From contig CABZAV010000003.1 of assembly GCA_902523885.1 (NCBI GenBank), positions 11,527 through 75,526 of the forward strand: a stretch of DNA of 64,000 nucleotides. Reading direction: 5' to 3'. A model generated the notes under the pieces. The model was not told the origin of the DNA, did no database searches, and was given only the letters and a program-made list of their open reading frames with translations. This document shows positions 1 to 64,000 of this stretch, in pieces; the stretch's first letter is position 1; every line of letters begins with the position of its first letter. A program made the translations under genes and the position numbers. This DNA comes from an uncultured SAR86 cluster bacterium (lineage in GTDB: Bacteria; Pseudomonadota; Gammaproteobacteria; Magnimaribacterales; AG-339-G14).

Positions 1-652
1 CAGTAATTGAATCAATTACTTTTTTTTCTCGATACATTCGATGACCAACAATCCAATCAACTACTGAATGAGGATTTTCCATAACGTTACCATGTCCAGG
101 CGCAATATATTTTAGATCTATTTCTTTCAGCAATTCTAGAGAATCAATATATTGTTTCATATTTCCATCTGGTGGAGCTATGACTACAGTTGATCCATCC
201 ATAATATGATCGCCAGTAAAAATTAACTTTTCTTCTTCAAGCAAAAAACAAAGATGATTGGAAGCATGCCCGGGAGTGTGAATAACTTTCAAAGTATATT
301 CTGCTTCATTAATTTCATCGCCATGTTTCAATTCTTTTTTTGTTTTGAAAGTAGGATCTTGCATTTCCTTGTGAAGAGGATACATCCCCATAATAGGTGC
401 AGCTGTCCTTTGATGAAGTAATTTTGCGCCCGGAGAATGATCATTGTGAGTATGAGTAACTAAAATTTGTTTTATATCTTCTCCACAAATCTTTGCGATA
501 TTTTCTACATGCTCTGTTGATGCAGGGCCTGGATCGATGACTGTAATTTCTTGATGGCCAACTAAATATGTATTAGTGCCTCCACCAGTAAATACTCCTC
601 CGTTATCAGCAGTAATTCTTCTTACCAAAGGTGATATTTCAATGATCTTCAT
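1..652 (-). CDS. MBL-fold metallo-hydrolase (3' end runs off the window)
   Basis: Not in the ORF track because it has no stop in the window. My minus-strand translation from the ATG at 652-650 reads MKIIEISPLVRRITADNGGVFTGGGTNTYLVGHQEITVIDPGP...QILVTHTHNDHSPGAK...VIHTPGHASNH...FTGDHIMDGST. It carries the HxHxDH zinc motif of the metallo-beta-lactamase fold. Its start overlaps the stop of the upstream Nudix gene by 14 nt. Confidence 0.75.
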   Translation of the reverse strand, partial: MKIIEISPLVRRITADNGGVFTGGGTNTYLVGHQEITVIDPGPASTEHVENIAKICGEDIKQILVTHTHNDHSPGAKLLHQRTAAPIMGMYPLHKEMQDPTFKTKKELKHGDEINEAEYTLKVIHTPGHASNHLCFLLEEEKLIFTGDHIMDGSTVVIAPPDGNMKQYIDSLELLKEIDLKYIAPGHGNVMENPHSVVDWIVGHRMYREKKVIDSIT

Positions 653-1508
653 AACCTTCGTCGCCTGGAAGCAAACCTATCATTTTTCCATCTTTCATAA
701 AAAATTTTGGTTCGATTGACGAAACCTCGCTTTGACACTTAACCTTATTTTCTAATAACTCATCTGTGGACGAGAATCCTACAATTGCCTCAAGATTTCT
801 AATAGTCGGCAATATTATTGGAAATTTACCTTCTTCACCGCCCCTGATCGCGTTTTCTGGAGTAATCCATGTACTTTCTACTCCTTCGCTTCCATCATGT
901 ATTGCTTTTTGATCTGATGGCGCCAAAGCAATAAAAAATCTTGTGCTATAACGCTTCATTTCCATTTTAGGTGTAATCCAATGTGATACATAAGCCAGCC
1001 TATCTACAGCTAATTTTAAATTTAATTGTTTACACAACTCTAATAAAACTGGCTCGCCTCTATTAAGTTTATCTCTATATGAAGCTAATATTTCTACCTC
1101 TTCATCATCGGAAGCTCCAAATAAATCGCCATTTTCTCTATAAGCAAGTAGCACGCCACATTCTTCAAAGCACTCTCTTATGCATGCTATCCAATAATTT
1201 AATCCACCGCTTTTAACATTGAGAATTTGTGAAGCCATCTCATCAGTTAAACCAGAACAAAAACTATTTATTTCTATTTCTTCGTCAACAGGATCAAGTT
1301 TTCCCCCAGGAAAAACCCACGCTCCCCCAAAATTTGTTTTTGCATTTCTCTTGATCATAAAAACTTCAATTTCATTTTCAAGAGCCCTAACCAACAGCAC
1401 TGTGGCTGCTGGTTTAGGATCTGAAGGTGGGGCTCCAGGCTCAGCTTTCTGAATGTTCACAGATTCTTGTTTAGACAAGATTTCAGGAAATTCTTGATCT
1501 TTTGCCAT
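639..1508 (-). CDS. Nudix family hydrolase
   Basis: 289-aa ORF with a Nudix-box-like signature, 'FPGGKLDP...' followed by 'IRECFEECGVLL' (REx2EExGU). Substrate unknown. Confidence 0.7.
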   Translation of the reverse strand: MAKDQEFPEILSKQESVNIQKAEPGAPPSDPKPAATVLLVRALENEIEVFMIKRNAKTNFGGAWVFPGGKLDPVDEEIEINSFCSGLTDEMASQILNVKSGGLNYWIACIRECFEECGVLLAYRENGDLFGASDDEEVEILASYRDKLNRGEPVLLELCKQLNLKLAVDRLAYVSHWITPKMEMKRYSTRFFIALAPSDQKAIHDGSEGVESTWITPENAIRGGEEGKFPIILPTIRNLEAIVGFSSTDELLENKVKCQSEVSSIEPKFFMKDGKMIGLLPGDEGYEDH

Positions 1509-1514
1509 TTAAAA

Positions 1515-2492
1515 CTAGGCAACGAATTTAGAAAGTCTGGCTTTTATTATTTCTTCTGCATCTGAAACAATTCTTTCAACAAGATCAGAACAAGTTGGAA
1601 TATCATGAATCAAGCCCGCAACCATTCCACAACTCCAAGCGCCTGCATCCATGGTGCCTTCCTGCATTATTTTTGGATATACTCCTGCAACTTCATCCAT
1701 GATATCTGTAATTTGAATATCATCTCCAAGAGCTTTTTCTTTCTCTAAAATTTTATCTACTGCTCCATTCGCTAAGACTCTCTCAGTATTTCTTAAAGGT
1801 CTCATAATTAACTTGGTATCAAGCTCTGATGCAGCTACTAATGCTTCTTTAACATTTTGATGAACAGGAGCTTCTTTAGTAGCAATAAATCTGGTACCCA
1901 TATTTATTCCGTCCGCTCCCATTGACAAAGCAGCTGCTAATTGTTGTCCATTACCCATGCCTCCTGATGCAACAAAAGGAATAGATAATTCCTCTGCAGC
2001 TCTTGGAAGGAGGATCATATTTGGAATATCATCTTCTCCTGGGTGCCCACCACACTCAAAACCATCGACACTTACTGCATCACATCCAATTTTTTCTGCC
2101 TTTAATGAGTGTCTAACAGAGGTACATTTATGAATTACCTTGATTCCTGCACCCTTCAAGTCCGGCATATAAGCTTCAGGACTTCTTCCAGCAGTTTCAA
2201 CTATCTTTATGCCACCTTCAACAATAGCTTGGATATAACCAGGATAATCTGGCTCCTGAAATCCCGGTAAAAAAGTTAAATTAACTCCAAAAGGTTTATC
2301 AGTCATTTCATGGCATTTTGCTATTTCCTTTGCTAAGTCTTCAGGACTTTTTTGAGTAAGGCCAGTTATGATTCCTAGCCCTCCAGCATTTGCAACTGCG
2401 GATGCCATTTCTGCAAAACCTACATAATGCATTCCCCCTTGAATGATTGGGTGTTTAATTCCAAACATTTCTGTGATTTTCGTTTTAATCAT
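1515..2492 (-). CDS. Nitronate monooxygenase / NPD-family FMN oxidoreductase (FabK-like)
   Basis: The N-terminus 'MFGIKHPIIQGGM' and the motifs 'ASGGMGNG' and 'GADGINMGTRF' are typical of the 2-nitropropane dioxygenase / enoyl-ACP reductase II TIM-barrel family. Confidence 0.8.
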   Translation of the reverse strand: MIKTKITEMFGIKHPIIQGGMHYVGFAEMASAVANAGGLGIITGLTQKSPEDLAKEIAKCHEMTDKPFGVNLTFLPGFQEPDYPGYIQAIVEGGIKIVETAGRSPEAYMPDLKGAGIKVIHKCTSVRHSLKAEKIGCDAVSVDGFECGGHPGEDDIPNMILLPRAAEELSIPFVASGGMGNGQQLAAALSMGADGINMGTRFIATKEAPVHQNVKEALVAASELDTKLIMRPLRNTERVLANGAVDKILEKEKALGDDIQITDIMDEVAGVYPKIMQEGTMDAGAWSCGMVAGLIHDIPTCSDLVERIVSDAEEIIKARLSKFVA

Positions 2493-2538
2493 CTTTTATC
2501 TCTCCAAAAAAATTAATTAGTACATTACTATATCTATA

Positions 2539-3417
2539 ATGACGAGGGTTGCAATAAATGATACAAACAACTTCAAAAAAATAATGAAAGCGAAAAAAAT
2601 AAATTCCTTAACACTTAAAAAGAAACTTACTAGATCTTCCGATGCTTATAAAGGGGAATTTGGACATGTGCTAGTTATAGGAGGGAATATTGGATTTGGA
2701 GGAGCTGGTCTACTGGCTTCCAGAGCTTCAGTAAATTGTGGAGCCGGTTTAGTATCTTTAGCAACCAGATCCAGTCATGTATCTGCCTCGTTGAATTTTT
2801 GCCCTGAAGTTATGGTCAAGCCGGTTGACTCAGGTCAGGCTCTTGAAAAATACTTGGATTCGCCATCGGTAATTTGTTTAGGTCCAGGTCTAGGGCAGGA
2901 CTTTTGGTCCGAACAAATGATATATAAATCTTTAGAAGCGGCTAAAAAAAATAATGTGCCCATGCTTATTGATGCAGATGGCCTGAATCTTTTGCCTAAG
3001 TTTATAAAAAAATTACCTCTACCGAAAAAACTAGTTCTTACCCCGCATGTTGGGGAAGCCTCAATACTTTTAAATACATCTAAAGAAAAAATAAAAAAAA
3101 ATAGAGTAATGAGCGCTAAAAGAATTTCAAAAAAATATTCAGCGGTTGTTGTTTTAAAAGGAGAAAACTCAATTATTTGTTGGAAAGATAAATATTTTAT
3201 CTGTGAAAAAGGGAACGCTGGAATGGCTACTGGAGGAATGGGAGATGTCTTAAGCGGAGTAATAAGTAGTTTTATTGCTCAAAAAATGACGTTGTTAGAT
3301 GCTGCATGTTTAGGTGTCGAATTACATGCCGAAGCTGCAGATGAATACTCCGAAGCTATTGGAATAAATAGTCTAACCCCAACCGATGTCCTAGATATTA
3401 TTAAAGAACTTATTTAA
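2539..3417 (+). CDS. nnrD: ADP-dependent NAD(P)H-hydrate dehydratase (YjeF C-terminal domain only)
   Basis: Carries 'YKGEFGHVLVIGG', 'LTPHVGE' and 'GNAGMATGGMGDVLSG'. It sits directly upstream of tsaE, as in many gammaproteobacteria. The true start may be the ATG at 2584 (MKAKK...). Confidence 0.8.
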   Translation: MTRVAINDTNNFKKIMKAKKINSLTLKKKLTRSSDAYKGEFGHVLVIGGNIGFGGAGLLASRASVNCGAGLVSLATRSSHVSASLNFCPEVMVKPVDSGQALEKYLDSPSVICLGPGLGQDFWSEQMIYKSLEAAKKNNVPMLIDADGLNLLPKFIKKLPLPKKLVLTPHVGEASILLNTSKEKIKKNRVMSAKRISKKYSAVVVLKGENSIICWKDKYFICEKGNAGMATGGMGDVLSGVISSFIAQKMTLLDAACLGVELHAEAADEYSEAIGINSLTPTDVLDIIKELI

Positions 3418-3425
3418 TAATTCTA

Positions 3426-3869
3426 ATGAAGAATAAATTAACGTTAAGCTCTTTAGAAGATACTAAGAAATTAGGTCAAGAATTAGCTAAAGAAATATTA
3501 AAAAGAAAAGGGGAAGCTGCATTTGTTGTTTTTCTTGATGGCGACCTTGGAACAGGCAAAACAACCCTAGTTAAAGAGGTTATTTTTGCCCTAGGAGTGA
3601 AAGAGAAAGTTAAAAGTCCAACATTTACCATCATTGAACCTTACGAACTTAATAATGAAAATATCTATCATGTTGATCTCTATAGAATAATTGATCCCTC
3701 TGAACTTGAAATTATTGGCCTTAGAGAATATTTGAACGAATCAAATGCAATAATATTTGTAGAATGGCCTGAGAAAAGCTACGGATATTTGAAAAAATTT
3801 GATTTAAGAATTTCCTTGAAACATTTATCTGAAAATGAAAGAAAATGCAGAATTGAACTAAATACCTAG
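3426..3869 (+). CDS. tsaE: tRNA t6A37 threonylcarbamoyltransferase complex ATPase TsaE
   Basis: 147 aa with the P-loop 'GDLGTGKTTLVK' and 'SPTFTI..YE', the YjeE/TsaE pattern. Confidence 0.85.
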   Translation: MKNKLTLSSLEDTKKLGQELAKEILKRKGEAAFVVFLDGDLGTGKTTLVKEVIFALGVKEKVKSPTFTIIEPYELNNENIYHVDLYRIIDPSELEIIGLREYLNESNAIIFVEWPEKSYGYLKKFDLRISLKHLSENERKCRIELNT

Positions 3870-4226
3870 AATTTTTTTTAAATCAGGTTTGAAATAAGTA
3901 TCAGGCTTCATGATCTTACCTACGTCGTTTTTTACAGCTTTTCCGTCAACAAATTTGCTCATGTTTGAGGATCTTACTTCCTCCCAAACTTTATTGAACT
4001 CTATGCCACAACTGGAACACATGCCCATAATTACCCACACCATATCTGCAAGCCCGTCAGCTACTTCTACCAAATCACAGTTTTCAAATGCTTCGAGCGT
4101 CTCTTTATATTCTTCCGTTATTAAATTCATATAAAGTTTTTGCTGATCTCCTTGCAGAGAAAGTTCTTTATTTATTAGTTGATCTCCTGCGCTCATAAAA
4201 TCTTCGACATCTTTTTGATAGGACAT
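3858..4226 (-). CDS. MazG-like (all-alpha) nucleotide pyrophosphohydrolase family protein
   Basis: 122 aa. The acidic metal-binding pattern 'ITEEYKETLEA ... EVADGLADMVWV' is typical of MazG / PRA-PH-like NTP-PPases. The substrate cannot be inferred. Confidence 0.55.
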   Translation of the reverse strand: MSYQKDVEDFMSAGDQLINKELSLQGDQQKLYMNLITEEYKETLEAFENCDLVEVADGLADMVWVIMGMCSSCGIEFNKVWEEVRSSNMSKFVDGKAVKNDVGKIMKPDTYFKPDLKKILGI

Positions 4227-4293
4227 GAATTCTCCTTAACTTAATTACTTTTTTTTAAATACTTCTATATTATTTCAGGTAAACAGTTAAAAG

Positions 4294-4728
4294 ATGGAAA
4301 TTATTTTAAAAGATGGTTCTTACTATGAAATTGAGCAAAGCGATTTAATTTCTTGGCAAAGAACATATCATGAGTGCAATGTTTATCATGAAATAAATGC
4401 AGCTAGAGAATGGTGTCAAGCTAATCCATCTAGAAGAAAAACCAAGAGGGGGATAAAAAGATTTCTTAACGCTTGGCTTTCTAAGGCACATAAATTAAAG
4501 GGAAGCCCCTTTATTTTTAGTAATCAGACAAAATCAAACTCTATTAAAGAATCAATGTACGATATTTCTTGGGTGGAGGAAGAAAATAAGCTAGAAATCT
4601 CCAAGTGGTATATTAAAAACAAAGGATTTTATTTTCTGGATGGCAAAAAACACACTGAGCCTTTCGGCATAAAAAAAGTAGTTAATATTTCTGAAAAAAG
4701 CAAAAGTCTAAAGAAAAATAAGAAGTAA
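4294..4728 (+). CDS. Hypothetical protein (144 aa, basic C-terminus)
   Basis: Long ORF divergent from the MazG-like gene. I recognise no family; the only notable stretch is 'AAREWCQANPSRRKTKRGIKRFLNAWLSKA'. Confidence 0.4.
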   Translation: MEIILKDGSYYEIEQSDLISWQRTYHECNVYHEINAAREWCQANPSRRKTKRGIKRFLNAWLSKAHKLKGSPFIFSNQTKSNSIKESMYDISWVEEENKLEISKWYIKNKGFYFLDGKKHTEPFGIKKVVNISEKSKSLKKNKK

Positions 4729-4787
4729 ATTCTATTTCTTAAAAAAAATTCTTCTGGTATTATGCGCCAGCATATTTTTAAAGAATT

Positions 4788-5192
4788 ATGAAAAAGGAAA
4801 CCCATCCAGAATATAGAGAAGTATTGTTCCATGACACGAGCGTGGACAAGTATTTTTTAATTCCATCAACGTTGAATACCGATCAAACCAAAGAGTGGGA
4901 AGATGGTAAAACTTATCCTTATTATCCTCTTGATATTTCATCTGCTTCTCATCCTTTTTACACAGGAAAACACAAAATTGTAGATACTGGTGGAAGAGTT
5001 GATAGATTCAAAAAACGGTTTGCTAAAACTGCATCAGCTGAACAAAAGTTAGCCGAAGCTCCAACTGAAGAAGTTGTTGAAGTTACTCAAGAAGAAATAT
5101 CTGAAGCTCCAGTTGAAGAAGTCCAAGAAGACGTATCTGAAGCTCCAACTGAAGAAGTTGTTGAAGAAGAAACACCAAAAGAAAAAGAATAA
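4788..5192 (+). CDS. rpmE2: 50S ribosomal protein L31 type B with acidic C-terminal extension
   Basis: Carries '[16 protein letters not shown]...' and '[11 protein letters not shown]...[11 protein letters not shown]' and has no CxxC zinc motif, so it is type B. About 50 extra E/V/P/A-rich residues follow the conserved core. Confidence 0.85.
5055..5166 (+). repeat. In-frame tandem-like repeats encoding the L31B acidic tail
   Basis: The 28-nt string 'gaagctccaactgaagaagttgttgaag' occurs identically at 5055-5082 and 5139-5166. A diverged copy, 'gaagctccagttgaagaagtccaagaag', lies at 5103-5130. Confidence 0.85.
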
Positions 5193-5255
5193 TCCTTAGC
5201 TAACTTTCATTAAAGTTATTCGTTTGAAGATTGCTCTTTTAAAATCTGAAATTTT

Positions 5256-7043
5256 ATGAATTCGAAAGATATAAGAAATATCGCAATTATTGCTCATGTT
5301 GATCATGGAAAAACTACATTGGTTGATAAGTTGCTTCAGCAATCAGGAACTCTTGATAGAAAAGATATTGGTTCTGAGAGAATTATGGATTCGAATGATC
5401 AGGAAAAAGAAAGAGGCATTACAATTTTGGCAAAAAATACAGCTATAAAATGGAAAGATCATAAAATAAATATTGTAGATACCCCTGGTCATGCAGATTT
5501 TGGAGGAGAAGTTGAAAGAGTTTTATCCATGGTCGACTCTGTTCTTTTGCTAGTTGATGCTGTAGATGGGCCAATGCCACAGACTAGATTTGTTACTGAA
5601 AAAGCCTTCGAACAGGGTCTCAATCCAATATTAGTTATTAATAAAATTGACAGACCTGGAGCTCGGCCTGATTGGGTTTTAGATCAGGTTTTCGATCTAT
5701 TTGACCGGCTTGGAGGAAATGACCAACAAATGGATTTCCCTGTTATTTATGCTTCTGCATTAAATGGTGTGGCGGGAAATGAGTTAGAAGATATTAAAGA
5801 GGACATGGCTCCTTTATTGGACTTAGTGCTTAAAGAAGTCAGCCCTCCAGATGTTGATACTGAAAAGCCTTTTCAAATGCAAATAAGTGCTTTAGATAGT
5901 AATAGCTATGTGGGGGTGATCGGCATTGGAAGAATTACTTGTGGAAAACTCAAACCTAACGATCAAGTAATAGTAATTGATGTAAAAAAAGATCAAAGAA
6001 AAGCAAAAATTTTACAGGTCATGAGTCACGATGGATTAGAAAGAATAGAAGTTGAAGAAGCAGAAGCAGGAGATATTGTTTGTATAACCGGAATAGAAAA
6101 CCTATATATATCAGATACTTTGTGTGATCCTGAAAAAGTTGAACCGCTTCCTCCTTTATCTGTAGACGAACCTACTGTAAGTATGACATTTCAAGTAAAT
6201 GATTCGCCTTTTGCAGGGCAAGACGGAAAGTTTGTAACTTCAAGAAATATTAAAGAAAGACTTAAACAAGAACTCTTGAGTAATGTTGCGCTTAGGGTTG
6301 AACCTGGTGAATCATCAGATAAATTTAAGGTTTCCGGTAGAGGCGAATTACATTTGTCAGTTCTAATTGAAAGTATGCGAAGAGATGGTTTTGAATTAGG
6401 CGTATCAAAACCTGAAGTAATTCAAAAAGAAGTAAATGGGGAAATTCATGAGCCTTTTGAGCAAATTGTTATCGATCTTGAAGAAGAGCATCAAGGCTCA
6501 ATTATGGAAGAAATGGGTTTAAGAAAAGCAGAACTAAAAAATATGCAGCCAGATGGAAAAGGAAGAATCAAACTTGAATTTATAGCGCCCTCGAGGGGAA
6601 TGATTGGGTTTAGGTCGCATTTCTTAACTTTAACGAGTGGCTCAGGAATTTTGACAAGTGTTTTTGATCATTATGGTCCAGCTAAAAAAGGTGAAGTTAC
6701 TAATAGACAAAATGGGGTTTTGGTATCGATGACAAATGGAAAAACTTTGTCTTATTCACTATTCAATCTTCAAAATAGGGGAAAATTATTTGTTGGTCAT
6801 GGACTTGATATTTATAAAGGGCAAATTGTCGGTCTTCATTCAAGAGATAATGATTTGCCAGTAAATCCCACTAAGGCAAAACAACTTACAAATGTCAGAG
6901 CCTCAGGCACAGATGAAAATCTAATTTTAACTCCTCATATAGAACATTCTTTGGAGCAAGCTTTGGAATTTATAGAAGACGATGAGTTGGTAGAGGTGAC
7001 TCCAAGCGCTATAAGACTCAGAAAGAAATCTTTTACTTTTTAA
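5256..7043 (+). CDS. typA: Translational GTPase TypA/BipA
   Basis: Carries '[19 protein letters not shown]', '[14 protein letters not shown]' and 'NKIDR'. The 595-aa length and overall pattern match BipA. Confidence 0.95.
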
Positions 7044-8389
7044 AGTCTCTCTAGAATAGCATGATGGATTTGATCAAATGATCCATTTGATAAGCATATG
7101 ATGTGAGTATTAGGTTCATTGAACTCAGGCAAAAAATTTAAGAATTCTCTAGTCCCGGAACAAGTTGAAAATTTTTTACTTTTTTCAGCTATTTTTTTTA
7201 TTTGATTTTGATTTTTTGAGAAAAGAAAAACGTTATCAGCGTCTTCAAGAGATTTGGGTATTGCTTCATCGTGGTATCCAGATGACATTGTGTTAGATCT
7301 CATTTCTAACAAGCAAATGATTTTCTGATCACCAACTTTTTTTCTTAAACCGTCCAAAGTGTATTTGATAGCAGTTGGATGATGAGCAAAATCATCGTAA
7401 ATGGAGATAGAGTTTTTCTCCCCAATCATTTCCATTCTTCTAGCCGTTCCTTTAAATGCTGAAAGGGACTCTGAAATTTGTTTGTTTTTAAGTCCTAAAG
7501 AGGCGGCGATAATAAAAGTTGCCAAAGCATTTTTTTTATTATGTTCTCCAATTAAATTCCAATTTATTGACCCCTTAATTTTTTTATCGAAAAAGATGTC
7601 AAATGAAGAACATTCAGGATTTTTAATTCTGGCGTGCCAGCCCTTGCTCTTACCTACTGCATCAAATGACTCTTCTTTGCAATAAACACCCATCTCTAAC
7701 AATTTTTTTATGTTTAAGTCATCAACTGGGTAAAATAGCTTTGCATCTTTAGGCAATGTTCTTAGTAAATGATGGAATTGTTTTTTAATGGCGTCTAAAT
7801 CATCAAATATATCGGCATGATCGAATTCCAAATTATTAATCAATAAAGTTGACGGGCTATAGTGAATAAACTTAGAGCGCTTATCGAAAAAAGCAGTGTC
7901 ATACTCATCGGCTTCGATAACAAAATATTTGTGTTTACCAAGATAAGCTGTTGAATCTAAATCTATTGCTCGACCGGCAATCATATAACCAATATCTAAA
8001 CCCGCATCAATCAGCACCTTAGCTAACATTGAAGATGTGGAAGTTTTGCCGTGCGTTCCACTGACTGCTATGACATGTCTATCTTCTAAAATTGATTCAG
8101 TAAGAAATTGTGGACCTGAGACAAACTTAAGTCTTCTTTTTAAGATTTCTTCCATCATTGGATTTCCTCTGGAAACAACATTTCCAATAACAAAGAGGTC
8201 GATGTCATTGGCTATATTTTTTACACTAAATCCTTGATCTACTTTTATCCCTTGTTCTGCCAGTACGTTGCTCATTGGAGGGTAAGCATTTTCATCGCAG
8301 CCAGAAACTTCAAAACCTTTTTGAACCGCTAATTGTGCAAGGCCTCCCATGAAGGTTCCACAAACTCCTAAGACGTAAATTTTCATCAT
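7040..8389 (-). CDS. mpl: UDP-N-acetylmuramate:L-alanyl-gamma-D-glutamyl-meso-DAP ligase
   Basis: Carries 'IYVLGVCGTFMGGLA' and the Mur-ligase P-loop 'VSGTHGKTSTSSM'. The 449-aa length is the Mpl pattern. Confidence 0.9.
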   Translation of the reverse strand: MMKIYVLGVCGTFMGGLAQLAVQKGFEVSGCDENAYPPMSNVLAEQGIKVDQGFSVKNIANDIDLFVIGNVVSRGNPMMEEILKRRLKFVSGPQFLTESILEDRHVIAVSGTHGKTSTSSMLAKVLIDAGLDIGYMIAGRAIDLDSTAYLGKHKYFVIEADEYDTAFFDKRSKFIHYSPSTLLINNLEFDHADIFDDLDAIKKQFHHLLRTLPKDAKLFYPVDDLNIKKLLEMGVYCKEESFDAVGKSKGWHARIKNPECSSFDIFFDKKIKGSINWNLIGEHNKKNALATFIIAASLGLKNKQISESLSAFKGTARRMEMIGEKNSISIYDDFAHHPTAIKYTLDGLRKKVGDQKIICLLEMRSNTMSSGYHDEAIPKSLEDADNVFLFSKNQNQIKKIAEKSKKFSTCSGTREFLNFLPEFNEPNTHIICLSNGSFDQIHHAILERL

Positions 8390-8436
8390 GCTGATTATAT
8401 CTTTTTCCAGAACTACTTTTTTCAGTTATATTTCTC

Positions 8437-9693
8437 ATGATGAATTCAAAAAAGAATGCTTTTTATGCCCAATCAGGTGGGGTTACTGCAGTAATTAATG
8501 CCTCAGCCTGTGGTGTCATCGAGACGGCTGCTAAATCAAAAAAGATCAGTAAAGTACTTTGCGGTGAGAATGGTATTCTTGGGGCATTAAATGAAAATTT
8601 AATTGATACCTCAAAAGAATCAAAAACTACCATTTCTAAATTAAAAAATACGCCTGGTGGTGCATTTGGTTCCTGTCGATTTAAATTGCAAGATCCAGTC
8701 AAACAAAAAAAAGAGTATGAACGTCTCTTTGAAGTTTTTGCCGCTCATGATATTAATTATTTTTTTTATAATGGCGGAGGCGATAGTCAAGACACAACCT
8801 ATAAGGTATCTGAAATGGCTAAAAAGCTAAAGTTTCCTCTTCAGTGCATTGGTATTCCAAAAACTGTAGATAATGATCTGCCCTTTACTGATTGTTCGCC
8901 TGGTTTTGGTTCGGTAGCAAAGTATGTTGCAACTTCAACACTTGAAGCCGGATTGGATGTCAAAAGTATGGCCGCAACCTCAACGAAGGTCTTTATCTTA
9001 GAAGTTATGGGTCGTCATGCTGGTTGGATAGCAGCAGCATCTTGTTTAGCGTCATCTAATTCAGAAGACCCGCCTCATATTATCTTGTTACCAGAAGTGC
9101 CCTTCGAAAAAAATAAATTTCTCACTCAAGTAAAACAGACAGTAAAGAAAAATGGCTTTTGTGTAATTGTTGCTTCAGAGGGAACTCAGATGAAAAACGG
9201 TAAGTTTCTAGCAGATTCAGGATTAACCGATGCTTTTGGCCATAAGCAACTTGGCGGAGTGGCTCCAGTATTGTCAGGGATGGTTTCAAAACTTGGTTTA
9301 AAAAATCATTGGGTTGTGGCTGATTATCTTCAACGTTCAGCTAGACACATCGCATCTAAAACAGATTTAGATCAGGCATATGCAGTAGGAGAATTTGCAG
9401 TAAAACTTGCTACTTCAGGAAAAACTGCAGTTATGCCAATTATAAAGAGAATAAGTGATGAGCCCTATAAATGGAAAATAGATACTGTATCTTTGAAGAA
9501 AGTTGCAAATGTAGAAAAAACAGTTCCAAAAAATTTTATCTCAAAAAATGGTTTTAAAATTACATCTGCAGGGAGAAAATATTTAAGTCCTTTGATTCAA
9601 GGTGAAGCCCAAACTAATTTCAATCTTGGAATTCCTGATGTAGCTTTTCTAAAGAAAAATCTATTAAAAAAGAAATTAAAAAAGTTTAATTAA
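8437..9693 (+). CDS. 6-phosphofructokinase, long (~420 aa) PfkA-family form (possibly PPi-dependent)
   Basis: Carries 'AQSGGVTAVINAS', 'YNGGGDSQDT', 'IGIPKTVDNDL' and 'MGRHAGW'. The phosphoryl-donor call (ATP or PPi) cannot be made reliably by eye. Confidence 0.8.
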   Translation: MMNSKKNAFYAQSGGVTAVINASACGVIETAAKSKKISKVLCGENGILGALNENLIDTSKESKTTISKLKNTPGGAFGSCRFKLQDPVKQKKEYERLFEVFAAHDINYFFYNGGGDSQDTTYKVSEMAKKLKFPLQCIGIPKTVDNDLPFTDCSPGFGSVAKYVATSTLEAGLDVKSMAATSTKVFILEVMGRHAGWIAAASCLASSNSEDPPHIILLPEVPFEKNKFLTQVKQTVKKNGFCVIVASEGTQMKNGKFLADSGLTDAFGHKQLGGVAPVLSGMVSKLGLKNHWVVADYLQRSARHIASKTDLDQAYAVGEFAVKLATSGKTAVMPIIKRISDEPYKWKIDTVSLKKVANVEKTVPKNFISKNGFKITSAGRKYLSPLIQGEAQTNFNLGIPDVAFLKKNLLKKKLKKFN

Positions 9694-9808
9694 ATATACG
9701 ACTTAATTTCGTTAAAATTATTAATTCCTCATTTTTTTTTCAAAGCTTAAGTGCTAATCTTTGTAGCCATTCTCAATGATGGGAATGAGGATTTCTTAAG
9801 GAGAGAAA

Positions 9809-10594
9809 ATGAGAAATATTTTAAAAATTTTATTGTCACTAACTTTACTGACGGTTTCTTCAATTTCGTTAGCTCAAGAACAAGCAAACGTAACACCAAT
9901 GGAATTTTACGCTAATTGTGAATTTCAACCTGGAAAAACAAAAGCTGATTTATATGATGTCATTGAGAAATGGAATAAATTTAACGACGACTCAAAAGAT
10001 AAGTCTTATACAGCTTTTTTATTGACTCCAATTGCAGCAAGCAACGTTGATTTTGAAAATACCCTTATTTGGATGGGTGTTTGGGATAATTTTGAAGGAA
10101 TGGGAAATAGTCTTGAGAATTATTATGAAAATGGATCTGAAATTGCTGAAAGTTTTAACTCTGTATGGAAATGTAATAGTCATTCTTTTGCTGCAAGCTT
10201 GCTTACTTATGAAGAAAATAGAAAGGATAATTACGCTGGTCCAAGAACTTCGGAGATTTTTTCTTTTTCGGATTGTTCAATTAATGATGGTGTAACATAT
10301 GCGGATCTTTTAAAAGCAGATGCTAAATACAGTGCTTTTCTAAAGAAATTAGAAAAAGAAGATCCAGTATTTAGAATTTTCCCTACGGCCGGTTTACCTC
10401 AAGATTCAGATTTTGATTTCAAAATGATGGATATAAATTCTTCTTGGAGTCAAAGAGGAAAGGAGACACAAACCTTTGTAGATAATGGCGGTCCTCTAAA
10501 GCAATTAGAAACTTATGGTTCAATGGTAAGTTGCGACAGCCCAAGAGTTTATCAAATGGAAAGGGTAAGATTAGGTAAGCCTTGGGTTAAATAA
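9809..10594 (+). CDS. Hypothetical secreted protein
   Basis: The N-terminal signal peptide 'MRNILKILLSLTLLTVSSISLAQE' is followed by a 261-aa ORF. I recognise no family. Confidence 0.5.
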   Translation: MRNILKILLSLTLLTVSSISLAQEQANVTPMEFYANCEFQPGKTKADLYDVIEKWNKFNDDSKDKSYTAFLLTPIAASNVDFENTLIWMGVWDNFEGMGNSLENYYENGSEIAESFNSVWKCNSHSFAASLLTYEENRKDNYAGPRTSEIFSFSDCSINDGVTYADLLKADAKYSAFLKKLEKEDPVFRIFPTAGLPQDSDFDFKMMDINSSWSQRGKETQTFVDNGGPLKQLETYGSMVSCDSPRVYQMERVRLGKPWVK

Positions 10595-10601
10595 TTTATT
10601 T

Positions 10602-10631
10602 AAAAAAGGCTTCTTATAGAAGCCTTTTTTA
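10602..10631. terminator. Bidirectional rho-independent terminator between convergent genes
   Basis: The sequence 'aaaaaaGGCTTCttataGAAGCCtttttt' has stem arms at 10608-10613 and 10619-10624. It is flanked by an A-run and a T-run, and it touches the stop codon of the minus-strand thioesterase gene. Confidence 0.7.
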
Positions 10632-11042
10632 TATTTTCTTTACAACTCCGCTAAAACTGAAAACAATTTCTCCATCGCAGAATATTTTACCTTCGCCAAA
10701 GACTAAGGATTTAGTTGCTCTTGTTATTGACGTATGAACTTCGGCTAATGAATGTATTTTGGCAGGAGCGATGAATTCTGATCGAAAGCTTATTGTTGCC
10801 ACATATTTATCCCTCGAAGGCATCGAGGCAGAAGCTAACGAATAATCAGCAATACTCATTAGCATGCCTCCATGAGCAACATCAGCTGAATTACAATTTT
10901 CTTTTTTAATCCAAAATGCCATTATCAGATTACCTTCTTCATCACGCCTATAAAAGCCTTCACCAATGTTACGAATATGATGTTCGGTTTGATGAATAGG
11001 TTCGAATCCTTCCGGAATGGGATATTTATTCTCTCTGGGCAT
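10629..11042 (-). CDS. PaaI-family (hotdog fold) thioesterase
   Basis: 137 aa with 'VAHGGMLMSIADYSLA', the PaaI/4HBT hotdog pattern. It sits beside an acyl-CoA dehydrogenase. Confidence 0.7.
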   Translation of the reverse strand: MPRENKYPIPEGFEPIHQTEHHIRNIGEGFYRRDEEGNLIMAFWIKKENCNSADVAHGGMLMSIADYSLASASMPSRDKYVATISFRSEFIAPAKIHSLAEVHTSITRATKSLVFGEGKIFCDGEIVFSFSGVVKKI

Positions 11043-11059
11043 GTCGATATTTTAACTCA

Positions 11060-12259
11060 ATGTGTATAATTGCTCGCAAAATTAAAAAAATTATGGATTT
11101 CAAATTAACACCAGAACAACTAGAACTACAAAAAGTTGCACGCGAATATGCGCAAAATGAGCTACCAGCTTTAGCAGATGAATTGGAAGAAACAGGCGAT
11201 CCTGTCCCTAAAGATGCCTTAATGAAAATTGGTGAGATGGGTTTTCTTGGCGTCAATACACCTGTTGAATATGGTGGTCAGGGTCTTACAAATTTAGAAG
11301 CAATTATTATTCTAGAGGAATTTGGAAAAATCTCATCAGCAGTTGGGTGGCCGGTTTTTGAAGCAAATGCTGGGCCTGTAAAAGTTCTACAGCATTTTGC
11401 AACCGATGCTTTAAAAGAAAGAGTTATACCTAAAGTTTGTAGCGGTGAAATGGTTGTAGCCGTGAGTATGTCAGAACCAGGAGCGGGCACTGGATTAACT
11501 GACTTAAAAACTAAAGCAGAAATAAAAGGTGACAAAATTGTTATAAATGGAAACAAACGTTGGTGTTCTGGGGCAGGTCACTCAGATGGATATGTAGTTT
11601 ATGCAAGAATGTCTGATGCTCCAGCGGCTAAAGGAATTGGTGCAGTTTTTGTAGATATCGATACGCCTGGATTAACCTTTGGGAATAATGAAAATCTTAT
11701 GGGCTGGCGAGGCATTCCATCTGCAGATATATACTTTGATAATGTTGAAGTGCCAATTGAAAATCTTCTTGTTGAACCTGAAGATGGCTTTAAGAAGCTC
11801 ATGGAAACTTTTGATTTAGAAAGGTGTGGTAATGCGACTATGGCTTTGGCTCAAGCTTCATCTGCATTGGACTATGTGCAAAATTATGTTCAAGAGAGAG
11901 AACAATTTGGAAAACCAATTGTTGACTTTCAAGCCGTGCAAATAAAATTAGCGGACATGTTAATGAAAGTTGAAGCTTCGCGTCTTCTCATCCATCGTGC
12001 AGTATTTAATGCAGCAAATGGATTGCCTGACATTTTGGAATCAAGCTCTGCAAAATGTTTTGCAAATGAGATTTCTAGAGAAGTTACGACAACCGCTATG
12101 CAATTAATGGGCGGCTATGGTTTTAATAAAGAATATGGCATGGAGCGCAAAGTAAGAGATTCGTTTGGCTGGGGAATTGCAGGCGGCACTATCGACGTGC
12201 AAAAAGTCAATATCGCTTCAGCTATGATTGGTCGCAGATTTAATCAAAGAGCAAAATAA
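11060..12259 (+). CDS. Acyl-CoA dehydrogenase
   Basis: Carries 'MDFKLTPEQLELQK', 'VSMSEPGAGTGL' and 'GGYGFNKEYGMERKVRD', and the length is typical of an ACAD. The likely true start is the ATG at 11093 (MDFKL...). Confidence 0.9.
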   Translation: MCIIARKIKKIMDFKLTPEQLELQKVAREYAQNELPALADELEETGDPVPKDALMKIGEMGFLGVNTPVEYGGQGLTNLEAIIILEEFGKISSAVGWPVFEANAGPVKVLQHFATDALKERVIPKVCSGEMVVAVSMSEPGAGTGLTDLKTKAEIKGDKIVINGNKRWCSGAGHSDGYVVYARMSDAPAAKGIGAVFVDIDTPGLTFGNNENLMGWRGIPSADIYFDNVEVPIENLLVEPEDGFKKLMETFDLERCGNATMALAQASSALDYVQNYVQEREQFGKPIVDFQAVQIKLADMLMKVEASRLLIHRAVFNAANGLPDILESSSAKCFANEISREVTTTAMQLMGGYGFNKEYGMERKVRDSFGWGIAGGTIDVQKVNIASAMIGRRFNQRAK

Positions 12260-12261
12260 AC

Positions 12262-12750
12262 TTAAGCAGTCCTTAATTCTTGGATAATTTCATCCATTTT
12301 TTCTATCAGAATTTTTTTGTCTTCTTCTGTTAGGAAATCTCCAATTGGCACTCTTTCGCCTTTTGATGAGATAACTATGTGCAATGGATACCAAGGATGA
12401 GTTGCCTTTTCAACAAACACATAGGCCCACTCTCTAACAAATTCTGTTGTTGTTTCTGGTCTCAATCTACCTTTTTCGATAATTAATTTTTCAGGGGTGA
12501 ATGTAAGAATCTCTTTTCTATTTGCATCTTTGAAAACAAAATATAAAGCAGTGAGAACTAGTAGAATCTCTAAACCAGCAAAAGGTAAAATAATAGGTGC
12601 TCCAACATACAAAAATCCCAAAGCTATTATGGTTAAAGGCACAGAAACTAAAAAAACGAATATTAAATTACCTCGCCAAGAAATCGAACGATTAGGGGTG
12701 ATTGAAACTCTAAAAGAATTATCAGAGTTGAGACGATCTGCTATAACCAT
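12262..12750 (-). CDS. DUF2244-like integral membrane protein
   Basis: 'ITPNRSISWRG' is followed by two TM helices and a soluble tail. The resemblance to DUF2244 is from memory and I have not run an HMM. Confidence 0.5.
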   Translation of the reverse strand: MVIADRLNSDNSFRVSITPNRSISWRGNLIFVFLVSVPLTIIALGFLYVGAPIILPFAGLEILLVLTALYFVFKDANRKEILTFTPEKLIIEKGRLRPETTTEFVREWAYVFVEKATHPWYPLHIVISSKGERVPIGDFLTEEDKKILIEKMDEIIQELRTA

Positions 12751-12803
12751 GTTTTAATATTACTTTAAAGTCATTATGACTATTCTAAAAAAAATTATAT
12801 TTA

Positions 12804-13997
12804 ATGAAAAAAAATAATTCTATTGATAGAACGGCATTGATGCCAAATTATGCCCCTGCAGAATTTATTCCTGTCAAAGGAAAAAAGTCTATTCTTTGGG
12901 ATGATAAAGGCAAAGATTATGTAGATTTTGGAGGAGGCATTGCCGTCACATGCCTCGGTCATTCTCATCCCGCGCTAAATAAAGTTCTCAAAGAACAATC
13001 AACAAAACTTTGGCATGTAAGCAATTACTTATATAACAAGCCAGCTTTAGAGCTTAGCGAAATATTAGCTAAAAAAACTTTTGCAGATAAAGTTTTTTTC
13101 TCAAATTCAGGAAATGAAGCCAATGAAGCGGCAATAAAACTAGCTAGAAAATATTATTTCGATCAAAAAAAACCTGAGAAACACGAAATTATAGTCTTTA
13201 CTAAAGCTTTTCATGGTCGATCCATGCTGAATATTACTGCAGGTGATTCTGAAATTCAGAAAACTGGATTTGGACCGCTTTTGAAAGGCTTTAAAAGAGC
13301 TATTTTCAACGACCTGAAATCAGTAAAAAAAGTAATAAGTAAAAATACTGCAGCAATTTTTGTCGAACCAATCTTAGGAGAATCGGGGATAATTAGAGCA
13401 GAAAATCCTTTCCTAGAAGGGCTAAGAAAGTTAGCTGACGCTAAGGACTGTCTTCTTATCTTTGATGAAGTTCAAAGCGGTATTGGTCGAACTGGATCGC
13501 TAATGGCATATATGGGATATGGCGTCACGCCAGATATTTCAACTTTAGCAAAGGGCTTAGGAGGGGGAATTCCAATTGGCGCAACACTCACAACTACAAA
13601 AATAGCTCAAGCTTTTCAGCCTGGAACTCACGGCAGTACTTTTGGAGGCAACCCTTTAGCCTGTGAAGTGGCTAAAAAAGTAATAGAAATAATTTCTACC
13701 AAAAAAGTCTTAACCGGAGTTGTAGAAAAAACTATTAAATTTAATAAAGAACTTAAAAGAATATCCGAAAAATATAATTTGTTTGAAGACGTAAGATCCG
13801 CTGGTCTTTGGATTTGTTGTGATTTTAAAAAATTAAAATCCGCAGATGTTATAAATGAATGCTATAAAAAAAGATTAATTCTTGTTCAGGCCTCTGGTGA
13901 TAAAACAATTAGATTAGCTCCGTCCTTAATTATCGAGAACTCAGAAATAGATGAAGGTTTTAAAAGATTTGAAAGGGCAATAAAAAAATTAGTTTAG
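12804..13997 (+). CDS. argD: Acetylornithine/succinylornithine aminotransferase (class III PLP)
   Basis: Carries 'GGIAVTCLGHSHP', 'SNSGNEANEAA', 'FDEVQSGIGRTG' and 'TLAKGLGGG', which holds the PLP lysine. Confidence 0.85.
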   Translation: MKKNNSIDRTALMPNYAPAEFIPVKGKKSILWDDKGKDYVDFGGGIAVTCLGHSHPALNKVLKEQSTKLWHVSNYLYNKPALELSEILAKKTFADKVFFSNSGNEANEAAIKLARKYYFDQKKPEKHEIIVFTKAFHGRSMLNITAGDSEIQKTGFGPLLKGFKRAIFNDLKSVKKVISKNTAAIFVEPILGESGIIRAENPFLEGLRKLADAKDCLLIFDEVQSGIGRTGSLMAYMGYGVTPDISTLAKGLGGGIPIGATLTTTKIAQAFQPGTHGSTFGGNPLACEVAKKVIEIISTKKVLTGVVEKTIKFNKELKRISEKYNLFEDVRSAGLWICCDFKKLKSADVINECYKKRLILVQASGDKTIRLAPSLIIENSEIDEGFKRFERAIKKLV

Positions 13998-14746
13998 TTT
14001 TTTATAAATTCTTTATAAGTTTCATTAAACCTCGCCAATCTTTCTGGACCTGTTGGATGAGTATCAAAAAAAGTTGACCGATCATCTCTTTCTGATTTTT
14101 GCGCCATTCTAATAATAATATTTCTTGCTTCCAGCAAATCATATCCAGAATCTTTTAAAATCAACAAAGAAAAATAATCTGCCTCTTTTTCTTGATCTCT
14201 GGAAAAAACCAAAGATCCAAACCTTGCTCCTAAGTCTGTAGTTTGAGAAATTAAATCGTCGGATCCGTCTATGACACTCCCTAAAACTCTTCCAGCCAAA
14301 CTACCCAGTAAAATATTTCTTTGTGCGTTGGCGACATGATTGCCTAAGTGATGAGCTATTTCGTGAGCAATAACAAATGCTACTTCTTCTTCAGAAGCAA
14401 CGCCATTCATTAAGCCTTTTGTATAAGTAATTGTATTTCTTCCAGATGCAAAAGCATTAAACATGTCATCATCTAGGTAATTTACTTTCCAATTACATCT
14501 GACATCAGGAATGTTATTTTCGTCACACCATTTATCTGTAACTGGTGAAATCTTTTCAATGATATCTTCGACTAATACTACGGATTCTTTTCTTGTTCTT
14601 TCAACAGGTTCATCGAGTTCTGTATTTTTTATAATCGCGATGGCTTCGTCAATTTGAGTTTGATCTAACTCCTCAAAAGTAGTTCCTGGAGCCACGCAAC
14701 TAACAAGAAAAAAAAGGATTAATGAAAGAAATAAACTCCTAATCAT
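13994..14746 (-). CDS. M48-family zinc metallopeptidase, lipoprotein
   Basis: Has the lipobox 'FLVSC', the 'HEIAHH' zinc motif and a downstream 'EKEAD'. Confidence 0.75.
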   Translation of the reverse strand: MIRSLFLSLILFFLVSCVAPGTTFEELDQTQIDEAIAIIKNTELDEPVERTRKESVVLVEDIIEKISPVTDKWCDENNIPDVRCNWKVNYLDDDMFNAFASGRNTITYTKGLMNGVASEEEVAFVIAHEIAHHLGNHVANAQRNILLGSLAGRVLGSVIDGSDDLISQTTDLGARFGSLVFSRDQEKEADYFSLLILKDSGYDLLEARNIIIRMAQKSERDDRSTFFDTHPTGPERLARFNETYKEFIKN

Positions 14747-14754
14747 TAGTTGGC

Positions 14755-15441
14755 TTATTTAAATTTTTTCCTCATATTCATTACCGCTTCCATTCCAAAA
14801 ACTGGTTTTTTACCCTCAGGCACAGTATTTCCTTTTACGATTAATTCTTCAAAGGTTGCGCCATTTTTAAACATTTCATAAAGCACTTCTATATCCATAT
14901 TCGTTCCCACTGGCTCTTCAATAAAATCCGGTGCAATATTAGATTTGAATTCATCTTGATTGCGCCAGTGCTCAAAAAATATTTCAACTAAGTGACCATC
15001 TGGATCTTTGTAGTACATTCCAGTAATCCATCCATGATTAATTGTCCAGTGCGGTTCTATGCCGTTATTTTTTGCATTTTGATAAAACTCAAACCACTTA
15101 TCTATCGGATTTAACAAATATGAAATGTGATCTAGTCCTACTGTATCTGGAAGATTTTTATTCATCCAATTTTTAACTTTAATGATTAATCTTGGGATAA
15201 ATCCAACTCTCTCCAAAACAGGAGAAGTGTTAGCAATTGCTACTCTATGATGTTCTTGATCAAAAGCTAAAAAAGTAATTTGATCGCTTTCGTAAAGTGC
15301 CTCACACCCGAATAATCTAGTGTAAAAATCTACCATTTTTTTATATTGCATTGTCTTCCAAGCAACGTGATGAAAAGCATCAGGTGGAAAATCTGATTTA
15401 TAATTTTTGTACAAATCTAAGTTTAAAACTGGTTTTGACAT
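14755..15441 (-). CDS. VOC (glyoxalase/extradiol dioxygenase-like) family protein
   Basis: The 228-aa ORF has paired beta-alpha-beta-beta-beta-type segments with 'HVAWKT...' and 'LDHISY...DPDGHLVE'. Function unknown. Confidence 0.5.
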   Translation of the reverse strand: MSKPVLNLDLYKNYKSDFPPDAFHHVAWKTMQYKKMVDFYTRLFGCEALYESDQITFLAFDQEHHRVAIANTSPVLERVGFIPRLIIKVKNWMNKNLPDTVGLDHISYLLNPIDKWFEFYQNAKNNGIEPHWTINHGWITGMYYKDPDGHLVEIFFEHWRNQDEFKSNIAPDFIEEPVGTNMDIEVLYEMFKNGATFEELIVKGNTVPEGKKPVFGMEAVMNMRKKFK

Positions 15442-15477
15442 TTACGTCTCCTTTTATTCAAAAGAGTATATCTCAAC

Positions 15478-17715
15478 TTAATTATTTTCTGGAGCAATGA
15501 CTTCAGTAGAATCCACCCTTCTGAATCCTTTTGGCAAAAAGTTTCCTTTTCTACCTCTTGTCCCGACAAAATTATTTAAATCATTTGGTTTAATAACATA
15601 GTGTTGTTTTCCACTATTCAACTTTAAAGACCCGCCCTTAGGCAAAACAACAAGATGTAACAATTCATCTTCTGCTGCTGCGTGTTTAGTTTTATCAATT
15701 GAAATTATTTTATTTCCTTTTCCTTTAGACAAAACAGGTAAATCTGCAGCTTTGATAAGAAGCATTTTTCCTTCACTCGATATAGAAACGATAAAAGAGT
15801 CTTCGATGGATTTTATAGTTTTAGGATCCAGTGGTTTGGCACCTTTAACATTTATAGCTGCCTTTCCAGATTTATTCTTTGTTTGCAAGTCGGAGATTTT
15901 GGCTATGAATCCATAGCCTGCATTAGTTGATAGGATACAAAGATCTTCGTCAGTTCCAGCCACGACTCCTGAAAAGAAAGCTCCTGATTGAGCATTGATG
16001 CTTCCTGAAACAGGATCGCCCTGACCTCTAGCACTTGGCAACTTATGAATTGGTATAGAGTAAGCTTTCCCAAAATTATCTAAAATCACTGCGTTTTGAC
16101 TATTCCTCGCTTTAGTAGAAGAGAGATATCCATCTCCTTCTCTATATTGAAGTGATTCAGCATCGACATCATGACCTTTTGCAGCTCTAATCCAGCCTCT
16201 TTGAGATAAAACTACTGTCATCGGGTCATTGGAAATTAATTCTTTTTCGTCAAACGCTTTTGATTCTTCGGCTTCCGTTAAAGAGCTGTTTCTTTCGTCA
16301 CCAAATTCTTCTAAATCTTCTTTAAGTTCTTTTTTAATCAAAGTTTTTAATCTGCTGGTCGAACTTAATGTCTTTTCAATATCTTTTGCTTCTTGAGAGA
16401 GCTCATTTTTTTCCGATAAGATTGCTTCTTCTTCAAGCTTAGCCAATTGTCTAAGCCTTATATCTAGAATCGCGTTTGCTTGAATTTCAGAAAGTTTGAA
16501 TTTCTTCATAAGTTCTTTTTTTGGCTTGTCATGTGTTCGAATAATTTTTATCACTTTATCCAAATTCAAATAAGCAACTAAAAGTCCCTCTAAAATATGC
16601 AATCGGTCGTTAACCCAATCCAAACGATTTTGAAGCCTTCTCTTGACAGTATCGGTTCTAAATTTGAGCCATTCCTTGAGTATTTTTTTTAAATCAAAAA
16701 CCTGTGGTTTACCATTCAAACCAATAGCGTTTATGTTAACTCTGATATTTTTTTCTAAATCTGTTGTAGCAAAAAGGTGACTCATTAAAGCAGTTTTATC
16801 AATCCTATTAGACCTCGGAACCACGATTATTCTTGAAGGATTATCCTCATCGCTTTCATCTCTCAAGTCATCAATCATATTTATTTTCTTGGTTTCAACT
16901 TGAGCGGCAATTTGCTCCAATATTTTTGAAGTCGAAACTTGGTATGGCAAAGCAGTAATCACAATCTCGCCTTCCTCTATTTCATAGGTAGCTCTCAGCT
17001 TTACTGAACCTCTACCAGTCGAATACATCTCCAACATCTCTTCAGGAGAAGAGATAATTTCTGCTTTTGTTGGAAAATCAGGACTCGGAATGTAAGACAT
17101 CAAATCAGAGACTGTCATTTTTGGATTATCTATTAGAGAGATAGAAGCTTTTACAACATCGGTCAAATTATGCGGCGGGATGTCGGTTGCCATTCCAACA
17201 GCTATCCCAGAAGCACCATTCAATAATACATTCGGCAATCTTGACGAGAGAAATTTTGGCTCTATTAAAGTGCCATCAAAATTTGGCATCCAATCAACGG
17301 TACCTTGAGAAATCTCACTTAACAAGGTTTGAGCATATGCCGAAAGTCGACATTCGGTGTAACGCATTGCTGCAAAACTTTTAGGATCATCCAATGAGCC
17401 GAAGTTTCCTTGACCCTCAATTAAAGGGTAACGCGTTGAGAAATTTTGTGCCATCAAGACCATTGCTTCATAGGCAGCTCCGTCTCCATGTGGATGAAAT
17501 TTACCAATGACATCGCCAACAGTTCTTGCACTTTTCTTAAATTTTGAAGTAGATTTTAGTCCCAGTTCAGACATCGCATATACAATTCTTCTCTGTACAG
17601 GTTTGAGTCCATCGCCCACAAAAGGCAAAGCTCTATCCAGAATGACATACATGGAATACTCCAAGTAAGCTTTCTCTGCGTATCCTCCAATCGGTAAACT
17701 TTCTTCTTTACTCAT
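15478..17715 (-). CDS. parC: DNA topoisomerase IV subunit A
   Basis: Carries '[10 protein letters not shown]', 'HPHGD' and 'AAMRYTE' (catalytic Tyr). The 745-aa length, short for GyrA, and the position directly downstream of parE support the call. Confidence 0.9.
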
Positions 17716-19603
17716 TCAGTGTCGCTAAATTTCCTTTTGTCTCCAACCAGTCTTTTCTGTCAGCCGCTCGTTTTTTAGAAAGCAACTTATCCATCATTGA
17801 AGTAGCTGTATTTCCTTTTTCGAGTGTTAATTTTAATAACCTTCTTCCATCGACCTGCATAGTTGTTTCTCTTAATTGAGAGGGATTCATCTCGCCAAGC
17901 CCTTTGAATCTTTGAATTTCTATTTTTTTCACTTTATTTTGTTTTGTTAATTGTTTAACTATTTGATCCTTTTCGTCTTCATCAAGGGCATAAAATACGT
18001 CTTTGCCTTGATCTATTCTAAATAAAGGAGGTTGAGCAACGAATAGGTGTCCTTTCTCTACCAATGGTCTGAAGTGTTTTAAAAATAAAGCACAAATTAA
18101 AGTTGCAATATGAGCGCCATCGGTGTCAGCATCTGCCAAAATACATATTTTCCCGTAGCGCAAACCAGTTAACTCTTTGCACCCAGGATCTAATCCAACC
18201 GCCATGGCTATATCTTTGACTTCTTGTGATTGAGTAACTGAGTCAGTATTTACTTCCCAAGTATTTAAAATTTTACCCTTTAAGGACATGACTGCTTGAA
18301 AGTTTCTATTCCTTGCTTGCTTTGCTGAGCCACCAGCTGACTCTCCTTCAACTAAAAACAGCTCTGTTTCTTCAAAATCTGATGAAACACAATCAGATAA
18401 TTTTCCTGGCAATGTAATCCCTTTAGTTATTTTTTTTCTTTCAACTTTCTGACTTACTCTTGCACGGGCTTGAGCATTTTCGATACATAAAAAGGCAATT
18501 TCTTCTGCCGCTTGGGTTTCCTGATTCAGCCAAATTGAAAATGAATCTTTTGTGATTGAAGTTGCGATGTTCTGGAAGTCTTTAGAAGACAATTTTTCTT
18601 TGGTTTGTCCTGTAAACTGCGGATCTTTTAATTTTGCTGATAAAATATACGAACAATTTTTCCAAACATCATCGGGTGTAAGTTTTACTCCCTTTGGAAG
18701 TAATTTTCTATAATCACAAAACTCTTTTATTGCATCTGTAATGCCAGTTCTCATACCTGAAACATGAGTACCGCCCTGCAATGTTGGAATAAGATTCACA
18801 TAACTTTCGCTTATGCTCTCTCTATCGCCTCTTTCCCAGATCACTGCCCAGGATAAAGCAGTTTCATTATCATTAAATTCTCCGACGATTGGCTCTCCTG
18901 GAACATATGTTCCCTCTCCTAATTCAGTAGAAAGGTAATCACCTAACCCGTCAACGAAACACCATTCTTCTTTATCGCCGCTAATTTCATTTTTAAACTT
19001 TATTTTTAGTCCAGGACAAAGGACTGCTTTAGCTCTTAAAGAGTAAGATAAAGACTTTGCAGATATTTTTTCTGTATCAAAAAAACTTTCGTCAGGTTTG
19101 AAAGTTATTTTCGTTCCTGTATTTCTTTGGCCAACTTTATCAATTTCTTTTAGCTCCTTTTTTTTAAGACTATTCGCAAAAGATATCTCAAACTTTTTTC
19201 CATCTCTTTTAATCTCTGCTTTTAATTTTTTTGATAAGGCGTTTACAACAGAGACTCCAACCCCGTGTAACCCTCCTGAAAATGTATATTCTTTATTAGT
19301 AAACTTTGCGCCGGCGTGAAGTCTAGAAAAAATTAATTCAACTCCTGGCACCTTTTCTTCTGGGTGGATATCAACTGGCATTCCTCTTCCATCATCTTCT
19401 ACGGTAACAGAGAAATCTTTGTGTAAGTTGACTAATATTTCTTTTGCAAAACCTGCTAAAGCCTCATCAACACTATTGTCAATAACCTCCATGACCAGAT
19501 GATTTGGACTTGCCGTATCTGTATACATTCCTGGTCTTTTTCTAACAGGCTCTAACCCCGTTAAGACTTCAATAGACTCGGAAGTATAATTTGATGCTGC
19601 CAA
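17708..19603 (-). CDS. parE: DNA topoisomerase IV subunit B
   Basis: Carries '[12 protein letters not shown]', '[13 protein letters not shown]' and 'DADTDGAHI'. At 631 aa it lacks the gammaproteobacterial GyrB insert. It overlaps parC by 8 nt. Confidence 0.95.
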
Positions 19604-19604
19604 T

Positions 19605-20084
19605 TTAAAGTTTCTCTAAAATATTTTCTGCACTGCTTAAATCAAATGCCCCGCCTTCTTCGGCTAATAAAGAGGTAACTGTTCCATCTTCAATAATGAT
19701 TGCAAACCTTGATGAAACTTTTCCAATCCCCATCACAGAAAGATCTAACTCAAGCTCGCATGCTTGTGCAAAGGCACCGTTACCATCGGCAAGCATGGTT
19801 ATTTTTTCACCAACGGATAAACTCTCTCCCCAGGCTTTCATAACAAAAGGATTAGTTACAGATACACAAATAATTTCATCAACGTTCTTGGATAGAATTT
19901 CATCAGCATTTTTTACAAATCCTGGCATCTGCTTCAAGGAACAAGTAGGAGTGAATGCTCCCGGTACTCCTACTAGCACAACTTTCTTACCCGAAACATA
20001 TTCCAATGAATCTATTTCATCAATGCCTTTTTCACCAACTTTAAAAAGTGATGCGCTAGGAAGTTTTTTTCCAATTTCAATCAT
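19605..20084 (-). CDS. Peroxiredoxin, Prx5 subfamily
   Basis: Carries 'VGVPGAFTPTCS', the peroxidatic Cys context of Prx5-type peroxiredoxins. 159 aa. Confidence 0.8.
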   Translation of the reverse strand: MIEIGKKLPSASLFKVGEKGIDEIDSLEYVSGKKVVLVGVPGAFTPTCSLKQMPGFVKNADEILSKNVDEIICVSVTNPFVMKAWGESLSVGEKITMLADGNGAFAQACELELDLSVMGIGKVSSRFAIIIEDGTVTSLLAEEGGAFDLSSAENILEKL

Positions 20085-20093
20085 TCTAGCCTC

Positions 20094-21878
<1,785 letters not shown>

Positions 21879-21957
21879 CTATTTTATATAGTATTTTTAC
21901 CTTTAAAAAATTAATATAGTTATATTATAAATCTTTTAACAGTTTCGGGGATTAAAG

Positions 21958-23313
21958 TTGAATATTTTTAAGTTTTTTTTACCTGTTTTTTTTACATTTT
22001 TCTCTTTAAATATTTTTTCTGAAACTTTGACACTCGCGGAAGTCTACGAAATTGCTCTTAAAGAAGATCCACAGCTAAAAATTGCGCAAGCAACCTATAA
22101 AGCTAATAAAGAGGCTAAGGCAAAAGGAATTGCTGGTCTTTTACCAACCATCACAACGCGAGCGACAACAAATTGGAACGAGTCTGAAGTAATAAAAGGT
22201 GGAAGTGTGACTTTTGACGAAGAAGGGAGCAGCGGAAATAATTCCTACTCTTATTCAGCAGATCTTGTTCAGCCAATTTTTAGATTGGATCGATGGTTTC
22301 AATTTGGTCAAGGAAGAGCAATGAGTGAGGTGGCAAAAGCTCAATTTGGTTATGCTCAACAAGAAACCATATTAAGAGTAACTGAAACATATTTTAATCT
22401 GCTGAAAGCGAAAAAAGATTTGGAAGTAGCTAAATCAGAAGAGGCGGCAATAAAAAAACAGCGTGATCGCTCGAAAAGACTTTTCGAGGAAGGTGTATCT
22501 TCTGTAACAGAATTTCAGGAAGCTCAAGCCTTTTACGATCTAGCAAAGGTTTCAACCATTGCTGGGGAAGGTCAACTTGAATTTGCTAGAGAGGCGCTGA
22601 TAGCAATTATAGGCGAAGCCCCTGAGCTGAAAGATTTAAATCAAGACTTCCCTATAAGTTCTCCCAATCCTAAATCACAAGAAGAATGGGTTGGAACAGC
22701 TTTGAGCAATAACTTCCTTTTAAAAGCTGCTCAAATGGCTACAACAGCTGCAAAAAGAAATGCACGCAGCAAACTTTCTAACCATCTTCCTGATGTAGAT
22801 TTGGTTGGAAATATTACTAGAAATACAAATAGAACAATCTCTGGCTTTTCTGGAAACGGTTTCAGCTTTGATGAAACAGAGATAGAAAACACTAGATACA
22901 GTCTTCAGTTTTCATGGCCCTTGGTGGCTGGAGGACTGGTAAGTTCTGAAAGAAGAGAAGCGTATGCGCTATTGGAAAAAGCAAAGCAAGAGGAAATTTT
23001 AGCTGAAAGATCTACGATTAGAGATGTAAAATCAAGATACTCTTCGGTCCTAACTAACCTTGCAAATGTTAAAGCAAGAAATCAAGCATTAATTTCATCG
23101 GAATTGGCCTTAAAAGCCACTAGGTTTGGATATGAGTCAGACACAAGGAATATTGTCGATTTATTAAATGCAGAAAAAAGTTTTTTTTCAGCACAACGAG
23201 ATTTAAATTCAGCTAGATATGATTTTATTTTGTCAGAATTTGCTTTAAAAATAGCCTCAGGCTCGCTCTCGCCTAGAGATGTTTATGATTTAAGTAATTT
23301 CATGACTGAATAA
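21958..23313 (+). CDS. tolC: TolC-family outer membrane channel
   Basis: A signal peptide is followed by 'TLAEVYEIALKEDPQLK', the repeated coiled-coil/beta pattern and 'DLLNAE'. It has a TTG start according to the ORF track. Confidence 0.85.
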   Translation: MNIFKFFLPVFFTFFSLNIFSETLTLAEVYEIALKEDPQLKIAQATYKANKEAKAKGIAGLLPTITTRATTNWNESEVIKGGSVTFDEEGSSGNNSYSYSADLVQPIFRLDRWFQFGQGRAMSEVAKAQFGYAQQETILRVTETYFNLLKAKKDLEVAKSEEAAIKKQRDRSKRLFEEGVSSVTEFQEAQAFYDLAKVSTIAGEGQLEFAREALIAIIGEAPELKDLNQDFPISSPNPKSQEEWVGTALSNNFLLKAAQMATTAAKRNARSKLSNHLPDVDLVGNITRNTNRTISGFSGNGFSFDETEIENTRYSLQFSWPLVAGGLVSSERREAYALLEKAKQEEILAERSTIRDVKSRYSSVLTNLANVKARNQALISSELALKATRFGYESDTRNIVDLLNAEKSFFSAQRDLNSARYDFILSEFALKIASGSLSPRDVYDLSNFMTE

Positions 23314-24134
23314 TGCCCGAGCTCCCCGAAGTAGAAACAACTTTGAGAGGAATATCTAATGGAATTCTTCATAAAAAAATTAAATCTTTCGACTGCCGAG
23401 ATAGGAGCTTAAGATGGCTTATTCCCAAGGACATGAGTTCTTTTTTAAAAAATGAAAATTTTGAAAGCGCTTATCGAAGGGGAAAATATATTATTCTTAA
23501 TTTGGCAAATAAAAAAGGCTCTGTATTAATTCATCTTGGAATGTCAGGAAAATTAAGAATTTCTCCTAATTTAAAACAACCGGTTAAACATGAACATTGG
23601 GACATCAATTTTGCTGATGGCTGGACTTTAAGATATACGGACATAAGAAAATTTGGAGCTTTACTAAAAACAAGACAAGATCCTGCAAATCATGTGTTGA
23701 TCAAAAATTTAGGCCCTGAACCTCTAGGGAATGGATTCAGTGGTGAATATTTATTTAAAAAATCTAGAAAAAGAACTTTACCAATTAAGAACTTCATAAT
23801 GGATTCTAAAATTGTGGTCGGGGTAGGAAATATATACGCGAACGAAGCCTTATTTATGGCTGGAATAAGGCCAACTAGAAAATCTGGTTCGATAAGTAGA
23901 GCCAAGTATGATCTGCTCAGTCGCTCAATTGTAATGACTTTAAAAGAAGCAATTGAAGTTGGAGGAACAACACTTAAGGACTACACAAATGTTGAAGAGG
24001 CTCCTGGTTATTTTAAAAAAGAATTGAAAGTTTACGATCGAGCTGGAGAACCCTGTTTAACATGTGGCAAAGCTCTTAAGGAAATTAGACAATCAAATAG
24101 ACAAACCGTTTATTGCACAAATTGTCAGAGTTAA
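23313..24134 (+). CDS. mutM: Formamidopyrimidine-DNA glycosylase
   Basis: Has the 'MPELPEVET' N-terminus and the C-terminal zinc finger 'CLTCG...YCTNCQ'. Confidence 0.95.
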
Positions 24135-24610
24135 CCATATTTTCTCTTTAACTCCGATAGTGAAATAGGATCAACAAACTCAGAAACATCCCCGCCCATC
24201 TTGCAAATTTCTTTTACTAAGGAAGAAGAAATATAGCTGTACTGCTCTTTAGGAGTTAAAAACACACTTTCTAATTCTGGCATCATAGCTCTATTCATAT
24301 TGGCTAATTGAAATTCATACTCAAAATCAGCAACGACTCTTAATCCGCGAATTAAAATTTTTGCATCATTATCTTTTGCTAGATCTACTAATAATCCAGA
24401 AAAACCGACTACTTTAACTTTGTCATTGCTTTCAAAAATCTTTTCGGCAATTTGAATTCTTTCATCTAAGGTGAAAAGCGGATTTTTTGCTTCGCTAGCT
24501 GCTATAGCAATAACTATTTCGTCAAAAAGTTTACACGCTCTTTCAATGAGATCTACGTGTCCCTTTGTCATTGGATCAAAAGTGCCAGGATAAATTGCTC
24601 TCTGAGTCAT
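24131..24610 (-). CDS. coaD: Pantetheine-phosphate adenylyltransferase
   Basis: Carries '[21 protein letters not shown]'. 159 aa. Confidence 0.95.
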
Positions 24611-24692
24611 ACAAACATTATATTCTAAAAATACAGCCTAAAGTTTAGAAACCTATCTATAATTAATATCTAAAATAAAAGAATTTTTTAAA

Positions 24693-24914
24693 ATGGATGT
24701 TTGCCTCTATGAGCTTCTAAGCGAAACTAATCGACCAGAAATTGTCTACGCAAGCTCTTTAAAGGAAATAGAAAAATACGCTAAAGAAAATAACTTGGAA
24801 GTTGGCGAAGAAATTAAATCTTACTCTCCAGCAATGTTATTGAAATACTACAAATGGGTGGGATCAGGAAATAACCCTTGTGTAGTTTCCAGACCATGGA
24901 AATATGATAAATAA
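24693..24914 (+). CDS. Hypothetical protein (73 aa)
   Basis: It is the only sizeable ORF in this gap. I recognise no family. Confidence 0.3.
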   Translation: MDVCLYELLSETNRPEIVYASSLKEIEKYAKENNLEVGEEIKSYSPAMLLKYYKWVGSGNNPCVVSRPWKYDK

Positions 24915-25796
24915 TTAAACTCTTACTCTTAATTTATTTATTTGCTTCTTATTTGCTGACGAAACAGTAAATTTTATTTTTTCCAATTTAATCGATTCAT
25001 TTACAACTGGGAACTTTCCAAATTTATTCATGACATAGCCCGCAATGGTATCGAAATCTGTATCTTCAAAAGTAGTGTTAAATTTTTCATTAAATTCTTC
25101 TATTTCGGTTAAACCGGAAACACTATATTCATGACTTGAGATTTGAGTGATTTTTTGATCATCTGCTTGATCGGTCTCGTCTTCTATTTCGCCCACAATT
25201 TCTTCTAAAACATCTTCAATTGTCACTAAGCCACTCACCTCACCAAATTCATCCACTACCAAGGCCATATGACTTCTATTTGACTTAAATTCTTCTAAAA
25301 GAATATTTATTTTTTTACTTTCTGGTATGTGTTTTACTGGTCTGATAATTTTAGTTAATTCAAATTCCTGACTATCAAACTCATCTTTTATAAGTCCAGG
25401 AGCAAATTTTAAGAGATCTTTCGCAAGTAAAATGCCAACTATGCTATTTTTGGCTTCGTCTAAAACTGGAAATCTTGAATGAGAAGATTCAACGACTTTT
25501 TTTAACAAAATGTCTAAAGAGTCATTGTCATTTATTAAAATCATTTGAGATCTTGGCACCATTACGTCCCTGACAGGAATGGAAGAGAACTCAATTGTTT
25601 CCTCAATCATACCCAAGATACCTTTATCAATGACATTGTTTTCTTCTGCATCTCTAAGTACAGAAGTAAGTTCTTCTTGGTCCAAAGGTTTATAGGAAAG
25701 CTTAATATAAAGCTCCCTAAAATAATTTTTGATTTTTTTTACTAAGCCCAACTTTATTTCAGATTGAGCCTCTGTACTTGGAGGTTCTTCTCTCAT
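24915..25796 (-). CDS. corC: CBS-pair / CorC-HlyC domain magnesium-cobalt efflux protein
   Basis: CBS-pair region 'VRDVMVPRSQM...' plus the C-terminal transporter-associated domain. It occupies the canonical position after ybeZ-ybeY. Confidence 0.85.
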   Translation of the reverse strand: MREEPPSTEAQSEIKLGLVKKIKNYFRELYIKLSYKPLDQEELTSVLRDAEENNVIDKGILGMIEETIEFSSIPVRDVMVPRSQMILINDNDSLDILLKKVVESSHSRFPVLDEAKNSIVGILLAKDLLKFAPGLIKDEFDSQEFELTKIIRPVKHIPESKKINILLEEFKSNRSHMALVVDEFGEVSGLVTIEDVLEEIVGEIEDETDQADDQKITQISSHEYSVSGLTEIEEFNEKFNTTFEDTDFDTIAGYVMNKFGKFPVVNESIKLEKIKFTVSSANKKQINKLRVRV

Positions 25797-25799
25797 TTA

Positions 25800-26261
25800 C
25801 TAATAAGGTTCTCCCGCTGATATGATATCCATTATATTTTTTTCGATATTTTCCATTTTTATTCTTTCATGCTTTGCTTCATGATTAAAGTTCAAAAGAT
25901 GTAAAAAGCCGTGAATTATCATATGTTTTAGTCTATTTTCAAAGTCTTTTGAATATTCTCTGGCCTCTTTTTTGATAATTTCGATACATAAAACTATATC
26001 GCCAATTAAAAGGTTCTTTGTTAGTAGTTCATCAACGCCAAATGATAAAACATTGGTCACTTCATCTTTTCCTCTATATTTTTTATTGAGAAGTTTGATT
26101 TCTTTCTTTGAAACACAAGAAATACTCAACTCTTTGTCTGTAAATTCTTCTTGTTTAAAGCCTGCCTCTTCAATTGTCTTATTCAAAATAGTTGCTACTT
26201 GATTTTTAGTGATTGATGAAGGTGAATTTTCAAAACTATTAAGAAATATTTTCATCGCCAA
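25800..26261 (-). CDS. ybeY: rRNA maturation endoribonuclease YbeY
   Basis: Has the zinc motif 'HGFLHLLNFNH'. 153 aa. Confidence 0.9.
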   Translation of the reverse strand: MAMKIFLNSFENSPSSITKNQVATILNKTIEEAGFKQEEFTDKELSISCVSKKEIKLLNKKYRGKDEVTNVLSFGVDELLTKNLLIGDIVLCIEIIKKEAREYSKDFENRLKHMIIHGFLHLLNFNHEAKHERIKMENIEKNIMDIISAGEPY

Positions 26262-27226
26262 GAATTTTTTTCATAAGCTTCGATAATCTTTTGAACTAGG
26301 CCATGTCTTACAACATCTTCTGGATGAAAGTAAAAAAATGAAATTCCTTTTTCCTTTTCCAAAACCTTAATTGCGTCGGATAAACCTGATGTGGAGCCTT
26401 TTGGGAGATCAGTTTGCGTAATATCTCCTGTTACTACTGCTGTTGAACCGAATCCTATTCTGGTAAGAAACATTTTCATTTGAGCGGGTGTACAATTTTG
26501 TGCTTCATCAAGGATTAAGAAAGCGTCATTCAGAGTTCGGCCTCTCATATAGGCTAGCGGTGCCACTTCAATTTTTCCGTTTTCTACCAATCGGTTCACT
26601 TTTTCCATACCCATCATCTCGTAAAGAGCATCGTATAAAGGTCGCAAATAAGGATCGATTTTTTCAGAAAGATCTCCAGGTAAAAAGCCTAGATGTTCTC
26701 CTGCTTCAACTGCTGGTCTAGTTAAAATTATTTTGTTTACTTTGTCCTCCATAAATTGATTTACAGCTGCTGCAACAGCTAAATAAGTTTTCCCAGTACC
26801 TGCAGGACCGATTCCAAATGCGATATCTTTTTCATAAATGGAGGAAAGAAATTCTACTTGTGACTTATTTCTAGGAGAAACGTAAAGTTTGGGAGTCTGA
26901 ATAGTTAAATCTTTTTCTTTTTTTAATTCAAAAATTTGTCCACTGTTATCTTTAGTAACTCCATTTAATGCCCGTCTGATGGAAAAGTGTACTTCATCAG
27001 CACTCACCGAATCTCTAGATTTGGCTAACGTAGCTAAATCTTCAATTATTAATCTACTTTTTATGACGTTATTTTTTTCTCCTGAAATAGAAAAGCTATT
27101 TCCTCTACTTTTAATTTTTACTTCGAGAGATTGTTCAATTTGATTTAGATTTGTGTTTACTGGTCCACAAAGTAAAGAAAGGTTTTCAGATTCTATGGCG
27201 GGAAGTTTAAATTTTAGTTTTGGCAT
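26252..27226 (-). CDS. ybeZ: PhoH-like ATPase
   Basis: Carries '[13 protein letters not shown]' and 'ILDEAQN'. It sits in the miaB-ybeZ-ybeY-corC order. Confidence 0.9.
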
Positions 27227-28554
27227 AAATTAGTTTCAGTTTTTATCTTACCTCTCAAACAGTTGGTTAATTGATCGACTATTTCAATATCTACGAATTC
27301 TCCTATCAATTTAGCACTTGAAGGGAAGTTCACAACTCTATTATTTTCAGTTCTTGCTTGCAATTCGCCAGGATTTTTTTTAGAAATTCCGGTTACTAGA
27401 CATCTTTCTATTGTGCCAACCATTTTTCTACCGATATTAAATGCATGATGATTGAGTCGGTTTTGTAAGATTGCTAACCTTTCTTTTTTTTCTTCTGGAC
27501 TAACGTTATCCTCCATCTGAGCTGCAGGCGTATTTGGCCTTGGGCTATAAATAAAACTAAATGATTCATCGTATTTAATTTCATCTATAACAGATAAAGT
27601 ATCTTCAAAATCCCGCTGAGATTCATTCGGAAAGCCTACGATGAAATCAGAAGATAAACTTATATTGGGTCTATTTTTTTTCAATCTAGAAACTAAATCT
27701 AGATACTTTTCAACAGTATATCTTCGTCTCATTAACTTAAGAATTCGATCCGAGCCACTTTGAATTGGCAAATGCACATGACTTACTAATTCTGGCAGGT
27801 GTGCATAAAGTTCTACCAAATCGTTACGAAACTCAAATGGGTGGCTCGTGGTATATCTTATTCGGTCAATACCATCGATTTTTGCTGTTCTTTCAATCAA
27901 AAAGGCTAGGGATTTTTTTTCTCCGCCCTCTATGCCTTTGTAGTTGTTTACATTTTGACCTAGCAGATTGATCTCTCTTACTCCTTGATCAGCTAGGTTT
28001 TTAATTTCTTCGATAATATCTTGAACCGGCCTACTTACTTCATGACCCCTTGTATGAGGCACCACACAAAAGGAGCAGTATTTATTACAGCCTTCCGCTA
28101 TAGAAACAAAAGCAGTTGGTTCATCTGTTTTTGTATCAGGAAGATGGTCAAATTTTTCTATTTTTGGAAATGATATATCTATTTGATTTTTTTCTTCCTT
28201 CACTGCATTTCTGTACATGTTGGGAAGTCTATGCAAGGTTTGAGGCCCAAACACTATATCGACGGCAGGTGCTCTCTTAGTAATTTGTTGACCTTCTTGA
28301 CTAGCCACACAACCTCCAATGGCAATTTTCAAATCAGGATTTTTCTCTTTTAATTTTTTCCATCTGCCTACTTGGTGAAATACTCTTTCTTGAGCTTTTT
28401 CTCTTATCGAACAAGTGTTTAATACCAGAAGATCTGCTTCGTCTTGATTTGTGGTTTGAATAAATTTTTCTTCCAAAGACAACATATTCAGCATTTTTTC
28501 TGAATCATATTCGTTCATTTGACAGCCATGTGTCTTGATAAAAACTTTTTTCAT
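27214..28554 (-). CDS. miaB: tRNA-2-methylthio-N6-dimethylallyladenosine synthase
   Basis: Carries '[12 protein letters not shown]' and the radical-SAM motif '[13 protein letters not shown]', with a TRAM C-terminus. Confidence 0.95.
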
Positions 28555-28596
28555 TTTCTAAATTTAGAGAGCGGAATTATAAAGAATATCCAGATA

Positions 28597-29142
28597 TTAG
28601 CTAGATTGAGCAAAGATTGTATCCCTATAAAATCTCAATTCGTTGATGGATTCATAAACATCAGCTTCGGCCCTGTGAACAGCATTTTTCTGAGCATGTT
28701 GAATATTTATATCAGGCCTCCATCTTTTTGTTAATTCTTTAACCGAGCTAACATCTATACAACGATAATGAAAATAGTCTTCAAGCTCTGGCATGTAGAG
28801 ACTTAGAAATTTTCTATCGTGCCAGACAGTATTTCCACATAGTGGTGATTCATTTTTGCCGACGTGTTGCTTTATGAACTCTAAAGTTCTTTGCTCGGCC
28901 TCTTGTTCAGAGATCTTGCTTGCCAAAACTTCATCAATCAGGCCTGAAGCTAAGTGATGTTCTTGATTCCACTCGTCCATTCCATCTATCAATTCTTTTG
29001 ATTGAGAAATAACCATTCCTGGGCCCTCAATTATTTCGGTGAGATCTTCGTTAGTTATGCAAGTGTAAATCTCAATGATTCTTTCTGCATTCGGATCTAA
29101 GCCCGTCATTTCTAAATCTAGCCAGATTAATTTTTTTTCCAT
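28597..29142 (-). CDS. orn: Oligoribonuclease
   Basis: Carries 'LIWLDLEMTGLDP' and 'HRAEADV' (DEDDh). 181 aa. Confidence 0.95.
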   Translation of the reverse strand: MEKKLIWLDLEMTGLDPNAERIIEIYTCITNEDLTEIIEGPGMVISQSKELIDGMDEWNQEHHLASGLIDEVLASKISEQEAEQRTLEFIKQHVGKNESPLCGNTVWHDRKFLSLYMPELEDYFHYRCIDVSSVKELTKRWRPDINIQHAQKNAVHRAEADVYESINELRFYRDTIFAQSS

Positions 29143-29179
29143 GTGTTTACTTTACAATACTACTATCTAAAAAAATATT

Positions 29180-29932
29180 ATGAACGACAAAAGTGAAAAA
29201 GAAGCCGATTTTGGTTATAAAAAGGTTAATCCTAATGAAAAACCTGACTTGGTGAAAGGAGTTTTTGATTCCGTCGCAAGTAAATACGATCTGATGAATG
29301 ACTTAATGTCTGTCGGAATCCATAGACTCTGGAAGAAAGCTACTGTTCAAATGAGTAATCTCAAAGCAAACGGCTCAGTATTAGATGTTGCCGGTGGCAC
29401 AGGTGATTTAGCTATTTTATTTTCAGAAATAGTTGGAAACCAAGGAGAAGTTTTTCTCACTGACATAAATGAAAAAATGTTAGAAATAGGTCGTGATCGA
29501 GTTTTAGATTCGGGCCTCTTGAATGTCAAAAGTCTAGTTGCCGATGCCGAAGACTTGCCTTTCCCCGATAATTCTTTTGATTGTATATCAATTGCTTTTG
29601 GGATCAGGAATGTGACTAACAAAGACAAAGCCCTTGAAGAATTTCATAGATGCTTAAAGCCAAAGGGAAGGTTGTTGGTCTTGGAGTTTTCCAAACCTGA
29701 ATCCAATTTATTATCTGATTTATACGATCTTTATTCATTTAATGTCTTGCCCCATTTGGGCCAATGGATTGCAGGAGATGCTGATAGTTACGAGTATTTA
29801 GCTGAATCTATTCGCATGCACCCAAACCAAGAAGAATTTTTAAAACTCATGAATGTGGCAGGATTTCAAAACGCCGAATATCAAAATATGACCGGTGGCA
29901 TTGTAGCTCTTCATTATGGGGATAAATCCTAG
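29180..29932 (+). CDS. ubiE: Ubiquinone/menaquinone C-methyltransferase
   Basis: Carries 'FGYKKV', '[19 protein letters not shown]' and the SAM motif '[12 protein letters not shown]'. Confidence 0.95.
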
Positions 29933-31477
29933 ATGCCTTTCCTCAAGCTTGCCAGAATAATTTTTATCTTTTTAAGATTTCGTTTGAATGAGATATTTCC
30001 CAAAGAAATCTTGCCATTTTGGCTAAAAATAGTTTTTTTCTTATCGCCTTTCAACTTGATTCCAACCAATAAAAAACTTGGTATCAGATTAGCAGAGGCT
30101 TTGGAGATAGCTGGTCCAATTTTTGTGAAATTTGGACAACTTCTCTCAACTAGGCCTGATTTTCTTGATGAAGATGTGATTCAAGAACTGCAAAAATTTC
30201 AAAATAATCTGAAACCATTTCCCTCTGAAGAAGCTATAAAAATAATAGAAAAAGATTTGGGTCACCCAATCAATGAGTTATTTGCACAATTTAACGAGTC
30301 TCCTTTAGCAGCTGCTTCGATTGCACAAGTGCATGAGGCAACTTTAAAGAGTGGCGAAAATGTTGTTGTAAAAGTTGTTAGACCAAATTTGGATAAAAAA
30401 ATTAAAGACGATGTATCCATCTTAAAAATAATTGGGAAAGTCGCTAACACCTTTGATGCCGATGCCAGAAGACTTCAGCTGTTAGAAATGATTCGTGAAT
30501 ACGAATACGTAATCACCTCAGAGGTTGATTTAAAAAAAGAAGCAGGAAATACCATTCAAACTGCAAAATTTTTTGAAGATTCGAATCTGCTTTATGTACC
30601 AAAAGTCTATCTTGAGTATTCAAGCAACAAAACTTTGACTTTGGAAAAAATTGAAGGAATTCCTGTCACCGATCTTAAAGTTTTAGAAGATAAAAAAGTG
30701 GATCTGAAAAAATTATCTGAACGAGGAGTGAGTATATTTTTCAAACAACTCTTTGATGATAATTTTTTTCATGCTGATATGCATCCAGGTAATATTTTTG
30801 TTAGTGCTGAAAATCCAGATGAGCCTACATATGTAGCAGTCGATTATGCTATCTGCGGCAGTTTGTCAGAAAAAGAACAACTGCTAATAGGAAAAATGTT
30901 AGCTGATATGTTCAGTCGAAATTATTCGGGCGTCGCCAAAACAATGATCGATGCTGGCTGGGTATCAAACTCGACTAAACCCATAGAATTGGAAGTCACA
31001 ATCCGTACAGCCATTGATCCAATTTTTGAAAAACCGTTCAGTGAAATCAATTTTGGAGAAATGCTTCTTTTCTTGTTCGAAGAAACCAGAGCTTATGAGC
31101 TTTCCCTACCGGCCTCGCTTTTATTGCTTCATAAAACATTAATTAATATTGAAGGTTTGGGCCGTCAAATTTATCCCGATTTAGATTTGTGGACTACGGC
31201 AAAGCCATTCATACAAAATTGGATTTCAAAGCGGTACAACCCTAAAAATATAATGGAACAGCTAAAAAATAATACTGGTGATTTTGCTGAGAAGGCTTAC
31301 GAATTGCCAGATAAACTTGAATCAATTTTCAACAATCTTGCGAATTTAGATGAATTTAATGATGAAATTAAGAGTCTAAGAAGGGACATGTCTAAACAAA
31401 AACAAAACTCAAGATTTTTGTTTATTTCATCAACTGCAGCAATTATCGTTATAATTTCTACAATAATTTTTTTATGA
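29933..31477 (+). CDS. ubiB: Ubiquinone biosynthesis protein kinase-like UbiB
   Basis: Carries 'GPIFVKFGQLLSTRPD', 'AAASIAQVH' and 'HADMHPGNIF', with C-terminal TM helices. Confidence 0.9.
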   Translation: MPFLKLARIIFIFLRFRLNEIFPKEILPFWLKIVFFLSPFNLIPTNKKLGIRLAEALEIAGPIFVKFGQLLSTRPDFLDEDVIQELQKFQNNLKPFPSEEAIKIIEKDLGHPINELFAQFNESPLAAASIAQVHEATLKSGENVVVKVVRPNLDKKIKDDVSILKIIGKVANTFDADARRLQLLEMIREYEYVITSEVDLKKEAGNTIQTAKFFEDSNLLYVPKVYLEYSSNKTLTLEKIEGIPVTDLKVLEDKKVDLKKLSERGVSIFFKQLFDDNFFHADMHPGNIFVSAENPDEPTYVAVDYAICGSLSEKEQLLIGKMLADMFSRNYSGVAKTMIDAGWVSNSTKPIELEVTIRTAIDPIFEKPFSEINFGEMLLFLFEETRAYELSLPASLLLLHKTLINIEGLGRQIYPDLDLWTTAKPFIQNWISKRYNPKNIMEQLKNNTGDFAEKAYELPDKLESIFNNLANLDEFNDEIKSLRRDMSKQKQNSRFLFISSTAAIIVIISTIIFL

Positions 31478-31803
31478 GCGAAAAAAAAGATATTCTTGAA
31501 AGACTCAGCAGCCTACTAATTGAAAGGAAAAATTATGCTGAAGACAACTCATACACAAATCAGTTGTATAGTGCAGGAAATGTCAAGATTCTTAAAAAGA
31601 TCGAAGAAGAAGCATCTGAATTAATAGAAGCAGGTTCTGAAGAAAGAGTAATAAAGAAAGAAATTGTTCACGAAGCGGCCGATCTCTGGTTTCACACCAT
31701 GGTATTATTAGCTTTTAACGAAATTAATCCTTTGGAAATATTAAACGAATTGGAACGCAGAGAAGGAGTTTCAGGCATAGAAGAAAAGTCTAGGAGGTCT
31801 TAA
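31474..31803 (+). CDS. hisE: Phosphoribosyl-ATP pyrophosphatase
   Basis: 109 aa with 'SYTNQLY..G..KI.KK..EEA.E' and 'EAADLWFH'. hisI is not adjacent. Confidence 0.85.
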
Positions 31804-32033
31804 TGGGATTTGGCGGAATAAGTATTTGGCAATTATTGATAATTCTAGCGATTATCATTTTAATTTTTGGCACCAAAAGGCTCAGAAATATGGGTGGAGA
31901 TTTAGGTTCAGCCTTCAAAGGCTTCAAGAAAGCAGTCAATGACGATTCAGAAAAATCGTCTCCTTCATCTGCAGTTGATGATGCAGCCGAAGTAATGTCA
32001 GAAACAGCCAAAAAAGAAGAGGAAGACTCTTAA
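31803..32033 (+). CDS. tatA: Twin-arginine translocase subunit TatA
   Basis: The sequence '[44 protein letters not shown]' gives a TM helix plus an amphipathic helix. Confidence 0.9.
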
Positions 32034-32045
32034 CTTAAAGTTTCA

Positions 32046-32240
32046 ATGTTTGGTATTGGGTTTTTCGAACTTCTACTAATTTGTGTAATTTCTTTATTAA
32101 TTTTAGGGCCAACCAGACTGCCTCAATTCATCACAATGGTTGAAGAGCTTTTTATAAAAAGTCGCAATGGGATAAATCGTCTCAAGCAAGAATTTTACTC
32201 CGAGGGTTTCGAGAAGCGGGAAAAAGAAAAAGATGAGTGA
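32046..32240 (+). CDS. tatB: Twin-arginine translocase subunit TatB (short, 64 aa)
   Basis: Carries 'MFGIGFFELLLICVISLLILGPTRLP' and sits between tatA and tatC. It is much shorter than enterobacterial TatB. Confidence 0.7.
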   Translation: MFGIGFFELLLICVISLLILGPTRLPQFITMVEELFIKSRNGINRLKQEFYSEGFEKREKEKDE

Positions 32241-32943
32241 GAACAGCTCCATGTTGGAACAATTGGGATTGCTTCGTAATTTACTTCTAAGGGTTCTAGG
32301 TGTAACGATCTTGATCTTTATTTGTTTAGCCTTCTTTCAAGATTCAATTTATTTATCTATTTCTGAACCTTTAATACGTTTTCTTCCAGATAACTCTTCT
32401 ATGATTGCAACTGAAGTTACCTCGCCCTTTTTAACGCCATTAAAATTGACTTTTTATATGGCTATCTTCGTTGCAATACCATATCTAATGTTTGAACTTT
32501 GGAGATTTGTTACTCCTGGCCTCTTTAAATCTGAAAAAATTTATACCATTGGTTTAACTGGCTTGAGTACTCTCTTATTTTACCTTGGAACTTTTTTCGC
32601 TTTTTATGCGGTCTTTCCTTTAATTTTTTCTTTTTTCATTAACGCTGCTCCCGAGGGGGTAGCAGTTATGACCGATATTTCTAGTTATCTAAACTTTGTA
32701 ATCAAACTTTTAGTAGCTTTTGGTCTGGCTTTTCAAATGCCGATCGTAATATTTACCTTGGTAAAAAGTGAAATCACCTCAGTAGCTACTCTTTCAAATG
32801 CAAGACCATATGTAGTTATTGGTTGTTTTGTAGTTGGGATGCTTTTAACTCCGCCAGATATAATTTCGCAAACGCTTTTAGCTATTCCAACATGGATTTT
32901 ATTTGAACTAGGTTTGTTTGGAGCGAAGTTAATTAAAAAATAA
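32233..32943 (+). CDS. tatC: Twin-arginine translocase subunit TatC
   Basis: Six-TM pattern with 'PFLTPLKL' and 'LLTPPDIISQ'. Confidence 0.9.
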   Translation: MSENSSMLEQLGLLRNLLLRVLGVTILIFICLAFFQDSIYLSISEPLIRFLPDNSSMIATEVTSPFLTPLKLTFYMAIFVAIPYLMFELWRFVTPGLFKSEKIYTIGLTGLSTLLFYLGTFFAFYAVFPLIFSFFINAAPEGVAVMTDISSYLNFVIKLLVAFGLAFQMPIVIFTLVKSEITSVATLSNARPYVVIGCFVVGMLLTPPDIISQTLLAIPTWILFELGLFGAKLIKK

Positions 32944-32945
32944 AT

Positions 32946-33956
32946 TTAATTTTCTAACTCCTTTTGCCATTCACCTTTGCTAGCGAGTCGGTTCATTGAA
33001 GCTCGGTGACTGAAAGCCTTTTGAGCTGCCTCTTTATTATCGCTTTGTCCCATCCAAGCTTTTAAAGCAGGTTGTTGCAAAGCTCTTCCATAAGAAAAAC
33101 TCAAAGGCCAAGGCAATCCACCGATTTTATTCATCGCATCTAAATGCTCTGTGGCCAAAAGATCTGATTGCCCGCCAGATAGAAAAGCAATTCCTGCCAA
33201 CTCAGAAGGAACATTTTCTTTTAATACCTTAAGAGTTAATTCAGCAACTTCTTGCACGCCCGCTTGCACAGGAGCTTCGGTTCCAGAGACAACCATGTTG
33301 GGTTTTAAAATCGTACTTCTAATATTTACTCCATTTGCTGCCAACATTGAAAAAAGTGTTTTTAAACAGTTGGCAGTAATGTCAAAACAGTTTTGAGCTG
33401 AATGTTCGCCATCCATTAGTACTTCAGGTTCAACCATAGGAACCATCTTGTTGTCTTGAACAATTTTTGCATAATCTGCTAATGCCTTCATATTTGCATC
33501 AATACATTCTTGAGTAGGAATGCCCTCACCAATTTTTATCACCGCGCGCCACTTGGTAAATTTTGCGCCTAACGAGAAATATTCAGCACATCTTTCGTCA
33601 AGATCCTCAAGACCGCCTGTTAAAACTTCATCTGAGTCGTTGAAAGGACTAATACCTTTGTCTACCTTGATACCCGGTAAAGCTCCGGTTGAATTTATTA
33701 AATCTTTGAGTAGTGTGCCATCTGCAGCACTTTGTCGAAGCGTCTCGTCAAATAATATAACGCCACCAATATTATCCTGCATGCCTTCCGCTCTGAATAA
33801 CAATTCTCGATAGTCTCTTCTTGAGTCTTCAGTTGATTCTGTATTTATCGCATCGAATCTTTTACCAATTGTCCCTGTGCTCTCATCTGCAGCTAAAAAT
33901 CCTTTTCCGTCTGATACCAAATAAGCTGCTATTTCTTCTAATGATGACAATGACAT
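32946..33956 (-). CDS. fba: Fructose-bisphosphate aldolase, class I
   Basis: Carries 'GKGFLAADES.GT', 'LKPNMV' (Schiff-base Lys context) and 'FLSGGQS'. It lies downstream of pgk. Confidence 0.9.
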   Translation of the reverse strand: MSLSSLEEIAAYLVSDGKGFLAADESTGTIGKRFDAINTESTEDSRRDYRELLFRAEGMQDNIGGVILFDETLRQSAADGTLLKDLINSTGALPGIKVDKGISPFNDSDEVLTGGLEDLDERCAEYFSLGAKFTKWRAVIKIGEGIPTQECIDANMKALADYAKIVQDNKMVPMVEPEVLMDGEHSAQNCFDITANCLKTLFSMLAANGVNIRSTILKPNMVVSGTEAPVQAGVQEVAELTLKVLKENVPSELAGIAFLSGGQSDLLATEHLDAMNKIGGLPWPLSFSYGRALQQPALKAWMGQSDNKEAAQKAFSHRASMNRLASKGEWQKELEN

Positions 33957-33958
33957 AT

Positions 33959-35122
33959 CTAATTCCCCAATTTCTTATTTTTTATCACTTCTATACAAGG
34001 TAATGTACCTAATTCTATATATTCTAGAAAGGCTCCTCCAGCCGTAGATGCGTAATCAACGCAATCCATCATATTTAAATTTGAAAAGGAAGCCAAAGTC
34101 TCACCGCCGCCAATGATGCTATAGCCTTTTGATTCAGAAATTTTAACGGCTATTCCTGCTGTGCCTTGAGCAAACCTTTCCTCTTCGAAATATCCCATAG
34201 GTCCGTTCCAGATTATCGTTTTTGCAGAATTTATGTATTTAGAAAAATCCTCAATTGAAGTTTGGCCAACATCAAAAATTATGTCATCGTCGTCAACCAG
34301 ATCAACGTGTTTTTCTTCTAAATCTGAATCTCTGCCTTTAGTAACGACAACATGTGAAGGCAATAGTATTTTTTTATTTTTTATAATTGTCTTTGCAAGC
34401 TCGATGAAATCTTTTTCGTACAAAGACTTGCCAATATTTTTTCCTAATGCTTTAAGGCAAGTATTAGCTAAAGCACCACCAATAATTAAATGATCAACAT
34501 GCTTCGTCAAAGACTCTAACACCTTCATTTTAGTTGATATTTTTGAACCACCAATTATTCCTAAAAGAGGCTTTTCAGGAGAATCTATTATCCTTTTTAA
34601 AGCTTGTAATTCTTCTTCTACTAAAAAACCTACACATGCTTCTTTTATGAAACTTGTTACGCCATAAGTTGAGGCTTGTTTACGATGCGCTGTACCAAAA
34701 GCATCCATGACAAACACATCGGCTGTATCTGCCAAGGCCTTGGAGAGTTTTTCTTCGTTTTGTTTCTCGCCTTTATAAAACCTTATATTTTCTAGCATAG
34801 AAATGTTATCCAAAGACTTTAATTCTTTTATTGAGTTCACAAGTTTTACTTCTTTTTGTAACAATTCGCCAAGTTTTTTTGCCACAGGCTTCAGTGAAAA
34901 CTTATCTTGCACAAGACCTGTTTCTTCTGGCCTGCCAAGATGAGAAATGATTTTTAAAGATCTTGCTTTTTTCGCAAGAAATTTAATAGTGGGTAACGCT
35001 CTTACGAGTCTTTCGTCGTCTAAGAGTTCATTTCCTTTCAAAGGAACGTTGAAATCAACTCGCAATAAGACGCTTTTATTGGTTAAGTCTAAAGAGCTGA
35101 CAGAGTTTTCAATTTGACTCAT
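33959..35122 (-). CDS. pgk: Phosphoglycerate kinase
   Basis: Carries '[10 protein letters not shown]', 'SHLGRP', 'GGSKISTK' and 'STAGGAFLE'. Confidence 0.95.
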
Positions 35123-37098
35123 TTTCCTAAGACTTTTTTACAAGTCTCTACAACCTTTTCATTGGTAAAGCCAAAATGCTTAAGCAGATCTTTTAAAGGC
35201 GCAGACTCACCAAAACAATCCAACCCAATTACTTCATCTCCTACATTTAAATATTTATACCAAAAATCTTTTGAGCCCGCTTCGATAGCAATTTTTGGCT
35301 TAGTTCCTAGGACCTGAAGTTTGTACTCTTCAGATTGCGAATCGAATAATTCTGTACACGGAATAGAAACCACTTTTACTTTGATGTCTTCAGCTTGAAG
35401 AAGTTCAGCAGAATTTATGGCTAATTCAACTTCTGAGCCGGTAGCAATAATGACAAGATCTTCGTCTTCTGCTTCTAGTAGAACGTAACCGCCCTTAGCA
35501 ATCAATCCGGAATCGTTTCTATTTTGTGGCGGTAAGTTTTGTCTGGACAGTATTAAAGCGGTTGGCAAATCCTCTGATTCTAGGGCATGCTTCCAAGCAT
35601 AAGCAGTTTCAACTCCATCACAAGGTCTCCAAGTGTTTATTCCAGGCGTGGCTCTTAACATTGATATGTGTTCGACTGGTTGATGAGTTGGACCATCTTC
35701 ACCAACACCTATTGAATCATGGGTGTATACGTAAACTACTGGAAGTTTCATCAACGCAGACATTCTTACTGCATTTCTTGCATAATCAAGAAAAGTTAAA
35801 AAAGTGCCGGCATAAGGTCTGATACCGCCATGTAATATTAAGCCATTCATTATTGCGGACATGCCAAATTCTCTCACTCCATAATTAAGATAATTTCCTG
35901 TGCCATCTGAACTTAGTTGTTCAGCTCCTTTCCATTGAGTATTGTTGGATGGAGTTAGATCAGCAGAGCCGCCTATCAACTCAGGCATGACTGGCCCTAT
36001 ACTATCTAAACAAATTCCTGAACACTTTCTGCTAGCGTAATCCGACTCGTCTGTTTCAAAACTTTTGATTAAATCTGAAATTGTGGATTCAAATTCAACT
36101 GGTAGGTCGCCGGATACAAGTCTCTCAAATTCTTTGGCTTCACTTGGGTGATTTTTTGCATATTCATTTAATTTTTCTAGCCACTGATCTTCGATATTTT
36201 GACCGATGCTTTTATGATCCCAGTCATTGTAAATATCTTCTGGAATGAAAAAAGGCTCATGCGGCCAATTTATGTTTTCTCTTGTGAGAACGATTTCATC
36301 ATCGCCAAGTGCAGCTCCGTGTGCATCCGCTGAGCCTGCCTTGTTTGGTGAGCCTTTGCCTATTTCAGTCTTGCAACAGATCAGAGTTGGTTTATCGGAC
36401 TTCTTAGCTTCTTTCAAAGCTTGATCTATGCTTTCAAAATTATGTCCATCAATTTCTCTGATTACTTTCCATCCATAACTTTCAAATCTACCAGGCGTAT
36501 CATCAGTGAACCAGCCTTCTACTCTGCCATCAATGCTTATTTCATTATCATCATAGAGCATTATGAGTTTGTTGAGTTTTTGAGTGCCTGCAAAAGAACA
36601 TACTTCATGAGAAATGCCTTCCATTAGACAACCGTCGCCACAAAAAACATACGTGTAATGATCAATCAAATCCGTTTCTTTTTTATTGAATTTTTTAGCT
36701 AGAATCTTTTCTGCCATAGCCATTCCAACAGCATTTGCAATGCCTTGTCCTAACGGACCAGTTGTTGTTTCAACACCTGGCGTCACATCGCATTCTGGAT
36801 GTCCTGGGGTTTTAGACCCCAATTGTCGAAAAGCTTTCAATTCAGCCATTGGTAAATCAAAGCCTGTAAGATGCAACAAAGAATAGAGCAGCATCGAGCC
36901 GTGGCCATTCGATAGAACGAATCGATCTCTATCAAACCAGTCTGGATTGTTGGGGTTATATTTTAAGTGTTTTTTCCAAAGAACCTGCGCTATGTCAGCC
37001 ATACCCATGGGCATTCCAGGATGTCCGCATTTAGCAGCTTGAACAGCATCCATGGAAAGAGCTCTTATTGCGTTTGCTAAATCTTGTTGGTTGGCCAT
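35119..37098 (-). CDS. tkt: Transketolase
   Basis: Carries '[14 protein letters not shown]', '[11 protein letters not shown]', '[12 protein letters not shown]' and 'EDGPTHQP'. Confidence 0.95.
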
Positions 37099-37173
37099 GA
37101 ATTTTTTTGCCTATTTTCTACTATTTCTTATTCACTTCATAGTAGAATTCAATCCGTTTAAAAAAATTAGATC

Positions 37174-38334
37174 ATGTCCGAATACAAAACTTTTACTTCC
37201 GAATCCGTTTCTGAAGGACACCCTGATAAAATGTCAGATCAGATTTCAGATGCCATTTTGGATGCTTTTTTAAAAGATGATCCTGAGTCAAGAGTCGCTT
37301 GTGAAACCCTTGTAAAAACTGACTTAGTAGTTATTGCTGGAGAAATAACCTCCAATGCGGAGCCCAATTTAGAAGAAGTCGTTAGAAAAGTTATAAATGA
37401 TATTGGTTATGACAATGACGAAGTCGGGTTTAACGGATCAAAAGTAGAAATAGTTAACGCAATTGGTATGCAATCAAATGATATTGCTCAAGGCATTGAT
37501 GAAGGGACTGGTACCGACGAAAGTCAAGGTGCTGGAGATCAAGGGTTAATGTTTGGTTATGCCAACAACGAAACAAGTGTTTTGATGCCTGCACCTATTA
37601 CTTACTCACATCTTTTGGTAAAAAAACAAGCTGAAGTAAGAAAATCTGGATTATTGCCTTGGCTGCGTCCAGATGCTAAAAGTCAGTTAAGTTTTGTTTA
37701 TGATGAATTGGGCAGACCAAAATATATTTCTGCAATAGTTTTGTCTTCACAACATAGCCCTGAAATTTCCCAAAAAGATCTGGAAGAAGGAATCAGAGAA
37801 GAAATTATCAATAAAACTATCCCTTCTGAATGGATAACTGACAAAACTAAAATTTATATAAATCCAACAGGCAGATTTGTCATCGGTGGACCAGTTGGAG
37901 ATTGTGGTTTGACGGGTAGAAAAATTATTGTCGATACTTACGGCGGTATGGCGCGTCATGGAGGCGGAGCATTCTCTGGAAAAGATCCTTCAAAAGTAGA
38001 TAGATCAGCTGCTTATGCAGGACGTTATGTTGCTAAAAATATAGTGGCAGCAAATTTAGCGGAAAAATGTGAAATCCAAGTCTCCTATGCAATTGGAGTT
38101 GCCGAACCCACTTCGATCAGTATTAATACTTTTGGAACTGGAAACGTATCCGATGAAGAGATTGCAAATATTGTCAGTGACAATTTTGAACTTAAACCAA
38201 AAGAATTAATCCAAATGTTGGATTTAAAAAAACCTATTTATCAAAATACTGCGGCGTATGGTCACTTTGGTAGGGAAGATGTCGATTTCTCTTGGGAAAA
38301 AACAGACAAATCAAGTACGATTAATAAAAGTTAA
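37174..38334 (+). CDS. metK: S-adenosylmethionine synthase
   Basis: Carries '[19 protein letters not shown]', '[12 protein letters not shown]' and '[16 protein letters not shown]'. Confidence 0.97.
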
Positions 38335-38343
38335 AGGAAAATT

Positions 38344-39717
38344 ATGGATTTTAAAGACTACAAAGTAGCGGATATCTCTTTAGCAGAATTTGGAAGAAAA
38401 GAGATTGCTTTAGCAGAATCTGAAATGCCTGCACTGATGAAATTGAGAGAGAAATATGGTTCTTCTCAACCTCTAGCAGGAGCCAAAATTATGGGGTGCA
38501 TACACATGACAGTCCAGACCGCTGTTTTGATAGAAACTTTGGTGGCATTGGGCGCTTATGTTCGTTGGTCTTCATGTAATATCTTTTCAACTCAAGATCA
38601 TGCTGCTGCTGCAATTGCAGCTGCTGGTATCCCAGTTTTTGCATGGAAAGGAATGAACGATGAAGAATTTGATTGGTGTATTGAACAAACTATTTTATCA
38701 GATGGCTCGCCCTGGGATGCAAACATGATTCTTGATGACGGAGGTGATTTAACTTCTATGGTTCACACAAAATTTCCTGAAATGTTAGCTAATATTCATG
38801 GTATCTCCGAAGAGACCACAACAGGTGTTCACAGGTTGTGGGAAATGTTAGAAAAAGGAGAATTAAAAGTTCCAGCGATCAACGTAAATGATTCCGTTAC
38901 TAAATCTAAAAATGATAATAAATATGGCTGTCGTCATAGTCTAAATGACGCTATCAAAAGAGGAACCGATATTCTTATGGCTGGAAGAAAGGCTTTAGTG
39001 GTTGGTTACGGCGATGTGGGTAAAGGCTCAGCCATGAGCTTAAAACAGGAAGGAATGATTGTAAGAATTACTGAAATAGACCCTATATGTGCAATGCAAG
39101 CTTGCATGGACGGCTTTGAAGTAGTTTCTCCTTATATTAATGGAGAAAATAAAGGCAATGACGAATGCATTAATAAAACACTTTTAGAAGATACGGATTT
39201 GATTGTTACGACAACCGGAAATATAAATGTTTGTGACAAATTTATTTTAAATAATCTGAAAGCAGGCTCAACCGTTTGTAATATTGGTCATTTCGATAAT
39301 GAGATTGACACACAATACATGCGAGATAATTGGCAATGGGAAGAGGTTAAGCCTCAAGTTCACAAAGTCTCTAGATCAGATAAAGCTGGAGATTACTTGA
39401 TCCTTTTAGCTGAAGGAAGATTGGTTAATCTGGGGAATGCTACGGGTCACCCTTCTAGAATAATGGATGGTTCATTTGCTAATCAGGTGTTAGCTCAGAT
39501 GTTTCTTTATAAACAAGCATTTGCAACTATTAACGATGAGGAAACAAAAAAAGAATTATTAAAAATAGAAATCTTGCCAATGGAACTCGATGAAGAAGTC
39601 GCCTCTTATATGGTAGAGGGATTTGGAGGAGTTGTTACGAAACTAACTAAAGATCAAGCCAAATATATCAATGTAAAAGTTGAGGGCCCTTTTAAACCAG
39701 AGAGCTACAAATATTAA
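38344..39717 (+). CDS. ahcY: Adenosylhomocysteinase
   Basis: Carries '[21 protein letters not shown]', '[10 protein letters not shown]' and '[10 protein letters not shown]'. Confidence 0.95.
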
Positions 39718-41102
39718 TGGCAAAAAAAAATACTAGCTGGGGTGGCCGTTTTAAAAAACATACAGCAAAAAAAGCTCAAGAATTTTCTTCATCCATAGAC
39801 ATCGACAACAAACTTTATAAAGAAGACATTCTTGGTTCGATTGCTTATGCAGAAGCCTTGCAAAATGCCGGAGTTCTCAATAAAAGCGAACTATCAAAAA
39901 TTAAATCCGGACTGAAGCAAATAAAACAGAAAATTGAATCCGGTAAATTTAATTGGCAAGAGGCTCTTGAAGACGTTCACATGAATATTGAATCTTCTCT
40001 AGAGAAGATAATTGGCTCTACTGCAAAAAAACTCCACACAGGCAGATCTCGAAACGATCAAGTGGTGACAGATCTAAAGCTTTATCTTTTGGGAAAATCA
40101 AAAGATATACAAATCTGTCTCACAGATCTTTTAGAAATAATCGTTTTGAAAGCTGAATCAGAGGTAGAAACTTTAATGCCTGGTTTTACTCACATGCAAA
40201 TAGCTCAGCCCATAACTCTCGGTCATCACCTAATGGCTTGGTATGAGATGTTATCTAGAGATCTAGACAGATTTAAAGAATGTGAAAGTCGCTTAAAGAT
40301 AAGTCCCTTAGGTTCTGGCGCATTAGCAGGAAATAAATTTAAGATAAACAGAAAAAAGTTGGCTAAATCTTTAGGTTTCACAGAAGTTACCAATAATTCT
40401 ATAGATGCCGTTAGTGATCGTGATTATGTTATAGAAATGATGTTTAACATTAGTCTAATGGGGGTACATCTATCTAGAATTGCAGAAGAATTGATTATTT
40501 GGTCCTCTTCGCAATTTGATTATGTCGACCTACCCGAAGAATTATGTACTGGATCTTCAATAATGCCCCAGAAAAAAAATCCTGATATGGCGGAATTAGT
40601 AAGAGGCAGATCAAGCAAAACGATTGGTAATTTGGTTTCTCTTCTGAGTTTGATTAAAAATCAGCCACTTTCTTACAATAGAGACAACCAAGAGGATAAA
40701 GGACCTCTTTTTGACTCCATCGACTACGCTCTGGGGTCACTAGATATCACAGCGGCAATGGTTGCAGGAGCTGAATTTAATAGAGACTCAATGTTGACTG
40801 ATGTATATGACGGTCATATTTGTGCTACTGATTTAGCTGAGTATTTAGTGATGAAGGGTATACCTTTTAGAGATGCCCATGCCATATCAGGAAAAGCCGT
40901 TCAACTGGCAGAATCAAAAGATTTTTTATTATCTGAGTTATCATTAAAAGAATTAAAAAAATTAAATACATTAATTGAGAAAGATGTTTTTAAACACTTG
41001 GACCCTTTGAAGTCAATTTCTTCAAAAAGCAGTATTGGTGGAACAGCTCCAAGTCAAGTTTCAAAACAAATAATTCAAGCTAAAAGTAAATTAAAAATTT
41101 AA
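39717..41102 (+). CDS. argH: Argininosuccinate lyase
   Basis: Carries 'WGGRF', 'TGRSRNDQV' and 'GSSIMPQKKNPD'. Confidence 0.95.
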   Translation: MAKKNTSWGGRFKKHTAKKAQEFSSSIDIDNKLYKEDILGSIAYAEALQNAGVLNKSELSKIKSGLKQIKQKIESGKFNWQEALEDVHMNIESSLEKIIGSTAKKLHTGRSRNDQVVTDLKLYLLGKSKDIQICLTDLLEIIVLKAESEVETLMPGFTHMQIAQPITLGHHLMAWYEMLSRDLDRFKECESRLKISPLGSGALAGNKFKINRKKLAKSLGFTEVTNNSIDAVSDRDYVIEMMFNISLMGVHLSRIAEELIIWSSSQFDYVDLPEELCTGSSIMPQKKNPDMAELVRGRSSKTIGNLVSLLSLIKNQPLSYNRDNQEDKGPLFDSIDYALGSLDITAAMVAGAEFNRDSMLTDVYDGHICATDLAEYLVMKGIPFRDAHAISGKAVQLAESKDFLLSELSLKELKKLNTLIEKDVFKHLDPLKSISSKSSIGGTAPSQVSKQIIQAKSKLKI

Positions 41103-41129
41103 AAGAGTTTCAAATTTTAGGAGAACATT

Positions 41130-42224
41130 ATGAAATCTTTATTTAAACCAATAACAATCAATAAACTAGAGGTGCCCAATAGGATTGCGATGGCTCCGAT
41201 GACTCGCATGATGTCTCCAGATGGCATACCTGGAGAAAATGTTAAAGATTATTACCAAAGACGTGCTGCAGGAGAGGTGGGCTTGATAATTACCGAGGGT
41301 GTTGAAGTCAGTCACCCGTCATCAAGTGGTTACCCAAATGTACCTGGATTTCAGGATAAAGCAGATGAAGGTTGGAAAAAAGTAATTGAAGTAGTGCAGG
41401 CCGAAGGTTCAAAAATTTTTCCACAACTTTGGCATGTCGGTGCTATGAGAAAAGAAGGCATGGCTCCAGATCCAAAAGTGCCCGGTTACACCCCATCTGG
41501 TTTGGTTAATACCAACAAACAAGCTGCTCATGCAATGACAGCTGATGAGGTTGAAATGTTGATTGAGTGTTTCGTCAAAGATATTTTAAAAATCAAAGAT
41601 CTTGGCTTTGATGGTGTTGAATTGCATGGTGCGCATGGTTATCTGATTGATAATTTCTTCTGGGAAGGCACCAATCAAAGAGATGATACTTACGGAGGCG
41701 AAATCGACAAACGAACAAAATTTGCTTGTGAAATTATCAAAAGAGCGAGAAAAGAAATAGGAAGAGATTTCCCAATTGCAATTAGATTTTCTCAGTGGAA
41801 GCAACAAGACTACGAAGCAAAATTGGCACACACCCCGGATGAATTAGAAAAATTTCTCATGCCTCTTGTTGATGCCGGCGTCGATGTTTTTCATGCAAGC
41901 AATAGAAGATACTGGGAACCTGAATTTGAAGGTTCGGACCTTAATCTAGCGGGTTGGACAAAGAAGATTTCCGGCCTACCGACGATCACCGTAGGAAGTG
42001 TCGGCTTAAAATCAGATTTTATTGGTCTATATGCGGGTGAGGATGCAGTAGAAAGTGCGCCGATAGATGAGCTCGTCAGCAGGTTAGATGCCGAAGAATT
42101 TGACATGGTCGCCGTCGGTCGAGCTCTGTTGTCAGACCCTGACTGGGTTAAAAAAATTAGAGAAGAACGCTTTGATGAAATAATTCCTTTTGAAAGTAAA
42201 TATGCTCAGTCTGTTTATTATTAA
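41130..42224 (+). CDS. NADH:flavin oxidoreductase, Old Yellow Enzyme family
   Basis: Carries 'NRIAMAPMTR' and 'GFDGVELHGAHGYLIDNF'. 364 aa. Confidence 0.85.
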   Translation: MKSLFKPITINKLEVPNRIAMAPMTRMMSPDGIPGENVKDYYQRRAAGEVGLIITEGVEVSHPSSSGYPNVPGFQDKADEGWKKVIEVVQAEGSKIFPQLWHVGAMRKEGMAPDPKVPGYTPSGLVNTNKQAAHAMTADEVEMLIECFVKDILKIKDLGFDGVELHGAHGYLIDNFFWEGTNQRDDTYGGEIDKRTKFACEIIKRARKEIGRDFPIAIRFSQWKQQDYEAKLAHTPDELEKFLMPLVDAGVDVFHASNRRYWEPEFEGSDLNLAGWTKKISGLPTITVGSVGLKSDFIGLYAGEDAVESAPIDELVSRLDAEEFDMVAVGRALLSDPDWVKKIREERFDEIIPFESKYAQSVYY

Positions 42225-42355
42225 CTGAATTGAAAAAAACTTCTAAAAAATCTAAAAAAGTAAGAACAAAATCCAAGCAAGAAAAGTCTAAACACGACTT
42301 TGATCCTATACAATATGAGAAACCGCCTCATCATTGAATAGAGAGGATTTTAAAA

Positions 42356-42469
42356 ATGAAAAAAATAGCTGTATTTACTTTTCTCGTTCTAATATCTTTC
42401 TCCGCTTGCGGTGTAAAAGGACCTTTGTCATTACCAACAGAAAACTTTATCAACCATGAGACCAGATAA
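42356..42469 (+). CDS. lptM: Small lipoprotein LptM/YifL (37 aa; not in ORF track)
   Basis: My translation is MKKIAVFTFLVLISFSACGVKGPLSLPTENFINHETR. It has the lipobox 'FSAC', the YifL-type 'CG.KGPL..P' core and the SD-like 'gagagga' at 42341-42347. It sits immediately upstream of lysA-dapF, as yifL does in enterobacteria, and overlaps the lysA start by 14 nt. Confidence 0.65.
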   Translation: MKKIAVFTFLVLISFSACGVKGPLSLPTENFINHETR

Positions 42470-43676
42470 TTTCACTTTTAGAGAAGGAAAATTATTCCTT
42501 GAAGATGTTTCAATTGAGGAAATAACAAGAGAAATTCCTACTCCTTTTTATCTATATTCAAAAGCTAGCTTAGATGCCTCGAGCAAAGCTTACATGTCAA
42601 ATATGGATTCTTCTGACCTGGTTTGTTACTCGGTGAAAGCTAACAACAATCTAAATATATTAAGAAATTTTGTAGATAAAGGATTGGGGTTTGATGTTGT
42701 TTCCGGTGGAGAGTTACAAAAGGTAATTAAGGCAGGGGCTAATCCAAAAAAAATTGTCTTTTCAGGGGTTGGCAAAACTAGGGCGGAGTTAAAATTAGCT
42801 GCTGACTTAAACATTTACTCTATAAATGTGGAATCTGCTTTTGAATTGAAAAACATAATTGATTTAAATAAAAGTCCTAGGATTTCTTTTCGAATCAATC
42901 CAGATATGGAAGGCGACACTCATCCCTATATTGAAACAGGGAGGGCAGATTGCAAATTTGGTATGTCAGAGGAAGAAGCATTGCTTTTAGCAAAACAATT
43001 TTCAAAGGAACAAATTAATTTGGTTGGATTGACAGCTCATATTGGCTCGCAAATAACTGATACAGAACTCTATTTAGAGCTATTGGCAAAATTGCAAGGC
43101 CTTGCAAGTAAAATGGAGGCTCTGGGTCACCCTATTGATCATTTAGACGTTGGCGGTGGGTTGGCAATTGATTACGAAATGCAAACTAATTTTGATCCCT
43201 CAGAACTTGTTAAAAAAATTAAAAATAAAGCAGGAAAATATGATCTTCTTTTAGAACCGGGAAGATCAATGATTGCTCAGGCTGGAGCACTCATCACTAA
43301 AGTAATAGGTATTAAAGAAAATGGTCAAAGAAAATTTATAGTTGTTGATGCAGGCATGAACGATCTCATGCGCCCTTCTCTTTATAATGCCAGACACAAA
43401 ATAGAAAATATTTCTTCCAGTGAAAATGAAGATGATATCTTCTCCATAGTCGGTCCGGTGTGTGAAACCGCTGATTCTTTTGGGGACGATTTTTCTATCT
43501 CAGCTAAAGAAGCCGATCATCTAGTTATATATTCCTCTGGTGCATACGGATCGAGCATGAGTTCGAATTATAATTTGCGCCTAAAGCCGGCAGAAATATT
43601 AGTTTCAGGAACTAACTTTTCTGAGATAAGAAAAGCGGAGAGTTTTGAGGATACTTTACAATTAGAGGATATTTGA
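42456..43676 (+). CDS. lysA: Diaminopimelate decarboxylase
   Basis: Carries 'CYSVKAN' (PLP Lys), 'HIGSQ', 'GGGL', 'EPGRS' and 'GAYG.SMSSNYN'. Confidence 0.95.
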   Translation: MRPDNFTFREGKLFLEDVSIEEITREIPTPFYLYSKASLDASSKAYMSNMDSSDLVCYSVKANNNLNILRNFVDKGLGFDVVSGGELQKVIKAGANPKKIVFSGVGKTRAELKLAADLNIYSINVESAFELKNIIDLNKSPRISFRINPDMEGDTHPYIETGRADCKFGMSEEEALLLAKQFSKEQINLVGLTAHIGSQITDTELYLELLAKLQGLASKMEALGHPIDHLDVGGGLAIDYEMQTNFDPSELVKKIKNKAGKYDLLLEPGRSMIAQAGALITKVIGIKENGQRKFIVVDAGMNDLMRPSLYNARHKIENISSSENEDDIFSIVGPVCETADSFGDDFSISAKEADHLVIYSSGAYGSSMSSNYNLRLKPAEILVSGTNFSEIRKAESFEDTLQLEDI

Positions 43677-44495
43677 ATGTTGGTAGTTCAATATATGGAG
43701 TCTCTAGGAAATGACTTCGTTGTTATCGATGGGGTTACTCAATTCTTCGAACCAAGTTCTAAAGAAATTTCCAAAGTATTGAATTTTGATCATGACTTTT
43801 CGATCGATCAAATTATGCTCATCTTACCTCCTAGTAATAGTAAATTTGATTTTCAAATTAAAATTTTCAATCAAGATGGAAGTGAGGCAGAAAACTGTGT
43901 AAATGGTATTCGCTGCATATCTAAATATATTTTTGATCAAAAATTAGTTTTTTCTGATCAAATAAATTTTATGGTTGGAAACGATCTTGTCATTGTTTCC
44001 AATACGAAAAAAAATCAATTGAAAGTTGATATGTTCAACATTAGTTTTGAATCTGAAGATATTGGAATCAAAAATGACGACATTAATTCTTTTAGTTTTA
44101 ATGACAAAGAAATATTTTTTGACGCGGTTTCCGTGGGCAATCCTCATGCAGTAATTTTCAATTACGATAAAGAGCTCAATGTGCCAGAAGTTGGGGCGGC
44201 GTTACAGAAAAGTGGAATTTTTAAAGACGGTGTCAATGTAGGCTTTGCCAACAGCATAAATGATTCTGAAATAAACCTGAGAGTTGTCGAAAGAGGTGTT
44301 GGCGAAACCCAAGCTTGTGGAAGTGGTGCTTGTGCTGCTGCGATAATTGGGCGAAAAACAAGGAATTTGAGTCATAAAATCAAAGTAAATTTCAACGAAG
44401 GATTTTTAGAAACCGAAACGGATTTATCTTCTGGAAAAGTTTCTCTAACCGGCACTGCGAACTACAGAGCAAAAGCGGTAACATTGAATATATGA
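43677..44495 (+). CDS. dapF: Diaminopimelate epimerase
   Basis: Carries 'GNDFVVIDG', 'SVGNPHAV' and 'ACGSGACAAA', which holds the catalytic Cys. Confidence 0.9.
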   Translation: MLVVQYMESLGNDFVVIDGVTQFFEPSSKEISKVLNFDHDFSIDQIMLILPPSNSKFDFQIKIFNQDGSEAENCVNGIRCISKYIFDQKLVFSDQINFMVGNDLVIVSNTKKNQLKVDMFNISFESEDIGIKNDDINSFSFNDKEIFFDAVSVGNPHAVIFNYDKELNVPEVGAALQKSGIFKDGVNVGFANSINDSEINLRVVERGVGETQACGSGACAAAIIGRKTRNLSHKIKVNFNEGFLETETDLSSGKVSLTGTANYRAKAVTLNI

Positions 44496-45178
44496 GTATC
44501 TTTGGTAAAAAAATATCTGAAAGTGAAGTTGTTAAATATTTAAGCGAAAACCCAGACTTTTTTTTAAAGAATCCAGATTCTTTAGAAGACTTAGACATAA
44601 AGCACGAAAGCGGCGAGGCTGTGTCTTTGATTGAAAAACAAGTTGAAATAATCAAAAAGAAAAGTTTGCATACAAATTCTAAGTTAAGTGAATTTCTGAC
44701 AAACGCTGAATTTAATCAAAAATTATTTATCAAAGTTCAAAAATTAATTTTGGTAATTCTTAAAGCAAAGAACTTAGACAATCTTAGCGATCAAGTTGAG
44801 TTATTTTTTAAAAAAGAATTTGGTACAGAAAAATGTAAGTTATTTTTTTTCACCCAGGAAGAGCTTTATAATTTATCTGCGGAGAAAATAATCTCTCCAG
44901 AAATAGCTACTCCTATTTTTTCAAAGGTATTCAAAGAAAATACGATTTATTTGGGAGGCTTAAAGTCTGAACTTTCGGCATTGGTTTTTGGAAGCAAAGC
45001 AATGGTTGAAGAAGGCGCAATTTGTAAGTTTTCTTCCGATAAAATTGCAGGTACTTTAGCTCTGGGAAGTACGAAAAAAGGTAAATTTACTGAAGACAGT
45101 GAAACTTTATTCTTAGAATTTGTATTAGTTGTTTTGAGCCATCAGATTGACTCTCTTTTAGGTGAGATTGATGCATAA
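44492..45178 (+). CDS. yigA: DUF484 (YigA) family protein
   Basis: Carries 'YLSENPDFF..NPD.L' followed by 'AVSLIEKQV', and has the conserved position between dapF and xerC. Confidence 0.7.
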   Translation: MSIFGKKISESEVVKYLSENPDFFLKNPDSLEDLDIKHESGEAVSLIEKQVEIIKKKSLHTNSKLSEFLTNAEFNQKLFIKVQKLILVILKAKNLDNLSDQVELFFKKEFGTEKCKLFFFTQEELYNLSAEKIISPEIATPIFSKVFKENTIYLGGLKSELSALVFGSKAMVEEGAICKFSSDKIAGTLALGSTKKGKFTEDSETLFLEFVLVVLSHQIDSLLGEIDA

Positions 45179-46052
45179 AGATATTAGAAACTTTTTAAAT
45201 TATCTTAAGAATGCCAAAAACTACTCTGACCATACTATAAAAAGCTATGAAAATGACTTGCTTAAATTTGATAATTTCCTTGCTGAAAAAAAATTTTCCT
45301 CTTGGTCGGATTTAAAACAAGCGGATATCAGAAACTTCATTGGGGCCTACAGACGTCAAGGACTAAGCCCAAGAAGTGTTGCTAGGATCTTATCTTCATT
45401 AAGAAGCTTCTATAAGTATTTAAGCCTTGAGGGTTTAACAAAAGAAAACCCCATACTTGGTATCTCTGCGCCTAAATTGAATTCACTTTTACCAAAAGCT
45501 TTGGATACAGATATGGTAAAAAAATTGTTGCAATTCGAACCCAAAACTTGGGGCGACTACAGAGACAAAGCTATTGCTGAATTATTGTATTCTTCTGGTT
45601 TGAGGCTTTCTGAATTATGTCAGTTGGATATGAACGATCTTTCCATAGAAGGTCAAATGTGCAGAGTCTTAGGAAAAGGGCAAAAAGAAAGAGAAGTCCC
45701 AATCGGTTCAAAAGCTATAGAAGCTATCAAAATTTGGTTCAAACATCGTGATACTCGAGTTGAGAACAAAGAGAGAGCAATATTTATTAATAATTTAGGA
45801 AAGAGGCTAAGTCAAAGGTCAGTGCAAAATGGCTTGAAAAAAATGAGTAGCAAGATGGGGTTGCCATATATTCATCCCCACATGCTGAGACATTCTTTTG
45901 CCTCTCATATTCTGGAATCAAGTGGTGATTTAAGAGCTGTACAAGAACTTCTTGGCCATGCTAATTTATCCACTACCCAAATTTATACAAAATTAGATTT
46001 TCAGCATTTGGCTAAGGTTTATGACAAAAGCCATCCTCATGCCAAAAAATAA
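45162..46052 (+). CDS. xerC: Tyrosine recombinase XerC (chromosome dimer resolution)
   Basis: Carries 'SDHTIKSYENDL', 'GLRLSEL', 'HPHMLRHSFASHIL' and 'LGHANLSTTQIYT'. It sits in the dapF-yigA-xerC-yigB context, so it is a core gene and not an MGE integrase. Confidence 0.9.
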   Translation: MRLMHKDIRNFLNYLKNAKNYSDHTIKSYENDLLKFDNFLAEKKFSSWSDLKQADIRNFIGAYRRQGLSPRSVARILSSLRSFYKYLSLEGLTKENPILGISAPKLNSLLPKALDTDMVKKLLQFEPKTWGDYRDKAIAELLYSSGLRLSELCQLDMNDLSIEGQMCRVLGKGQKEREVPIGSKAIEAIKIWFKHRDTRVENKERAIFINNLGKRLSQRSVQNGLKKMSSKMGLPYIHPHMLRHSFASHILESSGDLRAVQELLGHANLSTTQIYTKLDFQHLAKVYDKSHPHAKK

Positions 46053-46752
46053 TATGACCATTAAAGCAGTTACTTTTGATCTAGATGACACCTTATGGCC
46101 TCTCTATGACGTCATTATGAATTCTCATAAACTTTCAAATGATTGGTTGATCGAAAAACATCCTCAAATGGATGGAATCCTTTTTAGTAAAAAAGAAAGA
46201 GAAATGTGGCAAACGCTAATTAAAGCTGAGCCCTCCTTAGCAAACAGATTGTCCGAGTTAAGAAAAAAAGTTATTGAGACATTGTTGCTGGAAAATGGTG
46301 TTGAAAGTTCAGCTGCTTTGAAAGATTCTGAAGAGGCTTTTAAAATTTTTTTAGATGAGCGCCATAAGGTAACTTATTTTGATCATGTGCTGGAAGTTTT
46401 AAAAAAATTAAAAGAGACTTACCAGCTGGGAGTTTTGACTAACGGCAATGCTAGTATCAAAACTTTAGGTATCGATCATTTGTTTGATTTTTATTTAAAT
46501 GCAGAAATGGTCAATGACAGTAAGCCTGGTGCCAAAATGTTTGAAGAAGCTATGTCGATCACAAAACTCAAAGCGAATGAAATTTGTCATGTGGGTGATC
46601 ATCCTGTGAATGACATCGAAGGAGCGCTTAATGTTGGGTTCAAAGCAATATGGCTTAATGCTTTGAAGAACTCTTGGCCTGACGGACAAAAATGCCATGT
46701 CCCAGAGGTTAGAAATTGGAAAAACTTAGAATCTACAATTGCTGCTTTTTAA
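46021..46752 (+). CDS. HAD-superfamily hydrolase (YigB-like)
   Basis: Carries 'AVTFDLDDTLW' and 'VGDHPVNDIEGA'. The likely real start is the ATG at 46054 (MTIKAV...), just after the xerC stop. Confidence 0.75.
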   Translation: MTKAILMPKNNMTIKAVTFDLDDTLWPLYDVIMNSHKLSNDWLIEKHPQMDGILFSKKEREMWQTLIKAEPSLANRLSELRKKVIETLLLENGVESSAALKDSEEAFKIFLDERHKVTYFDHVLEVLKKLKETYQLGVLTNGNASIKTLGIDHLFDFYLNAEMVNDSKPGAKMFEEAMSITKLKANEICHVGDHPVNDIEGALNVGFKAIWLNALKNSWPDGQKCHVPEVRNWKNLESTIAAF

Positions 46753-47393
46753 AGCTGTGAAAGGTACTCGTCTAGACGATTGGTATTTGAAACAAAAATA
46801 GATTTTTTCTGACTAGCTTCTGCTTTTACTGTATCCAAATTCACAGCATCGCCAACTTGAATGACACCAACCATAGCCATCATGGCATGAGGCGTGCATT
46901 GGTAGACATAAACTCCTTCCTTAGTAAAAGTAATGCTAATGTCTTGACTCAAAGCTCCGTTCCAAGAATTTGCTCCTGCTGGAATCATGCCATCAAGAGA
47001 TGCAGAATTATGAGACATATCTGTTGCTACAAAATTTACTGTATCGCCTTTGGAAATTTTTATCACTGCTGGTTCGAAAACCATTATTCCATCCGCTCCT
47101 GAATTAAGCATTTTAACTTCATGTACAGGACCCTCCGATAAGGCAATTTTATTAGAACTTACTTCAACCGGTGCGCCAGTCATCGCAGCTAAAGGATTGA
47201 CTTTATAACCAGGGCCAGCGCTTGAGATTCCACAGCCATCGCCTTTTAGACATATTGAACCCATAGGTTTGGTTCTTTCTTCAATTGCGGATTCGCGCAT
47301 ATCAGAAGACATCGCAAGGCTTGCAAAAAAAATTGACAGAATTAATAGTTTCTTTGGAGAAGTCATTTGAAGGGCATTATAAAGGTAGTCCAA
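46749..47393 (-). CDS. Pseudoazurin-like type-1 copper protein with N-terminal extension
   Basis: The cupredoxin core reads 'HEVKMLNSGADGIMVFEPAVIKISKGDTVNF...MSHN...YVYQCTPHAMMAMVGVIQVG', giving His/Cys/His/Met ligand spacing. The probable start is the ATG at 47366, with signal peptide 'MTSPKKLLILSIFFASLAMS'. Confidence 0.75.
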   Translation of the reverse strand: MDYLYNALQMTSPKKLLILSIFFASLAMSSDMRESAIEERTKPMGSICLKGDGCGISSAGPGYKVNPLAAMTGAPVEVSSNKIALSEGPVHEVKMLNSGADGIMVFEPAVIKISKGDTVNFVATDMSHNSASLDGMIPAGANSWNGALSQDISITFTKEGVYVYQCTPHAMMAMVGVIQVGDAVNLDTVKAEASQKKSIFVSNTNRLDEYLSQL

Positions 47394-47400
47394 GTTATTA

Positions 47401-48594
47401 TTAAATAATATTTTCTTCTTTTAGCTCTGCTATCTGCTCGTCAGTCATTCCCAACCAATTGTTAAGAATTTCAGCAGAATGTTCGCCTAATTCTGGAGAA
47501 CTTTTATATTCTGTTTTGGCATCTCCTATCTTTAGAGGGTTGCCAGGCATTTTGACTGCTTTTCCTGAAGGTTGTATGACTTCAGCAATCATCTCTCTTT
47601 TGATCAAATCTGGATCATTAAAAACCTCGGACAATTTATTTACCGGCCCGCAAGGTACTCGATGATCATTTAATATCTTTAACCAATGATCGGACGAATT
47701 AGTAATGAATATCTTTTGCAGTACTGAGTCTATTTTGGCTCTATCTTTTGACCTACCAGTAGCAGACTTATACTCCTCTTTGTCTAAATCTTTCAAGTCT
47801 AAAGCTTTGACTAGGTTGGGCCAAAAATCCTCGTGTACGACGCTCAAAATTATAAAACCATCGGCAGTCTGGTATGAATTAAAAGGGGTATGCACAGGAT
47901 GTTCGTTTCCAATAGGCTCTGGATCTTTCCCAGAAATTAAATGCATAGTGGCCATGTAATTCAATAAACTAGCCTGACAATCCAACATAGATATATCAAT
48001 TTTCTCGCCAATTCCAGTTGCTTCTTTTTTTCTAAGAGCTGTCAATATACCAATGATGGCAAAGAGCCCAGTCGATAAATCACTTATTGGAACTCCTGAC
48101 TTTACTGGATTTTCTGAATTCAAACCGGTTAAAGACATCAAACCACTCACACCTTGGATAACATTGTCATATGCGGGTCTATTTGACTCAGCATCTTCGC
48201 CAAAACCACTAATCGAGCAAGAAATAATTTTCTCATTGTGGGTCTTTAAAGTTTCGTGATCAATTTTAAGTCGTTTCGTAACGCCTGAGCTGAAGTTATC
48301 AATGACAACATCAGCCTTTTTTACCAATTGATAAAAAATATTCTTTCCTGGATCGGATTTTAGATTCAAGGTTAAGCTTTTTTTATTTCTTCCAAGTGTT
48401 AAATGATAAGCGCCCACGCCATCTACAGAATAATCTGGATCATTTATTAAAAGGTTTCTTGTTATCTCTCCTTTTAATGGGGGCTCAATTTTTATAATCT
48501 CTGCACCAAGATCAGCCAAAACCATAGTCCCATAAGGACCAGCCAACATGTGCGTTAAATCGAGAACTTTAATTCCTTTAAGGGGTGACGACAT
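47401..48594 (-). CDS. Family III CoA-transferase (CaiB/BaiF)
   Basis: Has the N-terminus 'LKGIKVLDLTHMLAGPYGT..LADLGAE.IKIE'. 397 aa. Confidence 0.85.
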   Translation of the reverse strand: MSSPLKGIKVLDLTHMLAGPYGTMVLADLGAEIIKIEPPLKGEITRNLLINDPDYSVDGVGAYHLTLGRNKKSLTLNLKSDPGKNIFYQLVKKADVVIDNFSSGVTKRLKIDHETLKTHNEKIISCSISGFGEDAESNRPAYDNVIQGVSGLMSLTGLNSENPVKSGVPISDLSTGLFAIIGILTALRKKEATGIGEKIDISMLDCQASLLNYMATMHLISGKDPEPIGNEHPVHTPFNSYQTADGFIILSVVHEDFWPNLVKALDLKDLDKEEYKSATGRSKDRAKIDSVLQKIFITNSSDHWLKILNDHRVPCGPVNKLSEVFNDPDLIKREMIAEVIQPSGKAVKMPGNPLKIGDAKTEYKSSPELGEHSAEILNNWLGMTDEQIAELKEENII

Positions 48595-48599
48595 AAAAT

Positions 48600-49427
48600 C
48601 TAGTCTTCGTTTTCTTCTTCTCCAAGAGAAATTTTGAGCCTCATAGCCTCAGCTATTGGCTCATCAACCATTTGGCCATCAATCTTAACTGCACCCCCGC
48701 CTGATTTTTGATACTCTTCTAAGACTTTTTTACCTTCAGCAATTTCTTCTGAAGTAGGGGCAAAAGATTCATTAATAAAATCAATTTGATCAGGGTGGAT
48801 GGCTGCTTTGCCTGTAAAGCCTAAATTTTTAACTGCTTCTGCTTCTTTTTTTAATCCTTCTTTATCATCGATATAAAAAAACGGCGCATCGATGGTAAAT
48901 AAATTATACATTGCAGCGGCTAGCACTACTTTTTGTCTAGCATATAACAAAGGCTCCCAAGCAAGCTTGCATCCCAAGCTAGCCGAGGAATCGGCAGCTC
49001 CAAAAAATAATCCAACGACATCTTTGAAAGCAGCGATTTGCGTTACGGTGTCAATTGCTCTTGGGGTTTCGATTAAGGGCACCAATTTATTTGAAAAATC
49101 AATCATTGGAGCTAAGGTTGCTAAGAAATCAAAACTTTGAGTTTTAGGAAGAATTATTGCTTCTATTTGATCTTGATATGGAGAAATGGCATCGATATCT
49201 TCTCTTCCGATGGCATCCATCGCATCATTGACTCTAATAAAAACTGGTTTGGTAAAAGCATTTTCTTTAAGAAGATTGATTAGTTCTTCTCTTGCTAATA
49301 CCTTTTTATCAGCAGGACAACCATCTTCTAAGTCGATAATTAAGGCATCGGCATTGCTGTTTAAGCCACGCTCCAGTCGGTCAAGAGTGTGCCCCGGAAT
49401 GAACAGGTTCGACTTGTATTTACTCAT
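48600..49427 (-). CDS. CitE-like (HpcH/HpaI fold) acyl-CoA lyase
   Basis: Carries 'LFIPG......' and 'DALIIDLEDG' followed by 'GFTGKAAIHP.Q', the citrate lyase beta / malyl-CoA lyase pattern. Confidence 0.8.
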   Translation of the reverse strand: MSKYKSNLFIPGHTLDRLERGLNSNADALIIDLEDGCPADKKVLAREELINLLKENAFTKPVFIRVNDAMDAIGREDIDAISPYQDQIEAIILPKTQSFDFLATLAPMIDFSNKLVPLIETPRAIDTVTQIAAFKDVVGLFFGAADSSASLGCKLAWEPLLYARQKVVLAAAMYNLFTIDAPFFYIDDKEGLKKEAEAVKNLGFTGKAAIHPDQIDFINESFAPTSEEIAEGKKVLEEYQKSGGGAVKIDGQMVDEPIAEAMRLKISLGEEENED

Positions 49428-50060
49428 TTATTGTTTTCTTTCTTTCGCTATTAAAAAATCAACTACATCAAGTAAATCCTTTGTTCCAATCTCGCGATTT
49501 CCAGAAACAGCGTATTTACCATTCACAATGAAAGTTGGGACGCCTTTTATACCGTATTTTTGACCAAAAAGATCGGCTTTTTTAACATTATTTTTCAAAC
49601 CAAAGGAATTTATTAAGCCAACATACTGATCTTCTGAAACTCCATAGGTCTTAATAAAAGGAATAATCTCCTTATCTGAGGCGAGCATTTTTTGTTGAAT
49701 ATGAATGGCAGAGAAAACACCATCAATTATCTCTGGTTTGTTTAGAGCCTCAGCAATAAAAAATAGCTTTCCATGAGTTTCAACCATTTTATTCCAGATG
49801 ACAGGATACCTGTAAAAATCAACTGAACTAGGTAGTTCTTTTTTCCAATCGGTCAGAGAGCCTTCCAAGGTAAAGCAATGGCCACAGCCAAACCAAAAAA
49901 ATTCTATGACTTCGACTTTGGAATTGTCTCTGGTTAAAACTGGCTGCGATAAAACCTCATAATGCCTGCCAGGCTTATACTTATCCGCCGCTTCAGAGCA
50001 CTGAGCGCTTAGAAGAAAAATTAAAGAAAAGGCGAAAAGTTTAGTAAAGACCTGAGACAT
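49428..50060 (-). CDS. dsbA: Thiol:disulfide interchange protein DsbA
   Basis: A signal peptide is followed by 'EFFWFGCGHCF' (the CxxC motif) and 'GVPTFIVNGKY'. Confidence 0.85.
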   Translation of the reverse strand: MSQVFTKLFAFSLIFLLSAQCSEAADKYKPGRHYEVLSQPVLTRDNSKVEVIEFFWFGCGHCFTLEGSLTDWKKELPSSVDFYRYPVIWNKMVETHGKLFFIAEALNKPEIIDGVFSAIHIQQKMLASDKEIIPFIKTYGVSEDQYVGLINSFGLKNNVKKADLFGQKYGIKGVPTFIVNGKYAVSGNREIGTKDLLDVVDFLIAKERKQ

Positions 50061-50733
50061 AATTAGCCACTGCTTGAATTTCTTCTAAAGTAAGTCTGGC
50101 AGCTATTCCTTGCATTGATTTTCCCTTGGTATCGTGTCCTCTGTTGCCATTTTGATAAGCAATAAGAGAAGTAACTACGTATTCAGCCTTTTGACCACCC
50201 AACATTGGATATCCAGCAGACTCTATGCCTTTTCCTTTGGCACCGTGACAACCCGTACAAGCAGGAACGCCTGAATTTATATTTCCTGCCCTGTAAATTT
50301 TTTCCCCAAGCGCTAGATTTTCTTTATCCGCTTGTCCAACCTTCATTTGTTGTGCTGCATAGTAAGCCGCCATATCTCTTAGATCATCGTAATCATATGC
50401 ATCCAATAATCCCATCATCGAAGCAATCACCCTTTCGCCATCCTTTATGTGTTCAAGTTGATCGAACAGATAGCTTTCCCGTTGTCCTGCTAGAGTTGGC
50501 CACTGGCCAACCACACTATTGCCATCTACTCCGTGACAACCGGCACAAACCATAACTTTTCCCTCGCCAGCAATAGGGTCGCCTCTAAGAGGGGCTTTGG
50601 CTACTTTGCTTGCATCAGCTGCTGATGCTGCATGGAATAAGGGCGCTAGAAGTAAAATAAAAGCTGAAAAAATTAATTTTTTTATCATTTTTGTTCTATA
50701 TTGCGGGCTATGCGAGCGTGAATTATATACCAT
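50041..50733 (-). CDS. cc4: Dihaem cytochrome c4
   Basis: It has two haem motifs, 'CAGCHG' and 'CTGCHG'. The signal peptide 'MIKKLIFSAFILLLAPLFHAASA' suggests a probable start at 50688. The cc4-dsbA adjacency next to engB/polA matches Pseudomonas. Confidence 0.85.
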   Translation of the reverse strand: MVYNSRSHSPQYRTKMIKKLIFSAFILLLAPLFHAASAADASKVAKAPLRGDPIAGEGKVMVCAGCHGVDGNSVVGQWPTLAGQRESYLFDQLEHIKDGERVIASMMGLLDAYDYDDLRDMAAYYAAQQMKVGQADKENLALGEKIYRAGNINSGVPACTGCHGAKGKGIESAGYPMLGGQKAEYVVTSLIAYQNGNRGHDTKGKSMQGIAARLTLEEIQAVANYVSGLY

Positions 50734-50754
50734 AGCAATTGAATTTACCCTGTT

Positions 50755-51372
50755 TTGGAGATGAATAGAAAAAGTAGTTATTTGAATATAGAGTTTTTAT
50801 CAGCATGCACTGAAGCCAAGCTCTATCCTAAGGATTTTGGTAGCGAAGTTGCCATTTGTGGCCGCTCAAACTCAGGTAAATCAAGCATTATCAACGCTCT
50901 AGCTAACTCCAAAAAACTAGCGAAAACCTCCAATACCCCAGGTCGAACTCAGTCCATTAATTTCTTCAGCATCAATAGTGACGTTGACTATAAACTCGTT
51001 GACCTGCCAGGTTATGGTTATGCCAAAGCATCAAAAAAAATGCAAAAAGATTGGGGTCGGCAGATTACGAATTACATGAATTCAAGAGAATCTCTTCGCG
51101 GCATTATTTTGATTATGGATATCAGACACCCCTTCCAAAAAGCTGACCAAGATTTTTTAGCTTGGTGCAGGCAATATCATCTCCCAGTTCAGTTACTGCT
51201 GAACAAGGCCGATAAACTATCTCGCAACCAAGGATTGAATATTCTCTCGACGAGCAAAAAAGAATTGATAAATTTAGAGTTGCTCAATGAACCACTATTA
51301 TTTTCTGCTAAGACACATGATGGCGTGGAACAGCTGACAAAGAACATTTTATCTTGGGTGGAATCCGCCTAA
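50755..51372 (+). CDS. engB: Ribosome biogenesis GTPase EngB/YihA
   Basis: Carries 'GRSNSGKSSIINAL', 'DLPGYGYA' and 'NKADK'. Confidence 0.9.
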   Translation: MEMNRKSSYLNIEFLSACTEAKLYPKDFGSEVAICGRSNSGKSSIINALANSKKLAKTSNTPGRTQSINFFSINSDVDYKLVDLPGYGYAKASKKMQKDWGRQITNYMNSRESLRGIILIMDIRHPFQKADQDFLAWCRQYHLPVQLLLNKADKLSRNQGLNILSTSKKELINLELLNEPLLFSAKTHDGVEQLTKNILSWVESA

Positions 51373-51415
51373 GCGCCCATTGACAAAAAAGGAGGAGAGA
51401 GAGTATCAATGGGCT

Positions 51416-51440
51416 CTAAGGAAGAATCCTTAGTTTTCTT
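51416..51440 (+). terminator. Rho-independent terminator after engB
   Basis: The hairpin 'CTAAGGAagaaTCCTTAG' (51416-51433) is followed by 'ttttctt'. A second inverted repeat precedes it, GCCCATTGA (51375-51383) / TCAATGGGC (51406-51414). Confidence 0.55.
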
Positions 51441-51485
51441 AGGAGAAAGTCTTTAGACATAGCTCCTTCGAAAAAAGTTCACTGC

Positions 51486-54227
51486 TTAGTGTGCTTCGCC
51501 CCAATTATCGGCAATGCCGCTCTCAACTTCCAAAGGCACGCTCAGTTTGGCTGCCTTCGACATAATTTCTGAAATTTTTGTTGCCACCGAATCAGCCTCC
51601 TTGGTGGCTACTTCTAAAATAACTTCATCATGCACCTGCAGTATCATTTTTGCTTTTATATTTTCTTTTTCCAACCAATCTTGAATATTAATCATGGCAA
51701 TTTTCATAATATCTGCTGCCGTACCTTGCATCGGCGCGTTAATTGCCGCTCTTTCTGCCGCTTGTCTCGTTCTACCACTATGAATGCCTGGTAAATATAG
51801 CCTGCGTCCAAACAAAGTTTCGACAAAGCCTTTTTCTCGAGCGATTTCTTTGGTTTGTTCCATATACAACTTCACACCAGGATACTTGGCAAAGTAAGAG
51901 TCTATATATTCTTGCGCCATGTTCCTTGGGATCCCCAATGCTTTGCCTAAGCCAAAGGCAGACATGCCATAGATAAGACCAAAGTTTATGGCTTTGGCGC
52001 TGCGTCTATCTTCTTCAGAGGCGCCCTCACCAGGATTACCAAAGACTTCTGCAGCTGTTGCCGAGTGAATGTCTTCACCATTTTGAAATGCATTTATCAT
52101 ACCTTCATCTTTAGAAAGATGAGCCATAATCCTTAATTCAATTTGAGAGTAGTCAATTGATAAAAGTTTTTGTCCTTTGGGCGCCACAAAAGCGTTACGA
52201 ATCATTCGTCCCTCTTCGGTTTTAATAGGAATATTTTGTAAGTTTGGATCTGCTGAAGATAATCTTCCGGTTGTTGTAACAGCTTGTAGATAAGAAGTAT
52301 GTATGCGGCCTGTCTTTGATGAAATCTGCTCCGGCAAACTATCGGTATAAGTATTTTTGAGTTTTGCTAGTGTTCTATGTTCCAACAAAATTTTGGGTAG
52401 TTCATATTCTCTGGCCAGATCTTGCAATACCGATTCATCGGTGGATGGCTGACCGCCAGGCGTTTTCTTCATCACCGGCATGTTCATTTCTTCAAAAAAG
52501 ATTTCTCTTAAATCTTTGGTAGATGCCAAATTGAATTCTTTACCAGCTTCACTAAAAGCTTTTTCTTCCAAACCGCTGATGCGTTGCCCTAAATTATTAG
52601 ATTGAATTCTCAGAACTTCTGGATCGATCAAAGCCCCATTTTGCTCTACCTCTGATAAGACTTTAATCATTGGCAGATCTATTTCAGAAAGCACTTTTTC
52701 TAACTCGGGTTTTTGGGAAAGCTTTTCTTTTAATAATTCGTAACAACGAAAAGTAATGTCGGCATCTTCTGCAGCATAATGGCTGCCACTCTCTAAATTC
52801 ACTTGGTTAAATGTGATTTGTTTGACACCTTTGCCAGCAACTTCTTCATAAGTAGTTGTCTCGTAATTTAAATAAAACTTAGCCATCGCATCTAAATTAT
52901 GTCGAGTTGCCGTTGAATCAAGGACATAGGACATCAACATGCTGTCGCTCCCAATGTTATTTAATTCTAGGCCGTGCTGAGCCAGCACGTTGCGATCAAA
53001 CTTTATATGTTGACCAACCACTGGTACTTTTTCCAATAAAGGTTTTAATTTTTCAATCACCATTTTTTTTGAAAGTTGTTTAGGAGCACCTTCATAGTCG
53101 TGCTGGATTGGAATATATGCTGCTTCGCCAGCTTTGGCTGAAACTGAAATACCAATTAAATTTGCCACAGTAAAATCAAGTCCATCTGTTTCGGTATCAA
53201 GGGCAAGTATTTTTGCTTTGGATAATTTTTTTATCAAAGCATCAAGATCTTTCTCCGTTAAAATGCATTGATATTTCGAATCGACAGCTTTTGGTGGCAC
53301 ATGCTGTTCTGCTAGTGGTGCGACGTATTCTTTTTTTGTTGCTTTGGCTTTATCTTTAGCAGTAGCACTTTTAATAAGAGTTTTAAATTCCAAGTCAGTG
53401 AAAAGCTTGTGTAATTGATCTGTATCTCTTTTACCAACTTTCAAATCATTAATGCCAAAATCCAATTCCACATCTTTTTTTATGGTCGTAAGTTGTTGGG
53501 AGAGTTTCAATTGTTCAATGCCTTCGCGTAAATATTCACCAACCTTGCCTGAAATTTCTTCAGCATTGGCAATGATATTCTCAACAGTTTCATATTTGGT
53601 CAGCCAGTTCACCGCTGTTTTAGGGCCAACTTTTTGAACACCGGGAATATTATCTGAGGTATCGCCAACTAAAGCTAAATAGTCGATGATTTGATTGGGT
53701 TTGACGCCAAATTTCTTCATGACACCCGCTTCATCCAAAACTTCGTTGCTCATGGTATTAACCAAACGAATATTTTTAGTGACTAATTGAGCAAGATCTT
53801 TATCGCCTGTTGAAACCACTGTCTCGATGCCTTGCGCTTCGGCTTGAGTGGCTAGAGTACCGATTACATCGTCGGCCTCGACATTATCAACAACAAAAAT
53901 TTTTAGCCCCAAAGCTTCACAGATGTCATAAATAGGTTGGATTTGTGGACGCAAATCGTCGGGCATAGGTGGCCGGTTGGCTTTGTACTGATCGTACATA
54001 TCGTGTCGAAAGGTACTACCTTTTGCATCAAAGATCATGCCCACTGGGCTGTCAGGATGATCTTCTAAAATTCGCATCACCATAGTGGTGACACCTCTGA
54101 CTGCACCAGTTGGTTGCCCAGTCGAAGTCGAAAGCGGTGGTAAAGCGTGATAAGCGCGATATACATAAGATGAACCATCCACCAAAATGACGGAGTTGTT
54201 ATCTGAAGTGCTTTCTGGTCTGGCCAT
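51486..54227 (-). CDS. polA: DNA polymerase I
   Basis: 913 aa comprising a 5' nuclease, a 3'-5' exonuclease and a polymerase domain with 'DYSQIELRIMAH' and 'LQVHDEV'. Confidence 0.97.
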   Translation of the reverse strand: MARPESTSDNNSVILVDGSSYVYRAYHALPPLSTSTGQPTGAVRGVTTMVMRILEDHPDSPVGMIFDAKGSTFRHDMYDQYKANRPPMPDDLRPQIQPIYDICEALGLKIFVVDNVEADDVIGTLATQAEAQGIETVVSTGDKDLAQLVTKNIRLVNTMSNEVLDEAGVMKKFGVKPNQIIDYLALVGDTSDNIPGVQKVGPKTAVNWLTKYETVENIIANAEEISGKVGEYLREGIEQLKLSQQLTTIKKDVELDFGINDLKVGKRDTDQLHKLFTDLEFKTLIKSATAKDKAKATKKEYVAPLAEQHVPPKAVDSKYQCILTEKDLDALIKKLSKAKILALDTETDGLDFTVANLIGISVSAKAGEAAYIPIQHDYEGAPKQLSKKMVIEKLKPLLEKVPVVGQHIKFDRNVLAQHGLELNNIGSDSMLMSYVLDSTATRHNLDAMAKFYLNYETTTYEEVAGKGVKQITFNQVNLESGSHYAAEDADITFRCYELLKEKLSQKPELEKVLSEIDLPMIKVLSEVEQNGALIDPEVLRIQSNNLGQRISGLEEKAFSEAGKEFNLASTKDLREIFFEEMNMPVMKKTPGGQPSTDESVLQDLAREYELPKILLEHRTLAKLKNTYTDSLPEQISSKTGRIHTSYLQAVTTTGRLSSADPNLQNIPIKTEEGRMIRNAFVAPKGQKLLSIDYSQIELRIMAHLSKDEGMINAFQNGEDIHSATAAEVFGNPGEGASEEDRRSAKAINFGLIYGMSAFGLGKALGIPRNMAQEYIDSYFAKYPGVKLYMEQTKEIAREKGFVETLFGRRLYLPGIHSGRTRQAAERAAINAPMQGTAADIMKIAMINIQDWLEKENIKAKMILQVHDEVILEVATKEADSVATKISEIMSKAAKLSVPLEVESGIADNWGEAH

Positions 54228-54280
54228 GAATACTTTAGTTTAATGGTTAGATATAATTACTGTAAGAGTTTTTTTAAACA

Positions 54281-54745
54281 ATGAGAATCGCCCTAACTTT
54301 GATATTGATTTTTTGTCTGGCCTTACTTGGTACGGCATATTATATGGAATATGCCTTGGGCTTAGAGCCCTGCCCGATGTGCATCATACAAAGAATCGCA
54401 GTTGCTTTAGCTGGCTTAGCAGCTCTCATTGGACTGATTCACAAACAATATCCAAAAGTTTATTTTGGACTCACCGCAGTTTTTAGTGCAGGTGGCGCCG
54501 CCTCTGCCACTAGACATTTATATTTGCAATCTTTACCAGCAGATCAAGTCCCAACTTGTGGGCCAGATCTTGCTTACTTAATTGATAAATCTTATTTTAC
54601 TGATGCTTTAAGCATGCTTTTCATTGGCGATGGTAATTGTGCCGAAGTAATGTGGAGTCTTTTGGGTATTTCTATTCCAGGGTGGGTGCTTATTTGTTGT
54701 GGGCTAGTAATAATCAGCTCTACTGTTGCATACGTTCGTAGCTAA
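54281..54745 (+). CDS. dsbB: Disulfide bond formation protein DsbB
   Basis: Four-TM pattern with 'EPCPMCIIQR' and a second Cys pair ('PTCGPD ... GNCAEV'). Confidence 0.85.
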   Translation: MRIALTLILIFCLALLGTAYYMEYALGLEPCPMCIIQRIAVALAGLAALIGLIHKQYPKVYFGLTAVFSAGGAASATRHLYLQSLPADQVPTCGPDLAYLIDKSYFTDALSMLFIGDGNCAEVMWSLLGISIPGWVLICCGLVIISSTVAYVRS

Positions 54746-54998
54746 CGTTGCCAAAATAATTTTTATCCATTTTTAAAATTTCATTTTTTTTAAAAAATAT
54801 ACGTACATAATATTTTCTAACGACCGAAACTATAGTTAAAACTAAAGTTTGTACAATCGATATGTATAACGCATTGACAATACCCATGGTTAACATCAAA
54901 GCCAAAGTTGTATAAGACAAAAACCAGGCTATTGGCATGGCAATGGCCGTGTCGGTCATGGATTCTTTTAAAGTTTTTCTATCAATTTTTTTCATCAT
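54720..54998 (-). CDS. Hypothetical small membrane protein (92 aa, two predicted TM helices)
   Basis: The hydrophobic segments are 'AIAMPIAWFLSYTTLALMLTMGIV' and 'ALYISIVQTLVLTIVSVV'. It is divergent from the WYL regulator gene, and its 3' end overlaps dsbB by 26 nt. Confidence 0.4.
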   Translation of the reverse strand: MMKKIDRKTLKESMTDTAIAMPIAWFLSYTTLALMLTMGIVNALYISIVQTLVLTIVSVVRKYYVRIFFKKNEILKMDKNYFGNVSYERMQQ

Positions 54999-55032
54999 AC
55001 TTTTGAAAAGGACAAAATTATATTCTCTTGAT

Positions 55033-55049
55033 GCGACAAATTTTGTCGC
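55033..55049. promoter_or_regulatory. Palindromic operator candidate, copy 1 (GCGACAAAtTTTGTCGC)
   Basis: This is a perfect 17-bp palindrome 40 bp upstream of the WYL regulator start. It lies between a -35-like TTGATG (55028-55033) and a -10-like TATAAA (55050-55055). The same core recurs at 61532 and 62988. Confidence 0.5.
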
Positions 55050-55088
55050 TATAAATGATATAATTAATCAGTTAATCGGGGCCTAAGT

Positions 55089-56090
55089 ATGAGTAATCCA
55101 ACTTTAAGACAAATTTCCATGTTGGAATTAATTCCACGGGCTCCTCTTAAAACTTATTCGAGAGAGCTTAAAGAAAAGCTCAGCGAACGCGGCTACGAAG
55201 TTGATGAAAGGACTATTCAGCGGGATCTCGTTTCTTTAGAGAGAGTTTTGCCATTGATTTGTGACGATCGAGATAAACCTTATGGTTGGTCCTGGGCTGA
55301 GACAGGTTTAGGAATTCAAGCGCCTGCCATGGATCCTGTTGAAGCTTTGACGTTGTCACTAGCAGAACAATACCTTGAACCTATAATGCCGAATGCAAGT
55401 TTTAAAAGGATCGGATATTTTTTTAAACGAGCTAATAGCGTCTTGAAGGAAACGAGTCCCAGATTAATTAGTCGTTGGCGCGATCGCGTAAGGGTATTGC
55501 CCGAGATGTTACGTTTTAAGAATCCAATTCTTAATAAATCTGCCGAACAAGCTTTATACAAAGCAACCTTTGAAGGGCTACAAATTAAAGCCCTTTATCG
55601 AAAGCGTGGAGATAATTATTCAAGCTTGAGGCACATTCATCCTCTGGGATTGGTCATGAAAGGCAGCATTAATTACTTAATTTGCATGATGAATGAAGAC
55701 AAAGAGAATCCTCGTTACTTGCCCCTTCACCGCTTTGAACGAGTAGAAATTCTTGATGAAAAAATATGCGAACCGAAAGATTTTGATTTAGATGAATTTA
55801 CCCATGTCAATAACTTAAGTTTTGAATATTCTAAGAAACTTTATACTTTCAAAGCTTTGTTTGACTTTACCGCAGCGGCTCATTTAATGGAAACTCCTCT
55901 TAATGGAACCCAAAAAATTAAAAAGCAGCCAGATGGAAGGTTATTGGTTTCTGCCAGAATGACCGATACGTTGCAATTCGAACAATGGCTAAAAGGATTT
56001 GGTTCAGACGTTGAGATTTTAGCTCCAATAGAACTTAGAGCTAAGTTCAAAAAACTAGCAAAAGACCTGATTAAAAAATATGATGACTAA
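55089..56090 (+). CDS. wHTH-WYL-domain transcriptional regulator (YafY/BrxR/CapW/PafBC-like architecture)
   Basis: The N-terminal wHTH reads 'RQISMLELIP...YSRELKEKLSERGYEVDERTIQRDLVSLE'. The central WYL-type segment reads 'IHPLGLVMKGSINYLICMMNEDKENPRYLPLHRFERVEIL'. The C-terminal extension reads 'FEQWLKGFGSDVEILAPIELR'. 333 aa. Confidence 0.8.
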   Translation: MSNPTLRQISMLELIPRAPLKTYSRELKEKLSERGYEVDERTIQRDLVSLERVLPLICDDRDKPYGWSWAETGLGIQAPAMDPVEALTLSLAEQYLEPIMPNASFKRIGYFFKRANSVLKETSPRLISRWRDRVRVLPEMLRFKNPILNKSAEQALYKATFEGLQIKALYRKRGDNYSSLRHIHPLGLVMKGSINYLICMMNEDKENPRYLPLHRFERVEILDEKICEPKDFDLDEFTHVNNLSFEYSKKLYTFKALFDFTAAAHLMETPLNGTQKIKKQPDGRLLVSARMTDTLQFEQWLKGFGSDVEILAPIELRAKFKKLAKDLIKKYDD

Positions 56091-56097
56091 AGAATAG

Positions 56098-56994
56098 ATG
56101 AGTAATTTCTTAGACCTTTTCATTGTTTTATTATTACTAGGAATTTTTGCCTTTCTGATCTTCCTTTTCTTTAAATTTAGGACTTCGGACGAAAGTTCTT
56201 ATCAATCAAATCAAAATTTTGAGGAAAAAATTGATCTGCTTTCGAATGAAATTTCAGAAATAGAAAGCAAGCTGATTTCGGTAACGACTCCGATTAATGA
56301 ACTCAATAGATTTTTAGGTGGCAACGTTTCAGCTGGTCGTTTGGGCGAATGGAATCTTGAGTCTGTTGTAAAAGACATCATGCCTGATGGTAGTTACGAA
56401 TTTCAAAAGATTATAAATCCGGAAACAACTGAACAAGTAGATTGTGCCGTTTATAGTGCCGACGGACTAATCATTCCAATTGACTCAAAACTTTATTCGG
56501 GACAATTTAAAAATTATCAGGCTACTTCAAAAAAAATCGAACAAGAAAAAATATTGAAAGGCCTCAAAACTGCCATTCTTAAAGATGCCGACGACATTGC
56601 CCAGAAATACATTCGACAAAATACAACCTCGAATTATGCCATTCTTTATATTGCTTCAGAAAAAATGAACGATCTGGTTGATATGATCGAAGATCTACGC
56701 CAAGAATGTCTTTCAGAAAAAAATGTTTTGATTCAAGGACCGAATACCATGGCAGCTTTTTTAGATACAGTTAAAATAGGACATCATTACTTAAATTTAA
56801 ATGAAACTGCTAGTAAGGTCGCTGAAGTGGTCAGAAAAATAAACAAACAATTCAAAGCTTTTGATGAAAGCACTGTCAATGTCAAAAAAAGATTGGAAGC
56901 TTCGGTGAAAGAAGTAGACGAATTACAAACTCGAATTAATGTGCTTGGTAGAGAATTGGACAGAGGAGCTGAAGAAATGGGGAGCGAAAAATAA
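56098..56994 (+). CDS. RmuC-family (PD-(D/E)xK fold) protein, short form with N-terminal TM helix
   Basis: It has the TM helix 'LFIVLLLLGIFAFLIFLFF', a short coiled coil and the RmuC-like core 'AGRLGEWNLESVV...YEFQ...VDCAVYSADGLIIPIDSKL...YAILYIASE...VLIQGPNTMAAFL'. This parallels E. coli RmuC 'RGNWGE.QLE..L......PD.....IDAK....F..MF.P.E...........SPTTL'. It starts 7 nt after the regulator stop. Confidence 0.7.
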   Translation: MSNFLDLFIVLLLLGIFAFLIFLFFKFRTSDESSYQSNQNFEEKIDLLSNEISEIESKLISVTTPINELNRFLGGNVSAGRLGEWNLESVVKDIMPDGSYEFQKIINPETTEQVDCAVYSADGLIIPIDSKLYSGQFKNYQATSKKIEQEKILKGLKTAILKDADDIAQKYIRQNTTSNYAILYIASEKMNDLVDMIEDLRQECLSEKNVLIQGPNTMAAFLDTVKIGHHYLNLNETASKVAEVVRKINKQFKAFDESTVNVKKRLEASVKEVDELQTRINVLGRELDRGAEEMGSEK

Positions 56995-57017
56995 TCTATT
57001 TGATTTTAAAAGTAATT

Positions 57018-58394
57018 TTACGTAAAAAAATTATTTTGAAAATTTAGAACTGATTTATCAAGTTTAATATCTTTTTCAGTAATTTTAGTTTTTAAATATA
57101 AATTTTTCATCTTTTTGCATCTACTCAAGGCAACGTATACCTGGCCATGACTAAATGCTCTTTTTCCATCGCCAATATCTATTGCGCAAGAATTCAGTGT
57201 AAGCCCTTGTGATTTATGAATTGTAACTGCCCAACCTAATCTTATCGGCAATTGAGAATATTCTGCTATTTTCTCTGTAGTTATTTCTTTAGTTTTCTCA
57301 TCAAATTTGTACCTTTCAAGTGTCCATGACTCTCTTTCAAGTTCAAATTCATCACCATCGATTGAAATGTTAATTGAATTATCATTTAGTTTCTTAATTT
57401 CAGCTAAAGTTCCATTTACCCACCTTTTTTCGGTATCATTTTTAGTAATCATGACTTGAGTGCCTACCTTAAGCTCAAGTTCTGAAGGAGCAGGCAAAGA
57501 ACTTTCTTTGTTAAATTTTGTGGGATCACCTTCAGTTGAAGCCTTATAAATTTTTGAATCTGACTCAATTAATTCTATTTTATTTTTATTGATTTCATCC
57601 GCAGTTGCGGTTCTAGCACAGAGATACATTTCGACTGATTCTGGTGGATTAGGCTCATAACAATGTTTGTTTAAAATCTCTACGGTCTCTTTAACATTTT
57701 TTCCAACCCTAATATTGGAAAGAATCTTTAAAAAATTTTCGTCCTCATTCTGTCTATATGATCTCTTAAGCTCTATTGCAATTGGCTTAGAATTTGAAAG
57801 CGACTTAGCACCAAAGAAAAAATGAGAACTATACTTTGAATATATTATCTCTCTATTTTCTTCTGTAGTTACTGGTTCGAGTTGGAACAAATCTCCACAC
57901 AGAAGAAGAGAGGCTCCACCAAAAGGCTTTTTTGAATTTTTGTGAATTTTTAAACTTTCTGATATTGCGTCAAGAGTTGGAGCGTTAACCATAGAAATTT
58001 CATCGATTATTAGCAAATCTATATTCTCAATAATGAGCCCATTAATGTTATTCATCTTATGAACTTTTGGTAATGGCGAAAAATCTAATCTAAAAAGGGA
58101 GTGAATTGTTGTGGCATTAATATTCCACGCTGCCATGCCGGTTGGTGCAACAGTAACTATAGACTTGTCAATTTTATTTCTTACTAGATTAATTAAACTA
58201 GACTTTCCAGTACCGGCAGCTCCCATCAAAAGAATAACCTTTTGGTTTTCCTTAGAAATACTTTCAAGTTCAGATAATAGTTTTCTTGACTCTAAGGTTT
58301 CTTCAAAAGAATATTTGGAGGGATTTTTTTTATTTACCTTTTTATTATTTAATTCTTTTGTAAAACTTCCAAAGGTGTTACTCATTTTTTTCAC
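57018..58394 (-). CDS. Pif1-family SF1B DNA helicase
   Basis: The SF1B motifs are I 'LLMGAAGTGKSS', Ia 'VAPTGMAAWNI', II 'LLIIDEISMV', III 'LLLCGDLFQLEPV', IV 'LKRSYRQ', V 'VMITKND...WVNG' and VI 'AVTIHKSQGLT', then 'YVALSR'. Confidence 0.85.
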   Translation of the reverse strand: MKKMSNTFGSFTKELNNKKVNKKNPSKYSFEETLESRKLLSELESISKENQKVILLMGAAGTGKSSLINLVRNKIDKSIVTVAPTGMAAWNINATTIHSLFRLDFSPLPKVHKMNNINGLIIENIDLLIIDEISMVNAPTLDAISESLKIHKNSKKPFGGASLLLCGDLFQLEPVTTEENREIIYSKYSSHFFFGAKSLSNSKPIAIELKRSYRQNEDENFLKILSNIRVGKNVKETVEILNKHCYEPNPPESVEMYLCARTATADEINKNKIELIESDSKIYKASTEGDPTKFNKESSLPAPSELELKVGTQVMITKNDTEKRWVNGTLAEIKKLNDNSINISIDGDEFELERESWTLERYKFDEKTKEITTEKIAEYSQLPIRLGWAVTIHKSQGLTLNSCAIDIGDGKRAFSHGQVYVALSRCKKMKNLYLKTKITEKDIKLDKSVLNFQNNFFT

Positions 58395-58500
58395 TAATCA
58401 TAATTTTATATTGCGATTATTGTTATTCTTTTGCAAGTTTCAATACCTTTTTATTAAAGAGATAAATAGATTTCTCTATTAAAAGTTGTTATAAAAATTT

Positions 58501-61089
58501 ATGGAACTAATTTTTTTTTTACTAATAATAGTAATAGCTATTTTTGTTTTTAAAAATAACAATTCATTTTCTTTACCTCAAGAAAGTTATAAAAAAACAG
58601 AACCTGAATATATAAAAATAGAAAAAAATAATTTAATAAGATACAAAGAATTTTTTGATAATCTTTTTGAGTATTCGCTCACTCAAGATCAAAGGAAATC
58701 AATAGTTTGTGATGCCGATAGATTGCTTTCAGTTGCTTCTGCTGGATCAGGTAAAACTTCAACCCTCGTAGGTAAGTTTGCTTATCTTGTGAAATCAAAA
58801 AAGGCTAAAGAAAGTGAGATTCTTATTCTCTCTTTTAATAGGTCAGTAAAAGAGGAATTAGAAAAAAGATTGAAACAACTTGGACATAATGATGCAAAAA
58901 TAGAAACATTTCACTCTTTGGGCAGAAAGATTTTAAAATCTGCTAACGAGCCATTTCAAATAGATAAAATGGCTCTTGGAGATGGAGATTCGTTTTTAAC
59001 CTCTTTTCAAGTTAGAAGTCTTATATCAAAAGCAGAAATTAAAAGCCCTTCCATTAGATTCAAGATCGCAGAATTTACTGCTCTTACCCAATACCATTTG
59101 ATTGAAAACTTTGCAGAAGATCAAAATGAATATAATGAAGCGATATCAAGTTATCCATATAAAAGAAATAAATTTAAGTTTAATGATGAATTTAGGCCTT
59201 TGAAAATTCCAGCGCTTGATGGAAAAACTTGGGTGAGATCTCAACAAGAATTATTTATAGCAAATTTACTTGTTCTCAATGGAATAAATTTTAAATATGA
59301 AGCGCCTTTAAGTATTGGGGAGAATGATTCTATAAATCCAGATTTTTATTATCCCGATATAGATCTATGGCACGAGCATTATGCGATAGATGAGAGAGGA
59401 AAATCACCTTTTGGTGAAAAATATGAAGAAAATCATAAGTTGAAAGAAGAATTTTATAAAAGGTCGTCTATAGAAGTATTTTCAACAAATTTAAAGGATT
59501 ATTCAAGTGGAGAAATTGAGCATAAAATCTTTTCTGAATTAGAATCAAATGGATTGCAGAAAAATCCTCTATCTTTATTAGATATTGAATTTAAGTTGAG
59601 TGAAATATACACAGATTCCACTTATAGTTTAATTGCAAATTTAATAGGACTTCACAAAGAAAATAATTCATCAATATCCGAAACACTTTCTAAATTAGAC
59701 TCTTTGCATGACCAAACAAGAGCACAAAAGTTTAAAGAGATTTTTTTTCCTTTGCTTGATGCCTACCAAGAAATATTAGCAAGTAATAGAACTATTGATT
59801 TTTCAGACATGATGACAAAAGCTAATAAAATTATAGAGGGTAATAACAAAAATAATTCAGATCAGACTTCTATTCAAAACTTTAAGTATATTTTGGTAGA
59901 TGAATTTCAAGATATTTCAAAATCTAGGGAAAAGTTAATTAAAAGTATTTTATCATGTAATAAAGAGTCAAAATTGTTTGGTGTAGGTGATGATTGGCAA
60001 TCAATTTATAGATTCACTGGATCTGATATTTCTATAATGACCGATTTTAAAAATCGGTTTAATTTTAAAAAAGATAAAGTCGAAGGAGATTCAAATCAAC
60101 CTCTCTTTGAAATAAAAGAAAGGATTGAGGTAAAGAATATATCTGAAACGCATAGATTTCCAGATTCTATCGTAAAACTTTCTTCGGAGTTTATTCAAAA
60201 AAATCCAAATCAGCTTAAAAAAGAAATAAAAACAGATAAGAAAGGAGGAAGAATTTTTCTATGCAAAATAGAAAAATATAAAACTCAGGATTTAAAGAAT
60301 ATCCTTGATCATATTTCATCGGGAAAAAAAGTTTTTTTGCTCGCAAGAAAAAATCAAGACATAGATAATATTGATTTTGAAGAATTGAAACTTTATAGAC
60401 CTGACTTAGATATAAAATTTTCATCCATTCACAGAGTAAAAGGATCTGAGCGAGATGTAATAATAATTTTAGGAATGGACGGCGGTATGTTTGGCTTCCC
60501 TAGAATTTTTTCTGAAGATCCTTTAATTAGCATATATTTGCCTAAAGAAGACGAATTCAGAGATGCTGAGGAGAGGAGAGTTCTATACGTAGCCATGACA
60601 AGAGGCAGGGAAGACATTTTTTTAGTTTCTGCGCCTGGAAAAGATTATGTATTTTATAACGAACCTTCGGTATTTTATGATGAAATCAAAAGAATCTGTG
60701 AACAAGAGTTTCTGCCTGAAAATAATAAAATTTTTAATGAGTTAGATTTTACAGAGAGTATTCCTTGTAAAGTTTGTGCTAATAAAAAAATTAATCAGAA
60801 AATGAGAATAAAAACTGTCCGTAATACTAAAAAAAATATTGAAAGTGGAATTTTTCCTGGGGTTTTTATGGGTTGTTCAGGATTTTCAAAGAATATAAAA
60901 AGTCCGACTTTCTGCAATCATTCAGAAAGGAAAGCAATATGTATAAATTGTTATTCAAAAGATAAAAAAAATTTATCAGAACTTGAGGTAATTGAAGAAG
61001 ACGAAAATGGAAGAAAAAAATATTTTGTTTTTTGTAGTAATTGTAATTTTAAGAAAGATTATTTTTATTATCAGAAAATTTCAGAATAA
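58501..61089 (+). CDS. UvrD/HelD-like SF1A helicase with N-terminal TM helix, inserted Vsr/PD-(D/E)xK-like module and C-terminal zinc ribbons
   Basis: The TM helix is 'MELIFFLLIIVIAIFVF'. The helicase motifs are 'VASAGSGKTST', 'ETFHSLG', 'ILVDEFQDIS', 'GVGDDWQSIYRFTGSD', 'ETHRF', 'SSIHRVKGSERDVIIILG' and 'EERRVLYVAMTRGRE'. The insertion is 'SQQELFIANLLVLNGINFKYEAPL......INPDFYYPDIDLWHEHYAID' (nt 59230-59400). The C-terminus carries 'CKVC...FMGCSGFSKNIKSPTFCNH' and 'CINC...FCSNCNF' (nt 60766-61060). Confidence 0.8.
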   Translation: MELIFFLLIIVIAIFVFKNNNSFSLPQESYKKTEPEYIKIEKNNLIRYKEFFDNLFEYSLTQDQRKSIVCDADRLLSVASAGSGKTSTLVGKFAYLVKSKKAKESEILILSFNRSVKEELEKRLKQLGHNDAKIETFHSLGRKILKSANEPFQIDKMALGDGDSFLTSFQVRSLISKAEIKSPSIRFKIAEFTALTQYHLIENFAEDQNEYNEAISSYPYKRNKFKFNDEFRPLKIPALDGKTWVRSQQELFIANLLVLNGINFKYEAPLSIGENDSINPDFYYPDIDLWHEHYAIDERGKSPFGEKYEENHKLKEEFYKRSSIEVFSTNLKDYSSGEIEHKIFSELESNGLQKNPLSLLDIEFKLSEIYTDSTYSLIANLIGLHKENNSSISETLSKLDSLHDQTRAQKFKEIFFPLLDAYQEILASNRTIDFSDMMTKANKIIEGNNKNNSDQTSIQNFKYILVDEFQDISKSREKLIKSILSCNKESKLFGVGDDWQSIYRFTGSDISIMTDFKNRFNFKKDKVEGDSNQPLFEIKERIEVKNISETHRFPDSIVKLSSEFIQKNPNQLKKEIKTDKKGGRIFLCKIEKYKTQDLKNILDHISSGKKVFLLARKNQDIDNIDFEELKLYRPDLDIKFSSIHRVKGSERDVIIILGMDGGMFGFPRIFSEDPLISIYLPKEDEFRDAEERRVLYVAMTRGREDIFLVSAPGKDYVFYNEPSVFYDEIKRICEQEFLPENNKIFNELDFTESIPCKVCANKKINQKMRIKTVRNTKKNIESGIFPGVFMGCSGFSKNIKSPTFCNHSERKAICINCYSKDKKNLSELEVIEEDENGRKKYFVFCSNCNFKKDYFYYQKISE

Positions 61090-61427
61090 TCAGCAAAAAA
61101 ACTTAAAATGAAATTAGTAAAAGGCAATCCAAGAAATATAAGACTCAAAAAACCTATTAACAATATCAAAATGCTTTGTAACGTATCCGCGTACATCATA
61201 ACGAGAGTCATTATTGCTGAGCTCGCTAGTATTTGAGGAACAATGGAGTTCATTAAAGAAAAATCCATTTGTTCTGGAATATTTATATTATGACTTGTTT
61301 CAGTTAATGTTGGCTTAACACTATTACTGTATAGCTTTTGTAGAGGAAAAGTAGCTGCATAAGCAGTAGATGCGGTTATGAGCTTTAAACCCGTTTTTAA
61401 AAACTTTCTTCTTTCTGCGTCTATCAT
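61071..61427 (-). CDS. Hypothetical small membrane protein with twin-arginine (Tat) signal-like N-terminus
   Basis: 'MIDAERRKFLKTGLKLITASTAYAA' fits S/T-RRxFLK plus an h-region. Hydrophobic segments lie in the C-terminal half. It overlaps the helicase 3' end convergently by 19 nt. Confidence 0.4.
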   Translation of the reverse strand: MIDAERRKFLKTGLKLITASTAYAATFPLQKLYSNSVKPTLTETSHNINIPEQMDFSLMNSIVPQILASSAIMTLVMMYADTLQSILILLIGFLSLIFLGLPFTNFILSFFADYSEIF

Positions 61428-61531
61428 TTTTTAAGCTTTCTAAGGTTATTATCTTTAAGGCCCTTTAGTAAGGAGTATAAAACTAAAAGGCCTTTAGGAG
61501 AAAATATGAAAAACAACTTTAAAATAAAGAT

Positions 61532-61548
61532 GCGACAAATATTGTCGG
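61532..61548. promoter_or_regulatory. Palindromic operator candidate, copy 2 (GCGACAAataTTGTCGG)
   Basis: It has 6-bp perfect arms CGACAA/TTGTCG with a 3-nt centre. It lies in the gap between the 61554 gene stop and the 61427 gene start, and shares 'gatgcgacaaat' with copy 1. Confidence 0.45.
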
Positions 61549-61553
61549 ATTAA

Positions 61554-61757
61554 TTATTCAAATTTAGCCTCATAGAGTTTTGAATAGCCCATATAACTTC
61601 GTCTTTGTCTTCCAGTGAGGCGTCCATATTCGTCGAAAAAGTAGACCATTGCACCAGTAGGGCCTGTCATTTGAATGTGGAGCTCCCACGTACCATTTTC
61701 AAATTTTATAATGCTCTTGCTGTGATCGATGTCAATTTTTTCTAATAATTCTTTCAT
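61554..61757 (-). CDS. Hypothetical protein (67 aa from MKELLEK...)
   Basis: The track ORF is 61554-61769. The ATG at 61757-61755 forms an ATGA overlap with the TGA stop (61756-61754) of the upstream OGFr-like gene, which suggests translational coupling. I recognise no family. Confidence 0.35.
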   Translation of the reverse strand: MKELLEKIDIDHSKSIIKFENGTWELHIQMTGPTGAMVYFFDEYGRLTGRQRRSYMGYSKLYEAKFE

Positions 61758-62197
61758 GCTTCTTCCCAAAATTTCATTGTGGTTGGATTCAAAATAGTCG
61801 GATCTTTGACTAGTCTTAAAATGGCTTTGTAAAACTCATCTGCAGCTTCATCAGAAACTAAAAGTCTCAAAGATTCAATTACCCGAGTAATGCGCAACTG
61901 ATTGTGATCGTACCCCTTTTGCCAAGCATCGTTTCTACTCAAAAAAGATAGAAACCAAGCAGCCGATTTCTCAAGATTATTTATTACTTTTGGATTGTTT
62001 TTAAGTTTGTCTATTAATGCTTGATTGTTCAAAAATAGTTTATTAAAAGTTGCTTGACTTGGTTTGTTCGTAGGAAAAACTAACTGAACAAAATCATGAG
62101 TGCCTTCAATTTCATTATCTGAATATGCCCAGATTTCTTTTAAGAAACGTCCTTTAAAATCTGGACCTTGATTGGTCAAAAACTTTTCAAAATCCAT
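61754..62197 (-). CDS. Opioid-growth-factor-receptor (OGFr) conserved-region-like protein
   Basis: 'EIEGTHDFVQLVFPTNKPSQ' resembles the 'HDYIQWLFPL.E.S' core of bacterial OGFr_N-like proteins; this is from memory and no HMM was run. The start is set at MDFEKF... (62197), 4 nt after the upstream gene stop, because the longer track ORF would overlap that gene. Confidence 0.5.
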   Translation of the reverse strand: MDFEKFLTNQGPDFKGRFLKEIWAYSDNEIEGTHDFVQLVFPTNKPSQATFNKLFLNNQALIDKLKNNPKVINNLEKSAAWFLSFLSRNDAWQKGYDHNQLRITRVIESLRLLVSDEAADEFYKAILRLVKDPTILNPTTMKFWEEA

Positions 62198-62201
62198 GTC
62201 T

Positions 62202-62876
62202 TTATTTAAGTGAGCCAAGCAGTAGATCATTTTCAAGTTGCCTTTTTTGACACAATTCGACGAAGTCATGCATTGCTTGTTGAAATTCGTTACTTTCGAA
62301 GGTAAGAAGGTTGAAGCCTTCAAAATACAAATAGTATGGACTTTCAGGAGGAATGAATATGGATAGTTTTTTTACTAAAGATTCGTCTTCTTTTATTAAA
62401 TAAGCCCCTTTCTTAATATGAACCAAAAAAATATCAAATAACAAGTCATCGCTTTTTGAATGTTTTTGATAAAAATCCTGGTCTATCATGTTTTCAAATT
62501 TACTTACAAGGCGTATTTCTGAATCAACCCAATATGGTGGTTCGTCGTCAACCTGCATGACCACTCTTGTTTCATTAAGGAGATCTTCTCTTTCTACTAT
62601 GCCTTCGTGTTTTCGGAAACCCGCGGTAAAGATCTGAAAAAAAACTTCAGGTTGATCGCAATTGGGCATACTGAAAGATAAGACTAATTTATTCCAATAG
62701 GAGTGTTGATCGCTAATAGAAATGTATCCGTAGTCACCATCATTCGATTCAGATATTTCCCAGGTGGTACCAATTTCATTCAAGTAAAGGTCGGAATGAT
62801 AAATTTTATAAGTTTGGTCTTGAGCGGACATCGTTATGCCGCTCAAGAAAAATAATAAATAAAAGTTAATCTTCAT
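62202..62876 (-). CDS. Hypothetical secreted protein (224 aa)
   Basis: It has the signal peptide 'MKINFYLLFFLSGITMSAQ'. I recognise no family. It is the first gene of a three-gene minus-strand cluster. Confidence 0.45.
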   Translation of the reverse strand: MKINFYLLFFLSGITMSAQDQTYKIYHSDLYLNEIGTTWEISESNDGDYGYISISDQHSYWNKLVLSFSMPNCDQPEVFFQIFTAGFRKHEGIVEREDLLNETRVVMQVDDEPPYWVDSEIRLVSKFENMIDQDFYQKHSKSDDLLFDIFLVHIKKGAYLIKEDESLVKKLSIFIPPESPYYLYFEGFNLLTFESNEFQQAMHDFVELCQKRQLENDLLLGSLK

Positions 62877-62987
62877 TGAATAATTTCGACCAAAGTATAG
62901 TTCCGTCTAAATCAATTTCTATTTCTTCGTTGGACATATTTCTTAGACACATCAAATTCTCGTGAGTTCTAAGGTTAAGGTTTCAAA

Positions 62988-63004
62988 ACGACAAGCTTTG
63001 TCGT
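62988..63004. promoter_or_regulatory. Palindromic operator candidate, copy 3 (ACGACAAgctTTGTCGT)
   Basis: It has 7-bp perfect arms with a 3-nt centre. It lies in the divergent intergenic region between the 62876(-) and 63038(+) genes, 8 nt upstream of a TATAAA (63013-63018). Confidence 0.45.
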
Positions 63005-63037
63005 AAGAGCGTTATAAAGTTTGCCTCTGGAGAAAAG

Positions 63038-63340
63038 ATGAATAATCCTGAAATAGACAAAAAATTAAGTGGCGCGATAGATGAAGTGATTTCAATTTAT
63101 TTAGAATCAACCGATGTTGAGGTTATCGATCTTTTTAGGAGTTTAACGAGGCATGTCATATCATTAAATTACCAATATGCCTCTAATTATCGCTCTGCGA
63201 CTGCCATGATTGCACAATGTCTCAATGACGTTATGTGCGACCTACAAGAGCAAAAGATCTTTAATGACGAGTTCAAAGACAACTTAAAGAAAGGCAAAGT
63301 TACATCTGTTTTGGAAGATCATTTAAAAAAGAAGCACTAA
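63038..63340 (+). CDS. Hypothetical protein (100 aa)
   Basis: ORF with the SD-like 'ggagaaaag' just upstream of the ATG. I recognise no family. Confidence 0.4.
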   Translation: MNNPEIDKKLSGAIDEVISIYLESTDVEVIDLFRSLTRHVISLNYQYASNYRSATAMIAQCLNDVMCDLQEQKIFNDEFKDNLKKGKVTSVLEDHLKKKH

Positions 63341-63344
63341 AAAT

Positions 63345-63743
63345 TTGAAAAAGATAAAAGCAAAAAAATTTTTTCCTTACCCTTCTCAAGAAAGTTTCGA
63401 TGATGCCTTAAATATTATTGCTGAAATAAGAGCAGAAAATTACTTTTGGACAAAAAAAATTTGGTATGTTGAACAGAAAATTAAAAAATTTGCTAACGAC
63501 GATATCAATCGTGAATTTTATGTTCGGTTAAGGGATAAGTTAGACGAAAAAATTTGTAATAGTCATACTATTTATATTGATTTGTTAATGGATATTACAA
63601 AAGTAACTGGCATAAAAAAGAAAATTACAAAAAAATTTGTTCAAATGACCGATGAGCTAATTTTGCAAGACAGAAGATCTAATGATTATTTTAATATTAA
63701 AAATCAACCTTTTCCTTTTGAAGATGAATTAAACTATCGTTAA
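63345..63743 (+). CDS. Hypothetical protein (132 aa, TTG start per track)
   Basis: The ORF starts 4 nt after the previous stop. The first in-frame ATG is far downstream, so a non-ATG start is required if the gene is real. A strong terminator follows it. Confidence 0.35.
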   Translation: MKKIKAKKFFPYPSQESFDDALNIIAEIRAENYFWTKKIWYVEQKIKKFANDDINREFYVRLRDKLDEKICNSHTIYIDLLMDITKVTGIKKKITKKFVQMTDELILQDRRSNDYFNIKNQPFPFEDELNYR

Positions 63744-63751
63744 GCAATGCT

Positions 63752-63783
63752 AAAAAAAAGGGAGCCTGAGCTCCCTTTTTTAT
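63752..63783. terminator. Bidirectional rho-independent terminator
   Basis: The sequence 'aaaaaaaaGGGAGCctgaGCTCCCttttttatttt' has stem arms at 63760-63765 and 63770-63775. An A-run precedes it and a T-run follows, and it sits between convergent genes. Confidence 0.75.
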
Positions 63784-63796
63784 TTTAAGCAAAAGT

Positions 63797-64000
63797 TTAT
63801 TCCCAAGCCTTAACAGGATTGACGATTCCTCTTCTGACTATCGAACGATTTCTTCTGACCGCAGTTTGAAATTCTTTGAAATCTGGATTTTTCATATCCA
63901 ATAAATCTAAAGTTTCCATGAGTGAAGCCACATTCTGGCCGCCAATAAAAGCAAAGTGAGAAAAATCAGTTCCGGCAACAACTCTTTCAAGTCCATAAGA
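63797..64000 (-). CDS. C-terminal fragment of an unidentified protein (5' part outside window; possibly amidohydrolase-like)
   Basis: My minus-strand translation, in frame to the window edge, reads ...SYGLERVVAGTDFSHFAFIGGQNVASLMETLDLLDMKNPDFKEFQTAVRRNRSIVRRGIVNPVKAWE*. The stop codon is at 63799-63797. The family assignment is weak. Confidence 0.4.
   Translation of the reverse strand, partial: SYGLERVVAGTDFSHFAFIGGQNVASLMETLDLLDMKNPDFKEFQTAVRRNRSIVRRGIVNPVKAWE

What the first reader, a model, noticed from the sequence alone, without database searches (positions are those of the whole stretch)
55089..56994. WYL regulator and a membrane-anchored RmuC-like nuclease-fold protein form a two-gene operon
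The two ORFs are on the same strand and separated by 7 nt, with no promoter or terminator space between them. WYL-domain regulators are known to gate anti-phage systems (BrxR for BREX, CapW for CBASS). They are also known to gate LexA-independent DNA-damage regulons (PafBC in actinobacteria, DriD in Caulobacter). The cargo here is neither a known defence core nor a classical repair operon. It is a 298-aa RmuC-family protein with an N-terminal TM helix and an apparent D...D-x-K site ('VDCAV...PIDSKL'). From memory, E. coli rmuC/yigN has been reported as LexA-regulated, which makes a WYL-substituted damage-response reading plausible. The neighbouring helicases and the island context make a defence reading equally plausible. 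I do not recognise either pairing as a described system.
Basis: partly seen in the sequence, partly recalled or inferred. Interest (0 to 1): 0.75.

Follow-up and report, generated by a model that had tools for sequence, protein, structure and literature searches.

The report
DriD-type regulator driving membrane-anchored RmuC nuclease
A DNA-damage-sensing type of regulator and a short membrane-anchored DNA-cutting enzyme form a tight two-gene unit at the head of a swappable defence-gene island in an uncultured marine bacterium (SAR86); it is a new variant of pairings already described elsewhere, not a new kind of system.

Summary
ORF1 (55089-56090) is a wHTH-WYL-WCX regulator. ORF2 (56098-56994) is a 298-aa RmuC-family PD-(D/E)xK protein with one N-terminal TM helix. 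The two are 7 nt apart.

- The pairing is not undescribed. Shield (TM-RmuC ShdA, repressed by an upstream BrxR-like WYL gene) was published in 2023.
- The regulator is closest to DriD, the ssDNA-activated damage-response activator, not to BrxR or CapW.
- I found its candidate operator de novo. CGACA-N5-TGTCG occurs 3 times in the window (0.04 expected) and upstream of the WYL gene or its short leader ORFs in all 17 distinct WYL-carrying loci. It is absent from WYL-less SAR86 loci, apart from one intragenic match.
- This sequence equals the published DriD/DdaA box. It sits 10-11 bp from a -10 hexamer with no -35, which is the DriD activator architecture.
- The short RmuC is near-universal in SAR86, usually without WYL and vertically inherited. 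WYL-linked alleles are divergent and shuffled between lineages. They head a variable island after dsbB that carries methylase, DISARM-like or helicase-nuclease cargo.

Most likely this is an ssDNA-induced operon expressing a membrane-tethered nuclease. Whether it serves defence or repair is unresolved.

The parts
54720..54998 (-). DUF7220 small membrane protein (92 aa), transcribed divergently from the WYL gene and sharing its box
   Evidence: Pfam PF23858 3.6e-9; phrog_4276 1.3e-8; hydrophobic segments. A homologue lies next to WYL in 8 other distinct loci: L001, L013, L015, L037, L038, L044, L074, L086.
55017..55022 (-). -10 hexamer TATAAT (read on the minus strand), 11 nt from box 1, pointing at DUF7220
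   Evidence: Read from the sequence; geometry scan.
55033..55049 (.). Box 1: perfect palindrome GCGACAAA-T-TTTGTCGC (core CGAC-N7-GTCG at 55034-55048). Candidate DriD-type operator of a bidirectional promoter.
   Evidence: The same box lies upstream of the WYL gene or its leader ORFs in all WYL loci. It matches the published DriD/DdaA consensus.
55059..55064 (+). -10 hexamer TATAAT, 10 nt after box 1. Predicted promoter of the WYL-rmuC operon. No conserved -35.
55089..56090 (+). wHTH-WYL-WCX transcription regulator (333 aa), DriD/DdaA-like
   Evidence: Pfam WYL + WCX. Best PDB sequence hits are DriD, 1.6e-9. AF2 model pLDDT 71.5. Foldseek ranking: DriD 4.9e-14, PafBC 1.9e-11, CapW 6e-8, BrxR 5e-7.
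56091..56097 (+). 7-nt junction (agaatag) between the WYL stop codon and the rmuC start codon
56098..56994 (+). Short RmuC-family PD-(D/E)xK protein (298 aa): TM helix at about residues 5-27, a short helical linker, then the nuclease core with E84, D115, D129-x-K131, E188
   Evidence: Pfam RmuC 5.2e-40; motif alignments with ShdA and E. coli RmuC; conservation; hydropathy.
57018..58394 (-). Pif1/RecD-like SF1B helicase (458 aa), convergent on rmuC. Island cargo.
   Evidence: Pfam PIF1 7.4e-29. No homologue in any other locus fetched.
58501..61089 (+). UvrD/helicase-IV-like helicase (862 aa) with an N-terminal TM helix. Island cargo.
   Evidence: Pfam UvrD-helicase 2.6e-42; NCBIfam helicase IV 2.9e-91, below cutoff; PADLOC GajB-type hits; TM. 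No homologue in the other loci.
61071..61427 (-). o118: 118-aa membrane protein with an RRKFLK twin-arginine-like N-terminus, downstream of box 2
   Evidence: Homologues at 38-43% identity lie in the islands of L039, L044 and L045, which also carry a second box.
61533..61547 (.). Box 2: CGACAAATATTGTCG, with TAAAGT (minus strand) 11 nt to its left, pointing at o118
   Evidence: the repeat finder independently paired it with box 1 (36 nt, 75% identity).
62989..63003 (.). Box 3: CGACAAGCTTTGTCG, in the divergent intergenic region between o224 (62202-62876, minus) and o100 (63038-63340, plus). TAnnnT hexamers lie 11 nt away on both sides.

Best explanation
ORF1 is a DriD/DdaA-type wHTH-WYL-WCX regulator. 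As a dimer it recognises the palindrome CGACA-N5-TGTCG.

In the window this box occurs three times, always inside the low-GC island that starts right after dsbB. Each box replaces the -35 element and lies 10-11 bp from a -10 hexamer.

By analogy with DriD (inferred), binding of single-stranded DNA to the WYL domain switches the regulator on. Such ssDNA is made during DNA damage, or during replication or processing of invading DNA. The regulator then recruits RNA polymerase to these -35-less promoters.

Box 1 would fire in both directions. Leftward it expresses the small membrane protein DUF7220. Rightward it expresses the regulator's own gene together with the translationally coupled rmuC. Boxes 2 and 3 would switch on o118 and the o224 and o100 operons.

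The RmuC product is an intact PD-(D/E)xK nuclease. It is held at the inner membrane by one N-terminal helix, with the nuclease domain in the cytoplasm (K26 and R28 follow the helix). When induced, it most likely cuts or degrades DNA near the membrane.

I favour an anti-foreign-DNA role analogous to BrxR-controlled Shield/ShdA, because of where the gene sits. WYL-linked rmuC alleles head a swappable island. In relatives, rmuC is followed in the same operon by DNA methylases and by DISARM-like or other restriction-like genes.

Shown: the domains, the motif, the operon junction, box conservation and geometry, and the island structure. Inferred: the ssDNA ligand, activation rather than repression, nuclease activity, and the biological role.
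For: Regulator identity:
- Pfam WYL + WCX.
- The best PDB sequence and profile hits are DriD.
- Foldseek gives full-length alignments to DriD (4.9e-14), ahead of PafBC, CapW and BrxR.
- The DriD ssDNA contacts R178, Y192 and R204 align with R181, Y196 and R209, which are invariant in the SAR86 family.
- Invariant R41 and R45 in 'RTIQRD' have the same spacing as the DriD base-reading residues R37 and R41.

Operator:
- CGAC-N7-GTCG occurs 3 times in the window against 0.04 expected.
- It occurs at least once, upstream of the WYL gene or its short leader ORFs, in all 17 distinct WYL loci. It occurs in none of the roughly 50 WYL-less SAR86 loci apart from one intragenic hit.
- The half-sites are invariant while the flanks are only 52% identical.
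- The sequence is identical to the published DriD/DdaA search motif and to the crystallised site core CGACAGTTACTGTCG.

Geometry:
- TAnnnT lies at a gap of 10-11 nt on 36 of 56 box sides, against 2.2% per position in the background.
- No -35 is conserved.
- DriD-activated promoters have exactly this layout.

RmuC:
- Pfam 5e-40.
- The catalytic residues are invariant.
- The TM helix is clear.

Island and defence context:
- PolA identity of 95-98% coexists with RmuC identity of only 64-66% in WYL-less sister genomes.
- W-type RmuCs form separate, long-branched clades that mix host lineages.
- The cargo is methylase plus MZB plus helicase, Z1/DUF4420/HATPase_c_3, RNase_H_2-helicase, or UvrD-PDDEXK.

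Precedents:
- BrxR-Shield.
- The DdaA regulon includes CRISPR.
Against: - No experiment exists for any SAR86 protein.
- The RmuC structure model was unusable (pLDDT 52).
- The same short RmuC is present, vertically inherited and without WYL, in about 50 of 62 SAR86 species. The enzyme as such therefore looks like a housekeeping gene. The WYL-linked allele appears to be the only rmuC at the locus, so it may simply do the housekeeping job.
- In Caulobacter the DriD box in the bidirectional driD promoter activates the divergent operon, not driD itself. By analogy, box 1 might drive only DUF7220.
- WYL and RmuC identities are only moderately correlated (rho 0.45-0.52). There are clear mismatches: L037 is 81/59 and L074 is 78/41.
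- In the window the cargo is two helicases of no recognised defence system.
- An inducible operon that carries a methylase (as in relatives) is awkward for a restriction-type system unless internal promoters exist.
Confidence: 0.5

Rival explanations
1. Accessory DNA-damage-response module, not defence. The DriD-type regulator puts rmuC under ssDNA control, together with a small membrane protein (DUF7220) that could halt division. This would be the functional equivalent of LexA control of rmuC and sulA in E. coli, or of DriD control of didA and bapE in Caulobacter. The neighbouring defence-like genes are merely co-resident in a recombination hot spot.
For: - The regulator is DriD-like in sequence, fold, box and promoter layout.
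- E. coli rmuC (yigN) is a LexA-regulon member.
- DriD and DdaA each activate a small membrane division inhibitor, and DriD also activates a nuclease.
- The short RmuC is a lineage-wide, vertically inherited gene.
- In the window the operon stops after rmuC.
Against: - Only about 18% of SAR86 species carry the regulator, which is odd for a core stress response.
- All three exact boxes in 64 kb lie inside the island, with none at polA or other core genes.
- In relatives the same operon continues into methylases and restriction-like genes.
- WYL-linked rmuC alleles are unusually diverse and move between lineages.
Confidence: 0.3
2. Repressor mode, as in CapW and BrxR. The regulator sits on the palindrome, which overlaps the core promoter, and blocks RNA polymerase. 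ssDNA releases it. The physiological outcome (induction on damage or infection) is the same, but the mechanism is the opposite.
For: - The box overlaps the -35 and spacer region. In the window it lies between TTGATG and TATAAA at a 16-nt spacing.
- WYL regulators associated with defence systems that have been studied are repressors.
- The first DriD paper suggested negative autoregulation at the driD promoter.
Against: - The TTGATG -35 is not conserved in other loci, whereas the -10 at 10-11 nt is.
- The protein ranks closer to the activators DriD and PafBC than to CapW and BrxR.
- It carries 'RYLPLHR', which resembles DriD 'RSWRLDR', rather than the repressor-family RWHVR motif.
- DriD-activated promoters have this exact overlap.
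Confidence: 0.25
3. Incidental co-transcription. A regulator cassette (DUF7220 + WYL) that belongs to the island inserted between dsbB and the resident rmuC. rmuC is read through from the new promoter, but it is not a functional target, and its divergence reflects linkage to a recombination hot spot.
For: - In WYL-less genomes rmuC overlaps dsbB and was evidently co-transcribed with it.
- WYL can be followed by a methylase instead of RmuC.
- L003 has a window-type RmuC (86% identity) with no WYL.
- WYL and RmuC co-divergence is only moderate.
Against: - The tight junction (overlap to 13 nt) is kept in most of the 15 lineages with WYL upstream of RmuC, across 55-88% WYL identity.
- WYL-linked RmuCs do not nest within their hosts' D-type clades, so they are not simply the resident gene.
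- Island variants that lack the short RmuC carry another RmuC-family gene inside the cargo operon.
Confidence: 0.15

Closest known systems
Shield anti-phage system (ShdA) with an upstream BrxR-like WYL regulator, Pseudomonas (PMC10270631)
   Same: - The core protein has an N-terminal TM helix and a C-terminal RmuC (PF02646) domain.
- It is found in defence islands.
- A WYL regulator lies immediately upstream and controls it.
- ShdA homologues are also embedded in DISARM-like operons, as RmuC is here in L001, L015 and L040.
   Different: - ShdA is about 523 aa, with a coiled coil of roughly 270 aa. It is 45% identical to E. coli RmuC (3e-107).
- The window protein is 298 aa and only 21% identical to ShdA II.
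- No ShdB-E partners are present.
- The regulator here is DriD-like, not BrxR-like.
- Shield has been reported only in Pseudomonas.
DriD (Caulobacter crescentus) and DdaA (Acinetobacter): ssDNA-activated WYL activators of a non-SOS DNA damage response
   Same: - wHTH-3HB-WYL-WCX architecture and closest fold.
- Identical recognition sequence, CGAC-N7-GTCG, with an AT-rich centre.
- The box overlaps the missing -35 at a fixed distance from the -10.
- The box lies in the regulator's own bidirectional promoter, opposite a small gene of unknown function.
- Regulon members include a nuclease and small membrane proteins.
   Different: - Only 18-22% identity.
- It is carried on a variable island in a minority of species, not as a core regulator.
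- The boxes seen so far lie only within the island, not at recA, ssb or uvrA (only 64 kb was examined).
- It is co-transcribed with rmuC, which is absent from the known DriD and DdaA regulons. Acinetobacter lacks rmuC altogether.
BrxR/CapW family of WYL repressors heading defence islands
   Same: A WYL regulator at the upstream edge of variable defence cargo, with an inverted repeat in its own promoter and a second site elsewhere in the island (BrxR R-BOX1 and R-BOX2). CapW also senses ssDNA.
   Different: - Weaker structural match (6e-8 to 5e-7, against 5e-14 for DriD).
- Lacks the RWHVR motif.
- Different operator.
- The promoter layout points to activation.
E. coli RmuC (YigN), a LexA-regulated 'recombination-limiting' protein
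   Same: Same Pfam family. A hydrophobic N-terminus, and the same GxxGE...(P)D...D-x-K...GP(N/T)T motifs. Both are placed under a DNA-damage-type regulator.
   Different: 475 aa against 298 aa. 22% identity over 217 aa. Regulated by LexA, not by a WYL protein.

Membership tests
RmuC family (Pfam PF02646; PD-(D/E)xK superfamily) | Significant full-length match to the RmuC profile | tested here: met
   5.2e-40, 137.8 bits against a cutoff of 26, profile positions 18-276 of 291.
RmuC family (Pfam PF02646; PD-(D/E)xK superfamily) | Catalytic E...(P)D...(D/E)-x-K signature conserved | tested here: met
   E84, D115 and D129-S-K131 align to the E. coli RmuC and ShdA motifs. They are invariant in 71 of 71 SAR86 homologues. 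Position 115 is D or E in more distant short forms.
RmuC family (Pfam PF02646; PD-(D/E)xK superfamily) | Restriction-endonuclease-like fold | tested here: inconclusive
   The AF2 model has pLDDT 52 and pTM 0.28, too poor for a fold search. No RmuC homologue was found in the PDB by sequence.
Shield (ShdA) | N-terminal TM helix plus C-terminal RmuC domain | tested here: met
   The definition is taken from PMC10270631.
Shield (ShdA) | Located in a defence island (the criterion used to exclude housekeeping RmuC) | tested here: inconclusive
   The window gene heads a variable low-GC island, and relatives carry R-M- or DISARM-like cargo. However, the window's own cargo is two helicases of no recognised system. 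The same protein family is also a lineage-wide gene.
Shield (ShdA) | Sequence membership of the ShdA clade (about 520 aa, long coiled coil, close to gammaproteobacterial RmuC) | tested here: not met
   21% identity, E 5e-4 to ShdA II, whereas ShdA II against E. coli RmuC is 45%, 3e-107. Length is 298 aa against about 523 aa.
Shield (ShdA) | Anti-phage activity and DNA degradation | not testable with these tools
   Requires experiment.
DriD/DdaA-type WYL activators | wHTH - three-helix bundle - WYL - WCX architecture | tested here: met
   Pfam WYL + WCX. The model shows a wHTH at residues 4-69, helices at 83-133, the WYL beta-domain at 164-225 and the WCX at 251-332. Full-length Foldseek alignments to 8tp8, 4.9e-14.
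DriD/DdaA-type WYL activators | CGAC-N7-GTCG box in its own promoter | tested here: met
   Window 55034-55048, and all 17 distinct WYL-carrying loci. The consensus is taken from PMC10853764 and PMC13010146.
DriD/DdaA-type WYL activators | Box overlaps the -35 position of a -35-less promoter, at a fixed distance from the -10 | tested here: met
   Sharp peak of TAnnnT at a gap of 10-11 nt (36 of 56 sides). No conserved -35. The criterion is taken from PMC13004042. The promoters are predicted, not mapped.
DriD/DdaA-type WYL activators | ssDNA-binding residues of the WYL domain | tested here: inconclusive
   R181, Y196 and R209 correspond to DriD R178, Y192 and R204 and are invariant. K202 and W206 are not conserved.
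DriD/DdaA-type WYL activators | ssDNA-dependent DNA binding and transcription activation; control of core repair genes | not testable with these tools
   No boxes lie outside the island in the 64-kb window. The rest of the genome is not available.
BrxR/CapW WYL repressors | Closest structural and sequence relatives; conserved RWHVR motif | tested here: not met
   These rank below DriD and PafBC in Foldseek and are absent from the PDB sequence hits at E<=1. The corresponding stretch reads PRYLPLHR. The motif is taken from PMC11662680.

The most novel reading that the evidence does not exclude
In SAR86, a DriD-type ssDNA-activated activator, rather than a BrxR/CapW-type repressor, is the master switch of a swappable defence island. 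A short membrane-tethered RmuC is its near-constant first cargo gene. This RmuC would work as a common nuclease partner for interchangeable methylase, DISARM-like or helicase modules. That would be an 'inducible immunity' design linking the non-SOS damage response directly to anti-phage defence in one of the most abundant marine bacterial lineages.
Probability: 0.2. Interest if true: 0.65.

Novelty: new variant of a known kind. Interest (0 to 1): 0.45.

Why it matters
WYL regulators are currently split into two groups: activators of DNA-damage regulons (DriD, PafBC, DdaA) and repressors of defence systems (BrxR, CapW). This locus has the DNA specificity and promoter layout of the first group but the genomic setting of the second. 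It could show how damage sensing is wired to immunity.

It also defines a compact RmuC form of about 295 aa that is near-universal in SAR86. It exists both as a stable core allele and as fast-moving island alleles. That offers a natural contrast for working out what RmuC, still poorly understood after 25 years, actually does.

Finally, the dsbB-rmuC junction is identified as a defence-island hot spot in an abundant, uncultured marine lineage.

Tried and rejected
- **RmuC structure.** AF2 with a 17-sequence alignment gave pLDDT 52, so I ran no fold search on it.
- **PDB sequence search for RmuC.** No relative found.
- **PADLOC.** Only a weak RT-associated RmuC hit (8e-5). The 2023 library appears to hold no Shield model.
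- **Genome scan.** A closer 8-sequence alignment worked but reached few non-SAR86 genomes: 9 Planctomycetota loci at about 25% identity, none with WYL. The census therefore says little about other phyla.
- **Plasmid tblastn.** Only ordinary rmuC genes at 23-26% identity.
- **DriD box, early misreading.** I first read the 20-bp didA site in the 2022 DriD paper as unrelated to my palindrome. Later papers give the consensus CGAC-N7-GTCG, so I withdrew that rejection.
- **Simple -35/-10 scanner.** It did not call the WYL promoter.
- **One-mismatch boxes elsewhere in the window.** They are mostly intragenic and lack the CGACA/TGTCG half-sites, so I do not count them.
- **Rigid co-transfer of WYL and RmuC.** Rejected, because co-divergence is only moderate and has clear mismatches.
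- **DUF7220 homologues.** The word-indexed search reached only SAR86 relatives, so a wider DUF7220-WYL association could not be tested.
- **Integration-site markers.** No tRNA and no Rfam family in the island.
- **Acinetobacter as a precedent for WYL-controlled rmuC.** Rejected, because that genus has no rmuC.
Full report
**1. Observation**

Two + strand ORFs occupy 55089-56090 (333 aa) and 56098-56994 (298 aa). The first ends with TAA at 56088-56090. Seven bases (agaatag) follow, and the second begins with ATG at 56098. The consensus scan called no terminator between or directly after them, and a convergent helicase gene ends 23 nt downstream.

ORF1 matches Pfam WYL (5e-10) and WCX (3.4e-15). 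ORF2 matches Pfam RmuC at 5.2e-40 over nearly the whole profile. ORF2 has one strongly hydrophobic N-terminal segment, with a 19-residue Kyte-Doolittle mean of 3.29.

In pairwise alignments it falls on 'PDVIV...IDAK' of E. coli RmuC and of ShdA.

**2. What the RmuC-like protein is**

It belongs to the RmuC family but to a compact branch.

- E. coli RmuC is 475 aa. The Shield protein ShdA is about 523 aa (sequence recovered from S2 Fig of PMC10270631). Those two are 45% identical (3e-107).
- The window protein is 21-22% identical to either and lacks their long coiled coil.
- An exhaustive search of 1.8 billion representatives found only 14 clusters at 1e-30 or better. Full-length relatives of about 290-330 aa form a small clade. 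Everything else is ordinary 400-500-aa RmuC at 25-30% identity.
- G80, E84, D129, K131, E188 and G214-P215 are invariant across this short clade, and position 115 is D or E.
- The AF2 model was too poor to use (pLDDT 52), and the PDB holds no sequence relative. The fold is therefore inferred from the HMM and the motifs only.

**3. Where it sits: a census**

The closest homologues come from marine metagenomes and SAR86 genomes. A scan of one genome per species returned 62 SAR86-lineage species with this protein, plus 9 Planctomycetota loci at about 25% identity. The 62 fall into three contexts:

- rmuC directly after, or overlapping, dsbB with no WYL gene: about 23 species
- a different neighbourhood with no WYL gene: about 27 species
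- a WYL gene upstream of rmuC: 11 species

The short TM-RmuC is thus a near-universal SAR86 gene, and the WYL gene is an add-on in about 18% of species.

A neighbour-joining tree shows that the WYL-less, dsbB-linked proteins form one clade whose branching follows PolA similarity, so they look vertically inherited. The WYL-linked proteins form three or four separate, long-branched clades that mix host lineages.

Identities make the same point:

| Locus | PolA identity to window | RmuC identity to window | WYL gene |
|---|---|---|---|
| L004 | 98% | 66% | absent |
| L018 | 95% | 64% | absent |
| L003 | 80% | 86% | absent |
| L074 | 87% | 41% | present (78%) |

Mean pairwise identity is 62% among WYL-linked RmuCs, against 82% and 78% in the other two classes. 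All 71 sequences keep the catalytic residues and the TM anchor.

**4. The island**

In WYL-less genomes rmuC is followed by a conserved set: 232- and 238-aa proteins, SNase, DUF2237, SelO and ADH. In WYL-carrying genomes that set is displaced by variable genes. In L074 the core set reappears after homologues of the window's o224 and o132. The window's island therefore runs from just after dsbB (54746) to about the window's end. Its GC is 0.318, against 0.362 for the rest.

The cargo differs from genome to genome:

- N6- or C5-methylase plus MZB/DUF1998 plus a large helicase (DISARM-like): L001, L015, L040, L010
- Dcm plus HATPase_c_3 plus Z1 plus DUF4420: L042, L009, L013
- RNase_H_2 plus an SF1 helicase: L041, L044, L047
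- N6-methylase plus UvrD-PD-(D/E)xK: L045
- ABC ATPase plus DUF87 plus PLD: L008
- EcoRII-N/HNH plus SNF2 plus a 348-aa RmuC plus Dcm: L086

A methylase follows rmuC on the same strand in six loci. In the window the cargo is a Pif1/RecD-like helicase and a TM-anchored UvrD/helicase-IV-like helicase, with no homologues in the other loci. No tRNA, integrase signal or Rfam family marks the island.

**5. What the WYL protein is**

- Sequence and profile searches of the PDB hit only DriD of Caulobacter at significant E-values (1.6e-9).
- The AF2 model (pLDDT 71.5, good within domains) aligns over its full length to DriD-ssDNA-DNA complexes (4.9e-14). PafBC (1.9e-11), CapW (6e-8) and BrxR (5e-7) follow.
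- The DriD ssDNA contacts R178, Y192 and R204 correspond to R181, Y196 and R209, which are invariant in the SAR86 family.
- The stretch 'PRYLPLHR' resembles DriD 'PRSWRLDR' rather than the RWHVR motif of the CapW/BrxR repressors.

**6. The operator**

Upstream of ORF1 lies a perfect palindrome, GCGACAAA-T-TTTGTCGC (55033-55049).

- The core CGAC-N7-GTCG occurs three times in the window, against 0.04 expected. The sites are 55034 (between DUF7220 and WYL), 61533 (upstream of o118) and 62989 (between o224 and o100).
- Across related loci it occurs upstream of the WYL gene or its short leader ORFs in all 17 distinct WYL-carrying loci. It occurs in none of the WYL-less SAR86 loci, except one intragenic match.
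- Six WYL loci have further copies 3-9 kb downstream, three of them in islands that also hold an o118 homologue.
- In an alignment of eight sites the half-sites CGACA/TGTCG are invariant, while the mean column identity is 52%.

I derived this motif from the sequence alone. It then proved identical to the published DriD recognition sequence: consensus ATACGAC(N7)GTCGTAT, crystallised core CGACAGTTACTGTCG, AT-rich centre (PMC10853764). It is also the CGACNNNNNNNGTCG pattern used to find DdaA sites in Acinetobacter (PMC13010146). DriD reads the G/C bases with R37 and R41. The SAR86 family has invariant R41 and R45 at the same spacing in 'RTIQRD'. That motif is common to many HTH regulators, so it is only consistent evidence.

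**7. Promoter geometry**

Cryo-EM work shows that DriD-activated promoters lack a -35 hexamer. The DriD site overlaps the -35 position at a constant distance from the -10 (PMC13004042).

Across the 28 exact boxes in all loci held (23 after excluding the WYL-less L073, the Planctomycetota L080 and three of the downstream copies), a TAnnnT hexamer lies 10 or 11 nt from the box on 36 of 56 sides, against 1-6 at each neighbouring spacing. The background frequency is 2.2% per position. No -35 is conserved.

- Box 1 has TATAAT on both sides: 55059-55064 towards WYL-rmuC, and 55022-55017 towards DUF7220.
- Box 2 points at o118.
- Box 3 has hexamers towards both o100 and o224.

This is the activator layout. 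A repressor reading (the box also lies between a TTGATG and a TATAAA in the window) cannot be excluded.

One caveat comes from Caulobacter. There, the box shared by driD and a divergent small gene activates the divergent operon but not driD.

**8. How it most likely works**

Shown:
- a tightly coupled regulator-nuclease gene pair
- a conserved DriD-type box with DriD-type spacing at three island promoters
- an intact, membrane-anchored PD-(D/E)xK protein
- placement at the head of a swappable island with restriction-like cargo

Inferred:
- ssDNA from damage or from invading DNA activates the regulator
- the regulator recruits RNA polymerase to the box-dependent promoters
- RmuC is induced and cuts DNA near the membrane

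I favour a Shield-like, anti-foreign-DNA role for three reasons. First, the WYL-linked alleles are diverse and mobile. Second, the operon runs on into methylases and restriction-like genes in relatives. Third, island variants that lack the short RmuC carry another RmuC-family gene within the cargo operon.

The main rival is an accessory damage-response module. It is supported by the regulator's identity, by LexA control of rmuC in E. coli (PMC6590174), and by the lineage-wide, apparently housekeeping nature of the short RmuC. The two readings are not fully exclusive. CapW shows that defence regulators also sense ssDNA, and the DdaA regulon includes a CRISPR locus.

**9. Comparison with what is known, and novelty**

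Shield (2023) is a TM-RmuC defence protein with an upstream WYL repressor and with relatives inside DISARM-like operons.

This locus nevertheless fails the membership test for the ShdA clade, on length, coiled coil and 21% identity. Its regulator belongs to a different WYL subgroup. It is therefore best filed as a new variant of known kinds: a DriD-type regulator in a defence-island setting, driving a compact RmuC.

It is moderately interesting to specialists in WYL regulation, RmuC and marine microbial genomics. It is not a new category.

Noticed in passing
window 54281-64000 and loci L001-L087: The junction after dsbB (order polA-dsbB-rmuC) is a recombination hot spot in SAR86. Genomes with 95-98% identical PolA carry either no island or islands with entirely different cargo. 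rmuC alleles at the junction are exchanged between lineages.
   Followed up: yes
window 57018-58394 (-) and 58501-61089 (+): A divergently transcribed pair: a Pif1/RecD-like helicase and an 862-aa UvrD/helicase-IV-like helicase with an N-terminal TM helix and a Cys-rich C-terminus. GC is very low (0.28-0.32). Neither has a homologue in any other locus fetched, and the pair matches no recognised defence system (only generic GajB-type helicase hits).
   Followed up: partly
window 54720-54998 (-): The small membrane protein DUF7220 shares the bidirectional box-1 promoter with the WYL gene and recurs next to WYL in 8 other distinct loci. DriD and DdaA each activate a small membrane division inhibitor (DidA, AciT), so DUF7220 might play a comparable role. 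It also matches a phage protein family of unknown function (phrog_4276).
   Followed up: partly
window 61071-61427 (-), 61533-61547; L039, L044, L045: o118 is a 118-aa protein with a twin-arginine-like N-terminus and C-terminal TM segments. It lies downstream of the second DriD-type box. Homologues at 38-43% identity sit in three other islands that also carry a second box, so it seems a conserved member of the regulon at the far side of the cargo.
   Followed up: partly
window 55030-55065 and 61529-61564: Boxes 1 and 2 are embedded in a 36-nt direct repeat (75% identity, including a shared GATG before the box). The repeat brackets WYL, rmuC, both helicases and o118. It is probably two copies of one promoter design, but a role in cassette exchange was not excluded.
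   Followed up: no
L009 15496-16566 (-), L013 15437-16519 (-), L086 2381-3427: Island variants in which WYL is not followed by the short RmuC instead carry a longer RmuC-family gene (348-360 aa), too divergent for a tblastn hit. It sits inside the cargo operon next to Dcm with Z1/DUF4420/HATPase_c_3, or with SNF2 and EcoRII-N/HNH. RmuC-family genes and C5-methylases co-occur repeatedly.
   Followed up: partly
window 61754-62323 (-), 62202-62876 (-), 63038-63743 (+): Genes of unknown function flank box 3: a protein with a weak OGFr_N match, a 224-aa protein with a signal-peptide-like N-terminus, and two small ORFs. The o71, o224 and o132 homologues recur at the right edge of the islands in L013 and L074.
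   Followed up: no
L008 7597-7997; L009 7802-8008: In some lineages one or two small ORFs (64-68 aa) lie between the box and the WYL gene, so the box-dependent operon begins with an extra small protein there.
   Followed up: no
L077-L085: Short RmuC relatives at about 25% identity in Planctomycetota genomes matched the same peptide patterns. None has a WYL gene or a box nearby.
   Followed up: no
L087: One long-read metagenomic contig carries the same island as L086, but with the SNF2, RmuC, Dcm and WYL genes broken into fragments. This is either decay of the island or uncorrected assembly errors.
   Followed up: no
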